Source of the DNA: the human T2T-CHM13v2.0 reference genome, Homo sapiens
Assembly (NCBI GenBank): GCA_009914755.4
Contig: CP086569.2
Span: 1,664,001-1,728,000 of the forward strand
Direction: 5' to 3'
DNA: 64,000 nt
Both the position numbers and the translations under genes were made by a program. Of the stretch, positions 1 to 64,000 are shown piece by piece; within the stretch, counting starts at the first letter, position 1, and each line of letters begins with the position of its first letter. The notes under the pieces were generated by a model that made no database searches, had not been told where the DNA came from, and worked only from the letters and a program-made list of their open reading frames with translations.

Positions 1-599
<599 letters not shown>

Positions 600-600
<1 letters not shown>

Positions 601-895
601 AGAGTCATATGAGAAAAATTCTCAACATCACTAATCATTAGAGAATTGCAAATCAAAACCACAATGAGATACCATCTCACTTCAGTCAGAATGGCTATTA
701 CTACAAAATCGAAAAACAGCAGATGCTGACGAGGTTACAGAGAAAAGGGAACGCATATATGCTGCTGCTGGCAATATAAATTAGTTCAACCATTGTGGAA
801 AGCACTGTGACAACTCCTCAAAGAACTAAAAACAGAATTACCATTCTACCCAGCAATCCCATGATTGGGTATATACCTGACGGAATATAAATTGT
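600..895 (+). mobile_element. LINE-1 ORF2 fragment in sense orientation, adjacent to the inverted L1 piece
   Basis: Matches agagaattgcaaatcaaaaccacaatgagataccatctcac...ttagttcaaccattgtggaaag...cccagcaatcccatgattgggtatatacc, sense strand of L1 ORF2. It abuts the antisense segment that covers the immediately downstream L1 positions. Confidence 0.7.
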
Positions 896-907
896 TCTAG
901 TGTAAAT

Positions 908-1913
<1,006 letters not shown>

Positions 1914-2430
1914 TCATTGCAGCACTAACTTTTGGCTTTCTTTTCTGGTAGGATCCAAACGTTTTCACGGGTTGGTGCCATTTTATTCTGTTGTTAGCAA
2001 GCATCTATGACCTGTGGTGAGTTACTCCTAAGCAGTGGCTCTGAACTCTGGGTGCACAAAGGCATTTTATGGGAGCTTTTAGAAAATACTGAGGCTAGGA
2101 TCCACCCCCAGAGACCCACGTTTATTTGATGGGAGGTTTCGGCTGGGTAACAGGAGTCCTAAGGTATCAGCAAGGGGTGGTGAAATGCAGAGAGTTTGAG
2201 AAACCGCTGAGCTAGCCAGGTGTTCTGCACCTTAACTCCGCCATCCCTAGTGGGTTGGGGGTGCCCTCAGGAGTCAGTGAGGAGCCTCCAGTTTGGACGC
2301 GGCTTCAGCAGCTTGGCTGCAAGACATCCCATCAATACAGGCCAGCCAAGATGAATCAATTTTCAGTTGCCTGTGGCCAGCTGCCCTGCAAAGCCAATTT
2401 GTAATCTGATCCCGTCCTTGTCCGGGGGAG

Positions 2431-2500
2431 CTTTCTTTTTTTTTTTTTTTTTTTTTTTGAGACAGAGTCGTGCTCTGTCACCAGGTTAGAATGCAGTGAA
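2431..2500 (-). mobile_element. Truncated Alu fragment with poly-T
   Basis: ttttttttttttttttttttgagacagagtcgtgctctgtcaccaggttagaatgcagtgaagc. Confidence 0.7.
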
Positions 2501-2759
2501 GCTTTCAAATTTCCCTGGGATGCCTGGAAGCCTGTGGAGACAGAGAGGCTGTTTCTGTAGGGTTACCCGGTGGCCGCGCCAAAATGCTCAGCTCTGCGTT
2601 TCGGGGGGCCGGCATCCCCTGAGACTCAGTGAGAAAAGAAAACAAGGGCTAGAAGGAGGGTTAGTGGGACGGGTGAGAGGCTGTTTCAGTCATGGTATTC
2701 TGCAGTGTGCTGGCATACAAAATGCAGCATAGTGTCATGCTTTGTGTTATATGTACTTT

Positions 2760-3240
2760 ATAACACCTATAAAACATCTATAAGATGCGGAATATATAAT
2801 CGTGCAATTGTTTAAAAAGATATATATATATAATATATATTATACATGGGATATATATGTTATAAAGTATATATAAAGATATATATTATATATAAAATAT
2901 ATATTTATAAAGACACGTATCTTTATATATAAAAGATATATATTTATCCATAAAGACATCTTTATATATTAAAGATATATCTATTTATAAAGACATATAT
3001 CTTTTATATATATAAAAGATATATATTTATAAATAAAGACATATATCTTTATACATATAAAAAGATATATGTCTTTATTATATATTATATATATCTTTAT
3101 ATATATTATATATCTTTATTATATATATTATATATAAGATATACATTTATAAATATATATCTTTTATATATATAAAAGATATATATTTATAAATAAAGAT
3201 ATATATCTTTATATATATATTAAAGATATACATATATATT
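2760..3240. repeat. AT-rich tandem repeat ((TATATA)/(AAAGATATATAT)-type)
   Basis: Iterations of aaagatatatat / ctttatatata / tataaagacat motifs. Essentially no G/C for ~480 bp. Confidence 0.85.
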
Positions 3241-3527
3241 TTTTCTTTTGCAGGAGTCTCGCTCTGTCACCCAGGCTGCAGTGCAGTGGCGCAATCTTCA
3301 CTGACTGCAACCTCTGCCTCCCAGGTTTAAGCAATTCTCCTGCCTCAGCCTCCTGAGTATCTGGGACTACAGGCACCCGCCACCATGCCTGGCTAATTTT
3401 TGTATTTTTAGTAGAGACAGGGTTTCACCGTGTTAGCTAGGATGGTCTCAATCTCCTGACCTCGTGATCCACCCACCTTGGCCTCCCAAAGTACTGGGAT
3501 GACAGGCGTGAGCCACCTCACCCGGCC
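3241..3527 (-). mobile_element. Alu (AluS-like)
   Basis: ttttcttttgcaggagtctcgctctgtcacccaggctgcagtgcagtggcgcaatc ... gcctcccaaagtactgggatgacaggcgtgagccacctcacccggcc. Confidence 0.9.
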
Positions 3528-3539
3528 TATATGTGTTTT

Positions 3540-3844
3540 ATTATATATATTATACACAGAATAGTTCAACTTTGTAGAAAAAAATTAGATTTTCCCACCT
3601 TGCATACAGATATACATATATTCTATCCTCCAGGATAGTTACCATATTATACATTATAACATATCATGTGTTATGTATAAAGTATGATATGGTATATGTT
3701 TGCATATCCAGTAGTGCAATTTATAGAAAATATAAGGTTTTTCCAGATTGCAATATGGATGTATGTATATCTTATTATATATCATATTGTCTACAATAGT
3801 TATATGTGCATAATAGTAAATACAATATGTAATACAGATAATGC

Positions 3845-3894
<50 letters not shown>

Positions 3895-3900
3895 GCTATA
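3540..3900. repeat. AT-rich region with ~135-bp sub-repeat and (TA)n
   Basis: Related blocks atagttcaactttgtagaaaaaaattagattttcccaccttgcatacagatata (3570) and agtagtgcaatttatagaaaatataaggtttttccagattgcaatatggatgtatgtata (3707). A third copy lies at 4213. (TA)n spans 3847-3892. Confidence 0.7.
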
Positions 3901-3919
3901 TGATAGAATATATAATAGT

Positions 3920-4520
<601 letters not shown>

Positions 4521-4769
4521 TTCACATAGAGGGTTTTGGCTTGGAGCTGGGCTCTTCAGCGAGCTGCTTCCAGCAGTGAATGGGACACGCACCCTGCACC
4601 ACAGGCTCATGTGTATTAGAAATATTACTCAGTGCCCAGCACAGCACATCCCTGGGCTGGGGTGAGTCAATGGTGGGAGCTGCAGGCAGGGTGCACAGTG
4701 AGAGAGACCCTGATCCGGACCACTCAGCAAGGGCATGGTACAATGATTTTCATGTCTGTGTTCACCCAA

Positions 4770-5075
4770 GTTCATGTTGAATCCTTACTCTTGAGAAATG
4801 GCGTTAGGAGGTGGTGCTTTTGGGAGATGATAAGGTATTCATGTGGATTCCTCACTCTTGAGTGATGGCCTTCGGAGGTGATGGTTTTGGGAAATGATAA
4901 GGTCGTAAGGTTGGAGCCTCATTAAGGGCATTCCTGTCCTACAAAAGGGACCCCAGAGAGCTCCATCGTCCGTTCCACCATGTGAGGATACAGACAGAAA
5001 GTGCTGTCTATGAACCAGGAAGTGGGGTTTCCACCAGATACTGAATCTCACGTCTTGATCCTGAACACTCAACCT
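4770..5075 (+). mobile_element. ERVL-MaLR-type LTR fragment (MST/MLT-like)
   Basis: Motifs gggaccccagagagctcc...ccaccatgtgaggatacagacagaaag...tgaaccaggaagtgggg...ccagatactgaatctc...cctccagaactgtgaga. These resemble the MaLR LTR 3' half as I remember it. The family name is from memory, not from a search. Confidence 0.55.
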
Positions 5076-5179
5076 CCAGAACTGTGAGATGTAAAGGTCA
5101 ACTGCTTATCCTGAAACATGAAGCTTCCAGCCCCAGAAAAAGCGGGGAAAATGTTTATGGACAGAATAGTGACGTCCCA

Positions 5180-5762
<583 letters not shown>

Positions 5763-5961
5763 GTATTTTTATAGCAGCCTGAAATGGACAAACACACAAA
5801 GATGAAAAAAATAACTCTAGTCGTGTTCTCCAGGGTTTAGAACAGCGGCAGAATAGGCAAGCTCATGCCTTGCAAATGGTGAGACCCTTTTTGACAAGTT
5901 GTTGGACAGCAATTCCTTTTCCATGAGATTTTTTTTTTTCCTAAGGATAAAAATGGAAAAT

Positions 5962-6259
<298 letters not shown>

Positions 6260-6611
6260 GGCAAATGAAACATTAAGGATCAGACTGAGTTGCCGTGCCA
6301 TTTATACATGGAGAAAACTCCAGAGGGATCTCATGTCCAAGGACCAGGACACAGCCAGGTAACAGCAAAGCTTCCATGCAACTGACAGGGTGAAAAAAAT
6401 AGCGTGGATGGTCCCCACCGAGAAAGAAACCCAACACATTTTCCAGTGGAGAAAATGGGACTGGTGGGAGAACATCACGACGACGACGGTGCAGCAACTC
6501 AATCTACGCGCAGAGGTTATCTGGATTCAGCAGAAAAGGAAGGTGGCAGGTGTGACCGGTTTGCGTTTCATAAATATTTGCAACGCTTTTTAATTAATTA
6601 GTTAGTTTACT

Positions 6612-6898
6612 ATTTTTGAGATGGAGTTTCGCTCTTGTTGCCCAAGCTGGAGGGCGGTGGCGCGATCTCGGCTCACTGCAACCTCTGCCTCAGCTTCATG
6701 CAATTCTCCTGCCTCAGCCTCCTGAGTAGCTGGGATTACAAGCGCCTGCCAGCACGCCCGGCTAATTTTTGAATTTTTAGTACAGATGGGGTTTCTCCAA
6801 ATTGGCCAGGCTTGTGTCAAACTCTTGACCTCAGGTGATCTGCCCGCCTCGGCCTCCCAAAGTGCTGGGATTACAGGTGTGAACCACTGCACCTGGCC
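6612..6898 (-). mobile_element. Alu
   Basis: tttttgagatggagtttcgctcttgttgcccaagctggagggcggtggcgcgatctcggctcactgcaacctc ... cccaaagtgctgggattacaggtgtgaaccactgcacctggcc. Confidence 0.92.
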
Positions 6899-7346
6899 AC
6901 ATTTTTCCCCTCTTACAATGACAGTATCATGTTGCATCAGGGGCCAACTCCGCTTCATTCTGACCAAATCTTTACGAATTGCATCTGCAAAGGCTCTATT
7001 TCCAAACGAGGTCACACTTGAGCTTCTGAGCAGACGTGAATTTGAGGGGTACATGTTTCAACCCCATTCACATCAACGTCTTTTTCTTCTTTAGCAATCA
7101 GTGAAGATAATAAGGTCATTTTTATTCTGAGAGGAAATGTGAGTTCGTCTCGTCTCAGAGGATTGCTCAGAGTCCAGTTGAGCATGGCTGGGGTGCTAGG
7201 CTGTGCCGTTCTTGCTCTAAGCCCGAGGGATAACTAATTTCCATTATTTTGTTCTTGCCGCCTCATAATTTGTCTACATGGGGGTGAGGAGAGTGAATGT
7301 CCTGTTACAGGAAGCTGTTGCGGGTGGACTATTTAAAGGGATTTCA

Positions 7347-8642
7347 GGCCAGGTGCGGCAGCTTATGCCTGTCATCCCACCACTTTGGGAGGCCGAGGAG
7401 GGTGGATCACAAGGTCAGGAGTTCGAGACCAGCCTGGCCGATATGGTGAAACTCCATCTCTACTAAAAATACAAAAATTAGCCGGGTGTGCTGTCGGGCG
7501 CCTGTAATCCCAGCTACTCAGGAGGCTGAGGCAGGAGAATCTCTTAGAACCCGGGAGGCGGAGGTTGCAGTGAGCCAGATTGGGCCACTGCACTCCAGCC
7601 TGGGTGACAAGAGGGAGACTCCATCTCAAAAAAAATCATAAAATAAAAAATTAATTAATTAAAAAGGCTAGGTGCAGTGGCTCATGCCTGTAATCCCAGC
7701 ACTTTGGGAGGCCGAGGTGGGCAGATCACCTGAGGTTGGGGGTTTGAGACCATCCTGGCCAACATGGTGAAACCCCATCTCTAGTAAAATACAAAAATTA
7801 GCTGGGTGTGGTGTCGGGTGCTTGTAATCTCAGCTACTCAGGAGGCTGAGGCAGAATCTTAGAATCCAGGAGGTGGAGGTTGCAGTGAGCCGAGATCAAG
7901 CCATTGCACTCCAGCCTGGGCGACAAGAGGGAGACTCTGTCTCAAAAAAATACATAATATAATAAAAATAAATAAATAATAAAATAGGCCAGGCACGGTG
8001 GTTCACGCCTGTAGTCCCAGCACTTTGGGAGGCCAAGGCGGGTGGATCACCTGATGTCAGGTGTTCGAGACCAGCCTGGCCAACATGGTGAAACCCCATC
8101 TCTACGAAAAATACAAAAATTAGGTGGGTGTGGTGTCGGGCGCCTGTACTCCCAGCTTCTCAGCAAGGTGAGGCAGGAGAATCTCTGAGAATCCGGGAGG
8201 TGGAGGTTGCAGTGAACTGAGATTGGGCCACTGCACTCCAGCCTGGGCGACAAGAGGGAGACTCTGTCTCAAAAAATATATATATATAAAATAAATAATT
8301 AATAAAATAGGTCAGGTGCACTAGCTCATGCCTGTCATCCCAGCACTTTGGGAGGCCAAGGCAGGTGGATCACCTGATGTCAGGACTTCGAGACCAGCCT
8401 GGCCAACATGGTGAAACCTCGTCTCTACTAAAAATACAAAAATTAGCCGGGTGTGGTGTCGGGCGCCTGTAATCCCAGCTTCTCAGGAGGCTGAGGCAGG
8501 AGAATCTCTTAGAACCCCGGAGGCAGAGGTTGCAGTGAGCTGAGATTGCACCACTACACTCCAGCCTGGGCGACAAGAGGGGGACTCCATCTAAAAAAAA
8601 AAATGATAAAAAATAAATAATATAAAAAGTAAAATAAATAAA
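7347..8642 (+). repeat. Fourfold tandem array of a ~323-bp unit = Alu + A/T-rich flank (Alus at ~7347-7633, 7666-7950, 7987-8278, 8311-8600)
   Basis: All four Alus share the private variants gtgtggtgtcgggcgcctgta, gagaatctcttagaacc.gggagg and gggcgacaagagggagactc. The same flank, aaaaaa.a.ataa.ataaataaataat.aaaatag, precedes the next copy. Period is about 321-324 bp. Confidence 0.85.
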
Positions 8643-9366
8643 AGGATTTCAGAGGCATCTAACCAAGTAAGGACCCGGCCAAGCATGTATGTTGAAGACA
8701 AGCTGAGAAGGCTTTATAGCAATTAACAAAAAAAAACAGCTGGTAACAACAGCCAGTCTGGGGGTGTAAAAATGGAACTACCATTGGTAACAGGACCTTC
8801 CGTTCCTTCTAATGACCTCTTTGAAGGTACGAGTGATTTACACTCCATCATAACCCTCTTGGCCCCTGGGGCCTCGTCTCAGCATCCGTTCCGTAGGCAG
8901 GAGGCACGGTTCTCGGTGTTTCCGGAGACCAACCCTGTTTTGTTTCTTTGGTAAAGCATAGAGCGTGGTGCTATTGACGTCGGGAGAATACCACGGCTTT
9001 GAAAACATTATTCTCAGTGAACGGAAGCCTGTCGCTGAAGACCACGTATCCTGTGATTTCATTCAGATGAAAGGTTCAGAATAGACCAGTCCAGACACAA
9101 AGCAGATTAGTGGTTTCACAGGGGCTGGGGTGGGGGTGGGAAGGGAGTGGGGTCATGGGGAAAGAGTGTGGGGTTTCTTTGTCTTCTGCAAGGGATGAAA
9201 ATATTGTAATCTACCCACAGTCATGCTTCTCTGCATCTGTGAATATCCTAAAAGCCACTCAATGGTAAATTGAATTGTCCATGACCAGAGGGGCCGGTGC
9301 ACGTGACAGGCAGAGGTAGGAGACCCCATCCTAGCATCCACTGTTGACATTCTAAAAGTGACTGTC

Positions 9367-9490
9367 GGCCAGGCATGGTGGCTCACGCCTGTCATCCCAG
9401 CATTTTGGGAGGCCGAGGTGGGTGGATCACCTGAGGTCGGGAGTTCGAGACCAGCCTGGCCAACATGCTGAAACCTTGTCTCTACTTGAA
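9367..9490 (+). mobile_element. Free Alu left monomer (FLAM-like) fragment
   Basis: ggccaggcatggtggctcacgcctgtcatcccagcattttgggaggccgaggtgggtggatcacctgaggtcgggagttcgagaccagcctggccaacatgctgaaaccttgtctctacttgaaaaatg. Confidence 0.85.
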
Positions 9491-9627
9491 AAATGAGTGA
9501 ATTGTGTGGGATGTGAATTATATCTGAATAGAACAATCTTTTTTCTTTTTCTTTTGGCCGATTTTCTTTTTCTTTTGGTTTCTTTTGATCTGATGGTTTT
9601 ACAAATGGGAGTTCCCCTGATAATGTC

Positions 9628-9795
9628 TCACTCTGTCACCCAGGCTCAAGTGCAGTGGCACGATCATAGCTCACTGCAGCCTCGATCTCCTGGGCTCAGG
9701 TAACCCTCCCACCTCAGTGTCAGCATAGCTGGGACCGCAGGTGTGCACCACCATGCCCAGTTAATTTATTTTTTCTAATCTGTAGAGACTTAAAA
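9628..9795 (-). mobile_element. Older Alu fragment (right arm + linker)
   Basis: ctcactctgtcacccaggctcaagtgcagtggcacgatcatagctcactgcagcctcgatctcctgggctcagg...caggtgtgcaccaccatgcccagttaatttattttttc. Confidence 0.75.
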
Positions 9796-9799
9796 AAAA

Positions 9800-9826
9800 T
9801 ATATATATATATATATATGGAGGCCG
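9800..9826. repeat. (TA)n
   Basis: atatatatatatatatatatat. Confidence 0.9.
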
Positions 9827-10082
9827 ATGCGGGTAGATCACCTGAGGTCAGGAGTTCGAGACCAGCCTGACCAGCATGGCGAAACCCCATCTATAGTAAA
9901 AGTACAAAATTACCTGGGCGTGGTGACTCCTGCCTGTAATCCCAGCTACTCAAGAGGCTGAGGCAGGAGAATTGCTTGAAGCTGCTAGGCGGAGGTTGCA
10001 GTGAGTGGAGACCTCACCACTGCACTCCAGTTTGGGTGACAGAGCAAGACTCCATCTCAAAAATAAAATAAAATAAAATAAA
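9827..10082 (+). mobile_element. Alu (5'-truncated) with (AAAAT)n tail
   Basis: ggaggccgatgcgggtagatcacctgaggtcaggagttcgagaccagcctgaccagcatggcgaaacccc...gactccatctcaaaaataaaataaaataaaataaaag. Confidence 0.88.
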
Positions 10083-10179
10083 AGTGCATATAAAAGGTAT
10101 GTTTATAACCATATTGTAGCCTATTAAACGTGCAATAGCATTATGTCTTAAAAATATGCATGCTTTAATTTAAATCTAC

Positions 10180-10345
10180 TTTTTTCTTAATTATAGTTTA
10201 AGTTCTAGGGTACATGCGCACAACGTGCATGTTTGTTACATATGTATACATGTGCCATGTTGGTGTGCTGCACCCATGAACTCATCATTTACATTAGGTA
10301 TATCTCCTAATGCTATCCCTCCCCCCTCCCCCTACCCCAATTTCA
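10180..10345 (-). mobile_element. LINE-1 extreme 3' end fragment
   Basis: tttaagttctagggtacatgcgcacaacgtgcatgtttgttacatatgtatacatgtgccatgttggtgtgctgcacccatgaactcatcatttacattaggtatatctcctaatgctatccctcccc. This is the reverse complement of the L1 3' UTR terminus. Confidence 0.88.
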
Positions 10346-10574
10346 AATCTATTTTATTGCTAAAAAAGCTAATAGATTTTCTCCATGGGTGGGGTTACGA
10401 CATTCCTGCAATTTGTAAACAACAACAACAAATAGTGTCTGACGGTGCCATAAAGCAAACTGCAATCAAATGAGGCATGCCTGTATAGACACACTTTGGC
10501 ATCCATTCAATTCTTTATCTAACCAGAATATATATGTAATTTTCATTATTTATTTATTTTAATTTTTAATTTTT

Positions 10575-10903
10575 TTATTCTTTGATATTTTATTTTATTT
10601 TATTTTATTTTATTTTATTTTGAGACAGAGTCTCGCTCTGTCTCCCAGGCTGGAGTGCAATGACCCTATTTTGGCTCACTGCAAACTCCACCTCTGGGGT
10701 TCAAGTGATTCTCCAGCCTCAGCCTCCTGAGTAGCTGGGATTACAGGCATTCACCACCAGGCCTGGCTAACTTTGTATATTTAGTAGAGACGGGGTTTCG
10801 TCATGTTGGCCAGGCTAGTCTCGAACTCCTGGCCGAGGTGATCCGCTCGCTTCAGCCTCCCAAAGTGCTGGGATGACACGTGTGAGCCACCGTGCCTGGC
10901 CCA
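10575..10903 (-). mobile_element. Alu with (ATTTT)n tail
   Basis: attttattttattttattttattttgagacagagtctcgctctgtctcccaggctggagtgcaatgaccc ... caaagtgctgggatgacacgtgtgagccaccgtgcctggcc. Confidence 0.9.
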
Positions 10904-11384
10904 AATCTTTCAAGCCGGCTGTCAGCAGGCATCCGTGTCAGGTCCACCTGTCCGTCCAGCTCCAAGCTGATTGTCAGCCACTGCACAGGCTGAAAAAAAT
11001 GGACTTTAATATCTGTGAAAACCTCGTTGGCTCAAAGGAAACTGTAGCAAATTCTTTTTTTTTATTTTTGTTTTTTAACTCAAAGAGTGGAGTTTGCATT
11101 GACCTTGTGATGGCACGCTGCTCTTTTGTTTTGGTGTAAATCCTCTAGTGGGCACTTTGCAAAAGCAATTTTAGAGCAAAGGTGGTGGCATGGAGTTGTG
11201 TGAGGTTGCTGAAAAGTAGCAAATGGAAGAAAGGTTAATGGAGCTGGATTTCTACAAAGGACGTCCTTTGAGGAGATCCACAGCAGCAACAATCACAGAG
11301 CAGCTTGCGTTTCCTATTCTGGGGACTTGGAGCACTTGATTGTAAGGAAGAAAGTGTGAGTGGGCACAAGGCTGGTGGTCACAA

Positions 11385-14300
11385 TAAAAAGAACAACAGT
11401 AATAATATGATACTACCACTGCATGAGAGCAGTAATAACAACAACAGTAATACAATACCACCGCCGTGTGAGAGCAGTAATAACTACAACAGTAATACGA
11501 TACCACCGCTGCATGAGAGCAGTCATAATCACAACAGTAATATGATACTACCGCCGCATGAGAGCAACAACAGTAATATGATACTACTGCCGCATGAGAG
11601 CAGTAATAACAACAGTAATATGATACTACCACTACATGAGAGCAGTCATAATCACAACAGTAACATGACACCACCGCCGCATCAGAGCAGTAATAACAAC
11701 AACAGTAATATGATACTACCGCCGCATGAGAGCAGTAATAACAACACTAATATGATACTACCACTACATGAGAGCAGTCATAATCACAACAGTAACATGA
11801 CACCACCGCCGCATGAGCAGTAATAACAACAACAGTAATATGATACTACCGCCGCATGAGAGCAGTAATCACAACAGTAATATGATACTACCGCTGCATG
11901 AGAGCAGTAATAACAGTAATATGATACTACCGCCGCATGAGAGCAGTAATAACAGTAATATGATACTACCGCCGCATGAGAGCAGTAATAACAACAGTAA
12001 TATGATACTACCGCCGCATGAGAGCAGTCATAATCACAACAGTAATATGATACTACCGCCGCATGGGAGCAGTAATAACAACAACAGTAATATGATACTA
12101 CCGCCGCATGAGAGCAGTAATAACAACAGTAATATGATACTACCGCTGCATGAGAGCAGTAATAACAGTAATATGATACTACCGCCGCATGAGAGCAGTA
12201 ATAACAACAGTAATATGATACTACCACTACATGAGAGCAGTCATAATCACAACAGTAATATGATACTACCACTACATGAGAGCAGTCATAATCACAACAG
12301 TAATATGATACTACCACTACATGAGAGCAGTCATAATCACAACAGTAATATGATACTACCGCCGCATGGGAGCAGTAATCACAACAGTAATATGATACTA
12401 CCGTTGCATGAGAGCAGTAATAACAACAACAGTAATATGATACTACCGCCACATGAGAGCAGTAATCACAACAGTAATATGATACTACCGCCGCATGAGA
12501 GCAGTCATAATCACAACAGTAATATGATACTACCGCCACATGAGAGCAGTAATAACAACAGTAATATGATACTACCACTACATGAGAGCAGTCATAATCA
12601 CAACAGTAATATGATACTACCACTACATGAGAGCAGTCATAATCACAACAGTAATATGATACTACCACTACATGAGAGCAGTCATAATCACAACAGTAAT
12701 ATGATACTACCGCTGCATGAGAGCAGTAATAACAACAGTAATATGATACTACCGCCGCATGAGAGCAACAACAGTAATATGATACTACTGCCGCATGAGA
12801 GCAGTAATAACAACAGTAATATGATACTACCGCCGCATGAGAGCAGTAATAACAACAGTAATATGATACTACCACTACATGAGAGCAGTCATAATCACAA
12901 CAGTAATATGATACTACCGCCGCATGAGAGCAGTAATCACAACAGTAATATGATACTACCGCTGCATGAGAGCAGTAATAACAGTAATATGATACTACCG
13001 CCACATGAGAGCAGTAATAACAGTAATATGATACTACCGCCGCATGAGAGCAGTAATAACAACAGTAATATGATACTACCGCCGCATGAGAGCAGTCATA
13101 ATCACAACAGTAATATGATACTACCACTACATGAGAGCAGTCATAATCACAACAGTAATATGATACTACCGCTGCATGAGAGCAGTAATAACAACAGTAA
13201 TATGATACTACCGCCGCATGAGAGCAGTAATAACAGTAATATGATACTACCGCCGCATGAGAGCAGTCATAACAGTAATATGATACTACCGCCGCATGAG
13301 AGCAGTAATAACAACAGTAATATGATACTACCGCTGCATGAGAGCAGTAATAACAACAGTAATATGATACTACCACTACATGAGAGCAGTCATAATCACA
13401 ACAGTAATATGATACTACCGCCGCATGGGAGCAGTAATCACAACAGTAATATGATACTACCGTTGCATGAGAGCAGTAATAACAACAACAGTAATATGAT
13501 ACTACCGCCGCATGAGAGCAGTCATAATCACAACAGTAATATGATACTACCGCCGCATGAGAGCAGTCATAATCACAACAGTAATATGATACTACCGCCA
13601 CATGAGAGCAGTAATAACAACAGTAATATGATACTACCACTACATGAGAGCAGTCATAATCACAACAGTAATATGATACTACCACTACATGAGAGCAGTC
13701 ATAATCACAACAGTAATATGATACTACCACTACATGAGAGCAGTCATAATCACAACAGTAATATGATACTACCGCTGCATGAGAGCAGTAATAACAACAG
13801 TAATATGATACTACCGCCACATGAGAGCAGTAATAATCACAACAGTAATATGATACTACCGCCGCATGAGAGCAGTAATCACAACAGTAATATGATACTA
13901 CCGCCACATGAGAGCAGTAATAACAGTAATATGATACTACCGCCACATGAGAGCAGTAATCACAACAGTAATATGATACTACCACTACATGAGAGCAGTC
14001 ATAATCACAACAGTAATATGATACTACCGCTGCATGAGAGCAGTAATAACAACAGTAATATGATACTACCGCCACATGAGAGCAGTAATAATCACAACAG
14101 TAATATGATACTACCACTACATGAGAGCAGTCATAATCACAACAGTAATATGATACTACCGCCACATGAGAGCAGTAATAACAACAGTAATATGATACTA
14201 CCGCCGCATGAGAGCAGTAATAACAGTAATATGATACTACCGCCACATGAGAGCAGTAATAACAGTAATATGATACTACCGCCACATGAGAGCAGTAATC

Positions 14301-15289
14301 ACAACAGTAATATGATACTACCACTACATGAGAGCAGTCATAATCACAACAGTAATATGATACTACCGCCGCATGAGCAGTAATAACAGTAATATGATAC
14401 TACCGCCGCATGAGAGCAGTAATAACAACAGTAATATGATACTACCACTACATGAGAGCAGTAATAATCACAACAGTAACATGACACCACCGCCACATGA
14501 GAGCAGTAATAACAACAGCAATATACTACCGCCGCATGAGAGCAGTAATAACAACAGTAGTATGATACTACCACTACATGAGAGCAGTCATAATCACAAC
14601 AGTAATATGATACTACCGCCGCATGAGAGCAGTAATAACAGTAATATGATACTACCGCCGCATGAGAGCAGTAATAACAGTAATATGATACTACCGCCGC
14701 ATGAGAGCAGTAATAACAAGAGTAATATGATACCACCACCGCATGAGAGCAGTAATAACAACAGTAATATGATACCACCGCCACATGAGAGCAGTAATAA
14801 CAACAGTAATATGATACTACCACTACATGAGAGCAGTCATAATCACAACAGTAATATGATACTACCACTACATGAGAGCAGTCATAATCACAACAGTAAT
14901 ATGATACTACCGCCGCATGAGAGCAGTAATAACAGTAATATGATACTACCGCCACATGAGAGCAGTCATAATCACAACAGTAATATGATACTACCGCCGC
15001 ATGAGAGCAGTAATCACAACAGTAATATGATACTACCGCCACATGAGAGCAGTCATAATCACAACAGTAATATGATACTACCACTACATGAGAGCAGTCA
15101 TAATCACAACAGTAATATGATACTACCACTACATGAGAGCAGTAATAACAACAGTAATATGATACTACCGCCACATGAGAGCAGTCATAATCACAACAGT
15201 AATATGATACTACCGCTGCATGAGAGCAGTAATAACAAGAGTAATATGATACCACCGCCACATGAGAGCAGTAATAACAACAGTAATAT

Positions 15290-15312
<23 letters not shown>
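11385..15312. repeat. Large minisatellite/VNTR (A): about 90 tandem copies of a 39/42/45/48-bp unit (~3.9 kb)
   Basis: Units such as cagtaataacaacagtaatatgatactaccgccgcatgagag (42 bp), cagtcataatcacaacagtaatatgatactaccactacatgagag (45 bp) and cagtaataacagtaatatgatactaccgccgcatgagag (39 bp). Every unit length is a multiple of 3 and one frame per strand lacks stops. This explains the ORF-track ORFs 11813..14383 (+, 856 aa, SSNNNSNMILPPHE repeats) and 11784..14324 (-, 846 aa, SHAAVVSYYCCYYC repeats), plus 14373..15425 / 14344..15300. Confidence 0.97.
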
Positions 15313-16074
<762 letters not shown>

Positions 16075-16239
16075 TTAAGAGGTGACAGGGCCATGAGACC
16101 TTTGCCCTCATGAATGGATTACTCCACACATAGATTAATGAATTAATGGGTTAATAGATTAAGTGTTTATCATGCAAATGTACTGACCTAAGCCAAGATG
16201 TGGATATTATGGGGTTTCACCCATGCTGCCATAGCAAAG

Positions 16240-16790
16240 TCTCACAGACTAGGTGGCTTAACCAACAGACATTGATTCTCCCACAGTCCTGGAGGCTGCA
16301 AGTCTGAGATCCAGGTGTGGGCAGGGCTGGTTCCTCCTGAGGCCTCTCTCCTTGGCTTGGAGACACTGTCTTCTCCCTGCAGCCTCACAGGGTCATCCCT
16401 CTGTGTGTGTCTGTGTCCTCACCTCCTCTTCTTATGAGATGCCTTAGTCCATTTCAGGCTGCTAACACAGAATACCATAGACTGGGTGACTTATAAACAA
16501 CAGACATTGATTCTCCCACAGTCCTGGAGGCTGGAAGTCTGAGATCCAGGTATGGGCAGGGCTGGTTCCTCCTGAGGCCTCTCTCCTGGGCTTGTAGACG
16601 CCGTCTTCTCCCTGTGCCCTCACAGGGTCATCCCTCTGTGTGTGTCTGTGTCCTCACCTCTTCTTCTTATGAGATGCCTTAGTCCATTTCAGGCTGCTAA
16701 CACAGAATACCATAGACTGGGTGACTTATGAGCAACAGACATTGATTCTCCCACAGTCAAGACAGGGGAAGACCATGGAGAGGAGGGTCA
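16240..16790 (+). mobile_element. Interspersed repeat (same family as 50480-51370 and 54250-55700; probably LTR/MaLR-related, name uncertain), internally duplicated ~2.2x with a ~240-bp period
   Basis: The block ...gggtgacttataaacaacagacattgattctcccacagtcctggaggctg.aagtctgagatccaggt.tgggcagggctggttcctcctgaggcctctctcc...cacagggtcatccctctgtgtgtgtctgtgtcctcacct...tcttatgagatgccttagtccatttcaggctgctaacacagaataccatagactgggtgactta occurs twice, at 16250-16490 and 16490-16730. Confidence 0.7.
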
Positions 16791-17554
16791 TGTATCTGTA
16801 ACTCTTGAACATTTTATTCCAGGATCAAGTAAACGTGCCAATATTTGGGTTAGCTTTCTGCTTTTTCTCCGGCAAAACACGACAATTTACACTGCATTGA
16901 ATTTAAGGATGGTTGCTTTCTCCTTGACATGCCAACAGAACAAACAGGGTCTCCGATTCTGAAATGACTCCAGATTTGGGAGACAAAGTTGTGTCAGCCA
17001 ATTTCTACAGATGCTGTCTGTAGACTCTGCTTGTGCCTGCATTTGGCTTTACAGATTCAGGCTGTGTTTCTGGAGCCGCCTCGCACGTTCTCCTCTATTG
17101 AGATTATAAAATTATCAAAAGCTTGAAGGTAAATGCTCTCTGTTGACTCAACACGATTACAACTTTGTGTGTGTGTGTTTGCTGCAGTGCAGCGCACAAG
17201 TTTTATAGGACAACCTGAGCCTTCATTTCTTCAGTTTGACATTCTGAGTTTAAGACAAAGGGAATGATCACCCCGCCGTGTTCTTGGTAAAGGAAGAGTG
17301 TTAGAGCATCATGGCAGTATTCTTCCAGCCTCCAGGAAGAGAAGCTTTTAAAATGACAATTTCTGATTTGACATTTTCACTTGTAACACCCTAGAGGTAT
17401 AGGCAGGTCTTGCATCTGCAAAAGGTTATTGCTGTGGAGAATTGGGAGCTGTGGTAAATGAAGTGTGACCGCCTTGCCCACAGTAAGGCAGGGAAGACAA
17501 GAGAATGTAAAAAATGTGAATACCTTGAGGAAGACAGTGTGCTAATTCCTCAAG

Positions 17555-18122
17555 GATCTAGAACCAGAAGTACCTTTTGACCCAGCAATCCCATTACTGG
17601 GTATATACCCAAAGGATTATAAGTCATTCTACTATAAAGACTCATGCACACTTATGTTTATTGTGGCACTGTTCACAATAGCAAAAACTTGGAACCAACC
17701 CAAATGCTCATCAGTGATAGTCTGGATAAAGAAAATGTAGCACATATACACCATGGAATACTCTGCAGCCATCAAAAGGAACAAAATCATGTCCTTTGCA
17801 GGGACAGGGATGAAGCTGGAAACCATCATCCTCAGCAAACTAACACAAGAACAGAAAACCAAACACTGCATGTTCTCACTCATAAGTGGGAGTTGAACAA
17901 TGAGAACACATGGACACAGGGAGGGGAACATCACACACCAGAACCTGTCAGGGGAGGGGGGCTAGGGGAGGGATAGCATTAGGGGAAATACCTTATGTAT
18001 ATAATGGGTTGATGGGTGCAGCAAACCACCATGGCACATGTATACCTATGTAACAAAACTGCCCACGCTGCACATGTACCCCAGAACTTAAAGTATAATT
18101 TAAAAAAAAAAAGAAAAAAAAT
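17555..18122 (+). mobile_element. LINE-1 3' end (ORF2 C-terminus + 3' UTR + poly-A), sense
   Basis: ccagcaatcccattactgggtatatacccaaaggattataagtcattctactataaagac...caaatgctcatcagtgatagtctggataaagaaaatgtagcacatatacaccatggaatactctgcagccatcaaaagg...gggagggatagcattaggggaaataccttatgtatataatgggttgatgggtgcagcaaaccaccatggcacatgtatacctatgtaacaaaactgcccacgctgcacatgtaccccagaacttaaagtataatttaaaaaaaaa. The ORF-track protein 17644..17976 (+) carries L1 ORF2p C-terminal motifs. Confidence 0.92.
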
Positions 18123-18707
18123 GTGCAATACTCACCAGATGATGTTCCAAGTTGTTTAGCTGCAATAGTGACTGGCTTAATGCATTAGTTTGCCCCCCTT
18201 TTTCCTTATTATTTTGTTATCCCAAAAAACCTTTCCTACAGGGGCTAAGAATATATGGGAAATTCCAATATACCATTTCTGGGGAAACCCAAGCAAATAA
18301 CAGACAGGGGTTATGGCCACACCGTGCTTTCTGGATATTTGTACTATTACGAGTGGAAATGTGTCCTATGCCAAATTCATAGATTGACGTCCTAAATCTC
18401 AGTTCCTCAGACTGTGATCTTGTTTGGAAGTACATCATTGCAGATGTAATTAATTAGTTCTGTTAGGATGAGGTCAGGCTGGAGTCAAATGGGCCCCTAA
18501 TCTAATATAAATGTTGTCTTCATCCATTTGAGCATCTATCACGAGATGTCATAAATTGGGTTGGTTTGAAATAACGGGAGTTTATCACTCACAGCTCTGT
18601 TGGCTAGAATTTCAAGATCAAAGGGTGGAAGATTCAGTGTGTGGGAACGGCTTCCTGGTTCACAGACGGTGCCTTCTCACTATGCCCTTACATGGTACCG
18701 CCTCCGC

Positions 18708-21700
18708 CAACAGGGAACAGATTTCAGCATGAGACCCAAACACCTCCACCCAGTCCCACCTCCATCACTGGGAACCAGATTTCAGCATGAGACCCAAACC
18801 CCTCACCCAGCCCCACCTCCATCACTGGGAACAAGATTTCAGCATGAGACCAAACACCCTCACACAGACTCACCTCCAACAATGGGGACCAGATTTCAGC
18901 ACGAGACCAAACACCCTCACCGAGCCCCACCTCCAACACTAGGGACCAGATTTCAACATGAGAAACAAACACCTCCATCCAGCCTCACCACTAATACGGG
19001 GGACCAGATTTCAGCATGAGACCCAAACACCCTCACCCAGCCCCACCTCCCACACTGGGAACAAGATTCCAGCATGAGACCAAACACCCTCACACAGACT
19101 CACCTCCAACAATGGGGACCAGATTTCAGCAATAGACCCAAACACCCTCACCCAGCCCCACCTCCAAACTGGGGACCAGATTTCAGCATGAGACCCAAAC
19201 ACACTCACGCAGCCCCAACTCCAACACTGGGGACCAGATTTCAGCATGAGACACACACACCTCCACCCGGCCTCACCCCCAACACTGGAGACCAGATTTC
19301 AGCATGAGACCCAAACACCCTCATCCAGACCCACCTCCAACAATGGGGACCAGATTACAGCATGAGACCCAAACACTTCCACCCAGCCCCACCGCCAACA
19401 CTGGGGACCAGATTTCAGCAGGAGACCCAAACACCCTCATCCAGACCCAACTCCAACATTGGTGACCAGATTTCAGCATCAGAACCAAACACCCTCACCC
19501 AGCCCCACCCCTAACACTGGGGACAAGATTTCAGCATGAGACCCAAACAACTCTATCCAGCCTCACCACCAACACTGGGGACCAGATTTCAGCATGACGC
19601 CTAAACACCCTCACACAGACCCACCTCCAACACTGGAGACAGATTTCAGCATGACATGCAAACATCTCGACCCAGCCCCACCTCCAACACTGGGAACCAG
19701 ATTTCAGAATGAGACCCAAACACTTCCACCCAGCCCCACCTCCAACATTGGGGAGCAGATTTCAGAATGAGACCCAAACACCTCCACCTGGCCTCACCTC
19801 CAACTTCAGGGACCAGATTTCAGCATAAGACACAAACACCTCCACCCAGACCCACATCAAACACTGGGAACAAGATATCAGCATGAGACCCAAACACGTC
19901 CACCCAGCCCCACCTCCAACAATGGGGACCAGATTTAAGCATGAGGCGAAAACACCCTCACCCAGACCCACCTCCAACACTGGGGACCAGATTTCCGCAT
20001 GGCACCCAAACACGCTCATCCAGACCCACCTCCAACATCGGTGAAAAGATTTCAGCATGAGACCCAAACACGCTCACCCAGCCCCACCCCTAACACTGGG
20101 AACAAGATATCAGCATGAGACCCAAACACCCTCACCCAGCCCCACCTCCAACAATGGGGACCAGATTTCAGCATGAGACCCAAACACCTCCACCTGGCCT
20201 CATCCCCAACACTGGGGACCAGATTTCAACATGAGACGCAAACACCTCCACCTGGCCTCACCTCCAACTTCAGGGACCAGATTACAGCATGAGACCCAAA
20301 CACCTCCACCCAGACCTACCTACAACACTGGGAAACAGATTTCTGCCTGAGACCCAGACACCTCCATCCAGCTTCACCACCAGCACTGGGGACCAGATTT
20401 CAGCATGAGACCCAAACACCCTCAGCCAGCCCCACCTCCAACACTGCGGACGAGATTTCAGCATGAGACCCAAACATCCTCACCCAGCCCCACCCCTAAC
20501 ACTTGGGACCAGATTTCAGCATGAGACCCAAACACCCTCACCCAGCACCCCCTCCAACACTGGGGATGAGATTTCAGCATGAGACCCAAACACCCTCACA
20601 GAGCCCCACCCCTAACGCTGGGGACCAGTTTTCAGCATGAGACCCAAACACCTCCATCCAGCCTCACCACCAACACTGGGGACCAGATTTCAGCATGAGG
20701 CCCAAATACCCTCACCCAGACCCACCTCCAACACTGGGGACGAGATTTCAGCATGAGGCCCAAACACCCTCACGCAGACCCACCTCCAAAACTGGGGACC
20801 AGATTTCAGCATGAGACCCAAACACCTCCACCCAGCCTCAACACCAATACTGGAGACCAGATTTCAACATGAGACCCAAACACCTCCACCCGGCCTCAAC
20901 ACCAATACTGGAGACCAGATTTCAACATGAGACCCAAACACCTCCACCCAGCCTCACATCCAATACTGGAGACCAGATTTCAGCATGAAGCCCAAACACC
21001 CTCACCCAGCCCCATCTCCAATAATGGGTACCGGATTTCATCATGAGACCCAAACGCTTCAACCCAGCCCCAACTGCAACACTGGGGAACAGATTTCAGC
21101 ATGAGACACAAACACCCTCCCCAAGACCCACCTCAAACACTGGGGACCAGATTTCAGCATGAGACCCAAACACCTTCACCCAGCACCACCCCTAACACTG
21201 GGGACCAGATTTCAGCATGAGACCCAAACACCTTCACCCAGCACCACCCCTAACACTGGGGGCCAGATTTCAGCATGAGACCCAAACACCCTCACCCAGC
21301 CCCACCTCCAACACTGGGGACAAGATTTCAGCATGAGACCCAAACACCCTCACCCAGCCCCACCCCTAACACTTGGGGACCAGATTTCAGCATGAGACCC
21401 AAACACCTCCATCCAGCCTCACCTCACCTGGGACCAGATTTCAGCATGAGACCCGAACACCTCCATCCAGCTTCACCACCAACACTGGGGACCAGATTTC
21501 AGCATGAGGCCCAAATACCCTCACCCAGACCCACCTCCAACACTGGGGACCGGATTTCAGCATGAGACCCAAACACCTCCATCCAGCCTCACCACCAACA
21601 CTGGGGACCAGATTTTAGCATGAGACCCAAACACCCTCACCCAGCCCCACCCCTAACACTTGGGACCAGATTTCAGCATGAGACCCGAACACCCTCACCC

Positions 21701-22325
21701 AGCACCCCCTCCAACATTGGTGACCAGATTTCAGCATGAGACCCAAACACCCGCACCCAGCCCCACCCCTAACACTGGGGACCAGAATTCAGCATGAGAC
21801 CCAAACACCTCCATCCAGACTCACCTCCAACTTTGGGGACCAGATTTCATCATGAGATCCAAACACCTCCATCCGACTGGCCTCACCTCCAACAGTTGGG
21901 GCCAGATTTCAGCATGAGACCCAAACACCTCCATCCGGCCGGCCTCACCTCCAACATTGGGGACCAGATTTCAGCGTGAGACCCAGACACCCTCACCCAG
22001 CACCCCCCCAACACTGGGGACCAGATTTCAGCATGAGAGCGAAACACCTCCATCCAGCCTCACCACCAATACTGGGGACCAGATTTCTGCATGAGACTCA
22101 AACACCTCCATGCAGCCGGCTTCACCTCCAACACTGGGGCGAGATTTCAGCATGATACCCAAACACTTCCACCTGGCCTCACCTCCAACACTGGGGCGAG
22201 ATTTCAGCATGATACCCAAACACTTCCACCTGGCCTCACCTGTAACAGTGGAGACCAGATTTCAGCATGATTCCCAAACACCTCCACCTGGCCTCACCTC
22301 CAACATCAGGGATCAGATTTCAGCA
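18708..22325. repeat. Large minisatellite/VNTR (B): about 62 tandem copies of a ~57-bp unit (~3.6 kb)
   Basis: Unit ggggaccagatttcagcatgagacccaaacaccctcacccagccccacctccaacact with variants (cctccatccagcctcaccaccaacact etc.). The ORF-track peptides show a 19-aa periodicity (GTRFQHETKHPH..PPP.L). The array terminates in ...cctcacctccaacatcagggatcagatttcagcatgagatttggagaagacaaacatgc. Confidence 0.95.
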
Positions 22326-22479
22326 TGAGATTTGGAGAAGACAAACATGCCGACTATATCAGCCACCGCGCCTGGCCACAGATATTTAGTCCTTAGCAAC
22401 TGGTGTCCTTATGAAAAGGGGGAAATGGGATGTGAATGGCGAGAAGCTATGGGAACTTTGCAGTGATGCTGCCCCAAGT

Positions 22480-25080
<2,601 letters not shown>

Positions 25081-25084
25081 GGAA

Positions 25085-25720
<636 letters not shown>

Positions 25721-26236
25721 CCAGGGCCAGTGGCTCAAGCCTGTAATCTCAGCACTTTGGGAGGCCAAGGCCGGCGGATCACCTGAGGTCAGGAGTTCGA
25801 GACAAGCCTGGCCAACATGGTGAAACCCTGTCTCTACTAAAAATACAAAAGTTAGCCAGGCATGGTGGCGGGCACCTGTAATCCCAACTACTTGGGAGGC
25901 TGAGGCAGGAGAATCGCTTAAACCTGGGAGGTGGAGGGGCCAGGCGTGGTGCCTCATACCTGTAATCCCAGCACTTTGGGAGGCCAAGGCAGGCGGATTC
26001 ACGAGGTTAGGAGTTTGAGGCCAGTTTGACCAACATGGTGAAGCCCTGTCTCTACTAAAAATACAAAAATTAGCCAGGCGTGGTGGTGCACACCTGTAAT
26101 CCCAGCTACCCTGGAGGCAGGAGGAGGCAGGAGAATTGCTTGAACCTGGAAGGCGGAGGTTGCAGTGAGCTGAGATCATACCACTGCACTGCAGTCTGGG
26201 CGACAAAGTAAGAGTGTGTTTCAAAAAAAAAAAAAA
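25721..26236 (+). mobile_element. Two adjacent Alus (first 3'-truncated at ~25937; second complete, 25938-26236)
   Basis: ggccagggccagtggctcaagcctgtaatctcagcactttgggaggccaaggccggcggatcacctgaggtc... then ggccaggcgtggtgcctcatacctgtaatcccagcactttgggaggccaaggcaggcggattcacgaggttagg...gtgtgtttcaaaaaaaaaaaaaaa. Confidence 0.9.
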
Positions 26237-26526
26237 AGTGAAAAAGCAATGGACTGTGAATGACATTCATATCTTAAATTCCCACACACATCGTGAAACT
26301 GGCTGCTTTCAGCTTTACGGAAAACCCAGGGAGGATGATTTCAATGTTTAGCAAATACTGGATCAATATTGAAAACAGGGTCTACTATTTTTCCACTCAC
26401 ACGAGACAGTGGGTGAGACCCAGCCATTCTCCATAAGTTGGAGGCATCTGCTCTTGTTTAAACTCATATCCAAACATGGAAATATGAACTTACTTGGAAA
26501 AATGATCTTTTGGAATAAAGATTATT

Positions 26527-26819
26527 ATTATTTTTTTTTGAGACAGAGTTTCTCTCTTGTTGCCCAGGCTGGAGTGCAGTGGCATGATCTCAGCTCACTG
26601 CAACCTCCCCTTCCGGGTTCAAGCAATTCTCCTGCCTCAGCGTCCTGAGAAGCTGGCACTACAGGCACCCGCCACCATGCCCAGCTAATTTTGTATTTTT
26701 AGTAGAGACAGGGTTTTGCCATGTTGGCCAGGCTGGTCTTGAACTCCCGACCTCAGATGATCTGCTTGCCTCGGCCTCCTTAAGTGCTAGGATTACAGGC
26801 GTGAGCCACCGCGCCCAGC
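26527..26819 (-). mobile_element. Alu with TSD ggaataaagattatt
   Basis: The flanks ttttggaataaagattattatt (26508) and ttggaataaagattattt (26819) bracket tttttttttgagacagagtttctctcttgttgcccaggctggagtgcagtggcatgatc...gtgagccaccgcgcccagc. Confidence 0.92.
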
Positions 26820-27184
26820 TTGGAATAAAGATTATTTACACGTGTAAACATTCAGAATTTTTATGTAATCTTTACTAATTAGATAAGTGAACTTACTTGG
26901 GTTCCACCACACAGTAGCAGAAAAGTAGCAGAAAAGGCTCGCTTAATTGGCTAGCCCATGGACTTGGGTCCCATTCAGATTTCCAGGTGGGAGTGGGTGT
27001 GTGGTGCCCGCCAGGTCTAGGGTGGGTGGAATAACACAGGACTGCTTTGAAAGGTCTTCAGAGAACCTATTGTTAGTTCATTCATACTTCCCAGCTCATA
27101 ATGATAAATTAATTTGCTTCAATGAGGCTGAAACGACGATATCCATGTTATCTGACGGGGTCACCATATTGAAAGTCATGCACG

Positions 27185-27875
<691 letters not shown>

Positions 27876-28097
27876 AAAAAGTCATACATGGTACTTAGAT
27901 GGAGCTGGAGTAAGGTCACGTAACAGAACCACCTCGTTGTGACCCTTTGCAGTTCAAGTTGGTGAAAGAGCCGGCTCTGGGACTCAAAGAGGTGGCTGGG
28001 AGACAGGGAGTGAGGGATTAGGTGAGCTGATGTCTGGTCATACCCAAGGACTAGGAGGAAGACAGCGGAACGGTGGCAGCTCTCGTCTCCAATATAA

Positions 28098-28404
<307 letters not shown>

Positions 28405-29299
28405 TCCAATATAATTTTCTTACACTTGACCTTTGCCATGGCCTCCATGGATAGAATCCAGGCTGCAACCTGGCCAGGAGGCTCTAAATGCATTCCCAAA
28501 GCCAGGGAAGTCAGAGAAACTCAAGGCAGCACGGGCCATCTTGGCCACGTCGTCCGTTGGAGAAGGTTTTGGGCTGTAACATGTTGGAATAAATTTTAGA
28601 AAGTGCCTTCAAGAATGTTGCTGAGCTGTGTTGAACGCTGATGGAAAGTTATGCATTGTCACGTATGGGGTTCTCCAAAAGTGACAGCTCTCCGAGGAGT
28701 TGGCTTCTGTGTCCTCCAATTTAATTTTAAATTGCCCTCAGGGAGGTGCTGGGAACCTCTTTCCCTGGAGGCTGTGAGCGATGGGAGAGAAGCCATCTGT
28801 CTGCCTCGCTTGGGTGCTAGTAACACAATGCAGCTCATCTTCCAGCTTCCAAAGCAGGATGATATACGCGTCATTCCTCACGATGTACACACCGAAGGCA
28901 AGAAAAAGAAATCCACCAAAAGACCCACTTTTACATCTTCTTATGCTTTCAAACTCAGGCATGAAGTGTCTTCACATACAGAATGGTTGTGATTCTTTTT
29001 TAATTACAACCATTTCTGTGAGAGCCTGCACAGCACAGATAAAGCCACCAGAGAGAAACATTCATGAAAATGAAACGTCGTGTTTGGAAATAATAATGGA
29101 AGAAATCAGTATGTACGTTGCCGGCTCAGGGGAGATTTACCTTGTTAATTCGACATGAAGGCCGTGAGGCAGAAATGCATTCTTAATTTAACTGTACTGT
29201 GTTTACAGATTTATGAAGATTATAGTAGTAAATGCAAATAGGCATTGGCATGAATATGGAAAGGAGGATGTAAAATGTGATTAAAAATTACAAATGGAG

Positions 29300-29411
29300 A
29301 AGAAAAGGAAACAATAATCATGAAGGAAGGAAAGAAAGAAAGAAAAAAGAAAGAAGGAAGGAAGGAAAAGGAAGGAAGGAAGGGAAGGGAAGGAAGGGAA
29401 AGGAAAGGAAG

Positions 29412-29469
<58 letters not shown>

Positions 29470-29735
29470 GGAAGGAAGGAAGGGAAGGGAAAGGAAAGGA
29501 AAGGAAGGGAAGAAAGAAAGAAAGAGAAAGAGAGAAAGAAAGAAAAAGAAAGAAAAGAAGGAAGGAAAGAAAGAAAGAAAAGAAGGAAGGAAAGAAAGAG
29601 AGAAAGAGAGATGGACGGAAGGGAAGGAAAGGGAAGGGAAGGAAAGGGAGAGAGAGAGAAAAAAAAAGAAAGAAAGGAAGGAAGGAAGGGGAAAGGAAAG
29701 GAAAAGAGAAAAAGAAAAGAAAGAAATAGGAGAAA
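29300..29735. repeat. Long polypurine (GAAA)n/(GGAA)n/(GA)n microsatellite composite (~435 bp)
   Basis: gaaagaaagaaagaaagaaagaaag..., ggaaggaaggaagggaaggg. Source of the K/E/R-rich ORFs 29277..29729 and 29320..29748 (+) and of the S/F/L-rich ORFs on the minus strand. Confidence 0.95.
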
Positions 29736-30291
29736 TACAAGGATATAGGATTGGGAAGATCCAACATAGGAGAGAGGCAGACGAAATTCCAAAGATCATC
29801 ATAAAAAACATCTCAGGAAAAGAGATCTGAACAGCAATCCATTCACAATGCAGTAGGAGAGTACAAGACATTAATCAATCCATGAAACTGATTGATTTTC
29901 AGAAACTCTACAAACAGGCACTATTTCTTCTGCGAATCCACTGCCAGGTTGATTAATCCGCTGGTTTCTCACTCTCCCTTCATGTTGGTAACACCCAAAT
30001 CCACGATACCTCCCAATTGAGGAAGCATGGATTGCATCAGCCTGGTTTTTAGCAGAAAATGGCTAGCTTGCTCATTTAGGATTTTTAAAAGCCTGCACAG
30101 ATAAACGGAAAGGGTTAAGAAAATTCCCAGTGGCTGCGGATCCTCCCAGAGCTTACTAACATAGCAGAGAAGTTTCATCACCCCTGAGCTTCCAGGTCAA
30201 AAGACAATGAGGTCAAGATACTGTTAAGGCTCATTCAACAGCAAGGGTCTCTGCAGCAGACAGGCTGCCCAACAAAAGACGTAGTTGATGA

Positions 30292-30730
<439 letters not shown>

Positions 30731-31639
30731 TAGAAAAGCTCCAGAAACCTTGGGTGATGAAATCCAAAGTCATCAGCCTCTTGGAGATGTAAATTTGATC
30801 AAACGGAGGGAAATGTAGTGTGTCTGGTATACGTATCAAGTGCTGAGGGTCGGTCATCTGAAGTCCGCTCTTACCAGGCTAAAAGTTAGGTGTGGGAGAG
30901 TCTATTAGTTCTTCACAATTCTTCTTCCTCTCTAACTGGTCTCTGGCTCATGCCCCACGGGAGAAGCACGCCTCCTGCCCCCACTAACTTTGGACTGCCA
31001 TCTGATTTGTTTTTGCTTATAGAATGTTGGTCAGTGCTGTTGCGGTAAACTGAGGAACGGAGAGACCAATACGGAGTACAGGAGGATTTGTTTATTTTTA
31101 GGTACACACTGGCTCAGCAGAATCGCGTTTAAAAAGCTCAGCATTGAACAAAGACGGAGCGGGGGTTTCATAAGCGGCCTTATAACATAACTCGTGACCT
31201 TGCATAGCTGGTGGCCTTGTAGCTGCATTGAAAGAAAAACAAGAACTGGCTAAATACAGACATTTGTAAAACATAGTCATGCTTAAGAAGCCTGGGAAAA
31301 GAGTAACAGTAAAATAATCTGTCTTTCTCTTTTTTCCTTCAACCTTGCTCTGGAAGGCGGGTGGGGTGTCTGGAGCCCATTCCTTTGGCCTTGGCTACTG
31401 TGACAGTGTTACTTTATAACTATCCTTGAAGTGAGCTGGTAGGCAGAGGAAAACTTGTTCTTTTCTCTCTTTTTTTTTTTTTAACCCTTGCCTTGCCACA
31501 TTCTGGGCCTTAGCTTTGACTTTTCTTGGAGTGAATAAATGCAGGACTTATTATTTTTTAAATTTCTGCCTCAGTGGAGGCACAACAGGGGTTGACACAG
31601 TGTGTTATGTCCGTTCTCATGCTACTAATAAAGACATAT

Positions 31640-31935
31640 CTGAGACTGCGTAATTTATTAAAAAAAAAAAAAAAAGAGGTTTAATGGACTCACAGTTCCA
31701 CGTGGCTGGGGAGACCTTACAATCATGGCTGAAGGTGAAGGAGGAGCAGAGGCATGTCTTACATGGTGGCAAGCAAGAAAGCTTACGCAGGGGAACTCTC
31801 CATGATGTCTCCCAATTAAGGAGACATTGATTGCTTCAGTCTGGTTTTTGGCAGAAGACCACCAGATCTCATGAAACTTATTCACTATCACGAGAACAGC
31901 ATGGGGAAAACCAGCCTGCGTGATTCAATTACCTC
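31640..31935 (-). mobile_element. THE1/MST-like (ERVL-MaLR) LTR body
   Basis: aaagaggtttaatggactcacagttccacgtggctggggagaccttacaatcatggctgaaggtgaaggaggagcagaggcatgtcttacatggtggcaagcaagaaagc...agatctcatgaaacttattcactatcacgagaacagcatggggaaaaccagcc..tgattcaattacctcccaccaggt. This is the reverse complement of the THE1-type LTR as I remember it. Confidence 0.8.
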
Positions 31936-32775
31936 CCACCAGGTTCCTTCCATGGCATGTGGGCATTATGGGAGCTACAGTTCAAGATGAGATTTGGGTG
32001 GGGACACAGCCAAACCCTGTCACATGGTTGGACCTTTCCTCTGCACGTCTGTATTCCAACATTAGAAAAATGTGCCCAGGATAACCACTGGTTCCTCCCA
32101 TGGCATGTGGGCATTATGGGAGCTACAGTTCAAGATGAGATTTGGGTGGGGACACAGCCAAACCCTATCACATGGTTGGACTTTTCCTCTGCACGTCTGT
32201 ATTTGAACATTAGAGAAATGTGCCCAGGATAACCACTGGTTCCACCCATGGCATGTGGGCATTATGGGAGCTACAGTTCAAGATGAGATTTGGGTGGGGA
32301 CACAGCCAAACCCTGTCACATGGTTGGACCTTTCCTCTGCACGTCTGTATTCCAACATTAGAAAAATGTGCCCAGGATAACCACTGGTTCCTCCCATGGC
32401 ATGTGGGCATTATGGGAGCTACAGTTCAAGATGAGATTTGGGTGGGGACACAGCCAAACCCTATCACATGGTTGGACCTTTCCTCTGCACGTCTGTATTT
32501 GAACATTAGAGAAATGTGCCCAGGATAATCACTGGTTCCACCCATGGCATGTGGGCATTATGGGAGCTACAGTTCAAGATGAGATTTGGGTGGGAACACA
32601 GCCAAACCCTATCACATGGTTGGACCTTTCCTCTGCGCGTCTGTATTCCAACATTAGAAAAATGTGCCCAGGATAATCACTGGTTCCTCCCATGGCATGT
32701 GGGCATTATGGGAGCTACAGTTCAAGATGAGATTTGGGTGGGGACACAGCCAAACCCTATGGTCCCAAAATGATG
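31935..32775 (-). repeat. 148-bp tandem repeat x ~5.7 formed from the 5' terminus of the THE1-like LTR plus ~80 bp of adjoining sequence
   Basis: Unit ccatggcatgtgggcattatgggagctacagttcaagatgagatttgggtggggacacagccaaaccct.tcacatggttggacctttcctctgcacgtctgtatt..aacattaga.aaatgtgcccaggataa.cactggttcc.c. The ORF track shows the same 61-102-aa peptides (MPTCHGRNQWLSWAHFSNVGIQTCRGKVQPCDRVWLCPHPNLILNCSSHNAHMPW...) repeated at 31929, 32062, 32210, etc. Confidence 0.9.
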
Positions 32776-34165
32776 ACAGTATGTGGCATAGACATGAATC
32801 CAACCTTCAGCTTAGCCTGGGGTAACCCAGCCTATATCTGCACCAACCTAGCTGACTGGTAGACTCACATATTTAAAAAAGAAATAAATACTTATTATGG
32901 TAGAGAATTGAGATTTAGGACTATTTGTTATCCAGCATAACTTCAGGTGTAGCTGACTGATACAGAAAGCAGGCATCTTCTAGGGTGGGAAAAGGCTCTT
33001 AGCACAAAACTTCTCTAAGAAAAGATTTCACAACCAATTGTTTGCATGTTTTCATAGTTTTTAAATGTGGAGCAAAGGTAAAGAGTTAGGGAATGGTTTC
33101 ATATTTTTTTCTTCTTGTTTGTAAATGTATGTATGATGATGTGTATCTCACCTTGAAATTTCAAACATGTTTTATCTTGGTGTCTATTGGAGACTGCATT
33201 TTAACATTCTCTTTCAAAAGGTATTTGTATGGGGGAGAAATGGGTGTGTGTATATGTGCAAGATATTTGAAGACCCCAAATCATCCCTTACCCCTCCTCT
33301 CTTCAGAGGTAATTACTACCCTGAAGGGGAAATGTATTCTTCACATTCATCCTTGGGTTTTTTTTTAATCTTTATGTTTGTACTTATCTGTAACACTATA
33401 ATCTAAAATATATTTCACAAGGAATATACAGAGATGGCAAATTTTTCTTTTATATATTGACTTGATGTCACAGGTAATAATTCAAAATCCTTTTGCCTCT
33501 CTTGAAACTGTCGCTGTGATTTCAACTTTCCAAGTGCCTCTTTGATAAATTGTGTTTTTATCTGCTGGAAGAAAAAATAGACTAAATTTACCATAACATC
33601 CATTTTCATGTGGCAAATTTGAGGTATTTATTTCTCCTTAACTGATGACAATTTTCTGACTCCAGATGAAGTTCTTTCCCCAAACGATGTTTTCGTGTTT
33701 TTTTTTCCCTACAAAAGCCAAATTTCCACTAATTTAAAACCAAACAAGTGTCTTGATTTAGATGCTGACATAATCAAAGCTATGCACACAGCTCTCTGTT
33801 TTCCACTTTCTGGATATTTGGATGAAGAAATGAAATGTGTCAGAAATAAATCCTTTGGGGTAAATTTGTAATTAAGCTCTGAAGAAATGCTTTTGTACAT
33901 CAGATTTAAATCTCCACGCCTCTAAAAAATCCAATTCGATGCACATTTGGAAACATTCGTCTTGTAAATGCAGAGGTCTCTGTTTCTGAGATCCGTCTAC
34001 AAGAGCGCAGAAACTTAACAGCTGTAGCAATATTGCTGCCAAGCAGGTGGGGGCAATAAAGATAACAAAGCTAGTGGGGTCTCTGTAGGATGGACATTGC
34101 CTGTGAAATGCATCCTCCTCTTCTGAACAGATCTCTGATTTGTTCATCTTTTCTCTGTCTCTCCT

Positions 34166-34501
<336 letters not shown>

Positions 34502-34939
34502 TGAGTCTGTGCCGCAAGGAGGCTGCTTCTACCTGCCCTCCAGGGCTGATCCTTCAGCAATGATTGATTTAGAAAAGCACATGCAACTGAACCCTGTCCA
34601 ATAATATGGGAGAGACCTTCTCCTGTGGGTACAGCTTTGGGGGAAAGTTTTCTCCTTCCTAAGAAGACTAAAAGATGGATTCTGTTTTTTCTCTCCACGT
34701 CGTGGCATGTGGATAAGTTGACTGTGAGATTCTGGCTTACCCAATCTGATTTCCTAACACAGGGATTCCTGGAGACGATCAACTTTGGACATTCTCTGGT
34801 TTGGATATAGTTTGTCTGGTCCCACCAAGTCTCATGTGGAAATCTGATCTCCAGTGTTGAAGGCGGGGCCTGGCGGGAGGTGTTTGGGTCATGGGGTTAA
34901 ATCCCTCATGAATGGCATGGTGCCATTCTCAAGACAGTG

Positions 34940-35395
34940 AGTGGGTTCTTACTTAATTTATTTTATTTTTATTTTTTATTACACTTTAAGTTCTGGGGAT
35001 ACATGTGCAGAACGTGCAGGTTTGTTACATAGGTATGCATGTGCCATGGTGGTTTGCTGCACCCATCAACCCATCATCTACATTAGGTATTTCTCCTAAT
35101 GCTCCCCCTCCCCTAGCCCCTCACCCCCTGACAGGCCCCCAGTGTGTGATGTTCCCCTCCCTGTGTCCATGTGTTCTCATTGTTCAACTCCCACTTATGA
35201 GTGAGAATGTGCGGTGTTTGGTTTTCTGTTCCTGTGTTAGTTTACTGAGAATGATGGTTTGCAGCTTCATCTATGTCTCTGCAAAGGACATGGCCTCATC
35301 CTTTTTTATGGCTGCATAGCATTCCATTGTGTCTATGTGCCACGTTTTCTTTATCCGGTCTATCATTGATGGGCATTTCTTACTTTTAGTTCCCA
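34940..35395 (-). mobile_element. LINE-1 3' end (ORF2 C-terminus + 3' UTR), antisense
   Basis: cactttaagttctggggatacatgtgcagaacgtgcaggtttgttacataggtatgcatgtgccatggtggtttgctgcacccatcaacccatcatctacattaggtatttctcctaatgct...ctcccacttatgagtgagaatgtgcggtgtttggttttctgttcctgtgttagtttactgagaatgatggtttgcagcttcatctatgtctctgcaaaggacatgg...ggctgcatagcattccattgtgtctatgtgccacgttttctttatccggtctatcattgatgggcattt. Confidence 0.92.
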
Positions 35396-35577
35396 GAAGA
35401 GCTGGCTTTTGAAAACAGCCCGGCACCTCAGCTGTGTCTCTTGTGCTGTGTGTTCTCTGTACACGCCAGCTCTCTGTCCCCTTCCACCAGGAGTGGAAGT
35501 TTCCTGAGGTTTTCATCAGAAGCAGATGTGGGCGCCATGCTTCCTGTGTACCCTGTAGAACTGGGAGCCAAATAAAC

Positions 35578-36050
<473 letters not shown>

Positions 36051-36202
36051 TGAGAAAGCAATGAGATTTGCAGAGGTAGAGCCAGCTGGGCAGAGATACT
36101 TGTGTGAGAGTCATTGGTGGATCGTGCTGTGAGTGAAGACAAAATTGCGTCCAGCAGCACACGGCAAGGAAGGTCTAGGACTCACCTTAAGGAAATTAAG
36201 AT

Positions 36203-36490
36203 GGTGGCTCACGCCTGTCATCCCAGCACTTTGGTAGGCCGAGGCGGGTGGATCACGAGATCAAGAGATCGAGACTACCCTGGCCAACATGGAGAAACCC
36301 CACCTCTAGTAAAAATACAAAAATTAGCCGGACATGGTGGTACATGCCTGTAGTCCCAGCTATGTGGGAGGCTGAGGCAGGAGAATCACCTGAACCCAGG
36401 AGGCAGAGGTTGCCGTGAGCCTAGATCATGCCATTGCACTCCAGCCTGGTGACAGAGAAAGTCTCCGTCTCAAAAAAAAAAAAAAAAAAA
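36203..36490 (+). mobile_element. Alu (slightly 5'-truncated)
   Basis: gatggtggctcacgcctgtcatcccagcactttggtaggccgaggcgggtggatcacgagatcaagagatcgagac...ggtgacagagaaagtctccgtctcaaaaaaaaaaaaaaaaaaa. Confidence 0.9.
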
Positions 36491-36505
36491 GATGGTTAAA
36501 AGTCA

Positions 36506-36880
<375 letters not shown>

Positions 36881-37043
36881 AGTGATGGAAAACTAGGAGA
36901 GACAGTGCACCAAGAAGAAAGTCATGAGTCCTCCCAGATTCCGCTGACCAGTCCATCCCAAGATGGCAGGAAAGGCAGCAAAATATTCACAGAGGCAGGG
37001 CCAGGGTAGGTTTAGTGGACAGAGAAAAGGGCATGCATTTCCT

Positions 37044-37092
37044 ATGCTGTACCAAAGTGCTGGGATTACAGGTGTGAGCCACCGCACCCAGC
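37044..37092 (-). mobile_element. Short Alu fragment
   Basis: ccaaagtgctgggattacaggtgtgagccaccgcacccagcc. Confidence 0.75.
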
Positions 37093-37107
37093 CTGAAAAA
37101 AATTTTT

Positions 37108-37553
<446 letters not shown>

Positions 37554-37639
37554 TTGGAGAAGATACAAAATGCAAAGGCCTGGGAACTGTGTTTGAGATG
37601 GAAAGTCAAAACTTGGAAAATGATTATACTGGGTTGAGC

Positions 37640-37900
37640 AAGGTCCTCCTATGAAATCCACATTCACGCAGAATCTTGAATGTAGAGCTTATCAAAAAGT
37701 AGGGTCATTGCAAAGGTACTTGGTTAAGAGGAGGTCATGCTGGATTCAGGAGGGCCCTAATGCAAGGGCTGGTGCCTTATAAGAGGGGGAAAAGTTGGAT
37801 ACAAAGAGGAGAAGGCCACTTGCAGAGGGAGGCAGAGACTGGAGTGATGTAACCGCAGACTAACTCAGGGATACTTGGAGCCCCCAGGAGCTGGGAGAGG
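37640..37900 (-). mobile_element. Fragment of the same interspersed repeat family as 54250-55700 (antisense)
   Basis: ...ggtcatgctggattcaggagggccctaatgcaagggctggtgccttataagaggg... is the reverse complement of the ttataaggacacc...ggatttagggcccaccctaat...gatgacctc motif block. Confidence 0.55.
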
Positions 37901-37909
37901 CAGGAAGGA

Positions 37910-38030
37910 TTTAGTTTAGCTTGATTTAGTTATTCCACAATGTGTATTTGTATCAAAACATCATGTTGCATGCCATAAATAGATGCAATTCTTATTTGTA
38001 TTATTAACACAAAGTGCATTATTTTAAAAT
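37910..38030. repeat. Dispersed copy of the LTR segment also present at 23800-23930 and 24700-24830
   Basis: gtttagcttgatttagttattccacaatgtgtatttgtatcaaaacatcatgttgcatgccataaatagatgcaattc... matches cgttagcttgatttagctgttccacaatgtgtatatatatattgcaaaataacatagcgtgccatggtaaataaatgccattt. Confidence 0.6.
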
Positions 38031-38042
38031 TTTAAGAGATTA

Positions 38043-38400
<358 letters not shown>

Positions 38401-38620
38401 ATTGAAATTGATTTTTAAATTGGCAGCTGTAAAATATGCAGCCCAAGCTTTGTTACTGGCCTCATTCTTTTATTTCCTACTTTTTTTTTTTTTTTACTTC
38501 AAAATTGGATCCAATAATAACAAGCATTCTCTGAGGCTTTTCTGTGAGAAAGAACAATGAAGGTAACGTCTAAACACAAATTAAAACCTCATACCAAGGA
38601 ACTGCTTTTTAAATATGTAA

Positions 38621-38929
<309 letters not shown>

Positions 38930-38969
38930 TAATAAGTGGTTTTAAATTTAAGTCATAAGAAAGGAAAGG

Positions 38970-39386
<417 letters not shown>

Positions 39387-39762
39387 TTACGTCGACACCT
39401 TTTCATAGCACTCACCTTAACAGGAAAATTTAAGCACGTTTAGGGACGGGAGCTTTTTTGCCTTTCGAGAGGGTGGTGGCGTTTTGGAGGTGAGGTGCTT
39501 TTTTTTGTTTTGTTTTCTGGATGAGACAGACTCCAAAAGAACAATCACGCTGGAAAACCAACATAGTGATTTTCCTTCGCAAAGAGAACAAATTGCTGGT
39601 ACCATTCCCACATCAGCAATCAGCCTGGCTTTCCTGCATGGCTGCCAAAAAACAAGGCAGCTTTTGACAAAGTTGCCGTGCATGGATTCTGGAAGCAAGA
39701 TGAGCTACTCGTCCCAGGCATGATATAGGGGAAAAGTCGGTAAGGGCCATACTAAGGATTTA

Positions 39763-40041
<279 letters not shown>

Positions 40042-40536
40042 TTCACACATTTTCTTGGGGCCATATTATTAAACATTCTTGAAGCGACTGGTTCTAGGCT
40101 GTTTTGTTCTGTGCTGACAATTGCAATCGCTAGAATGTGAAGACGCACCGGGAGAGCCCTTTCCAAACCCTTTGGAGCAAATGAGGAAGAGAAAGGAAGG
40201 GAGATGCAGAGAAATTAGCCAGGGGGTAATGGCCTGCCCAGGCTACATGGGAGCATGTGGTTTAGAGAGGCAGCTATTATACAAGGAGCTGAACCCCAGA
40301 ATTAGACAGACTGTACCCCAGTTCTGGTTGGAAGATGGCACAGAGCGGGGAGGGGGATTAGACGTGGTGTCACGGCGAAGGTCATCTTCCTGAACCGCTC
40401 CAAGAGACAGGCCCCCCAACGCCTGCTCCATGACCAGGCAGTGGGTTTTGGAAGTGGGGGAGAAGAGCTGTGATACTTAATTCATGGGGTTGTCCCCATC
40501 TCCTCCTTCCTACACGGCCTAGAGAACTGTCACTGA

Positions 40537-40931
<395 letters not shown>

Positions 40932-41034
40932 AGATATTTATATTTCAACGTTCTGTCTCACAAACATCAGAGCAGCAGGGACCACCACATAAATAGCTTT
41001 GATATGGAGTGTACACACTCAGCCTAAGAAATAA

Positions 41035-41369
<335 letters not shown>

Positions 41370-41384
41370 TGAAGATTCCTTTCT

Positions 41385-41690
41385 TGTTTGTTTGTTTTTC
41401 TTTTTTGAGACAGGGTCTTTCTCTGTTGTCCAGGCTGGAGCGTAGTGGCACACTCACAGCTCACTGCAATCTCAAACTCCCTGCCTCAAGCAATCCTCCT
41501 GCCTCAGCCTCCCTAGTAGCTGGGACTACAGGCATGCGCCACTGTGCCTGGCTAATTTTATCATTTTTGGTAGAGCTGAGGTCTCACTACGTTGCCCAGG
41601 CTGGTCTCCAACTCCTAGGTTCAAGTGATCCTTGCACCTCAGCCTCCCAAAGTTACTGCAATTACAAGCATGAGCCACTGTGCCCAGAAA
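41385..41690 (-). mobile_element. Older Alu (AluJ-like)
   Basis: cttttttgagacagggtctttctctgttgtccaggctggagcgtagtggcacactcacagctcactgcaatctcaaactccctgcctcaagcaatcctcc...cccaaagttactgcaattacaagcatgagccactgtgcccag. Confidence 0.85.
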
Positions 41691-41769
41691 ATCAGATTCT
41701 TGGTTGAAGATGGAGGTGAATGCAAGCTAGTATTGTTTGCCCAAAGATGTGGTTCTCCACCTTCGTCAA

Positions 41770-42860
41770 TTTTTTATTATTATTATACTTTAAGTTCTAG
41801 GGTACATGTGCACAACGTGCAGGTTTGTTACATAGGTATACATGTGCCATGTTGGTGTGCTGCACCCATTAACTCGTCGTTTACATTAGGTATATCTCCT
41901 AATGCTCTCCCTCCCTAGCCCCTCACCCCACCACAGGCCCCGGTGTGTGATGTTCCCCACCCTGTGTCCAAGTGTTCTCATTGTTCAATTCCCACCTATG
42001 AGTGAGAACATGTGGTGTTTGGTTTTCTGTCCTTGCGATAGTTTGCTGAGAATGATGGTTTCCAGCTTCATCCATGTCCCTGCAAAGACATGAACTCAAC
42101 CTTTTTTATGGCTGCATAGTATTCCATGGTGTCTATGTGCCACATTGTCTTAATCCAGTCTATCATTGATGGACATTTGGGTTGGTTCCAAGTCTTTGCT
42201 ATTGTGGACAGTGCCGCCATAAACTTACGTGTGCATGTGTCTTTATAGCAGCATGAGTTATAGTCCTTTGGGTACATACCCAGTAATGGGATGGCTGGGT
42301 CAAATGGTATTTCTAGTTCTAGATCCCTGAGGAATCGCCACACTGTCTTCCACAATGGTTGAACTAGTTTACAGTCCCACCAACAGTGTAAAAGCGTTCC
42401 TATTTCTCCACATCCTCTCCAGGACCTGTTGTTTCCTGACTTTTTAATGATTGCCATTCTAACTGGTGTGAGACGGTATCTCATTGTGGTTTTGATTTGA
42501 ATTTCTCTGATGGCCAGTGATGATGAGCATTTTTTCATGTATCTGTTGGCTGCATAAATGTCTTCTTTTGTGAAGTGTCTGTTCTGATCCTTTGCCCACT
42601 TTTTGATGGCGTTGTTTGTTTTTTCTTGTAAATTTGTTAATGTTCTTTGTAGATTCTGGATATTAGCCCTTTGTCAGATGGGTAGATTGCAAAAATTTTA
42701 TAATCCTTTGGGTATATAACCAGTCATGGGATGGCTGGTTCAAATGGTATTTCTAGTTCTAGATCCCTGAGGAATTGCCACACTGTCTTCCACAATAGTT
42801 GAACTAGTTTACACTCCCACCAACAGTGTAAAAGCGTTCCTATTTCTCCACATCTTCTCC
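41770..42860 (-). mobile_element. LINE-1 3' ~1 kb (ORF2 C-terminus + 3' UTR), antisense, with internal ~160-bp duplication; ORF2 remnant ORF 42068..42538
   Basis: ctttaagttctagggtacatgtgcacaacgtgcaggtttgttacataggtatacatgtgccatgttggtgtgctgcacccattaactcgtcgtttacattaggtatatctcctaatgct... through ...ccagtgatgatgagcattttttcatgtatctgttggctgcataaatgtcttcttttgtgaagtgtctgttc...ggatattagccctttgtcagatgggtagattgcaaaaatttt. The ORF-track 156-aa protein (42068..42538, -) reads ...[78 protein letters not shown]..., which is L1 ORF2p C-terminal sequence. Segment 42700-42860 repeats 42270-42430. Confidence 0.93.
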
Positions 42861-43342
42861 CGCCTTTGTCAATTCTAAGCAGCCAGCAGCCCTGTTACAG
42901 CTCCCATCAATCACACTCTGTTCTGTGGCTTTTGTGCAAGCCAGAAGCATATCCTTAGAGTCTTATAAATACAGAAAAATAACTGGGTTTATGTTTTTCT
43001 TTAAGGAGTGCTTGATGATTGTAGAAATAGTGGACTCAAGTACATTCATATCAATAACAGTCCAGGAAATGTTGGCAAAAAAAAAATCCATTGATCTTTA
43101 ATTTGCTGTTTGAATCATTATACCTTCTTCTGTGTGTTTTTTGGATTTTCTGAGAAGAGGAAATCCAGTAGGTAGAGTGCAATACAATACATTGATCCAA
43201 AAATCTACTGCCATAGCAAATCCCATCTATCCATAATGTGTTCACTGTCTGCATTTTTCTCAAGTTTTTTCTTTTCATGACAACTTGATTAATACAAAGC
43301 AGACTCTGTAGATGACCTAGATTATTTATTATTATTATCATT

Positions 43343-43640
<298 letters not shown>

Positions 43641-43779
43641 AGACCTAGATTTTTGTCTTTTTGTTTTTCTTTGTTTTCTTTAGTAGAAAATTCTTTCTGT
43701 ACTCATTGTACGGGATTCCTTTCAACATCATTTCTGGCTGTTTTTACGTTTGTAGTTAATGTGCAGACCACAACATACC

Positions 43780-44068
<289 letters not shown>

Positions 44069-44129
44069 CCCCGCAACATTATTTTTAAGGGCAACTTCCT
44101 CAACACCAGAAGACGGTACCAGGGACAGT

Positions 44130-44470
44130 TTCTTTTCTTTTTTTTTGTTTTTTTTGTTTTCGTGTTTTGAGATGGACTCTCGCTCCGTCACCCAGGCTGG
44201 ATAGCAGGGGCACGATCTTGGCTCACTGTTACCTCTGCCTCCGGGTTCAAGCAATTCTCTTGCCTCAGCCTCCTGAGTAGCTGGGATTACAGGTGTGCAC
44301 CACCGTGCCTGGCTAATTTTTGTATTTTTAATAGAGACGGGGTTTCACCATGTTGGCCAGGCTGGTCTCGAACTCCTGATCAGGCTGGTCTCGAACTCCT
44401 GACCTCGTGATCCGCCCGCCTCGGCCTCCCAAAGCGCTGGGATGACAGGCGTGAGCCACCGCGCCCGGCC
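44130..44470 (-). mobile_element. Alu with short internal duplication
   Basis: ttttttttgttttttttgttttcgtgttttgagatggactctcgctccgtcacccaggctggatagcaggggcacgatc...caggctggtctcgaactcctgatcaggctggtctcgaactcctgacctcgtgatccgcccgcctcggcctcccaaagcgctgggatgacaggcgtgagccaccgcgcccggcc. Confidence 0.9.
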
Positions 44471-44758
44471 CACCAGAGACAGTTTCAAGGCAGAAATGGG
44501 ATATGTGTGGGCGATGCTTTTGCATTGACGGATGGTTTCTTTGCTGGAGGCTGGCAGATGGGTGGCAATGTGGAAAGCTATAGATTGGAATGAAACAGCA
44601 TGGTGCTCTTCCCTGCCTTAAATTCCTGCATAGCTTTGTTCACTCACTTGAAGAAAACCCCCCAGAGGACGTGACCAATAGTATAAACAACTACCGTGTT
44701 AACTCTGGCACCTGGTTGAAATTCAACCCTTGTACGATACACATTGAAAAGCACAAAA

Positions 44759-45386
<628 letters not shown>

Positions 45387-45390
<4 letters not shown>

Positions 45391-45630
45391 GAGTCTTACT
45401 ATCTTGCCCAGGCTGGAGTGCAGTGGCATGATTTCAGCTCGCCGCAACCTCCGCCTCCCAGGTTCAAAAGATTCTCCTGCCTCAGACTCCACGCCCGGCT
45501 AATTTGTGTATTTTTAGTAGAGACGGGGTTTCACCATGTTGGCCAGGCTGGTCTCAAACTCCTGACCTCAAGGGATCCGCCCACCTCGGCCTCCCAAAGT
45601 GGTGGGATGACAGGCGTGGGCCACTGCGGG
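45387..45630 (-). mobile_element. Alu with internal deletion
   Basis: gagagagagtcttactatcttgcccaggctggagtgcagtggcatgatttcagctcgccgcaacctccgcctcccaggttcaaaagattctcctgcctcagactccacgcccggctaatttgtgtatttttagtagagacggggtttcaccatgttggcc...ggtgggatgacaggcgtgggccactgc. Confidence 0.85.
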
Positions 45631-46142
45631 AATTCTGTCAGAAGAGCAAGAAACAGGTTACACAACTAACCACCATCTCGGATTCCTTGATAGGATTCAA
45701 CAGCTGTCTCCCACCATGGGCAGGATGGCCAGCATGGCGGCTCTCAAACCTTCCTTGTGCTTGTGAAACTGGAATTCTGACTCAGTGGATCTAGGGAAGC
45801 CTGAGATGCTGAATGTCTAGTAAGGTACCCAGTGATGCGAATACCACTGGTCCATAGACCACACTTTGAGTAGGGAGCGTATGGGGGAACTGAGGGTTGC
45901 TATGGGGTGGCCAGAGGTATGGAGAGCTAGCTCAGCTGGAGGAACTGTGACAGAGGCTTCAGAGAGCCAGGGGAACATCAGTGTGTCTCAGGATGGCGCT
46001 GGGAGCTTTGTCTATCTACCGGGCTTCATCACTCCAAACCTGCAGCTATAGACCTAGAGGCCTCTACCTGGGGCCCAAATGATTGGTCCAAGCTGGTAGG
46101 TGATCTCTGTGGGAAAGGAGAAAGAACCATATTATTGTCTGA

Positions 46143-46463
<321 letters not shown>

Positions 46464-46814
46464 TCAGAAGCTGTCCAAAGCAGAGATGAGCAAATGGCAG
46501 TGAGAAACATGGTTAGGTCAAAAGGAGGCAGGAAAAAAAAATTAGATGCTTGAGAAAGAGTACCTGCCCATGATAGTCTCATGGGTGGCCTGGTCCATGC
46601 TCCCTGTGGCCTCGGCCATTTTGGTTGGCCCGGGACTTGGTGAGTCAGGAGACTCAGCAGGAGGAAAAAATGCAAGGTCAGTGGAATGTTCCCGGATTCG
46701 ACCAGAAGGCTGTAAAGTGACATGGTGGAGGGATTCCTCAAGCCAAGCTCAAGCCAAGAGGTGGAATGGAGCTTGGACGGATGGTTGACTATCCGCCAGT
46801 CCTTCACAGCCTGA

Positions 46815-46870
46815 GAAGCAATAAATAAATAAATAAATAAATTTTATAAATAAAATAAAATAAAACAATT
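46815..46870. repeat. (AAATA)n / A-rich simple repeat
   Basis: aataaataaataaataaataaattttataaataaaataaaataaaac. Confidence 0.85.
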
Positions 46871-47397
46871 TTTTAAAAAAAGGCAGCCTTTTCAATTTTA
46901 GGGGAGCTGGAACGAGAACCGCTTCTCAGATGCCAGGGAAATTCACCAGGCCACCCCATGAGACCTTTCAGAGCTTCCTAAGTGGCAAAGCAGGAGCCTC
47001 ACCCTCTTAGACAAACACTGCCATTTGAAGTTTCCCTTGATTAAAAAATCGCCCAAATCCAGCCCCCAAACATCAGCCTAATGGCTAATGTCAGCATAAC
47101 CAGAAACATTCCATCCCTAAGATAAACCCACTTCCAAGCAGAAACATGCCAACCCTGAGATAGCCTCCCCTCTGACCAGAGACATTCCGGTCCCAAAATA
47201 AACTTTCCCCTCACGTACAAACATTCCGAACACGTGATAACCTCCCCCCTTCCTAAACCCTTAAATACCCTTGATCTATTAAGAAAGAACGCTCCTGACC
47301 GAAATCAGCCAGAAGCCCGTCTCATATTTATCCTCCAAAATAAACCTGTCTTTGACTGTTGAGTTGCTTTCCGTGTTTCTTTTCTCTTTCTTTAAAC

Positions 47398-47693
47398 TCT
47401 TTTTTTGTTGTTGTTGTTGAGACAGAGTCTCACTCAGTGGCCAGGCTGGAGTGCAATGGTGCGATCTCGGCTCACCACAAGCTCCGCCTGCTGGGTTCAC
47501 GCCATTCTCTTGCCTCAGCCTCTTAGTAGCTGGGACTACAGGCGCCCGCCACCACACCCGGCTTTTTTGTATTTTTAGTAGAGACACGGTTTCACCGTGT
47601 TAGCCAGGATGGTCTCGATCTCCTGATCTCATGATCCACCCGCCTCGGCCTCCCAAAGTGCTGGATGACAGGTGTGAGTCACCGTGCCTGGCC
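47398..47693 (-). mobile_element. Alu with TSD ctttaa(a)ctct
   Basis: Flanks ctttctttaaactctttttttg (47383) and ggccctctttaactcttac (47690). Body ttgttgttgttgagacagagtctcactcagtggccaggctggagtgcaatggtgcgatc...caaagtgctggatgacaggtgtgagtcaccgtgcctggcc. Confidence 0.9.
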
Positions 47694-48117
47694 CTCTTTA
47701 ACTCTTACACCGAGGATGTTCTGTCATTATCACACTACATACAAGCCACGCTCTTAAAGTCCCTGGAAGTAGAATTGAAACGCGGCAAAGATTGTTTTGA
47801 AGTTCATGGAGACTATTAAGATGAGGCACTGTGCTGAAACGTAGTGGAATCTGAACTGGAATTAGAACTAGAATAGATAAGTTGCCCTAAAGTCCTCGAT
47901 GTAATCCATTGTCCAGTCGTTGAAGCCAGTCAGTCACTCCATCACATCCCTATAGCTCTGGATTCCTTTCAGCCTGACAGAGAGTTGATCTGTTGTTTGG
48001 AAGTATCAACCAACACAGGTTGGTGCTTCATCACGGAGGTCAACGTGAGTGTTGTCTGGATGGTGGGATTTTCCAATGAGTCTTGAAAGGTGAACACTCC
48101 TTAAAAACGTCTTAGGG

Positions 48118-48400
48118 AGGCCAGGCGCAGTGGTTCACGCCTGTTATCCCAGCACTTTAGGAGGCTGAGGTGGGCGGATTACCTGAGGTTGGGAGTTCAA
48201 GACCAGCCTGGCCAACATGGTGAAACCCCGTCTCTACTAAAAATACAAAAATTAGCCAGGTGTGGTGACACACGCCTATAATCCCAGCTACTCAAGAGGC
48301 TGAGGCAGGAGAATTGCTTGAACCTGGGAGGCAGACACTGCAGTGAGCCAAGTTGCACTACTGTACTTCCAGCCTGGGTGACAGAGCAAGACTCTGAGAG
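48118..48400 (+). mobile_element. Alu
   Basis: ggccaggcgcagtggttcacgcctgttatcccagcactttaggaggctgaggtgggcggattacctgaggttgggagttcaagac...ccagcctgggtgacagagcaagactctgagagagag. Confidence 0.9.
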
Positions 48401-48441
48401 AGAGTGAGAGAGAGAAAGAAGGAAAGAAGGAAGGAAGGAAG

Positions 48442-48473
<32 letters not shown>

Positions 48474-48850
48474 AAGAAAGAGATAGAAAGAGAGAGAGAG
48501 AAAGGAAAGAAGGGAAACGAAGAAAGGAAGGAAGGAGGGAAGGGAAGGAAGGAAGGAAGGAAGGAAGGAGAGAAAAAAAGAAAGAAAAAAGAGAAAGAAA
48601 GAAAGAGAGAGAAAGAGAAAGAAAGAAAGAGAAAGAGAGAGAGAAAGAAAGAGAGAGAGAGAAAGGAAAGGGAAACGAAGGAAGGGAGGGAGGGAGGGAA
48701 GGGAAGGAAGGAATGAACGAAGGAAGGAGAGAAAAAAAGAAAAAGAAAGAAAGAAAGGAAGGAAGGAAGGAAGGAAGGAAGGAAGGAAGAAAGCAAGAAA
48801 GGAAGGGAGGAAGGGAAAGAAAAGGAAAGAAAGCAAAGAAAGCAAGAAAG
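48400..48850. repeat. Long polypurine (GA)n/(GAAA)n/(GGAA)n composite (~450 bp)
   Basis: gagagagtgagagagagaaagaaggaaagaaggaaggaaggaagg... Source of the K/E/R-rich ORF 48404..48871 (+) and of the S/F/L-rich minus-strand ORFs. Confidence 0.95.
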
Positions 48851-49401
48851 AGAGAAAGAAAGAGGTCTTAGGGTACAAGTGCCCGGGTCATTTTTGGTTC
48901 ACTCAACTTCATTTTCAAGAATACCTGAGAATCCATCCGCTTGTCTGAACACATAACGATGTGACTGTGAAGATCAGCTGGAAAATGCAAGAGGAAAACC
49001 AGGAACTTCCCACTGGCAACAAGCTGAGTAATCAACTTGTCAGGCACAGTCCTTGCCCCAAGCAAATGCTTTGAAAATGATGAGTTTTGATCTTGTATTT
49101 GGTTGGGTCCTGTGCTTTCTGCTAGATACAGGAAGTTATGTGCTCCTTGTATTAACAGCAGACCAAGCCTCTTCCTATGTTATCATTGAAACTATTGATC
49201 AAGGACATGAATCTCTCTCTTTGATTATTAGCCCAGGAATGGAGTTAATTTATTTTATGAACATCACATAAAGTAACCAATGCTTTGGGCAGCTTCATTA
49301 GGACTTTTGAAAAGGCTTAGAAGGCAAATTGAATGATTCAAGAGGCAACATAAGAGAAAGGATAATGGTTTGATGATATCTACACCATAATATCTCACTG
49401 A

Positions 49402-49751
<350 letters not shown>

Positions 49752-49962
49752 TGTAGATCAGTATTTTTATGTGAAGAGGAGAAGAGACACACATACCCAT
49801 GCACTGAGGAAAGACAACTTGAAGATGGAGAAAAGACCACCTCCAAGTCAAGGAATGACTGGAGCTACCAGAAGCTAGCAGAGAAGCATGGTACCAGTTC
49901 TACTGCAGACTGCAGAAGAAACCAACCCCCCGCTAACACCTTGATTTTAAAACTTCTGAGGC

Positions 49963-50446
<484 letters not shown>

Positions 50447-50479
50447 TTAAGTTACTCCAGTTCTAAGTACTTGAGAGCC

Positions 50480-51370
50480 GCTACTGTGTGTCAGCCTTTT
50501 CAGTTTGCTGTAACAAAATATCACATTGCTTATAAACAACAGCCATTTATTGCTCATAGTTCTGCAGGCTGAATATCCAAGATCAAGGCTTGGCAGCTTC
50601 AGAGCCTGGGGAGAACCCACTTCCTGGTTCATAGACGGCACCTTCCCACAGTGTCCTCACATGGTGGAAGACACGAGGGAGCTCTGTGGGGTCTCGCTTC
50701 CTGGTTCATAGACGGCACCTTCCCACAGTGTCCTCACATGGTGGAAGAGACGAGGGAGCTCTGTGGGGTCTCGCTTCCTGGTTCATAGACGGCACCTTCC
50801 CACTGTGTCCTCACATAGTGGAAGAGACGAGGGAGCTCTGTGGGGTCTCGCTTCCTGGTTCATAGACGGCACCTTCCCACAGTGTCCTCACATGGTGGAA
50901 GAGACGAGGGAGCTCTGTGGGGTCTCGCTTCCTGGTTCATAGACGGCACCTTCCCACTGTGTCCTCACATAGTGGAAGAGACGAGGGAGCTCTGTGGGGT
51001 CTCGCTTCCTGGTTCATAGACGGCACCTTCCCACAGTGTCCTCACATGGTGGAAGAGACGAGGGAGCTCTGTGGGGTCTCGCTTCCTGGTTCATAGACGG
51101 CACCTTCCCACTGTGTCCTCACATGGTGGAAGAGACGAGGGAGCTCTGTGGGGTCTCGCTTCCTGGTTCATAGACGGCACCTTCCCACTGTGTCCTCACA
51201 TGGTGGAAGAGACGAGGGAGCTCTGTGGGGTCTCTTTTATAAGGACGCTGATAATCGTGTGCGGATCTGTTGCCTCCAAATCTCACGCTGAAATCTGATT
51301 CCCAATGTTGGAGGTAGGGCTGGCTGGAGGCATGTGGGTCACGGAAGTGGATTCCTCATACACGGCTTGG
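50480..51370 (+). mobile_element. Interspersed repeat (same family as 16240-16790 and 54250-55700) containing an internal 77-bp x 8 tandem expansion
   Basis: 5' part ...gctgtaacaaaatatcacattgcttataaacaacagccatttattgctcatagttctgcaggctgaatatccaagatcaaggcttggcagc.... 3' part tcttttataaggacgctgataatcgtgtgcggatctgttgcctccaaatctcacgctgaaatctgattcccaatgttggaggtagggc.... Confidence 0.7.
50621..51236 (+). repeat. 77-bp tandem repeat x 8 with 154-bp higher-order periodicity
   Basis: ttcctggttcatagacggcaccttcccacagtgtcctcacatggtggaagagacgagggagctctgtggggtctcgc starts at 50621, 50698, 50775, 50852, 50929, 51006, 51083 and 51160. Copies alternate between cacagtg...catggtgg and cactgtg...catagtgg. Confidence 0.92.
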
Positions 51371-51434
51371 AGCCCTCCCCATGGTAATGGATGATTTCTT
51401 TTTTTTTTTTCCGGAGTTTTTTTTTATTTTTTTA

Positions 51435-51850
51435 TGTTTTATTATACTTTAAGTTTTAGGGTACATGTGCACAACGTGCAGGTTACTTACATACGTGTAC
51501 ATGTGCCATGTTGGTGTGCTGCACCCATTAACTCATCATTTACATTAGGTATATCTCCTAATGCTATCCCTCCCCCTTCCCGCCACCCCACAACAGGCCC
51601 TGGTGTGTGATGTTCCCCTTCCTGTGTCCATGTGTTCTCACTGTTCAATTCCCACCTATGAGTGAGAACATGCGGTGTTTGGTTTTTTGTCCTTGCGATA
51701 GTTTGCTGAGAATGATGGTTTCCAGCTTCATCCATGTCCCTACAAAGGACATGAACTCATACTTTTTTATGGCTGCATAGGATTCCATCGTGTATATGTG
51801 CCACATTTTCTTAATCCAGTCTATCATTGTTGGACATTTGGCTACTTGAG
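51435..51850 (-). mobile_element. LINE-1 3' end (antisense)
   Basis: tatactttaagttttagggtacatgtgcacaacgtgcaggttacttacatacgtgtacatgtgccatgttggtgtgctgcacccattaactcatcatttacattaggtatatctcctaatgctatccctccc...ctcccacctatgagtgagaacatgcggtgtttggttttttgtccttgcgatagtttgctgagaatgatggtttccagcttcatccatgtccctacaaaggacatgaactcatac. The ORF-track protein 51645..52037 (-) has ORF2p C-terminal motifs. Confidence 0.92.
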
Positions 51851-51879
51851 ATCGGGTTGCTAAAACGAGCCTGACACCT

Positions 51880-52567
<688 letters not shown>

Positions 52568-52767
52568 TAACCAAGAAATACCCTGACCTTTGTTTGTCTT
52601 CCAGAAAATACCTTATTCCAAAGAGTTCCCTTCCTCATAGGCCTTACATATAAGGCTTGTGGATGTCTCTTTTTCTACTTAAGACAAAGCCAGATCCAAA
52701 ACCTCCGAATTTCCCACCTTTGTCTAGTAAATGATGAGCTGAATTTCTTGTCCCATTGCCAGTCTAG

Positions 52768-53345
<578 letters not shown>

Positions 53346-53686
53346 AACTAACTATATCTACAACCTGAATTGATCAAACTTTTCTTCCGATTCTCACTCC
53401 CTCCCCCCAGATCCATACACTTTGGCCCAGCCTCAGCCCGAGCCGACACACACAGCTTCTCCTTACTAGAGAACTGGCCAAACACTGGGAAAGACTTGTG
53501 TATTGTGTGCAAAGTGTATGAAGTTAGGAAGACCCACATGGCTCTCCCTGGACCCTGAGAGCTTACAAGGATCAATATGTGAATATTAATTAAGTCTGGA
53601 GCTCAAAGCCTTTGCAGCCAGGAGTGCAGTTGGTGTCTTCAATTTAGCCAAAAGCCGTGCTCTCAGGAGGCACTAAGAAACTGTGG

Positions 53687-53984
53687 GCCAGGCGCAGTGG
53701 CTTATGCCTGTAATCCCAGCACTTTGAGAGGCCGAGGCGGGCGGATCACAAGGTCAGGAGATCGAGACCATCCTGGCTAACACGGTGAAACCCCATCTCT
53801 ACTAAAAATACAAAAAAAAATTAGCTGGGCGTGGTGGCGGGCACCTATAGTCCCAGCTACTCCGGAGGCTGAGACAGGAGAATGGCGTGAAACAGGGAGA
53901 CGGAGCTTGCAGTGAGCCTAGATCGCTCCACTGCACTCCAGCCTGGGCGACAGAGCAAGACTCCGTCAAAAAAAAAAAAAAAAA
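53687..53984 (+). mobile_element. Alu
   Basis: ggccaggcgcagtggcttatgcctgtaatcccagcactttgagaggccgaggcgggcggatcacaaggtcaggagatcgagaccatcctggctaacacggtgaaacccc...gacagagcaagactccgtcaaaaaaaaaaaaaaaa. Confidence 0.92.
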
Positions 53985-54150
53985 TAGCTGGACATGGTGG
54001 CAGTCACCTGTAATCCCAGCTACTCGGGAGGCTGAAGCAGAGAGTCGTTTGAACCTCGGAGGCGGAGGCGGCAGCGAGCTGAGATCGCACCACTGCACTC
54101 GAGGCTGGGCAACAGAGTGAGACTCCGTCTCAAAAAAATAAATAATAAAT
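53985..54150 (+). mobile_element. Alu right-arm fragment
   Basis: atagctggacatggtggcagtcacctgtaatcccagctactcgggaggctgaagcagagagtcgtttgaacctcggaggcggaggcggcagcgagctgagatcgcaccactgcactcgaggctgggcaacagagtgagactccgtctcaaaaaaataaataataaataaaac. Confidence 0.85.
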
Positions 54151-54249
54151 AAAACCTGTGGAGTGGATGATTGAACAGACAGGTGTCTGTAGCCAATAAA
54201 AGTGTGCATTTGCATGAGACCCATGGATGATACAATACTTTTTCTCCTA

Positions 54250-55700
<1,451 letters not shown>

Positions 55701-56631
55701 ACTCGCTTCAAAGGGTGTCAAGCTCATTGCTGACTTGAGTCCTCATTCACCTCTGCCTCGAGTCTCCCTTGCTTCCATTTGATCGCCTACAAGTTTCTGT
55801 CATTGGACTGCAGATGTGAAAGCATCCCCTTGGCATTTTGTCAGCGCCTCATCCTTACAGCAGAGACGCTGGCAGCTTGTCCCGTCTGCTGCCCGAAATC
55901 CTCTTTGCAGAACAGACAGGGTGCAAGATGGAGCATCCTGCTTCTTAAGCGATGGGTGTGTCTCTGTTTCTGAAGAGACTGCACAAATGCTGTCTTTCTA
56001 CCATTCCTGTTTGCTTCCTTTGGCCCTCTGCCTCCAGCCTCTTTCCGTGGGGCTGGATTTTCTCCCTGGATGAGCGTGCGAGAGAGTTGTGAGGTTGTGT
56101 CTGCCCTAAAAACCCTGCCCTTGTACTTGGCTCCTGACCTTGATGTCAGTAGAGATGCGCTTGCTGAGTCCTCCTGGGCAGCCTGCTCATCTGCCACAAG
56201 ATGACAGCTCATCTCCAGGCAGCGTCATCCCCACGGCAACCCCTCAGCTTCCTCCCGTTCTCTGCTCCATCCTTCCCCTTGGACTCAGTGTGGAATCATT
56301 TCTACATCAGCGAAGCCCAGCTGCGGCCCCCAGGAGCTGTTCCTCCCTGCCTGGTCTGTCAAGTGTCTTTTTGACCCTTGCTGATTTGGGGGAAGAGAAT
56401 TGGCTCACGGTCGGATTCTGCTGCTAACAGTAAACCTCCAGAGAGGATGCTCAGATCCAGCGGCGGGCGCTTTCCTGCTGCATTTTTTCAAAAATGGTTA
56501 CTGATTGGAACTGGCGTCCACCAGCCGGGCACAGTGAGGCCAAACATCCACACCGAGGTCTTGCAGTGGGAGTAAACAGGATGTTTACTTGCAGGGCGCC
56601 AAGCAAGGAGAATCGAGCAGTTCATGCTTAA

Positions 56632-56953
<322 letters not shown>

Positions 56954-56992
56954 CTGCTTTTAATTTTTAAAAAAGTATTCATTTCTTTTTAG

Positions 56993-57270
<278 letters not shown>

Positions 57271-57427
57271 GACCCCAAGCAGGGATACATTTCAGGAAAG
57301 CAGAAGGTACAGGTAAAATCATAAAACAGTACAAGAAGGTTATACGTTGGTTTTGGCCTAAAAGGGTGGGATATTTGGAAGCGGGGCCCCACAGGTCATA
57401 GGTGGATTCAGAGACTTTCTGATTTGA

Positions 57428-57522
57428 GGCTGGGCATGGTGGCTCACACCTGTAATCCCAGCATGTTGGGAGGCCGAGGCAAGCAGATCACTTGAGGTCA
57501 GGAGTTCGAGAGCAGCCTGGCC
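57428..57522 (+). mobile_element. Alu left-arm fragment (3'-truncated at the purine repeat)
   Basis: ggctgggcatggtggctcacacctgtaatcccagcatgttgggaggccgaggcaagcagatcacttgaggtcaggagttcgagagcagcctggccacatgg. Confidence 0.85.
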
Positions 57523-57960
57523 ACATGGGAGGGAGGGAGGGAGGGAGGGGAGAGAGAGAGAGAGAAAGGAAGGAAGGAAGGAAGGAAGGAAGGAAGGAAG
57601 GAAGGAAGGAAGGAAGGAGGGAGGGAGGGAGGGAGGGGAAAGAGAGAGAGAAAGAACAAATGAACGAAAGAAAGAAAGAAAAGGAAGGAAGGAAGGGAAA
57701 ATCTGCTGTGGGAGAAAGAAAGAAAGAAGAAAGAAAGAGAAAGAAAGGAAAAGGAAAGAAAGAAAATCTGCTGAAGGAGAAAGAGAGAAAAAGAAAGAAA
57801 GAGAAAGAAAGATCTGCTGAAGGAGAAAGAGAGAAAAAGAAAGAAAGAAAAAGGAAGAAAGATCTGCTGAAGGAGAAAGAAAGAGAGAAAAAGAAAGAAA
57901 GAAGAAAAAGAGAGAAAGAAAGAAGAAAGAAAGAGAAAGAAGAAAGTAAAAGAAAGAAAG

Positions 57961-58015
<55 letters not shown>

Positions 58016-58070
58016 AAAGAAAGAAAGAAAAAGAAAGGAAAGAAAGAAAAAAAGGAAAGAAGGAGAAATC
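57522..58070. repeat. Long polypurine (GGGA)n/(GGAA)n/(GAAA)n composite (~550 bp) with embedded ~55-75-bp sub-repeat
   Basis: gagggagggagggagggg..., ggaaggaaggaagg..., gaaagaaagaaagaaag.... The unit atctgctg.aggagaaaga.agagaaaaagaaagaaagaa recurs at ~57703, 57768, 57821, 57868 and 58068. Source of the K/E/R-rich ORF 57492..58076. Confidence 0.93.
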
Positions 58071-58764
58071 TGCTGAGGGATAGGACATAATTACCTGGTG
58101 TTTTCCCAGACAGGGCACTTCCTCATTTCACACAATTGGGGGTCTATTCCCTTTTATCCTTCCCATTTTACGTGTCGTCCTTTTCTCTTGGCTCCCATGA
58201 GATACGCCTCTGGGTTTCAGAACGACTCTGCCCGTGGATGATATGGGAACTCTTATCAGCATTGTCAAACCTCCTGGGTGGAGGGGAGTAGGAGAAACTC
58301 CCATTTCTCTTTGTCCTCTGGGGAACTCACTCCATTTCTCTCCCAGAGACGATGTATCTGATATTAGATTGGCTATTTGGACATTGCTAGTGCAAAATGT
58401 TGACACTTCATTTTTCTCCTAAGTCATTACATCCACAGAGCAGGTCGTGTGTTTGTGTCTTGGAACGCAAGTTCTTAGGGACTTTCAGATTTGTTTTGTC
58501 ACTGAATTCTCTCCGGACGCCGGGCACTAGGCAGGCCCCATGAACATCCTGTTTTAGCAAACGTCTGAAACTCCAGGACTCATAAGTGGATGAATAAAGC
58601 AGTTGAGTTTTACATCTGTGTCTTCTGACGTCTTTCATGAAGTGTTTCCTCAGCCTGACTGTACATCAAATTCACTCCAGATGTACCATAAAAATGCATA
58701 TTCCTGGTTTCTATCTCCGACGACTATAACTCGGTTAGACACCAGGTCTATCGTATGTTTTTTT

Positions 58765-59260
58765 TTGTTGTTTGTTCGTTTACTTTAAGTTCTGGGGTAC
58801 CTGTGCAGAATGTGCAGGTGTGTTACACAGGTATACATGTGCCATGGTGGTTTGCTGCACCCATCAACCCATCATCTAGGCTTTAAGCCCCGCAGGCATT
58901 ACGTATTTGTCCTAATGCTCTCCCTGTCCTTGTCCCCCAGCCCCCAACAGGCCCAGGTGTGTGATGTTCCCCTCTCTGTGTCCATGTGTTCTCATTGTTC
59001 AACTCCCACTTATGAGTGAGAACATGCGATGTTTGGTTTTCTGTTCCTGTGTGAGTTTGCTGAGAATGATGGTTTCCAGCTTCATCCGTGTGCCTGCAAA
59101 GAACATGAACTCCTCCTTTTTTATGGCTGTATAGTATTCCTTGGTGTCTATGTGCCACATTTTCTTCATCCAGTCTATCATTGATGGACATTTGGGTTGG
59201 TTCCAAGTCTTTGCTACCATGCATAGTGCCTCAAGAAACATACATGTGCCTGTGTCTTTA
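58765..59260 (-). mobile_element. LINE-1 3' end (antisense); ORF2 C-terminal remnant ORF 58999..59316
   Basis: tactttaagttctggggtacctgtgcagaatgtgcaggtgtgttacacaggtatacatgtgccatggtggtttgctgcacccatcaacccatcatctaggc...ctcccacttatgagtgagaacatgcgatgtttggttttctgttcctgtgtgagtttgctgagaatgatggtttccagcttcatccgtgtgcctgcaaagaacatgaactcc...ttgctaccatgcatagtgcctcaagaaacatacatgtgcctgtgtctttatagtagaatgatttat. The ORF-track protein reads ...[71 protein letters not shown]. Confidence 0.92.
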
Positions 59261-59289
59261 TAGTAGAATGATTTATTAATTGTTAATTG

Positions 59290-59750
<461 letters not shown>

Positions 59751-59890
59751 TGATGATTCTAACACTTACCCCACAGACAGGCATTCAGGGGAAACAGCAC
59801 TCAAATTCTGCACAGAGATTCTTTGTAATTTTGCTATTATCTAACCTGGTTAATGAGCGTCTCTCAGCCAGGCTCATATTCTTCAACTAA

Positions 59891-60424
<534 letters not shown>

Positions 60425-60979
60425 TAGGAGGCAGTGAAGGACAAATATCCACATCACAATCCCCATTTGGACTGAACTGTCACCTGCATTTCTGCAGAAC
60501 CACATTTAATCCTATTCCACCTCCTGGAGATAAACAAGGTGTACCTCTTCCCTCTTCCCAGTAAAGTCAGCTAGGGAACGAGAGTCAGCGGCTGAGACTC
60601 CAGCGGCCATCTCCTTTGAGTCCTGGCTAAACTGTGCATGGTGTGGTACAGGAGAGAACGTGAAGGCCAAACTGGCCTCTCAACCCACCCTGCCCCATAT
60701 TTTTTGCAAGCGCAAGCTCTGCCATCCCCTCGTGGACTCAGCGGTGAAGTCCTTGATGAAACGATGTGGTTTCTCCATTGCTTGGACAATCCTCCAAGCA
60801 AGGAGGAAAATTCAAGCTACCTGTCATCTGGATATTAAAATATACTTTGTAATTACTGGAATCATATGTGTTCAGACATCTCAATTGCAGGGAAAAATTA
60901 AGACGTCGTGGCCCAGTTACTTTGCAATTTCTGTGGAAATTTTCTGGAAATACATTCATTTTTTAAAAATGAATGCATA

Positions 60980-61353
<374 letters not shown>

Positions 61354-61649
61354 TCACCAAACATGTTATTGGGTTCCCTTGTTTGCAAGCAAGAAAGGAA
61401 AACCCTGGTCTTTTTTTTTTTTTTTTCAATCCTGCCATTTTTACTTTTATTAGTATCAAGCTGGAGCATCCAAGATGCTATTTACCTCGGCAGCCCGCTG
61501 GGTTTTTCCATTGCAACTGTGGGTTTTCTATTTGCAAAACAGCCACGGAGGCTTAGTACATATTTTCCGTATTTTGCCCTTGTAGCAAAGGCAAACATAC
61601 GGGAATAGAAACATACTGAGGCAGAAATTTAAAATAATCATAATAAGGA

Positions 61650-62048
<399 letters not shown>

Positions 62049-62527
62049 CTAGCAGCTCGCTTCAAGGACAGTTAGAAGACAATGCTGTCCGAATAGCCAA
62101 GGCCAAAGGAATGGGCTCCAGACACCCCACCTCCCTCCCAGAGCAAGGTTGAAGGAAAAAAGAGAAAGACAGACGCTTTCACTGTTACTCTTTTCCCAGC
62201 CTTCTTAAGCATAATTAGCATGATCATGCTTTATGAATGTCTGTATTTAGCCAGTTCTTGTTTTTCTTTCAATGCAGTTACAAGGCCACCAGCTACGCAG
62301 TCACAACTTATGTGATGCTATAGATGACGTGACCTGCCACTGTAGGAGTAACTGCTTTTATTTTGCTTCTGTAAAGCCGCTTATGAAAACCCCGCTCTGT
62401 CTTTGTTCAGGGCTCAGCTTTTGGATGTGAGTCCTGTGAGCAGGTGCGTACCTAAAATAAACAAATCCTGCTATACTCTGTATTGGTCTCTCCGTTCCTC
62501 AGTTTACCACAACAATATGAAAATATG

Positions 62528-62860
<333 letters not shown>

Positions 62861-63180
62861 GATCCTGTTAACGTCAGGCAAAGTACACTTCAGAAGAATA
62901 ACAATTACCACTGGTAAAATGGGACATTATCTAATGACAAAGGGGGCAATTCACCAAGAAGACAAAATGATTTTGATGATGTATTCAACGCAAAACAAAT
63001 CCTCGAAATACATAAAGCGAAAGAAGATACAGAATTGAGAGGAGAAATAGGTGAATGCATAATTCATTTCTTTTTAGAGATACGGTCTCTCTCTGTCGCC
63101 TGAGAGTTGGGAACACGAACATTCCTCTTTCAATAATTGATACATCAAGTAGAGACTTTTTAATAACACAATCAATCATT

Positions 63181-63500
63181 AGGCCGAGCACGGTGGCTCA
63201 TGCCTGGAATCCCAGCACTCTGGAAGGTCGAGGCAAGTGGATGGCTTGAGTCCAGGAGTTTGAGACCAGCCTGAGCAATATGGCAAAACTCTATCTCTAC
63301 AAAAAATACAAGAATTAGGTGGCTATGGCGGTGCACACCTATAGTTCCAGCTACTCGGGAGGCTGAGGTGGGAGGATCCTTGAGCCTGGGAAGTGGAGGT
63401 TGCAGTGAGCCGAGATCACAGCACTGCACTCCAGCCTGGGCGACAGAGCAAGGCCCTGTCTGAAAATAATAATTGTAGTAGTAATAATAGTACTATCACC
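63181..63500 (+). mobile_element. Older Alu (AluJ-like) with (TAA/TAG)n tail
   Basis: ggccgagcacggtggctcatgcctggaatcccagcactctggaaggtcgaggcaagtggatggcttgagtccaggagtttgagaccagcctgagcaatatggcaaaactctatctctacaaaaaatacaagaattaggtggctatggcggtgcacacctatagttccagctactcgggaggctgaggtgggaggatccttgagcctgggaagtggaggttgcagtgagccgagatcacagcactgcactccagcctgggcgacagagcaaggccctgtctgaaaataataattgtagtagtaataatag. Confidence 0.88.
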
Positions 63501-63830
<330 letters not shown>

Positions 63831-64000
63831 CATTTCTAGAACATTCCACCAAGCGACAGCAGAAAATGCACGAAGTTTAAGTACCCAGCGAATGCCACAG
63901 AGATACAACATATTCTAAGCTGTAAAACAAACCTTAACGAATTTAAAACAATTAAAATAATACTTGCTACAGTCCTATAAATAATGAAACCATTAATCAA

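What the first reader, a model, noticed from the sequence alone, without database searches (positions are those of the whole stretch)
7347..8642. Four tandem copies of an Alu together with its A/T-rich 3' flank (~323-bp period)
The four Alus share several private substitutions (gtgtggtgtcgggcgcctg; gagaatctcttagaacc; gggcgacaagagggagactc) and the same 3' flank (aaaaa.a.ataa.ataaataaataat.aaaatag). They therefore arose by tandem duplication of one insertion rather than four retrotranspositions. This effectively creates a 323-bp satellite.
Basis: seen in the sequence. Interest (0 to 1): 0.5.

Follow-up and report, generated by a model that had tools for sequence, protein, structure and literature searches.

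The report
Fossil four-copy tandem Alu array
One ancient human Alu element, together with its A/T-rich tail, was copied head-to-tail into four units soon after it inserted; this is a real but ordinary example of a transposon-derived tandem repeat, with no sign of function.

Summary
Window 7347-8638 holds four head-to-tail units of a full-length AluS body plus a 38-45 nt A/T-rich tail (unit lengths 319/321/323/329 bp; TRF period 323, 4.0 copies, 84% matches). One 13/14 target-site duplication (TAAAGGGATTTCAG / TAAAAGGATTTCAG) brackets the whole array, and no copy of it lies between units. All four units carry a set of rare right-arm changes (G149T, +A at 200, +A at 263, C268G; G197T in three, the site lost to a deletion in U2). 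None of 52 other full-length Alus in the window has more than two. Their tails are more alike than random quartets of Alu tails (p about 0.0002-0.002). However, overall identity between units (86.7%) barely exceeds that of age-matched unrelated Alus (83.2%), and a substitution-only tree does not robustly group them. The amplification therefore happened very early in the element's life, roughly 30 Myr ago, and the array has decayed since. The best reading is in-situ amplification of a single insertion. The mechanism of the first step is unresolved: DNA-level duplication on a 3-bp AGG microhomology, or concatenation during reverse transcription. "Satellite" overstates four diverged copies. This is a new member of a known kind and of low interest.

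The parts
7334..7347 (+). 5' copy of the target-site duplication, TAAAGGGATTTCAG. The final G is ambiguous with Alu nucleotide 1. It is preceded by TATTT, so the inferred L1 endonuclease site is TATTT/AAAG.
   Evidence: family D8: 13/14 match to 8639-8652. The analytic chance of such a match in the 80 nt after the array is about 1e-5. The empirical 0.002 comes from random draws that overlap the two true sites.
7347..7627 (+). U1 Alu body, full length (consensus positions 1-282). Carries all five rare markers. Has the private CAC--AAGG form at positions 64-65.
   Evidence: (89.1% to the AluS probe).
7628..7665 (+). U1 A/T-rich tail (AAAAAAAATCATAAAATAAAAAATTAATTAATTAAAAA), abutting U2 nucleotide 1 with no TSD copy.
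7666..7943 (+). U2 Alu body. It is the most decayed unit (4 CpGs left) and has two small deletions next to the TCTTAGAA marker. Four of the five markers are unambiguous; the G197T site is lost in a deletion.
7944..7986 (+). U2 A/T-rich tail.
7987..8270 (+). U3 Alu body, full length, with all five markers.
8271..8309 (+). U3 A/T-rich tail.
8310..8593 (+). U4 Alu body, full length, with all five markers. Its right arm is 96% identical to that of U1 at non-CpG sites.
8594..8638 (+). U4 A/T-rich tail, running into the 3' TSD.
8639..8652 (+). 3' copy of the target-site duplication, TAAAAGGATTTCAG.
   Evidence: family D8.

Best explanation
One AluS-type element inserted by L1-mediated target-primed reverse transcription at TATTT/AAAGGGATTTCAG, producing a 13-14 bp target-site duplication. 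The roughly 320-bp segment running exactly from Alu nucleotide 1 to the end of its tail was then amplified in place to four head-to-tail copies. The first copy was most likely made at the DNA level by replication slippage or microhomology-mediated template switching. The trinucleotide AGG occurs at both ends of the unit (tcAGGcc at the 5' junction, aaAGGat at the 3' junction). The later copies most likely arose by unequal exchange between misaligned units. By then the tail had already degenerated from poly(A) into an A/T pattern, and the body already carried about eight differences from the AluS consensus. All copies arose within a short interval, roughly 30 Myr ago. Since then each unit has decayed independently, and the array is an inert fossil. 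SHOWN: the array, the single outer TSD, the clean junctions, the shared rare markers, the homologous tails and the near-equal pairwise divergence. INFERRED: the DNA-level mechanism, the role of the AGG microhomology, the order of duplications, the dating and the absence of function.
For: Array and period. One 13/14 TSD pair around the whole array and none between units. Rare markers: G149T is in 4/4 units against 1/52 other Alus; +A at 200 against 0/52; G197T against 3/52; +A at 263 against 4/52; C268G against 3/52. No other Alu has more than 2 of the 5, and 42/52 have none. Three CpG transitions are shared by 4/4 units against 0.48 expected (P=0.013), while 3/4 sharing is at chance level (4 observed vs 3.63 expected). 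Tails are more alike than random quartets of Alu tails (0.0002 plain; 0.0016 with A-matches down-weighted). From established knowledge, new Alu copies carry near-homopolymeric A tails, so a shared patterned tail implies copying after the tail had aged. Left arms are related too: G14A is shared by U1/U4 and G68T by U3/U4, each seen in 0/52 other Alus. Timing: units are 4.3-5.9% from the array ancestor at non-CpG sites. The ancestor differs from the general consensus by about 1% once the CpG-column transversions are counted (1/233 at strictly non-CpG sites), plus two 1-bp insertions. All six pairwise distances are similar. Local precedent: a two-copy 382-bp tandem duplication at 15284-16014 contains about 70 bp of non-Alu DNA plus a whole Alu, at 84.5% identity, so it is of the same age. 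The window is also packed with other tandem arrays. The category is documented in PMC3389668.
Against: Unit boundaries coincide exactly with Alu nucleotide 1 and the end of the tail. A DNA-level duplication with arbitrary breakpoints would do this only about 1% of the time (inference), whereas retrotransposition-coupled models predict it. Overall identity between units is barely above the age-matched background, and the NJ clade is not robust. The case therefore rests on a handful of characters, all of the rarest ones in the right arm (the chance of five out of five falling there is about 0.04). One marker may be a subfamily state. The shared branch could be inheritance from a source element rather than in-situ ageing. 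U1 differs from U2-U4 by a 2-bp indel that also distinguishes Alu subfamilies. No orthologue or second haplotype spanning the array could be obtained.
Confidence: 0.75

Rival explanations
1. The array, or at least a dimer that later expanded by unequal exchange, was built during a single retrotransposition event. On reaching the 5' end of one Alu RNA, the L1 reverse transcriptase switched to the 3' end of another RNA from the same source (or the RNAs were ligated beforehand). This would deposit head-to-tail full-length Alu+tail units inside one TSD pair.
For: It explains without coincidence why the units run exactly from Alu nucleotide 1 to the tail end, with clean junctions and a single outer TSD. 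The units are almost as old as the insertion and nearly equidistant from one another. Full-length, sense-oriented Alu chimeras with LINE-1 inside one TSD pair, attributed to template switching or RNA ligation, are documented in PMC13174262. The shared markers and tail would simply be those of the source RNA.
Against: It requires RNAs from the same rare lineage: 0/52 other window Alus carry the marker set. That source would have to differ from the AluS consensus by about eight changes including two insertions and three decayed CpGs, and carry a roughly 40-nt interrupted A/T tail. From established knowledge of Alu activity determinants, such features make a poor retrotransposition template. Three successive switches are needed for four units unless DNA-level expansion is added anyway. 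I found no report of Alu-Alu concatemers formed this way. A DNA-level duplication of similar size and age exists 7 kb away.
Confidence: 0.15
2. Four separate Alu retrotranspositions occurred, each landing in the A-rich tail of the previous element. The units are similar either because all came from one rare source element or because gene conversion later spread the right-arm and tail sequence among neighbours.
For: Head-to-tail adjacency is common in this window: 9/9 close consecutive full-length Alu pairs are in the same orientation, and five of them are unrelated to the array. The TSDs of tail insertions would be invisible A-rich sequence, so the single visible TSD does not exclude this. Overall identity is close to that of independent Alus. 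U1 carries the 2-bp-shorter CAC--AAGG form that 12 other Alus in the window have. All five rare markers lie in the right arm.
Against: A source lineage seen in 0/52 other Alus has an upper 95% frequency bound of about 5.6%. Three further hits from it have probability at most about 2e-4 (inference). The five unrelated adjacent pairs share only 0-2 rare states, against 4-5 for the U1/U3/U4 pairs. The tails are homologous rather than independent poly(A) remnants. The left arms also share rare states pairwise, so conversion limited to the right arm does not suffice. The regular 319-329 bp unit length is not expected from independent tails.
Confidence: 0.05
3. Assembly artefact: a single Alu was mis-expanded, or unrelated Alu reads were mis-joined.
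For: None specific. Repeats in general are prone to mis-assembly.
Against: The units differ from each other at 10-18% of positions and by private indels, so they are not copies of one read set. Two independent human-derived contigs cross the U1|U2 junction at 99.9-100% identity.
Confidence: 0.01

Closest known systems
Transposable-element-derived tandem repeats / Alu-derived minisatellites (Ahmed & Liang 2012, PMC3389668; Jurka & Gentles 2006, cited there but not held in the library)
   Same: A tandem array whose unit is Alu sequence, generated locally by copying one unit from another rather than by transposition. An old AluS with more than three units fits their observation that older subfamilies carry more repeats. 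The initiation mechanism is unclear, as for about 94% of their cases.
   Different: Most catalogued cases repeat a fragment of an Alu (tens of bp to about 200 bp). Here the unit is the complete element plus its tail, with boundaries exactly at the element ends. Units are about 84% alike, below that study's 95% filter, so an array like this would not have been in their set. The flanking direct repeat (the TSD) is not reiterated between units, so the Haber-Louis flanking-repeat model they invoke does not apply directly.
Composite or arrayed repeats that include a whole Alu in T2T-CHM13, such as 5SRNA_Comp with an AluY, 128 units (bioRxiv 10.1101/2021.07.12.451456)
   Same: A whole Alu is carried along as part of a tandemly amplified DNA unit. 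Amplification occurs at the DNA level after the Alu inserted.
   Different: Those units contain substantial non-Alu sequence, are high-copy and nearly identical (recent or homogenised). Here the unit is only Alu plus tail, there are four copies, and they are old and unhomogenised. The window's own 382-bp duplication at 15284-16014 is the closer analogue of that class.
Chimeric retrocopies made by L1 reverse-transcriptase template switching or RNA ligation (U6/L1 and Alu/L1 chimeras; PMC13174262)
   Same: Sense-oriented, full-length upstream partner; clean junctions at RNA ends; one TSD pair and an EN-like target around the composite.
   Different: Known chimeras join different RNA species, usually with L1 as the 3' partner. 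A four-fold concatemer of one Alu lineage, with full tails between units, was not found in the papers I could search.
Alu elements with multiplied monomers (seen in this same window at 909-1736 and 27185-27716)
   Same: Local tandem amplification of Alu sequence with junctions of the form A-run|GGCC(A/G)GG, of similar age (83-87% unit identity).
   Different: There the period is one monomer (about 133-135 bp), which is explained by misalignment of the homologous left and right arms. Whole-unit amplification cannot arise that way.

Membership tests
Alu SINE insertion (L1-mediated TPRT) | Dimeric body of about 282 bp homologous to the Alu consensus | tested here: met
   blastn with an AluS consensus written from memory: the hits to U1 and U3 cover consensus positions 1-282, and those to U2 and U4 start at positions 6 and 15, at 87-91% identity. 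All four units align full length with 52 other window Alus. No unit reaches the Rfam Metazoa_SRP gathering score; only two other Alus do.
Alu SINE insertion (L1-mediated TPRT) | 3' A-rich tail | tested here: met
   38-45 nt A/T-rich tails after each body.
Alu SINE insertion (L1-mediated TPRT) | Target-site duplication of about 7-20 bp directly flanking the element, at a TT/AAAA-like site | tested here: met
   Met for the array as a whole: TAAAGGGATTTCAG / TAAAAGGATTTCAG, 13/14, preceded by TATTT. Not met for individual units: the sequence between units is only tail. A-rich TSDs of tail insertions would be undetectable.
Alu SINE insertion (L1-mediated TPRT) | Assignment to a named subfamily (Dfam/Repbase) | not testable with these tools
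   No Dfam or RepeatMasker library is available. The S-type left arm (CACCTGAGGTCAGGAGTTCGAGACCAGCCTGGCCAACATGG) is recognised from memory only.
TE-derived tandem repeat (minisatellite/VNTR class) | At least two head-to-tail copies of a unit derived from a TE | tested here: met
   TRF reports 4.0 copies with period 323; the unit is Alu plus tail.
TE-derived tandem repeat (minisatellite/VNTR class) | Units related to each other by local copying rather than to other genomic copies of the TE | tested here: met
   Met within the window through the rare-marker set and homologous tails. It is only weakly met by overall identity or the tree. A genome-wide test was not possible: the collection scans found nothing, but the control shows they contain only a few hundred Alus.
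TE-derived tandem repeat (minisatellite/VNTR class) | Initiation explained by short direct repeats flanking the unit, or by a truncated terminal unit (slipped-strand models cited in PMC3389668) | tested here: inconclusive
   The 14-bp TSD flanks the array but is not reiterated between units. Only a 3-bp AGG microhomology exists at the unit ends, and there is no truncated terminal unit.
TE-derived tandem repeat (minisatellite/VNTR class) | Copy-number variation between individuals (VNTR behaviour) | not testable with these tools
   Retrieved human contigs stop within U1 or U2. No pangenome or primate assemblies are available.
Satellite DNA | Long arrays (hundreds or more units) with homogenisation among units | tested here: not met
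   Four units. Pairwise identity is 82-89%, no higher than expected from independent decay since one early burst. There is no clear concerted evolution.
Template-switch / ligation chimeric retrocopy | Composite of full-length sense RNAs with clean junctions inside one TSD pair at an EN-like site | tested here: met
   This is a resemblance in architecture only.
Template-switch / ligation chimeric retrocopy | Composite present from the moment of insertion (no orthologue with fewer parts) and a source RNA identifiable elsewhere | not testable with these tools
   This needs primate orthologues and a whole-genome search for marker-bearing Alus.

The most novel reading that the evidence does not exclude
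The array is a concatemer produced in a single retrotransposition event. The L1 reverse transcriptase repeatedly re-initiated on Alu RNAs of one source, or copied a ligated or read-through multimeric Alu RNA (the array contains no TTTT Pol III terminator). On this reading, whole-element SINE tandem arrays could be born directly by TPRT rather than by DNA duplication.
Probability: 0.12. Interest if true: 0.45.

Novelty: new member of a known kind. Interest (0 to 1): 0.15.

Why it matters
It matters little on its own. It is a clean, datable example of how an interspersed repeat can seed a tandem repeat, in a region that is unusually rich in such events. Two modest points of interest remain. First, the unit boundaries coincide exactly with the retroelement's ends. 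That is unexpected for a random DNA duplication and makes the locus a possible test case for whether reverse-transcriptase template switching can create SINE concatemers. Second, it is a methodological caution. Because amplification followed insertion so closely, unit-to-unit identity is almost indistinguishable from that of unrelated Alus, so identity thresholds (such as the ≥95% filter used in genome-wide surveys) miss old TE-derived arrays. Only rare shared characters, tails and TSD architecture reveal them. There is no evidence of any function, and at about 84% identity the units are probably too diverged for frequent unequal recombination today.

Tried and rejected
1. It has low power. 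Unit pairs average 85.5% against 78.5% for all Alu pairs. Against age-matched Alus the figures are only 86.7 vs 83.2%, and 90.0 vs 88.9% at non-CpG sites.

2. NJ tree with bootstrap of all 56 full-length Alus. The four-unit clade appears with all columns but has only 49/200 support, and 2/200 without CpG columns. Distance methods ignore the two diagnostic insertions.

3. Random-quartet count of shared derived columns and automated counts of shared rare states. Both are confounded by AluJ/subfamily structure and by misalignment around U2's deletions, so I replaced them with motif-based counts.

4. Reconstructing the order of duplications from 2+2 splits. The counts are 7:4:1 for (14|23):(12|34):(13|24), but most are CpG columns where homoplasy is expected. 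The non-CpG split is 3:2:0. The order is unresolved, and evidence for mosaicism or gene conversion is not statistically compelling.

5. Arm-wise analysis to see whether only the right arm is shared. Both arms show a weak excess (p about 0.03 each), with no sign of a foreign left arm beyond U1's 2-bp indel.

6. Searching public collections for the marker combination, to test for a subfamily or find other copies of the locus. There were 0 hits in metagenome contigs and genome contigs. The consensus-state control found only 7 contigs, so the null is uninformative. A right-flank junction search in genome contigs also found nothing.

7. Exact-ORF look-ups to fetch other haplotypes or orthologues. 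Three left-flank ORFs are in the collection, and nine human-contaminant contigs were retrieved, but none extends beyond U2. Ten ORFs from inside the array and the right flank are absent.

8. Naming the locus from ORFs. The ORFs of at least 110 aa are mostly Alu-like, L1-like or repeat translations, with no obvious exon.

9. My first gapped pattern used a wrong gap range and returned nothing; it was corrected.

10. The empirical TSD null (0.002) is dominated by draws overlapping the true sites, so I replaced it with an analytic estimate of about 1e-5.

Full report
**Observation.** The region reads as four consecutive, same-strand, full-length Alu elements, each followed by an A/T-rich tail.
- Tandem Repeats Finder reports one array at 7346-8621 with period 323, 4.0 copies, 84% matches and score 1793.
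- I set the units at U1 7347-7665, U2 7666-7986, U3 7987-8309 and U4 8310-8638. Their lengths are 319, 321, 323 and 329 bp.
- The alignment-free result is the clearest. GACAAGAGGG and TCTNAGAAYC each occur exactly four times in the whole 64-kb window on both strands, once per unit.
- A combined-marker pattern hits only the array.
- Two independent human-derived contigs recovered from gut-metagenome assemblies match window 6214-7750 (99.9%) and 6488-7724 (100%). Both cross the U1|U2 junction. The window is therefore human and the structure is not an assembly artefact.

**Architecture.** A 14-nt direct repeat brackets the entire array: TAAAGGGATTTCAG at 7334-7347 and TAAAAGGATTTCAG at 8639-8652, matching at 13/14.
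- The chance of such a match in the 80 nt after the array is about 1e-5. The 0.002 figure comes from random draws that overlap the true sites.
- The repeat starts after TATTT, which gives a TT/AAAA-like L1 endonuclease site.
- No copy of this repeat lies between units. Each tail abuts nucleotide 1 (GGCC/GGCT/GGTC) of the next Alu.
- The only sequence common to the two ends of a unit is the trinucleotide AGG (tcAGGcc at the 5' end, aaAGGat at the 3' end).

**Background of the window.** The window is very Alu-dense. The blastn probe returned 80 hits, 56 of them near full length.
- Head-to-tail adjacency is common. All 9 consecutive full-length Alu pairs separated by 120 bp or less are in the same orientation, and 5 of them have nothing to do with this array.
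- Adjacency alone is therefore weak evidence.
- A single visible TSD does not by itself exclude later Alus inserting into the first one's A-tail, because their own TSDs would be invisible A-rich sequence.

**Are the units related by descent?** Overall identity turns out to be a poor test.
- Unit pairs are 82-89% identical (mean 85.5%), against 78.5% for all other Alu pairs.
- Against 21 age-matched Alus the contrast shrinks to 86.7 vs 83.2% on all sites and 90.0 vs 88.9% at non-CpG sites.
- An NJ tree recovers the four-unit clade with only 49/200 bootstrap support, and 2/200 without CpG columns.

**The rare characters are strong.**
- G149T is in 4/4 units against 1/52 other Alus.
- A 1-bp insertion giving TTAGAA is seen in 0/52 other Alus.
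- G197T is seen in 3/52, a 1-bp insertion giving GACAAGAG in 4/52, and C268G in 3/52.
- U1, U3 and U4 carry all five markers. U2 carries four unambiguously, because the G197T site falls in a small deletion there.
- No other Alu has more than two markers, and 42/52 have none.
- Three CpG transitions are shared by all four units where 0.48 are expected (P=0.013). Sharing by three of four units is at chance level (4 observed vs 3.63 expected).
- The left arms are related as well: G14A is shared by U1/U4 and G68T by U3/U4, each absent from the 52 other Alus.
- The four tails are more alike than random quartets of Alu tails from the same window (fraction reaching the observed value 0.0002; 0.0016 with A-matches down-weighted).
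- From established knowledge, new Alu copies carry essentially homopolymeric A tails. A shared interrupted A/T pattern therefore means the copies were made after the tail had aged, or from a template that already had it.
- The five unrelated head-to-tail Alu pairs share only 0-2 rare states, against 4-5 among U1/U3/U4.

**Timing.**
- Each unit differs from the reconstructed array ancestor by 4.3-5.9% at non-CpG sites.
- The ancestor differs from the general consensus by one strictly non-CpG substitution, two transversions in CpG columns, two 1-bp insertions and about three CpG transitions.
- The shared branch is therefore roughly one-fifth or less of the private branches.
- The six pairwise distances are similar (JC 0.074-0.124, mean 0.108), so all copies arose within a short interval.
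- With the commonly used non-CpG rate of about 0.15% per Myr (recalled, not tested here), half the mean distance gives roughly 30-35 Myr. That is close to the age of the insertion itself.
- This is why overall identity has no power here.
- The 2+2 splits among units are 7:4:1, but most are CpG columns where homoplasy is expected. The non-CpG split is 3:2:0, so the order of duplications is unresolved.
- U1 and U4 have the most similar right arms (96% at non-CpG sites).
- U1 has CAC--AAGG where U2-U4 have CACCTGA(G/T)G. The shorter form occurs in 12 other Alus. This is either a private 2-bp deletion followed by CpG decay, or a short gene-conversion patch.

**Mechanism.** The best-supported reading is that one AluS insertion was amplified in place.
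- For a DNA-level mechanism:
  - The tail and body had already aged when they were copied.
  - A two-copy 382-bp tandem duplication 7 kb away (15284-16014) contains about 70 bp of non-Alu DNA plus a whole Alu at 84.5% identity. This shows that DNA duplications of this size and age occurred here.
  - The window is crowded with other tandem arrays: 45 bp x92, 58 bp x62, 148 bp x5.5, 77 bp x8, and Alu-monomer arrays of 135 bp x6.3 and 133 bp x3.9.
- Against it: the unit boundaries coincide exactly with the retroelement's ends. A random duplication would achieve that only about 1% of the time, unless the AGG microhomology directed it.
- The main rival predicts clean boundaries automatically. It is concatenation during one retrotransposition event by reverse-transcriptase template switching or RNA ligation, as documented for full-length sense Alu/LINE-1 chimeras (PMC13174262).
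- That rival, however, needs several RNAs of one rare, already-degenerate lineage with a poor, interrupted tail.
- Serial independent insertions into tails require three further hits from a lineage seen in 0/52 other Alus. They also do not explain the homologous tails or the related left arms.
- I assign about 0.75 to single-insertion in-situ amplification with a DNA-level first step favoured. I assign about 0.15 to an RT-coupled concatemer or dimer, about 0.05 to serial insertions (with or without conversion), and about 0.01 to artefact.

**What could not be tested.**
- Whether the marker set exists elsewhere in the genome. Scans of the metagenome and prokaryote-genome collections found nothing. 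The consensus-state control matched only 7 contigs, so these collections hold only a few hundred Alus and the null is uninformative.
- Copy number in other haplotypes or primates. No retrieved contig spans the array, and further look-ups failed.

**Comparison with what is known.**
- TE-derived tandem repeats are catalogued genome-wide. There are 7,276 in human, of which 2,663 are Alu-associated according to the review PMC9659126, and most have unexplained initiation (PMC3389668).
- That survey required at least 95% unit similarity, which would exclude this array. Most Alu cases there repeat fragments rather than the complete element plus tail.
- Arrays whose unit carries a whole Alu are also described in T2T-CHM13 (bioRxiv 10.1101/2021.07.12.451456).
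- This locus is therefore a new member of a known kind.
- Calling it a satellite is not justified: there are four copies, about 84% alike, with no homogenisation.

**Verdict.** The first duplication step is unresolved, and there is no indication of function. Interest is low.

Noticed in passing
window 909-1836: An Alu whose left monomer is tandemly multiplied. TRF reports period 135 x 6.3 copies at 83% matches, with higher-order periods of 255 and 390 also reported. It is followed by one right arm and an (AAT)n tail. Junctions are of the form A-run|GGC.
   Followed up: partly
window 27185-27865: An Alu with four left monomers (133 bp x 3.9, 87% matches), each ending ...TACAAAAA and followed by G(G/A)CCAGG, then a single right arm (27717-27865).
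   Followed up: partly
window 15284-16014: A two-copy tandem duplication with a 382-bp period. The unit is the edge of the 45-bp minisatellite plus unique sequence plus a whole Alu and its tail. Copies are 84.5% identical, so it is about the same age as the 323-bp array.
   Followed up: yes
window 11403-15315 and 18713-22330: Two large minisatellites: 45 bp (87-bp higher order) x about 92 copies at 88% matches, and 58 bp x about 62 copies at 82% matches. The first produces spurious ORFs of up to 856 aa on both strands.
   Followed up: no
window 31942-32760; 50620-51234; 16259-16758; 59945-60068: Young, highly homogeneous tandem repeats: 148 bp x5.5 (96%), 77 bp x8 (98%), 235 bp x2.1 (95%) and 61 bp x2 (96%). 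Together with the other arrays they suggest a VNTR-rich, possibly subtelomeric-type region. The locus was not identified.
   Followed up: no
window-wide: All 9 consecutive full-length Alu pairs separated by 120 bp or less are head-to-tail in the same orientation. This is consistent with a preference for A-tail insertion and/or local duplication.
   Followed up: partly
window 25719-26208; 44890-45233; 49981-50283; 53805-54142: Further partial Alu duplications. An Alu truncated at consensus position 219 directly abuts a new Alu start (218-bp period). There are right-arm-sized repeats of 188 and 162 bp, and a 134-bp x2.3 monomer repeat.
   Followed up: no
window 7347-8652 (+ strand); first TTTT at 8938: The whole four-unit array contains no TTTT. 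A Pol III transcript started in U1 would therefore meet no terminator until about 290 bp past the array. No evidence of transcription was sought.
   Followed up: no
loci L008-L016 (human DNA in gut-metagenome assemblies): The left flank and U1 occur on at least nine metagenome contigs. L008, L010 and L012-L014 are only 96.8-99.1% identical to the window, with the cluster variants P0002 and P0003 differing inside U1. These are probably chimeric short-read assemblies through Alus rather than haplotypes.
   Followed up: partly
window 38645-38792 and 49471-49618 (- strand): Only two of the roughly 60 Alus reach the Rfam Metazoa_SRP gathering score (72.9 and 75.8 bits). None of the four array units does.
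   Followed up: no

What the first reader, a model, noticed from the sequence alone, without database searches (positions are those of the whole stretch)
11385..15312. 3.9-kb minisatellite (VNTR-A), ~90 copies of a 39/42/45/48-bp unit
The array is essentially uninterrupted. Its units are AT-rich apart from a CpG-containing core (cagtaataacaacagtaatatgatactaccgccgcatgagag). Arrays of this size and purity are usually hypervariable in copy number between haplotypes and are often misassembled or collapsed in short-read assemblies. Its location immediately upstream of a second 3.6-kb minisatellite (18.7-22.3 kb) is notable.
Basis: seen in the sequence. Interest (0 to 1): 0.75.

Follow-up and report, generated by a model that had tools for sequence, protein, structure and literature searches.

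The report
Ordinary non-coding 42-bp primate minisatellite
This is a real 3.9-kb run of about 92 head-to-tail copies of a 42–45-bp DNA unit in Alu-rich primate sequence; it codes for nothing detectable and looks like one of the tens of thousands of ordinary minisatellites in such genomes.

Summary
Tandem Repeats Finder reports one uninterrupted array at 11403–15315, with about 92 copies, 88% matches and score 5189. My own parse gives 91 units of 45, 42, 39 and 36 bp. There are no 48-bp units. Two units carry the same 2-bp deletion.

The array is a mosaic of 36 unit variants. It grew by duplication of whole units and multi-unit blocks, including a 294-bp exact copy 1062 bp away. Length classes differ by triplet indels in an internal AAY/CAY tract. 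Base substitutions concentrate ten-fold at two CpG sites.

All unit lengths are multiples of 3, and one frame on each strand is open. It is still not a coding repeat. The two deletions break both frames, variation ignores codon position, and no protein in about 2–6 billion sequences resembles either frame.

It lacks the classical GC-rich minisatellite core, the PRDM9 hotspot motif, hairpin potential and G-quadruplex potential.

Its units are far more alike than an adjacent old 382-bp duplication, and the array holds no Alu although 4.4 are expected. Both point to recent or continuing turnover. Copy-number polymorphism is therefore likely, but these tools cannot test it.

The chromosomal locus could not be placed. 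Verdict: genuine, ordinary, low interest.

The parts
11385..15348 (+). The whole minisatellite. It has a partial first unit (from about 11389), 91 parsed units (11422-15302), and a degenerate last unit with a non-repeated tail (15303-15348). Units are 36/39/42/45 bp and GC is 39%.
   Evidence: TRF (11403-15315, 91.8 copies, score 5189); sequence; unit parse; 26-mer scan gives 90 hits against 0 in shuffles.
11812..11854 (+). 43-bp unit with a 2-bp deletion (CATGAGCAG instead of CATGAGAGCAG). It shifts the open frame on both strands.
   Evidence: the stop-free stretches on both strands end and restart here.
14372..14408 (+). 37-bp unit with the same 2-bp deletion. This is the second frame break. 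The same rare variant occurs 2.5 kb from the first, which shows that variants spread within the array.
12294..12756 (+). Source or copy of a multi-unit block duplication. It is exactly repeated at 13353-13818: 157 bp exact at offset 1059 and 294 bp exact at offset 1062.
   Evidence: longest exact self-matches; unit-code words HCBBF and CAN...
13353..13818 (+). Second copy of the multi-unit block duplication.
15347..15655 (+). Alu 1, directly after the array's tail. It is part of an old 382-bp tandem duplication of unit + tail + Alu.
   Evidence: Alu BLAST (15355-15632); TRF period-382 row; alignment.
15656..15730 (+). Orphan, unexpanded copy of the unit plus the same tail (…attatactaccaccgcatgagagcagtagtgagagtaagaataaaagtaacagcagcagcc). 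It shows what the proto-unit looked like.
   Evidence: (hit at 15670).
15728..16016 (+). Alu 2. It shares private substitutions with Alu 1 (TGTCATCCC and GGGAGTCCGAGG), so the two descend from a single insertion that was duplicated together with the unit.
   Evidence: 88% column identity.
18713..22330 (+). Neighbouring, unrelated minisatellite: 58 bp x 62 copies, C-rich on the + strand, CpG-poor. It runs into LTR-like sequence at both ends. Context only, not part of the 42-bp array.
   Evidence: TRF; sequence; CpG observed/expected 0.15.

Best explanation
This is a non-coding minisatellite that grew from one copy of a roughly 42-bp stretch of ordinary, low-complexity, triplet-rich DNA.

Shown:
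- An unexpanded sister copy of the unit survives 340 bp downstream, behind an Alu. Unit, tail and Alu were duplicated once, long ago, as a 382-bp block.
- The upstream copy was then amplified to about 92 units by repeated duplication and deletion of whole units and multi-unit blocks.
- The unit-length classes (36/39/42/45 bp) differ by triplet indels within an internal AAY/CAY/AGT tract.
- The main base substitutions are transitions at the two CpGs of the CCGCCG core, giving CCGCCA, CCGCTG and CCACTA. These arose a few times and were then copied along the array.

Inferred:
- The molecular process is replication slippage and/or unequal sister-chromatid or inter-allelic exchange, as proposed for minisatellites in general.
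- The triplet indels arose by small-scale slippage.
- The array is methylated in the germline.
- It is still turning over, so it probably varies in copy number and variant order between haplotypes.
- It has no sequence-specific function; any effect would come through length or methylation acting on neighbouring genes.
For: - Array and its significance.
- Mosaic of 36 variants among 91 units.
- Variants travel as whole units: the CCACTA core is followed by the 45-bp-type segment in 22 of 23 cases, against 11 of 67 otherwise (Fisher p = 7e-12).
- Block duplication: a 294-bp exact self-match at offset 1062 and 175-bp matches at offsets 351 and 1413. Repeated 3-, 4- and 5-unit words number 5, 2 and 1, against 0.35, 0.015 and 0.0008 in shuffles.
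- Rare variants recur far apart: the 2-bp deletion at 11812 and 14372, the J unit at 11557 and 12758, the N unit at 12365 and 13424.
- Regional homogenisation: CCGCCA is skewed to the 3' half (p = 0.004).
- CpG decay: pairwise diversity is 0.355 at CpG columns and 0.035 elsewhere.
- Triplet periodicity: self-identity is 0.51 at offset 3, and all common length classes differ by 3 bp.
- Origin and relative age: the orphan unit, tail and Alu align to the last unit, tail and Alu at 88% with shared private Alu changes, while units differ by only about 3.5% at non-CpG sites. There is no Alu inside 3.9 kb although 4.4 are expected (P = 0.012).
- Non-coding: both open frames are broken at the two 2-bp deletions. 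Variable sites fall 4/6/5 over codon positions 1/2/3. No homologue was found for either frame. The exhaustive search returned only unrelated periodic proteins, none with the MILPPHES unit. No RNA family matches.
- Published VNTR surveys describe the same picture: structured motif variants, with alleles differing mainly by block duplications and deletions, mostly in introns or between genes (PMC8327921).
Against: - Copy-number variation, germline methylation and the mutational process itself were not observed; they are inferred from a single sequence.
- The enrichment of private variants at the array's edges, expected under interior homogenisation, is only weak (p = 0.04 at one cut-off, not significant at two others).
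- Adjacent identical units are not significantly in excess (7 against 4.1, p = 0.11).
- The array keeps many CpGs (observed/expected 0.70). This could instead mean it is unmethylated in the germline.
- The locus was not placed, so a role as part of a transcript or regulatory element cannot be excluded.
Confidence: 0.88

Rival explanations
1. Coding VNTR: the array is an exon, or a young open reading frame, encoding a repeat protein. The product would be (SNNNSNMILPPHES)n on the + strand or (CCYYCSHAAVVSYY)n on the - strand, as in mucin-type coding repeats.
For: Eighty-nine of 91 units have lengths that are multiples of 3. One frame on each strand is free of stops for up to 860 and 871 codons. 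In-frame ATG codons occur in every unit.
Against: - The two 2-bp deletions split both frames into three pieces that lie in different frames.
- Two of six frames being open is roughly what chance gives for a 42-bp unit (my estimate: about 0.5 probability per frame), and the multiple-of-3 lengths follow from the internal triplet tract.
- Variable sites show no third-position excess, and the commonest changes are non-synonymous (P to L, N to H).
- Neither frame has a homologue among 5.8 billion clustered proteins. In the exhaustive search of 1.84 billion representatives, the 103 hits are unrelated periodic proteins.
- No CpG island or recognisable exon lies nearby.
Confidence: 0.03
2. Assembly artefact: the tandem array exists, but its length or unit order in this window is a product of mis-assembly (collapse, expansion or mis-joining).
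For: The near-exact 460-bp internal duplicate is the kind of feature a mis-join could create.
Against: The array has a rich, non-periodic order of 36 variants, with degenerate edges that grade into unique flanks. There are no abrupt junctions, N runs or inverted segments. The internal duplicate differs from its partner by a 3-bp indel (offsets 1059 and 1062), as expected for a real, slightly aged duplication.
Confidence: 0.06
3. Functional cis-regulatory or epigenetic VNTR: the roughly 90 regularly spaced CpG pairs form a methylation-sensitive platform or an array of transcription-factor sites, and its length tunes a nearby gene.
For: CpG observed/expected is 0.70 in the array, against 0.35 for the window and 0.15 for the neighbouring array. 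Thirty-five of 91 units keep both CpGs. Published work links VNTR length and motif content to expression (abstracts of PMC10234305 and PMC11701250).
Against: GC is only 39%, so this is not a CpG island by the usual criteria. CpG sites are the most decayed positions in the unit, which argues against selection to keep them. High CpG retention is equally explained by a recent expansion from a CpG-bearing unit. No gene, promoter or RNA was found in the window.
Confidence: 0.08
4. Transposon-borne VNTR: the array is the internal variable region of a composite retroelement (SVA-like), or was seeded inside an interspersed repeat, as the neighbouring 58-bp array was.
For: The 58-bp array 3.4 kb away runs into LTR-like sequence at both ends. 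An Alu follows the 42-bp array directly.
Against: The left flank (10902-11384) is single-copy in the window and has no CCCTCT hexamer run or antisense Alu-like part. The Alu after the array is a complete sense-strand Alu that was duplicated together with the orphan unit, so it is not an SVA component. The unit occurs nowhere else in the window, nor in three contig collections. No repeat-family library was available, so an old, unrecognised repeat as the source cannot be excluded.
Confidence: 0.05

Closest known systems
Non-coding human VNTRs/minisatellites of the kind catalogued by Sulovari et al. 2019 and Course et al. 2021 (for example the 41-bp LOC102725191, 48-bp PLCB4 and 69-bp WDR7 arrays; PMC8327921)
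   Same: The unit size sits at the survey mean (about 40 bp). The array has several interspersed motif variants in a structured order, and it changes mainly by block duplication and deletion. It appears to lie in non-coding, non-retrotransposon DNA. Its length is within the reported range of 65-14,168 bp.
   Different: At 3.9 kb and 92 copies it is about 2.5 standard deviations above the survey means (1.19 kb; about 40 copies). Whether it is human-specific or polymorphic was not tested. Its locus is unknown, so I cannot say whether it is one of the listed loci.
Classical hypervariable GC-rich minisatellites (Jeffreys core family, e.g. MS32/D1S8, CEB1); comparison from general knowledge
   Same: Tandem units of tens of bp, and interspersed variant repeats suitable for variant-repeat (MVR) mapping. 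There is some strand asymmetry (A 41% against T 20% on the + strand).
   Different: GC is 39% rather than above 60%. There is no GGGCAGGANG core, no chi-like motif in the unit, no PRDM9 13-mer and no G-quadruplex potential. Nothing therefore points to the hotspot-driven meiotic conversion that underlies their extreme mutation rates.
Coding VNTRs such as the MUC1 60-bp repeat (cited in PMC8327921)
   Same: Unit lengths are divisible by 3, and there are long stop-free frames.
   Different: The frame is broken twice, there is no codon-position signature, and there are no protein relatives.
AT-rich minisatellites at rare fragile sites (FRA16B 33-bp, FRA10B about 42-bp); comparison from general knowledge
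   Same: Similar unit length, and AT-biased composition relative to most minisatellites.
   Different: AT is only 61%, not about 90%. Single strands show no excess hairpin stability (z from -0.1 to +2.1).
Repeat-seeded VNTRs (the SVA internal VNTR, and arrays that arise inside LTRs)
   Same: Same mode of growth. The neighbouring 58-bp array in this window is of this type.
   Different: The 42-bp array begins and ends in sequence that is not recognisably a transposon. The downstream Alu is a passenger of an older duplication.

Membership tests
Minisatellite (tandem repeat, unit about 10-100 bp, array of hundreds of bp to tens of kb) | Head-to-tail copies of a 10-100-bp unit | tested here: met
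   TRF gives period 45, a 42-bp consensus and 91.8 copies. My own parse gives 91 units of 36-45 bp.
Minisatellite (tandem repeat, unit about 10-100 bp, array of hundreds of bp to tens of kb) | Array far beyond chance, contiguous, 0.5-30 kb | tested here: met
   The array is 3.9 kb with no interruption. There are 90 core matches against 0 in 100 shuffles.
VNTR in the strict sense (copy number varies between individuals) | Different array lengths in different haplotypes | not testable with these tools
   No primate assemblies or population data are reachable. No other copy was found in metagenome, genome or viral contigs, and no catalogue supplements are held.
VNTR in the strict sense (copy number varies between individuals) | Internal signs of recent duplication/deletion turnover (indirect proxy) | tested here: met
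   A 294-bp exact internal duplicate. Repeated multi-unit words far above shuffles. Unit diversity of 3.5% against 12% for the flanking duplication. No Alu inside, P = 0.012.
Classical hypervariable GC-rich minisatellites (Jeffreys core family) | GC-rich unit containing the GGGCAGGANG core or a chi-like motif | tested here: not met
   GC is 39%. There are 0 core and 0 chi matches in the array.
Classical hypervariable GC-rich minisatellites (Jeffreys core family) | Association with a meiotic hotspot motif (PRDM9 13-mer CCNCCNTNNCCNC) | tested here: not met
   There are 13 matches in the window and none in either minisatellite. The nearest to the 42-bp array is at 17469. Actual hotspot activity is not testable here.
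Protein-coding VNTR (MUC1-like) | Unit length divisible by 3 | tested here: met
   Eighty-nine of 91 units. This is explained by the internal triplet tract.
Protein-coding VNTR (MUC1-like) | One uninterrupted reading frame through the array | tested here: not met
   The two 2-bp deletions split the frame into 183-, 860- and 354-codon pieces that lie in three different frames. The same holds on the minus strand.
Protein-coding VNTR (MUC1-like) | Encoded repeat has protein relatives or shows coding constraint | tested here: not met
   There are no hits for either strand. The exhaustive search returned only unrelated periodic proteins. Variable sites fall 4/6/5 over codon positions.
SVA or other transposon-internal VNTR | Array embedded between the diagnostic parts of the element (CCCTCT run, antisense Alu-like part, SINE-R, or LTR sequence on both sides) | tested here: not met
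   Flanks were read directly and the Alu map was consulted. No repeat-family library was available, so an old unrecognised repeat cannot be excluded.
AT-rich fragile-site minisatellites (FRA16B/FRA10B type) | Extreme AT content with strong hairpin or cruciform potential | tested here: not met
   AT is 61%. DNA folding z-scores run from -0.12 to +2.12 on both strands.

The most novel reading that the evidence does not exclude
The array is a recent, lineage-specific (possibly human-specific) expansion. Its roughly 100 regularly spaced, still largely intact CpGs would make it a length-dependent methylation or regulatory element for a neighbouring gene. Less likely, some haplotypes lack the two 2-bp deletions and carry an intact ORF of about 1,300 codons that is a newly arisen repeat protein.
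Probability: 0.06. Interest if true: 0.45.

Novelty: already known. Interest (0 to 1): 0.13.

Why it matters
It matters little beyond bookkeeping. Arrays like this are a recognised source of structural variation and of mapping and assembly errors, and a 3.9-kb pure array should be flagged as a probable copy-number-variable, short-read-inaccessible site.

The useful outcome is negative. The tempting 'coding VNTR' reading, based on unit lengths divisible by 3 and 860-codon open frames on both strands, is shown to be an artefact of unit composition and an internal triplet tract.

The array is also a clean example of how a minisatellite records its own history. An unexpanded sister copy survives, CpG decay variants were spread by block duplication, and the absence of Alus serves as a rough clock. 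If the locus turns out to lie in or near a disease gene, the unit-variant map given here would be a starting point for typing alleles.

Tried and rejected
1. Coding repeat. Tested on both strands with two word-indexed searches of 5.8 billion proteins and one exhaustive HMMER search of 1.84 billion representatives. The only hits were unrelated periodic proteins. Rejected.
2. Structured RNA. Rfam at gathering thresholds on the whole window gave only two Alu-derived SRP hits. In E-value mode on the array it gave only mir-196 at 20.6 bits against a gathering score of 55.4. Rejected.
3. Hairpin- or G-quadruplex-driven instability. Folding z-scores are not negative and the array has no G4 motifs. 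Rejected.
4. Hotspot or core-motif-driven instability. No PRDM9 13-mer, Jeffreys core or chi motif in the units. Rejected as far as sequence motifs can show.
5. Finding other alleles or copies as host contamination in metagenome, prokaryotic-genome and viral contig collections. Zero matches. Dead end.
6. Finding the locus in the literature by sequence. Twelve substrings of both arrays on both strands gave zero papers. Dead end.
7. Looking up the motif in the supplements of VNTR catalogue papers. None are held as text. Dead end.
8. Placing the locus through a coding exon. There is no CpG island. Single-copy stop-free stretches of at least 50 codons, taken from roughly the first 50 kb of the window, gave no match to any solved-structure sequence. 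A full six-frame Pfam scan was judged too costly for the likely yield and was not run.
9. Edge-versus-centre gradient of private variants. Only a weak trend, so it is not used as evidence.
10. The 8-bp match GCATGAGA between the 42-bp and 58-bp units. I estimate about 0.05 such matches by chance, and I treat it as coincidence.
Full report
OBSERVATION. Tandem Repeats Finder reports one array at 11403-15315: period 45, consensus 42 bp, 91.8 copies, 88% matches, 6% indels and score 5189. Reading the sequence and splitting it at the invariant CATGAGAG block gives 91 units. A partial first unit starts near 11389, and a degenerate last unit with a tail runs from 15303 to 15348. A 26-bp core of the unit matches 90 times with up to 3 mismatches, against none in 100 dinucleotide-preserving shuffles. 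Eighty-nine of those matches lie in the array and one is an orphan copy at 15670.

Two details need correcting. The length classes are 45, 42, 39 and 36 bp, with no 48-bp units. Two units (11812 and 14372) carry the same 2-bp deletion. The window is primate DNA: 64 Alu blocks make up 29% of it. I could not verify that it is human.

ANATOMY. Each unit has three parts:
- A constant block, AGTAATATGATACTAC-core-CATGAGAG.
- A 6-bp core. It is CCGCCG in 35 units, CCACTA in 23, CCGCCA in 17, CCGCTG in 10, and three rarer forms in 2 units each.
- A variable triplet tract. Its forms are CAGTCATAATCACAAC (30 units), CAGTAATAACAAC (24), CAGTAATAAC (13), CAGTAATCACAAC (9), CAGTAATAACAACAAC (6) and rarer ones.

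All common length classes differ by whole triplets, and ungapped self-identity at an offset of 3 bp is already 0.51. The multiple-of-3 unit lengths therefore come from indels within a small internal AAY/CAY/AGT tract. I infer that these indels arose by slippage.

In the 33-bp constant block, pairwise diversity is 0.355 at the four CpG positions and 0.035 at the other 29. Base substitution is thus dominated by CpG transitions. The array still holds 104 CpGs, with observed/expected 0.70, against 0.35 for the window and 0.15 for the neighbouring 58-bp array.

HOW IT GREW. The 91 units fall into 36 distinct types arranged as an interspersed mosaic. Several results show that variants travel as whole units and as blocks:
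- The CCACTA core is followed by the 45-bp-type tract in 22 of 23 cases, against 11 of 67 otherwise (Fisher p = 7e-12).
- Rare variants recur far apart. The 2-bp deletion is at 11812 and 14372, unit J at 11557 and 12758, and unit N at 12365 and 13424.
- The longest exact self-match is 294 bp at an offset of 1062 bp. A further 157 bp match at offset 1059, so 12294-12756 is duplicated at 13353-13818 with one 3-bp indel.
- Repeated 3-, 4- and 5-unit words number 5, 2 and 1, against 0.35, 0.015 and 0.0008 in shuffled arrays.
- The CCGCCA variant is concentrated in the 3' half (p = 0.004), which suggests regional homogenisation.

Two expected signals were weak. Private variants are only marginally enriched at the edges, and adjacent identical units are not in significant excess.

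This pattern is what long-read surveys of human VNTRs describe: structured motif organisation, with alleles differing mainly by duplications and deletions. Those surveys attribute it to homologous recombination, unequal sister-chromatid exchange or replication slippage (PMC8327921).

ORIGIN AND RELATIVE AGE. Directly after the array come a 45-bp non-repeated tail and a full sense-strand Alu. Then follow an orphan copy of the unit with the same tail (15656-15730) and a second Alu. The two unit + tail + Alu segments align at 88%. The two Alus share private substitutions, TGTCATCCC and GGGAGTCCGAGG, where the Alu consensus as I recall it has A and G. They therefore descend from one insertion that was duplicated with the unit as a 382-bp block (TRF row).

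Only the upstream copy expanded. Units inside the array differ by about 3.5% at non-CpG sites, against about 12% for the old duplication. The 3.9-kb array contains no Alu although the local density of 1.13 blocks per kb predicts 4.4 (Poisson P = 0.012). Both results indicate that the array reached its present size well after the bulk of Alu insertion here, or that it is continually renewed. This supports the expectation of copy-number polymorphism indirectly. It does not demonstrate it.

IS IT CODING? This was the one potentially interesting lead. Eighty-nine of 91 units have lengths divisible by 3. One frame on each strand is stop-free for up to 860 codons on the + strand (SNNNSNMILPPHES repeats) and 871 on the - strand (CCYYCSHAAVVSYY repeats). 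The evidence against a coding repeat is as follows:
- The two 2-bp deletions split both frames into three pieces lying in three different frames.
- Variable sites fall 4/6/5 over codon positions 1/2/3 in the 45-bp class, and the frequent changes are non-synonymous.
- Neither frame has a match with E <= 0.001 in 5.8 billion clustered proteins. Both of those searches hit the 8000-candidate ceiling, so I also ran the exhaustive search of 1.84 billion representatives.
- The exhaustive search gave 103 hits, the best at 3.6e-26 with 15-46% identity. The best ones I read are unrelated repeat proteins with a 12-15-residue period whose scores build up repeat against repeat. None of the 103 contains MILPPHES.
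- By my estimate, two open frames out of six is about what chance gives for a 42-bp unit.

I reject the coding reading.

OTHER MECHANISMS TESTED. No Rfam family matches the array. Three-unit stretches of either strand fold no better than shuffles as single-stranded DNA (z from -0.12 to +2.12). The units contain no Jeffreys core, chi motif, PRDM9 13-mer or G-quadruplex motif. This is therefore not a member of the classical GC-rich hotspot-associated hypervariable minisatellites. It is also not an AT-rich hairpin-forming fragile-site repeat, since AT is only 61%. The flanks show no SVA or LTR parts, unlike the neighbouring 58-bp array, which runs into LTR-like sequence at both ends.

CONTEXT. 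The window has no CpG island and no RNA gene other than Alu-derived SRP matches. Single-copy stop-free stretches from roughly the first 50 kb have no relative among solved protein structures. The array is thus probably intronic or intergenic, like 97% of the 467 VNTRs surveyed in PMC8327921.

I could not place the locus. Three contig collections and two literature searches held no copy of the unit, and the supplements of catalogue papers were not available.

Compared with those 467 human-specific VNTR expansions, the unit size is average. The array, at 3.9 kb and 92 copies, is about 2.5 standard deviations above the mean but well inside the reported range.

VERDICT. This is a real, large, pure, non-coding minisatellite of an entirely familiar kind. 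Its inference of hypervariability is reasonable and indirectly supported, but untested. Its interest score is too high. I rate the kind as already known, with the caveat that I could not check whether this particular locus has been catalogued. Interest is 0.13.

Noticed in passing
whole window; e.g. 909-1736, 7346-8621, 15284-16014, 16259-16758, 27196-27716, 31942-32760, 50620-51234, 59945-60068: The window carries many independent tandem duplications of unrelated source sequences. Arrays with period of at least 7 bp cover 24% of it. Why this stretch is so prone to tandem duplication is unexplained. A VNTR-hotspot or subtelomeric location is only a guess: the published subtelomeric enrichment concerns VNTRs with GC above 60% (PMC7608644), and the 42-bp array is 39% GC.
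   Followed up: partly
909-1736 and 27196-27716: Two separate Alu elements have a tandemly amplified left monomer (135 bp x 6.3 copies and 133 bp x 3.9 copies). BLAST against an Alu consensus shows repeated hits to Alu positions of about 1-190.
   Followed up: partly
7346-8621: Four complete Alus lie head to tail with a 323-bp period and 84% identity. This could be a duplicated Alu or a cluster of insertions; I did not resolve which.
   Followed up: no
18713-22330: The second minisatellite has a 58-bp unit, 62 copies and 82% matches. It is strongly C-rich on the + strand (GC skew about -0.4), is CpG-depleted (observed/expected 0.15), and carries 20 G-quadruplex-type motifs on the complementary strand. 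It runs into LTR-like sequence at both ends, so it was probably seeded inside an old LTR; I assign this to a MaLR/MLT1-type family from memory only. It contains no Alu although 4.1 are expected.
   Followed up: partly
11371-11378: A chi-like octamer, GCTGGTGG, lies about 10 bp upstream of the first (partial) unit of the 42-bp array. There are six such octamers in the window, against roughly two expected for a random 8-mer by my estimate. It has no established role in primates and is recorded as a curiosity.
   Followed up: no
31942-32760 and 50620-51234: Two young, very pure arrays: 148 bp x 5.5 copies at 96% and 77 bp x 8 copies at 98%. Both are built from sequence that resembles MaLR-type LTRs (THE1/MST-like and MLT-like, identified from memory).
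   Followed up: no
29322-29726, 48397-48863, 57527-58080: Three unusually long (400-550 bp) compound GAAA/GGAA/AGAA microsatellites. They produce spurious long Lys/Glu/Arg-rich or Ser/Phe/Leu-rich open frames on both strands.
   Followed up: no
11100-11370: The unique left flank contains two consensus-like splice-donor strings (GATT|GTAAGG near 11340 and AAGT|GTGAGT near 11355) just before the array, and only short ORFs of about 38 codons or fewer. It might be an exon of a non-coding transcript; this was not tested.
   Followed up: no

What the first reader, a model, noticed from the sequence alone, without database searches (positions are those of the whole stretch)
50621..51236. 77-bp x 8 tandem expansion inside an interspersed repeat, with 154-bp higher-order structure
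The unit ttcctggttcatagacggcaccttcccac(a/t)gtgtcctcacat(g/a)gtggaagagacgagggagctctgtggggtctcgc corresponds to a segment present once in the progenitor element, whose 5' and 3' parts flank the array. Middle copies strictly alternate between two variants, giving a 154-bp period.
Basis: seen in the sequence. Interest (0 to 1): 0.5.

Follow-up and report, generated by a model that had tools for sequence, protein, structure and literature searches.

The report
Known minisatellite inside an old retroelement
This is a real eight-copy, 77-bp tandem repeat that grew locally out of one old retrotransposon LTR (MLT1A0) in the human X/Y pseudoautosomal region; it is already listed in a published catalogue and is an ordinary transposon-derived minisatellite.

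Summary
TRF finds period 77, 8.0 copies, 98% identity and no indels at 50620-51234. In phase 50619 there are exactly eight complete units and only four variable sites.

The array is already catalogued. Ahmed & Liang 2012 (PMC3389668, Suppl. Table 3) list it at hg19 chrX:1974598-1975212 = chrY:1924598-1925212 (PAR1), with the identical consensus unit. They derive it from MLT1A0 consensus positions 159-231, minus strand. Their cluster holds only that X/Y pair.

Eight other copies of the family were examined, three in the window and five on metagenome contigs. Seven span the segment and carry it once; the eighth is cut off inside it.

Two corrections are needed:
- **Flank:** only about 18 bp to the right of the array belong to the MLT1A0. 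Positions 51253-52408 are a nested, younger MaLR LTR that itself carries L1 and Alu insertions. The rest of the MLT1A0 resumes at 52409.
- **154-bp order:** it covers only units 2-6 (A-B-A-B-A). It indicates two-unit duplication steps, not an extended higher-order repeat.

I found no ORF, Rfam match, unusual fold, CpG island, PRDM9 motif or minisatellite core. Low interest.

The parts
50619..51234 (-). Tandem array of exactly 8 complete 77-bp units (MLT1A0 consensus positions 231..159; the element lies on the minus strand). Unit types in order: A*, A, B, A, B, A, C, C.
   Evidence: TRF; per-unit comparison; catalogue entry (TRDB 169561371, hg19 chrX:1974598-1975212, period 77, 7.99 copies, 98%, MLT1A0, minus strand, 231-159, identical consensus).
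50696..51080 (-). Units 2-6, the A-B-A-B-A block. This is the only part with a 154-bp period.
   Evidence: units 2=4=6 and 3=5 are identical; 12 of 420 random orders; the A and B lineages are not contiguous.
50528..50618 (-). Left flank: the 3' part of the same MLT1A0 LTR (element positions above 231). By eye the element reaches back to about 50494.
   Evidence: BLAST to paralogs crosses the flank/unit boundary without a break; alignment A1.
51235..51252 (-). Right flank: about 18 bp of MLT1A0 continuing after the array (TTTTATAAGGACGCTGAT).
   Evidence: Paralog alignments end at 51244-51253; alignment A1.
51253..52408 (+). Nested insertion that splits the MLT1A0: an MST/THE-like MaLR LTR in + orientation. 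It is itself interrupted by an antisense L1 3' end (about 51397-51840) and an antisense Alu (about 52063-52370).
   Evidence: Sequence reading; this stretch matches other MaLR-like copies (34815-34924 on +, units of the 58-bp array on -) but not the MLT1A paralogs; 51266-51839 aligns with 34815-35378. Family names are from my memory of the consensus sequences, not from a tool.
52409..52546 (-). Remainder (5' part) of the interrupted MLT1A0 LTR.
   Evidence: paralog w5500-5120rc positions 115-219 match 51148-51252 and positions 211-317 match 52409-52515. A reconstructed 372-bp element (one unit, insertion removed) aligns to the paralog as a single 303-column HSP.

Best explanation
This is a transposon-derived minisatellite in the human pseudoautosomal region PAR1. 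The coordinate match places it at hg19 chrX about 1.9746-1.9752 Mb and at the corresponding chrY position.

Proposed history:
1. An old MLT1A0 solo LTR (ERVL-MaLR), lying on the minus strand, originally carried the 77-bp segment once. (Shown: paralogs carry it once.)
2. Much later that segment was duplicated in place. The junction is essentially blunt, with at most 1 bp of microhomology, no flanking direct repeat and no truncated last unit. (Junction shown; timing inferred.)
3. Once two copies existed, homology-driven events grew the array to eight units. Candidates are replication slippage, unequal sister-chromatid or X-Y exchange, and gene conversion during repair of meiotic breaks. (Inferred.)
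4. Some of these steps moved two units (154 bp) at a time, which produced the interleaved A-B-A-B-A block. (Inferred from unit order.)

Units 7-8 keep the ancestral bases (T30, G43), so the A and B types are derived. The very high male crossover rate of PAR1 plausibly favours such arrays (inference). Nothing suggests the array encodes a protein or RNA, or has any function of its own. It is most likely a neutral by-product, and probably variable in copy number (not shown).
For: - **Array is real and clean:**
- **Already catalogued:** same consensus, period, copy number and length in Ahmed & Liang 2012 Suppl. Table 3, as MLT1A0-derived at hg19 chrX:1974598-1975212 / chrY:1924598-1925212 (column headers).
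- **Window is the human reference:** a second array (235 bp x 2.2, MLT1B, chrX:1940217-1940732) maps to window 16259-16758 with the same offset to within 20 bp.
- **One locus only:** catalogue cluster 203 holds only the X and Y PAR1 entries.
- **Paralogs:** seven of eight carry the segment once, contiguous with the same flanks, at 74-82% identity. The eighth is truncated.
- **Recent relative to the element:** units differ from each other by 1.9% on average, against about 20% from paralogs. All three CpGs per unit are intact in every unit.
- **Ancestral states:** read from alignment A1.
- **Multi-unit steps:** the A and B lineages are interleaved. Copying one unit next to its parent cannot produce this (plus reasoning).
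- **No coding or structural signal:** 77 is not a multiple of 3 and the longest ORF touching the array is 75 aa. There is no Rfam match in the array. The DNA fold z-score is +0.52. CpG observed/expected is 0.45, with no PRDM9 13-mer and no G-quadruplex motif, and no minisatellite core.
- **Context:** PAR1 has a 17-fold elevated male crossover rate, and minisatellite-like repeats lie at its recombination peaks (PMC4102438). About 15% of this window is arrays with periods of 45 bp or more.
Against: - Only one allele, the reference, was available. Copy-number polymorphism, the timing of the expansion and its presence in other primates are not shown.
- The mechanism of the first duplication is unknown. 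In the catalogue's own terms it falls in the majority class that neither established model explains.
- The paralog sample is small (eight copies) and the stored catalogue file is truncated, so a second expanded copy elsewhere is unlikely but not strictly excluded.
- The link to PAR1 recombination is contextual. No PRDM9 motif lies in or near the array.
Confidence: 0.9

Rival explanations
1. The array is a feature of the transposon family: an internal tandem repeat already present in the source element and spread by retrotransposition, as in LTR12 or the SVA VNTR region.
For: Such cases exist. The catalogue paper describes LTR12 internal repeats that spread by transposition.
Against: Seven of eight other family copies have a single unit and the eighth is truncated. 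The catalogue cluster for this repeat holds only the X/Y PAR1 locus. The exact unit junction GGGGTCTCGCTTCCTGGTTCATAG was absent from the viral, metagenome and prokaryote-genome collections. Those collections hold human DNA only as contamination, so this last point is weak.
Confidence: 0.02
2. The array is an assembly artefact: a mis-assembled or mis-counted repeat in the reference sequence.
For: Near-identical 77-bp units over 616 bp are hard to count from short reads.
Against: The array is an exact integer number of units with an ordered pattern of variants and clean junctions to both flanks. The same structure is in the hg19 clone-based reference, as recorded in TRDB. 616 bp is within reach of single Sanger reads and clone finishing.
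Confidence: 0.02
3. The array has a function. It could be a copy-number-dependent regulatory element, or one of the PAR1 repeats that help recruit the meiotic break machinery, by analogy with the mouse mo-2 minisatellite.
For: It lies in PAR1, where repeats have been proposed to have a recombinogenic role and the mo-2 analogy has been raised (PMC9575207). Minisatellite-like repeats occur at PAR1 recombination peaks (PMC4102438).
Against: The array is only 616 bp. It has no PRDM9 13-mer, no minisatellite core, no CpG island and no special structure. By my recollection, not checked here, mo-2 arrays are very much larger. Nothing here distinguishes the array from a neutral by-product.
Confidence: 0.05
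4. The array arose elsewhere and was copied into this LTR by segmental duplication or gene conversion, rather than expanding in place.
For: The window does contain old internal duplications. The LTR+L1 composite at 34815-35378 is paralogous to 51266-51839.
Against: Unit 1 runs without a break into the resident left flank and unit 8 into the resident right flank, with the ancestral bases at both boundaries. No second array exists in the window or in the catalogue cluster. The 34.8-kb paralog of the neighbouring composite has no MLT1A0 or array next to it.
Confidence: 0.02

Closest known systems
TE-derived minisatellites/satellites of the human genome (Ahmed & Liang 2012, PMC3389668)
   Same: It is literally one of their 7,276 entries: TRDB 169561371 and 169738699, cluster 203, MLT1A0 positions 159-231, period 77, 7.99 copies, 98% identity. 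It shows in-place expansion of an internal TE segment with the TE continuing on both sides.
   Different: Nothing essential differs. With 8 units it is above the typical 2-unit case. It counts as 'multilocus' only because PAR1 is present on both chrX and chrY in hg19. It has neither a truncated terminal unit nor flanking direct repeats, so it belongs to their 'mechanism not accounted for' majority.
Family-borne internal tandem repeats of retroelements (LTR12 internal repeats; the SVA VNTR region)
   Same: Tandem repeats that lie inside a retroelement and vary in unit number.
   Different: In those families the repeat belongs to the element and travels with it. Here all comparable paralogs have one unit and the array is confined to one genomic copy.
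Classical GC-rich hypervariable minisatellites (for example MS32, CEB1, MS1)
   Same: Head-to-tail units tens of bp long, fairly GC-rich (58%), in a subtelomeric, recombination-rich region. Derived variants cluster toward one end, reminiscent of polar mutation.
   Different: It has no Jeffreys core or chi-like motif and no PRDM9 motif. It has only 8 units, and hypervariability was not shown. The neighbouring 58-bp x 62 array (18713-22330) fits this class better, with GGAGGTGGG in 18 of its units.
Higher-order repeats of alpha satellite
   Same: In part of the array, units two apart are more alike than neighbours, which implies multi-unit duplication steps.
   Different: Only 2.5 periods, defined by two substitutions. 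It is not a homogenised multi-monomer array, and TRF does not call a 154-bp period.
Mouse PAR mo-2 minisatellite arrays (Acquaviva et al. 2020, as cited in PMC9575207)
   Same: A tandem repeat located in a pseudoautosomal region.
   Different: mo-2 is cited as involved in axis elongation and sister-chromatid separation needed for PAR recombination in male meiosis. By my recollection, not checked here, its arrays are very much larger and bind break-promoting proteins. This array is 616 bp with no evidence of such a role, and there is no sequence relationship.

Membership tests
Minisatellite / VNTR | Head-to-tail tandem copies of a unit of roughly 10-100 bp | tested here: met
   Period 77, 8.0 copies, 98% identity, no indels.
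Minisatellite / VNTR | Copy number varies between individuals | not testable with these tools
   Only the reference allele is available. No human or primate genome collection is offered. Exact-pattern and exact-protein look-ups found no other allele.
Classical core-containing hypervariable minisatellite | Presence of the GGAGGTGGGCAGGARG-type core, a chi-like motif, or the PRDM9 13-mer | tested here: not met
   No hits for GGAGGTGGG, GGGCAGGANG, GCTGGTGG or CCNCCNTNNCCNC within 50619-51234.
TE-derived tandem repeat, expanded in place | The unit is homologous to an internal segment of a transposable element | tested here: met
   The unit matches single segments in eight dispersed paralogs at 76-86%. 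The catalogue assigns it to MLT1A0 positions 159-231.
TE-derived tandem repeat, expanded in place | The same TE copy continues on both sides of the array | tested here: met
   The left flank 50528-50618 and right flank 51235-51252 align to paralogs contiguously with the unit. After the nested insertion the element resumes at 52409-52546.
TE-derived tandem repeat, expanded in place | Other copies of the TE carry the segment once | tested here: met
   Seven of eight paralogs have a single unit and one is truncated. Catalogue cluster 203 holds only chrX and chrY PAR1. The sample is small and no whole-genome search was possible.
MLT1A0 (ERVL-MaLR LTR) | Best match to the MLT1A0 consensus over its length | not testable with these tools
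   No Dfam or Repbase library is available. The assignment rests on the published catalogue and on my recollection of the consensus. The reconstructed single-unit element is 372 bp and aligns to a paralog over 303 columns.
Higher-order repeat | Units n apart are consistently more similar than adjacent units across the array | tested here: inconclusive
   This holds for units 2-6 only. Identity is 98.5% at shift 154 against 97.8% at shift 77. TRF gives no 154-bp row. The order is unlikely by chance (12/420) and needs multi-unit steps.
PAR break-promoting minisatellite (mouse mo-2 type) | Located in the pseudoautosomal region | tested here: met
   Coordinates chrX:1974598-1975212 = chrY:1924598-1925212 in hg19.
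PAR break-promoting minisatellite (mouse mo-2 type) | Binding of REC114/MEI4/ANKRD31 and axis remodelling in spermatocytes | not testable with these tools
   This needs cytology or ChIP. The array is only 616 bp, far smaller than I recall mo-2 arrays being (recollection, not checked here).

The most novel reading that the evidence does not exclude
The array, together with the other MaLR-derived arrays that fill about 15% of this PAR1 window, could be more than a by-product. It could be part of a repeat landscape that helps secure the obligatory X-Y crossover, a human counterpart of the mouse mo-2 idea. Alternatively it could be a recent, possibly human-specific, polymorphic expansion whose even-step (154-bp) mutation mode records X-Y exchange.
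Probability: 0.04. Interest if true: 0.5.

Novelty: already known. Interest (0 to 1): 0.1.

Why it matters
It matters little by itself. It is a textbook example of how an old transposon copy can seed a minisatellite, in a region (PAR1) known for extreme male recombination and many tandem repeats. The practical value is modest. The ordered unit variants (A*, A, B, A, B, A, C, C) would make a convenient variant-repeat marker for following X-Y exchange and multi-unit mutation steps in long-read pedigrees. The corrected anatomy, with a nested LTR/L1/Alu splitting the MLT1A0, prevents a wrong 'element' from being used in any follow-up search.

Tried and rejected
- **Junction scans:** exact-pattern scans for the unit-to-unit junction gave 0 hits in viral, metagenome and prokaryote-genome collections. 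These collections contain human DNA only as contamination, so this says little.
- **Family scans:** a degenerate family pattern gave 0 hits in genome contigs and 5 host-derived metagenome contigs. The five served as paralogs.
- **Other alleles:** exact-protein look-ups of two ORFs that run through the array, intended to reach other assemblies of the locus, found nothing on record.
- **Coding reading rejected:** no ORF longer than 75 aa, and the period is not a multiple of 3. The window's long ORFs are Alu, L1 or repeat artefacts.
- **RNA reading rejected:** the only Rfam hits are two Alu-type SRP matches elsewhere.
- **Structure-driven slippage:** a DNA fold of a two-unit stretch is no better than shuffles, z = +0.52.
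- **Sequence motifs:** CpG island, G-quadruplex, PRDM9 motif and minisatellite core are all absent.
- **Other arrays in the catalogue:** I searched the supplement for the window's 45-, 58- and 148-bp arrays and found none. The stored file is cut, and two of these arrays fall below its 95% identity filter.
- **Right flank:** I first wondered whether the 158 bp right of the array were the remaining MLT1A0 positions 158-1. I rejected this because that stretch is a MaLR 5' region in the opposite orientation and does not match the paralogs.

Full report
**1. The observation**

Tandem Repeats Finder reports one array at 50620-51234 with period 77, 8.0 copies, 98% matches, no indels and score 1181.

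Unit 1 also has a private G>C. If the phase is set two bases earlier (50619), the array is exactly eight complete units, 616 bp. Unit 1 begins AC and units 2-8 begin GC.

Only four positions vary in the whole array. Units 2, 4 and 6 are identical, as are 3 and 5, and 7 and 8. The order of types is A*, A, B, A, B, A, C, C. The array is far beyond anything chance would give.

**2. The 154-bp period**

The alternation is real but short. It covers units 2-6, which is 2.5 periods. Self-identity is 98.5% at a shift of 154 and 97.8% at a shift of 77. TRF does not call a 154-bp period.

The order is still informative. Only 12 of the 420 possible orders of four A, two B and two C units contain A-B-A-B-A. 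More importantly, copying one unit next to its parent keeps the descendants of any mutated unit contiguous. Here the A30 lineage (units 1, 2, 4, 6) and the A43 lineage (units 3, 5) are interleaved. At least some steps must therefore have moved two units at once, or else involved conversion. This is inference from the pattern, not an observed event.

**3. What the unit comes from**

BLAST of the flanks and the unit against the window found other copies of the same interspersed repeat at 5467-5282 (minus), 5088-4936 (minus) and 18581-18696 (plus). A degenerate pattern for the family retrieved five contigs of host DNA from metagenome assemblies, L001-L005.

In seven of these eight paralogs the segment occurs once, contiguous with the same left and right flanks, at 74-82% identity. 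The eighth, 18581-18696, is cut off inside the segment. In alignment A1 the paralogs have T at unit position 30 in six of the eight rows, and G at position 43 and AC before the unit in almost all rows. Units 7-8 therefore keep the ancestral state and the A and B types are derived.

**4. It is already catalogued**

The supplementary table of Ahmed & Liang 2012 (PMC3389668), 'A complete list of all 7,276 TE-derived TRs', contains this array. The entries are TRDB 169561371 at hg19 chrX:1974598-1975212 and 169738699 at chrY:1924598-1925212. They list period 77, 7.99 repeats and 98% identity, matched to MLT1A0 on the minus strand at positions 231-159. The consensus is identical to that (column headers).

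The same table lists a 235-bp x 2.2 MLT1B-derived array at chrX:1940217-1940732. This corresponds to the window's array at 16259-16758 with the same offset to within 20 bp. The window is therefore the human reference sequence, approximately hg19 chrX:1,923,979-1,987,978, inside pseudoautosomal region 1. From memory, not tested, this lies between ASMT and DHRSX.

The stored file is truncated and the catalogue applies a 95% identity filter, so the exclusion is strong but not absolute.

**5. Corrected anatomy**

- Homology to the family runs from about 50528 (by eye from about 50494) through the array to about 51252.
- The stretch 51253-52408 is not the same element. It reads as the 5' region of an MST/THE-like MaLR LTR in the opposite orientation. 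That LTR is interrupted by an antisense L1 3' end with its poly-T (about 51397-51840), resumes at about 51846, is interrupted again by an antisense Alu (about 52063-52370), and ends near 52404. These family names come from my recollection of the consensus sequences.
- The MLT1A0 then resumes. Paralog positions 115-219 match 51148-51252 and positions 211-317 match 52409-52515.
- A reconstructed 372-bp element, with one unit and the insertion removed, aligns to the paralog as one 303-column HSP.

Both ends of the repeated segment lie inside the MLT1A0.

**6. How it most likely arose and behaves**

The units differ from one another by 1.9% on average, and several pairs are identical. The element differs from its paralogs by about 20%. 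All three CpGs per unit are intact in all eight units. The expansion is therefore much younger than the LTR insertion. This is inference, and homogenisation by exchange could also keep the units alike.

The first duplication had an essentially blunt junction. The base before the unit and the last base of the unit share only a C, there is no flanking direct repeat, and the last unit is complete. Neither of the two initiation models reviewed by Ahmed & Liang applies, namely slipped-strand mispairing at non-contiguous repeats and exchange between short flanking repeats. The array falls into their unexplained majority.

The G that begins units 2-8 is either an early A>G change in the second unit or a filler base at the first junction. 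Later growth is the usual homology-driven process: slippage, unequal exchange, or conversion during break repair. Some steps were of two units.

The setting fits. PAR1 has a male crossover rate 17-fold above the genome average, and minisatellite-like repeats lie at its recombination peaks (PMC4102438). About 15% of this window consists of arrays with periods of 45 bp or more.

**7. No sign of a function of its own**

- The period is not a multiple of three, and stops occur in every frame about every two units. The longest ORF touching the array is 75 aa.
- Rfam finds only two Alu-type SRP matches elsewhere in the window.
- A two-unit stretch folds no better than shuffled sequence, z = +0.52.
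- GC is 58% but CpG observed/expected is 0.45, so it is not a CpG island. There is no G-quadruplex motif and no PRDM9 13-mer within 50000-52000.
- There is no Jeffreys-type core or chi-like motif.

**8. Comparison with known kinds**

It is a member, and in fact a listed entry, of the TE-derived minisatellites. It differs from family-borne repeats such as those of LTR12 or SVA because the paralogs have one unit. It lacks the core motifs of the classical hypervariable minisatellites, and its variability is untested.

Its 'higher-order' aspect is a trace of two-unit steps, not an alpha-satellite-like higher-order repeat. The mouse mo-2 analogy raised for PAR1 repeats (PMC9575207) cannot be tested here. 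For a 616-bp array with no recognisable motif it is unlikely.

**9. Limits**

No human or primate genome collection was available. Polymorphism, dating and a complete census of MLT1A0 copies could not be done. Scans for the junction and exact-protein look-ups were the only routes to other alleles, and both returned nothing.

**10. Verdict**

The flank assignment is corrected and the higher-order claim is reduced to a few two-unit duplication steps. The feature is real, ordinary and already catalogued. Interest is low.

Noticed in passing
window 18713-22330: A large array of 58 bp x 62 copies at 82% identity, strongly strand-asymmetric (GC skew about -0.4). Its unit is the reverse complement of the same MaLR 5' segment found at 51281-51340. 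It carries the minisatellite-core-like GGAGGTGGG in 18 units. It starts immediately after an MLT1A-like fragment (18581-18696) that is cut off inside the very segment amplified in the 77-bp array.
   Followed up: partly
window 11403-15315: An array of 45 bp x 92 copies (also scored as 87 bp x 46) at 88% identity. Because 45 is a multiple of 3, it creates artefactual ORFs of 846-856 aa on both strands. Its origin was not determined, and it is not in the stored part of the TE-derived catalogue.
   Followed up: no
window 34815-35378 and 51266-51839: Two copies of the same composite, 16.4 kb apart: a MaLR (MST/THE-like) LTR 5' part interrupted at the same position by the same roughly 440-bp antisense L1 3' end. 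They align as one 577-column HSP at 79.9% identity across the LTR/L1 junction. The first copy shows a TTCTTACTT target-site duplication around the L1. This implies either an old duplication of the composite or retrotransposition of an LTR that already carried the L1 piece. Unresolved.
   Followed up: partly
window 31942-32760: An array of 148 bp x 5.5 copies at 96% identity. Its unit reads as the reverse complement of a THE1-like LTR 5' end, so it is another MaLR-derived array. The family name is from memory.
   Followed up: no
window 16259-16758: An array of 235 bp x 2.1 copies at 95% identity, catalogued as MLT1B-derived at hg19 chrX:1940217-1940732. A similar entry at chrX:1236395-1237045 sits in the same cluster.
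   Followed up: partly
window 4936-5467 (minus strand) and 4771-4921: Two MLT1A-like partial copies in tandem about 350 bp apart (5467-5282 and 5088-4936). Next to them is a 67-bp x 2 duplication (4771-4921) in what looks like the continuation of the same element, so this is another locally duplicated MaLR.
   Followed up: no
window 51244-51252 and 52409-52417: The paralog alignment overlaps by about 9 bp on the two sides of the nested LTR insertion (paralog positions 211-219 match both sides). This is longer than the 5-bp target-site duplication I would expect for an ERVL-MaLR insertion. It may be a chance similarity.
   Followed up: no
window 29322-29726, 48397-48863, 57528-58080: Three long, degenerate GAAA/AGAA-type purine-rich microsatellite tracts of 400-550 bp each in one 64-kb window.
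   Followed up: no
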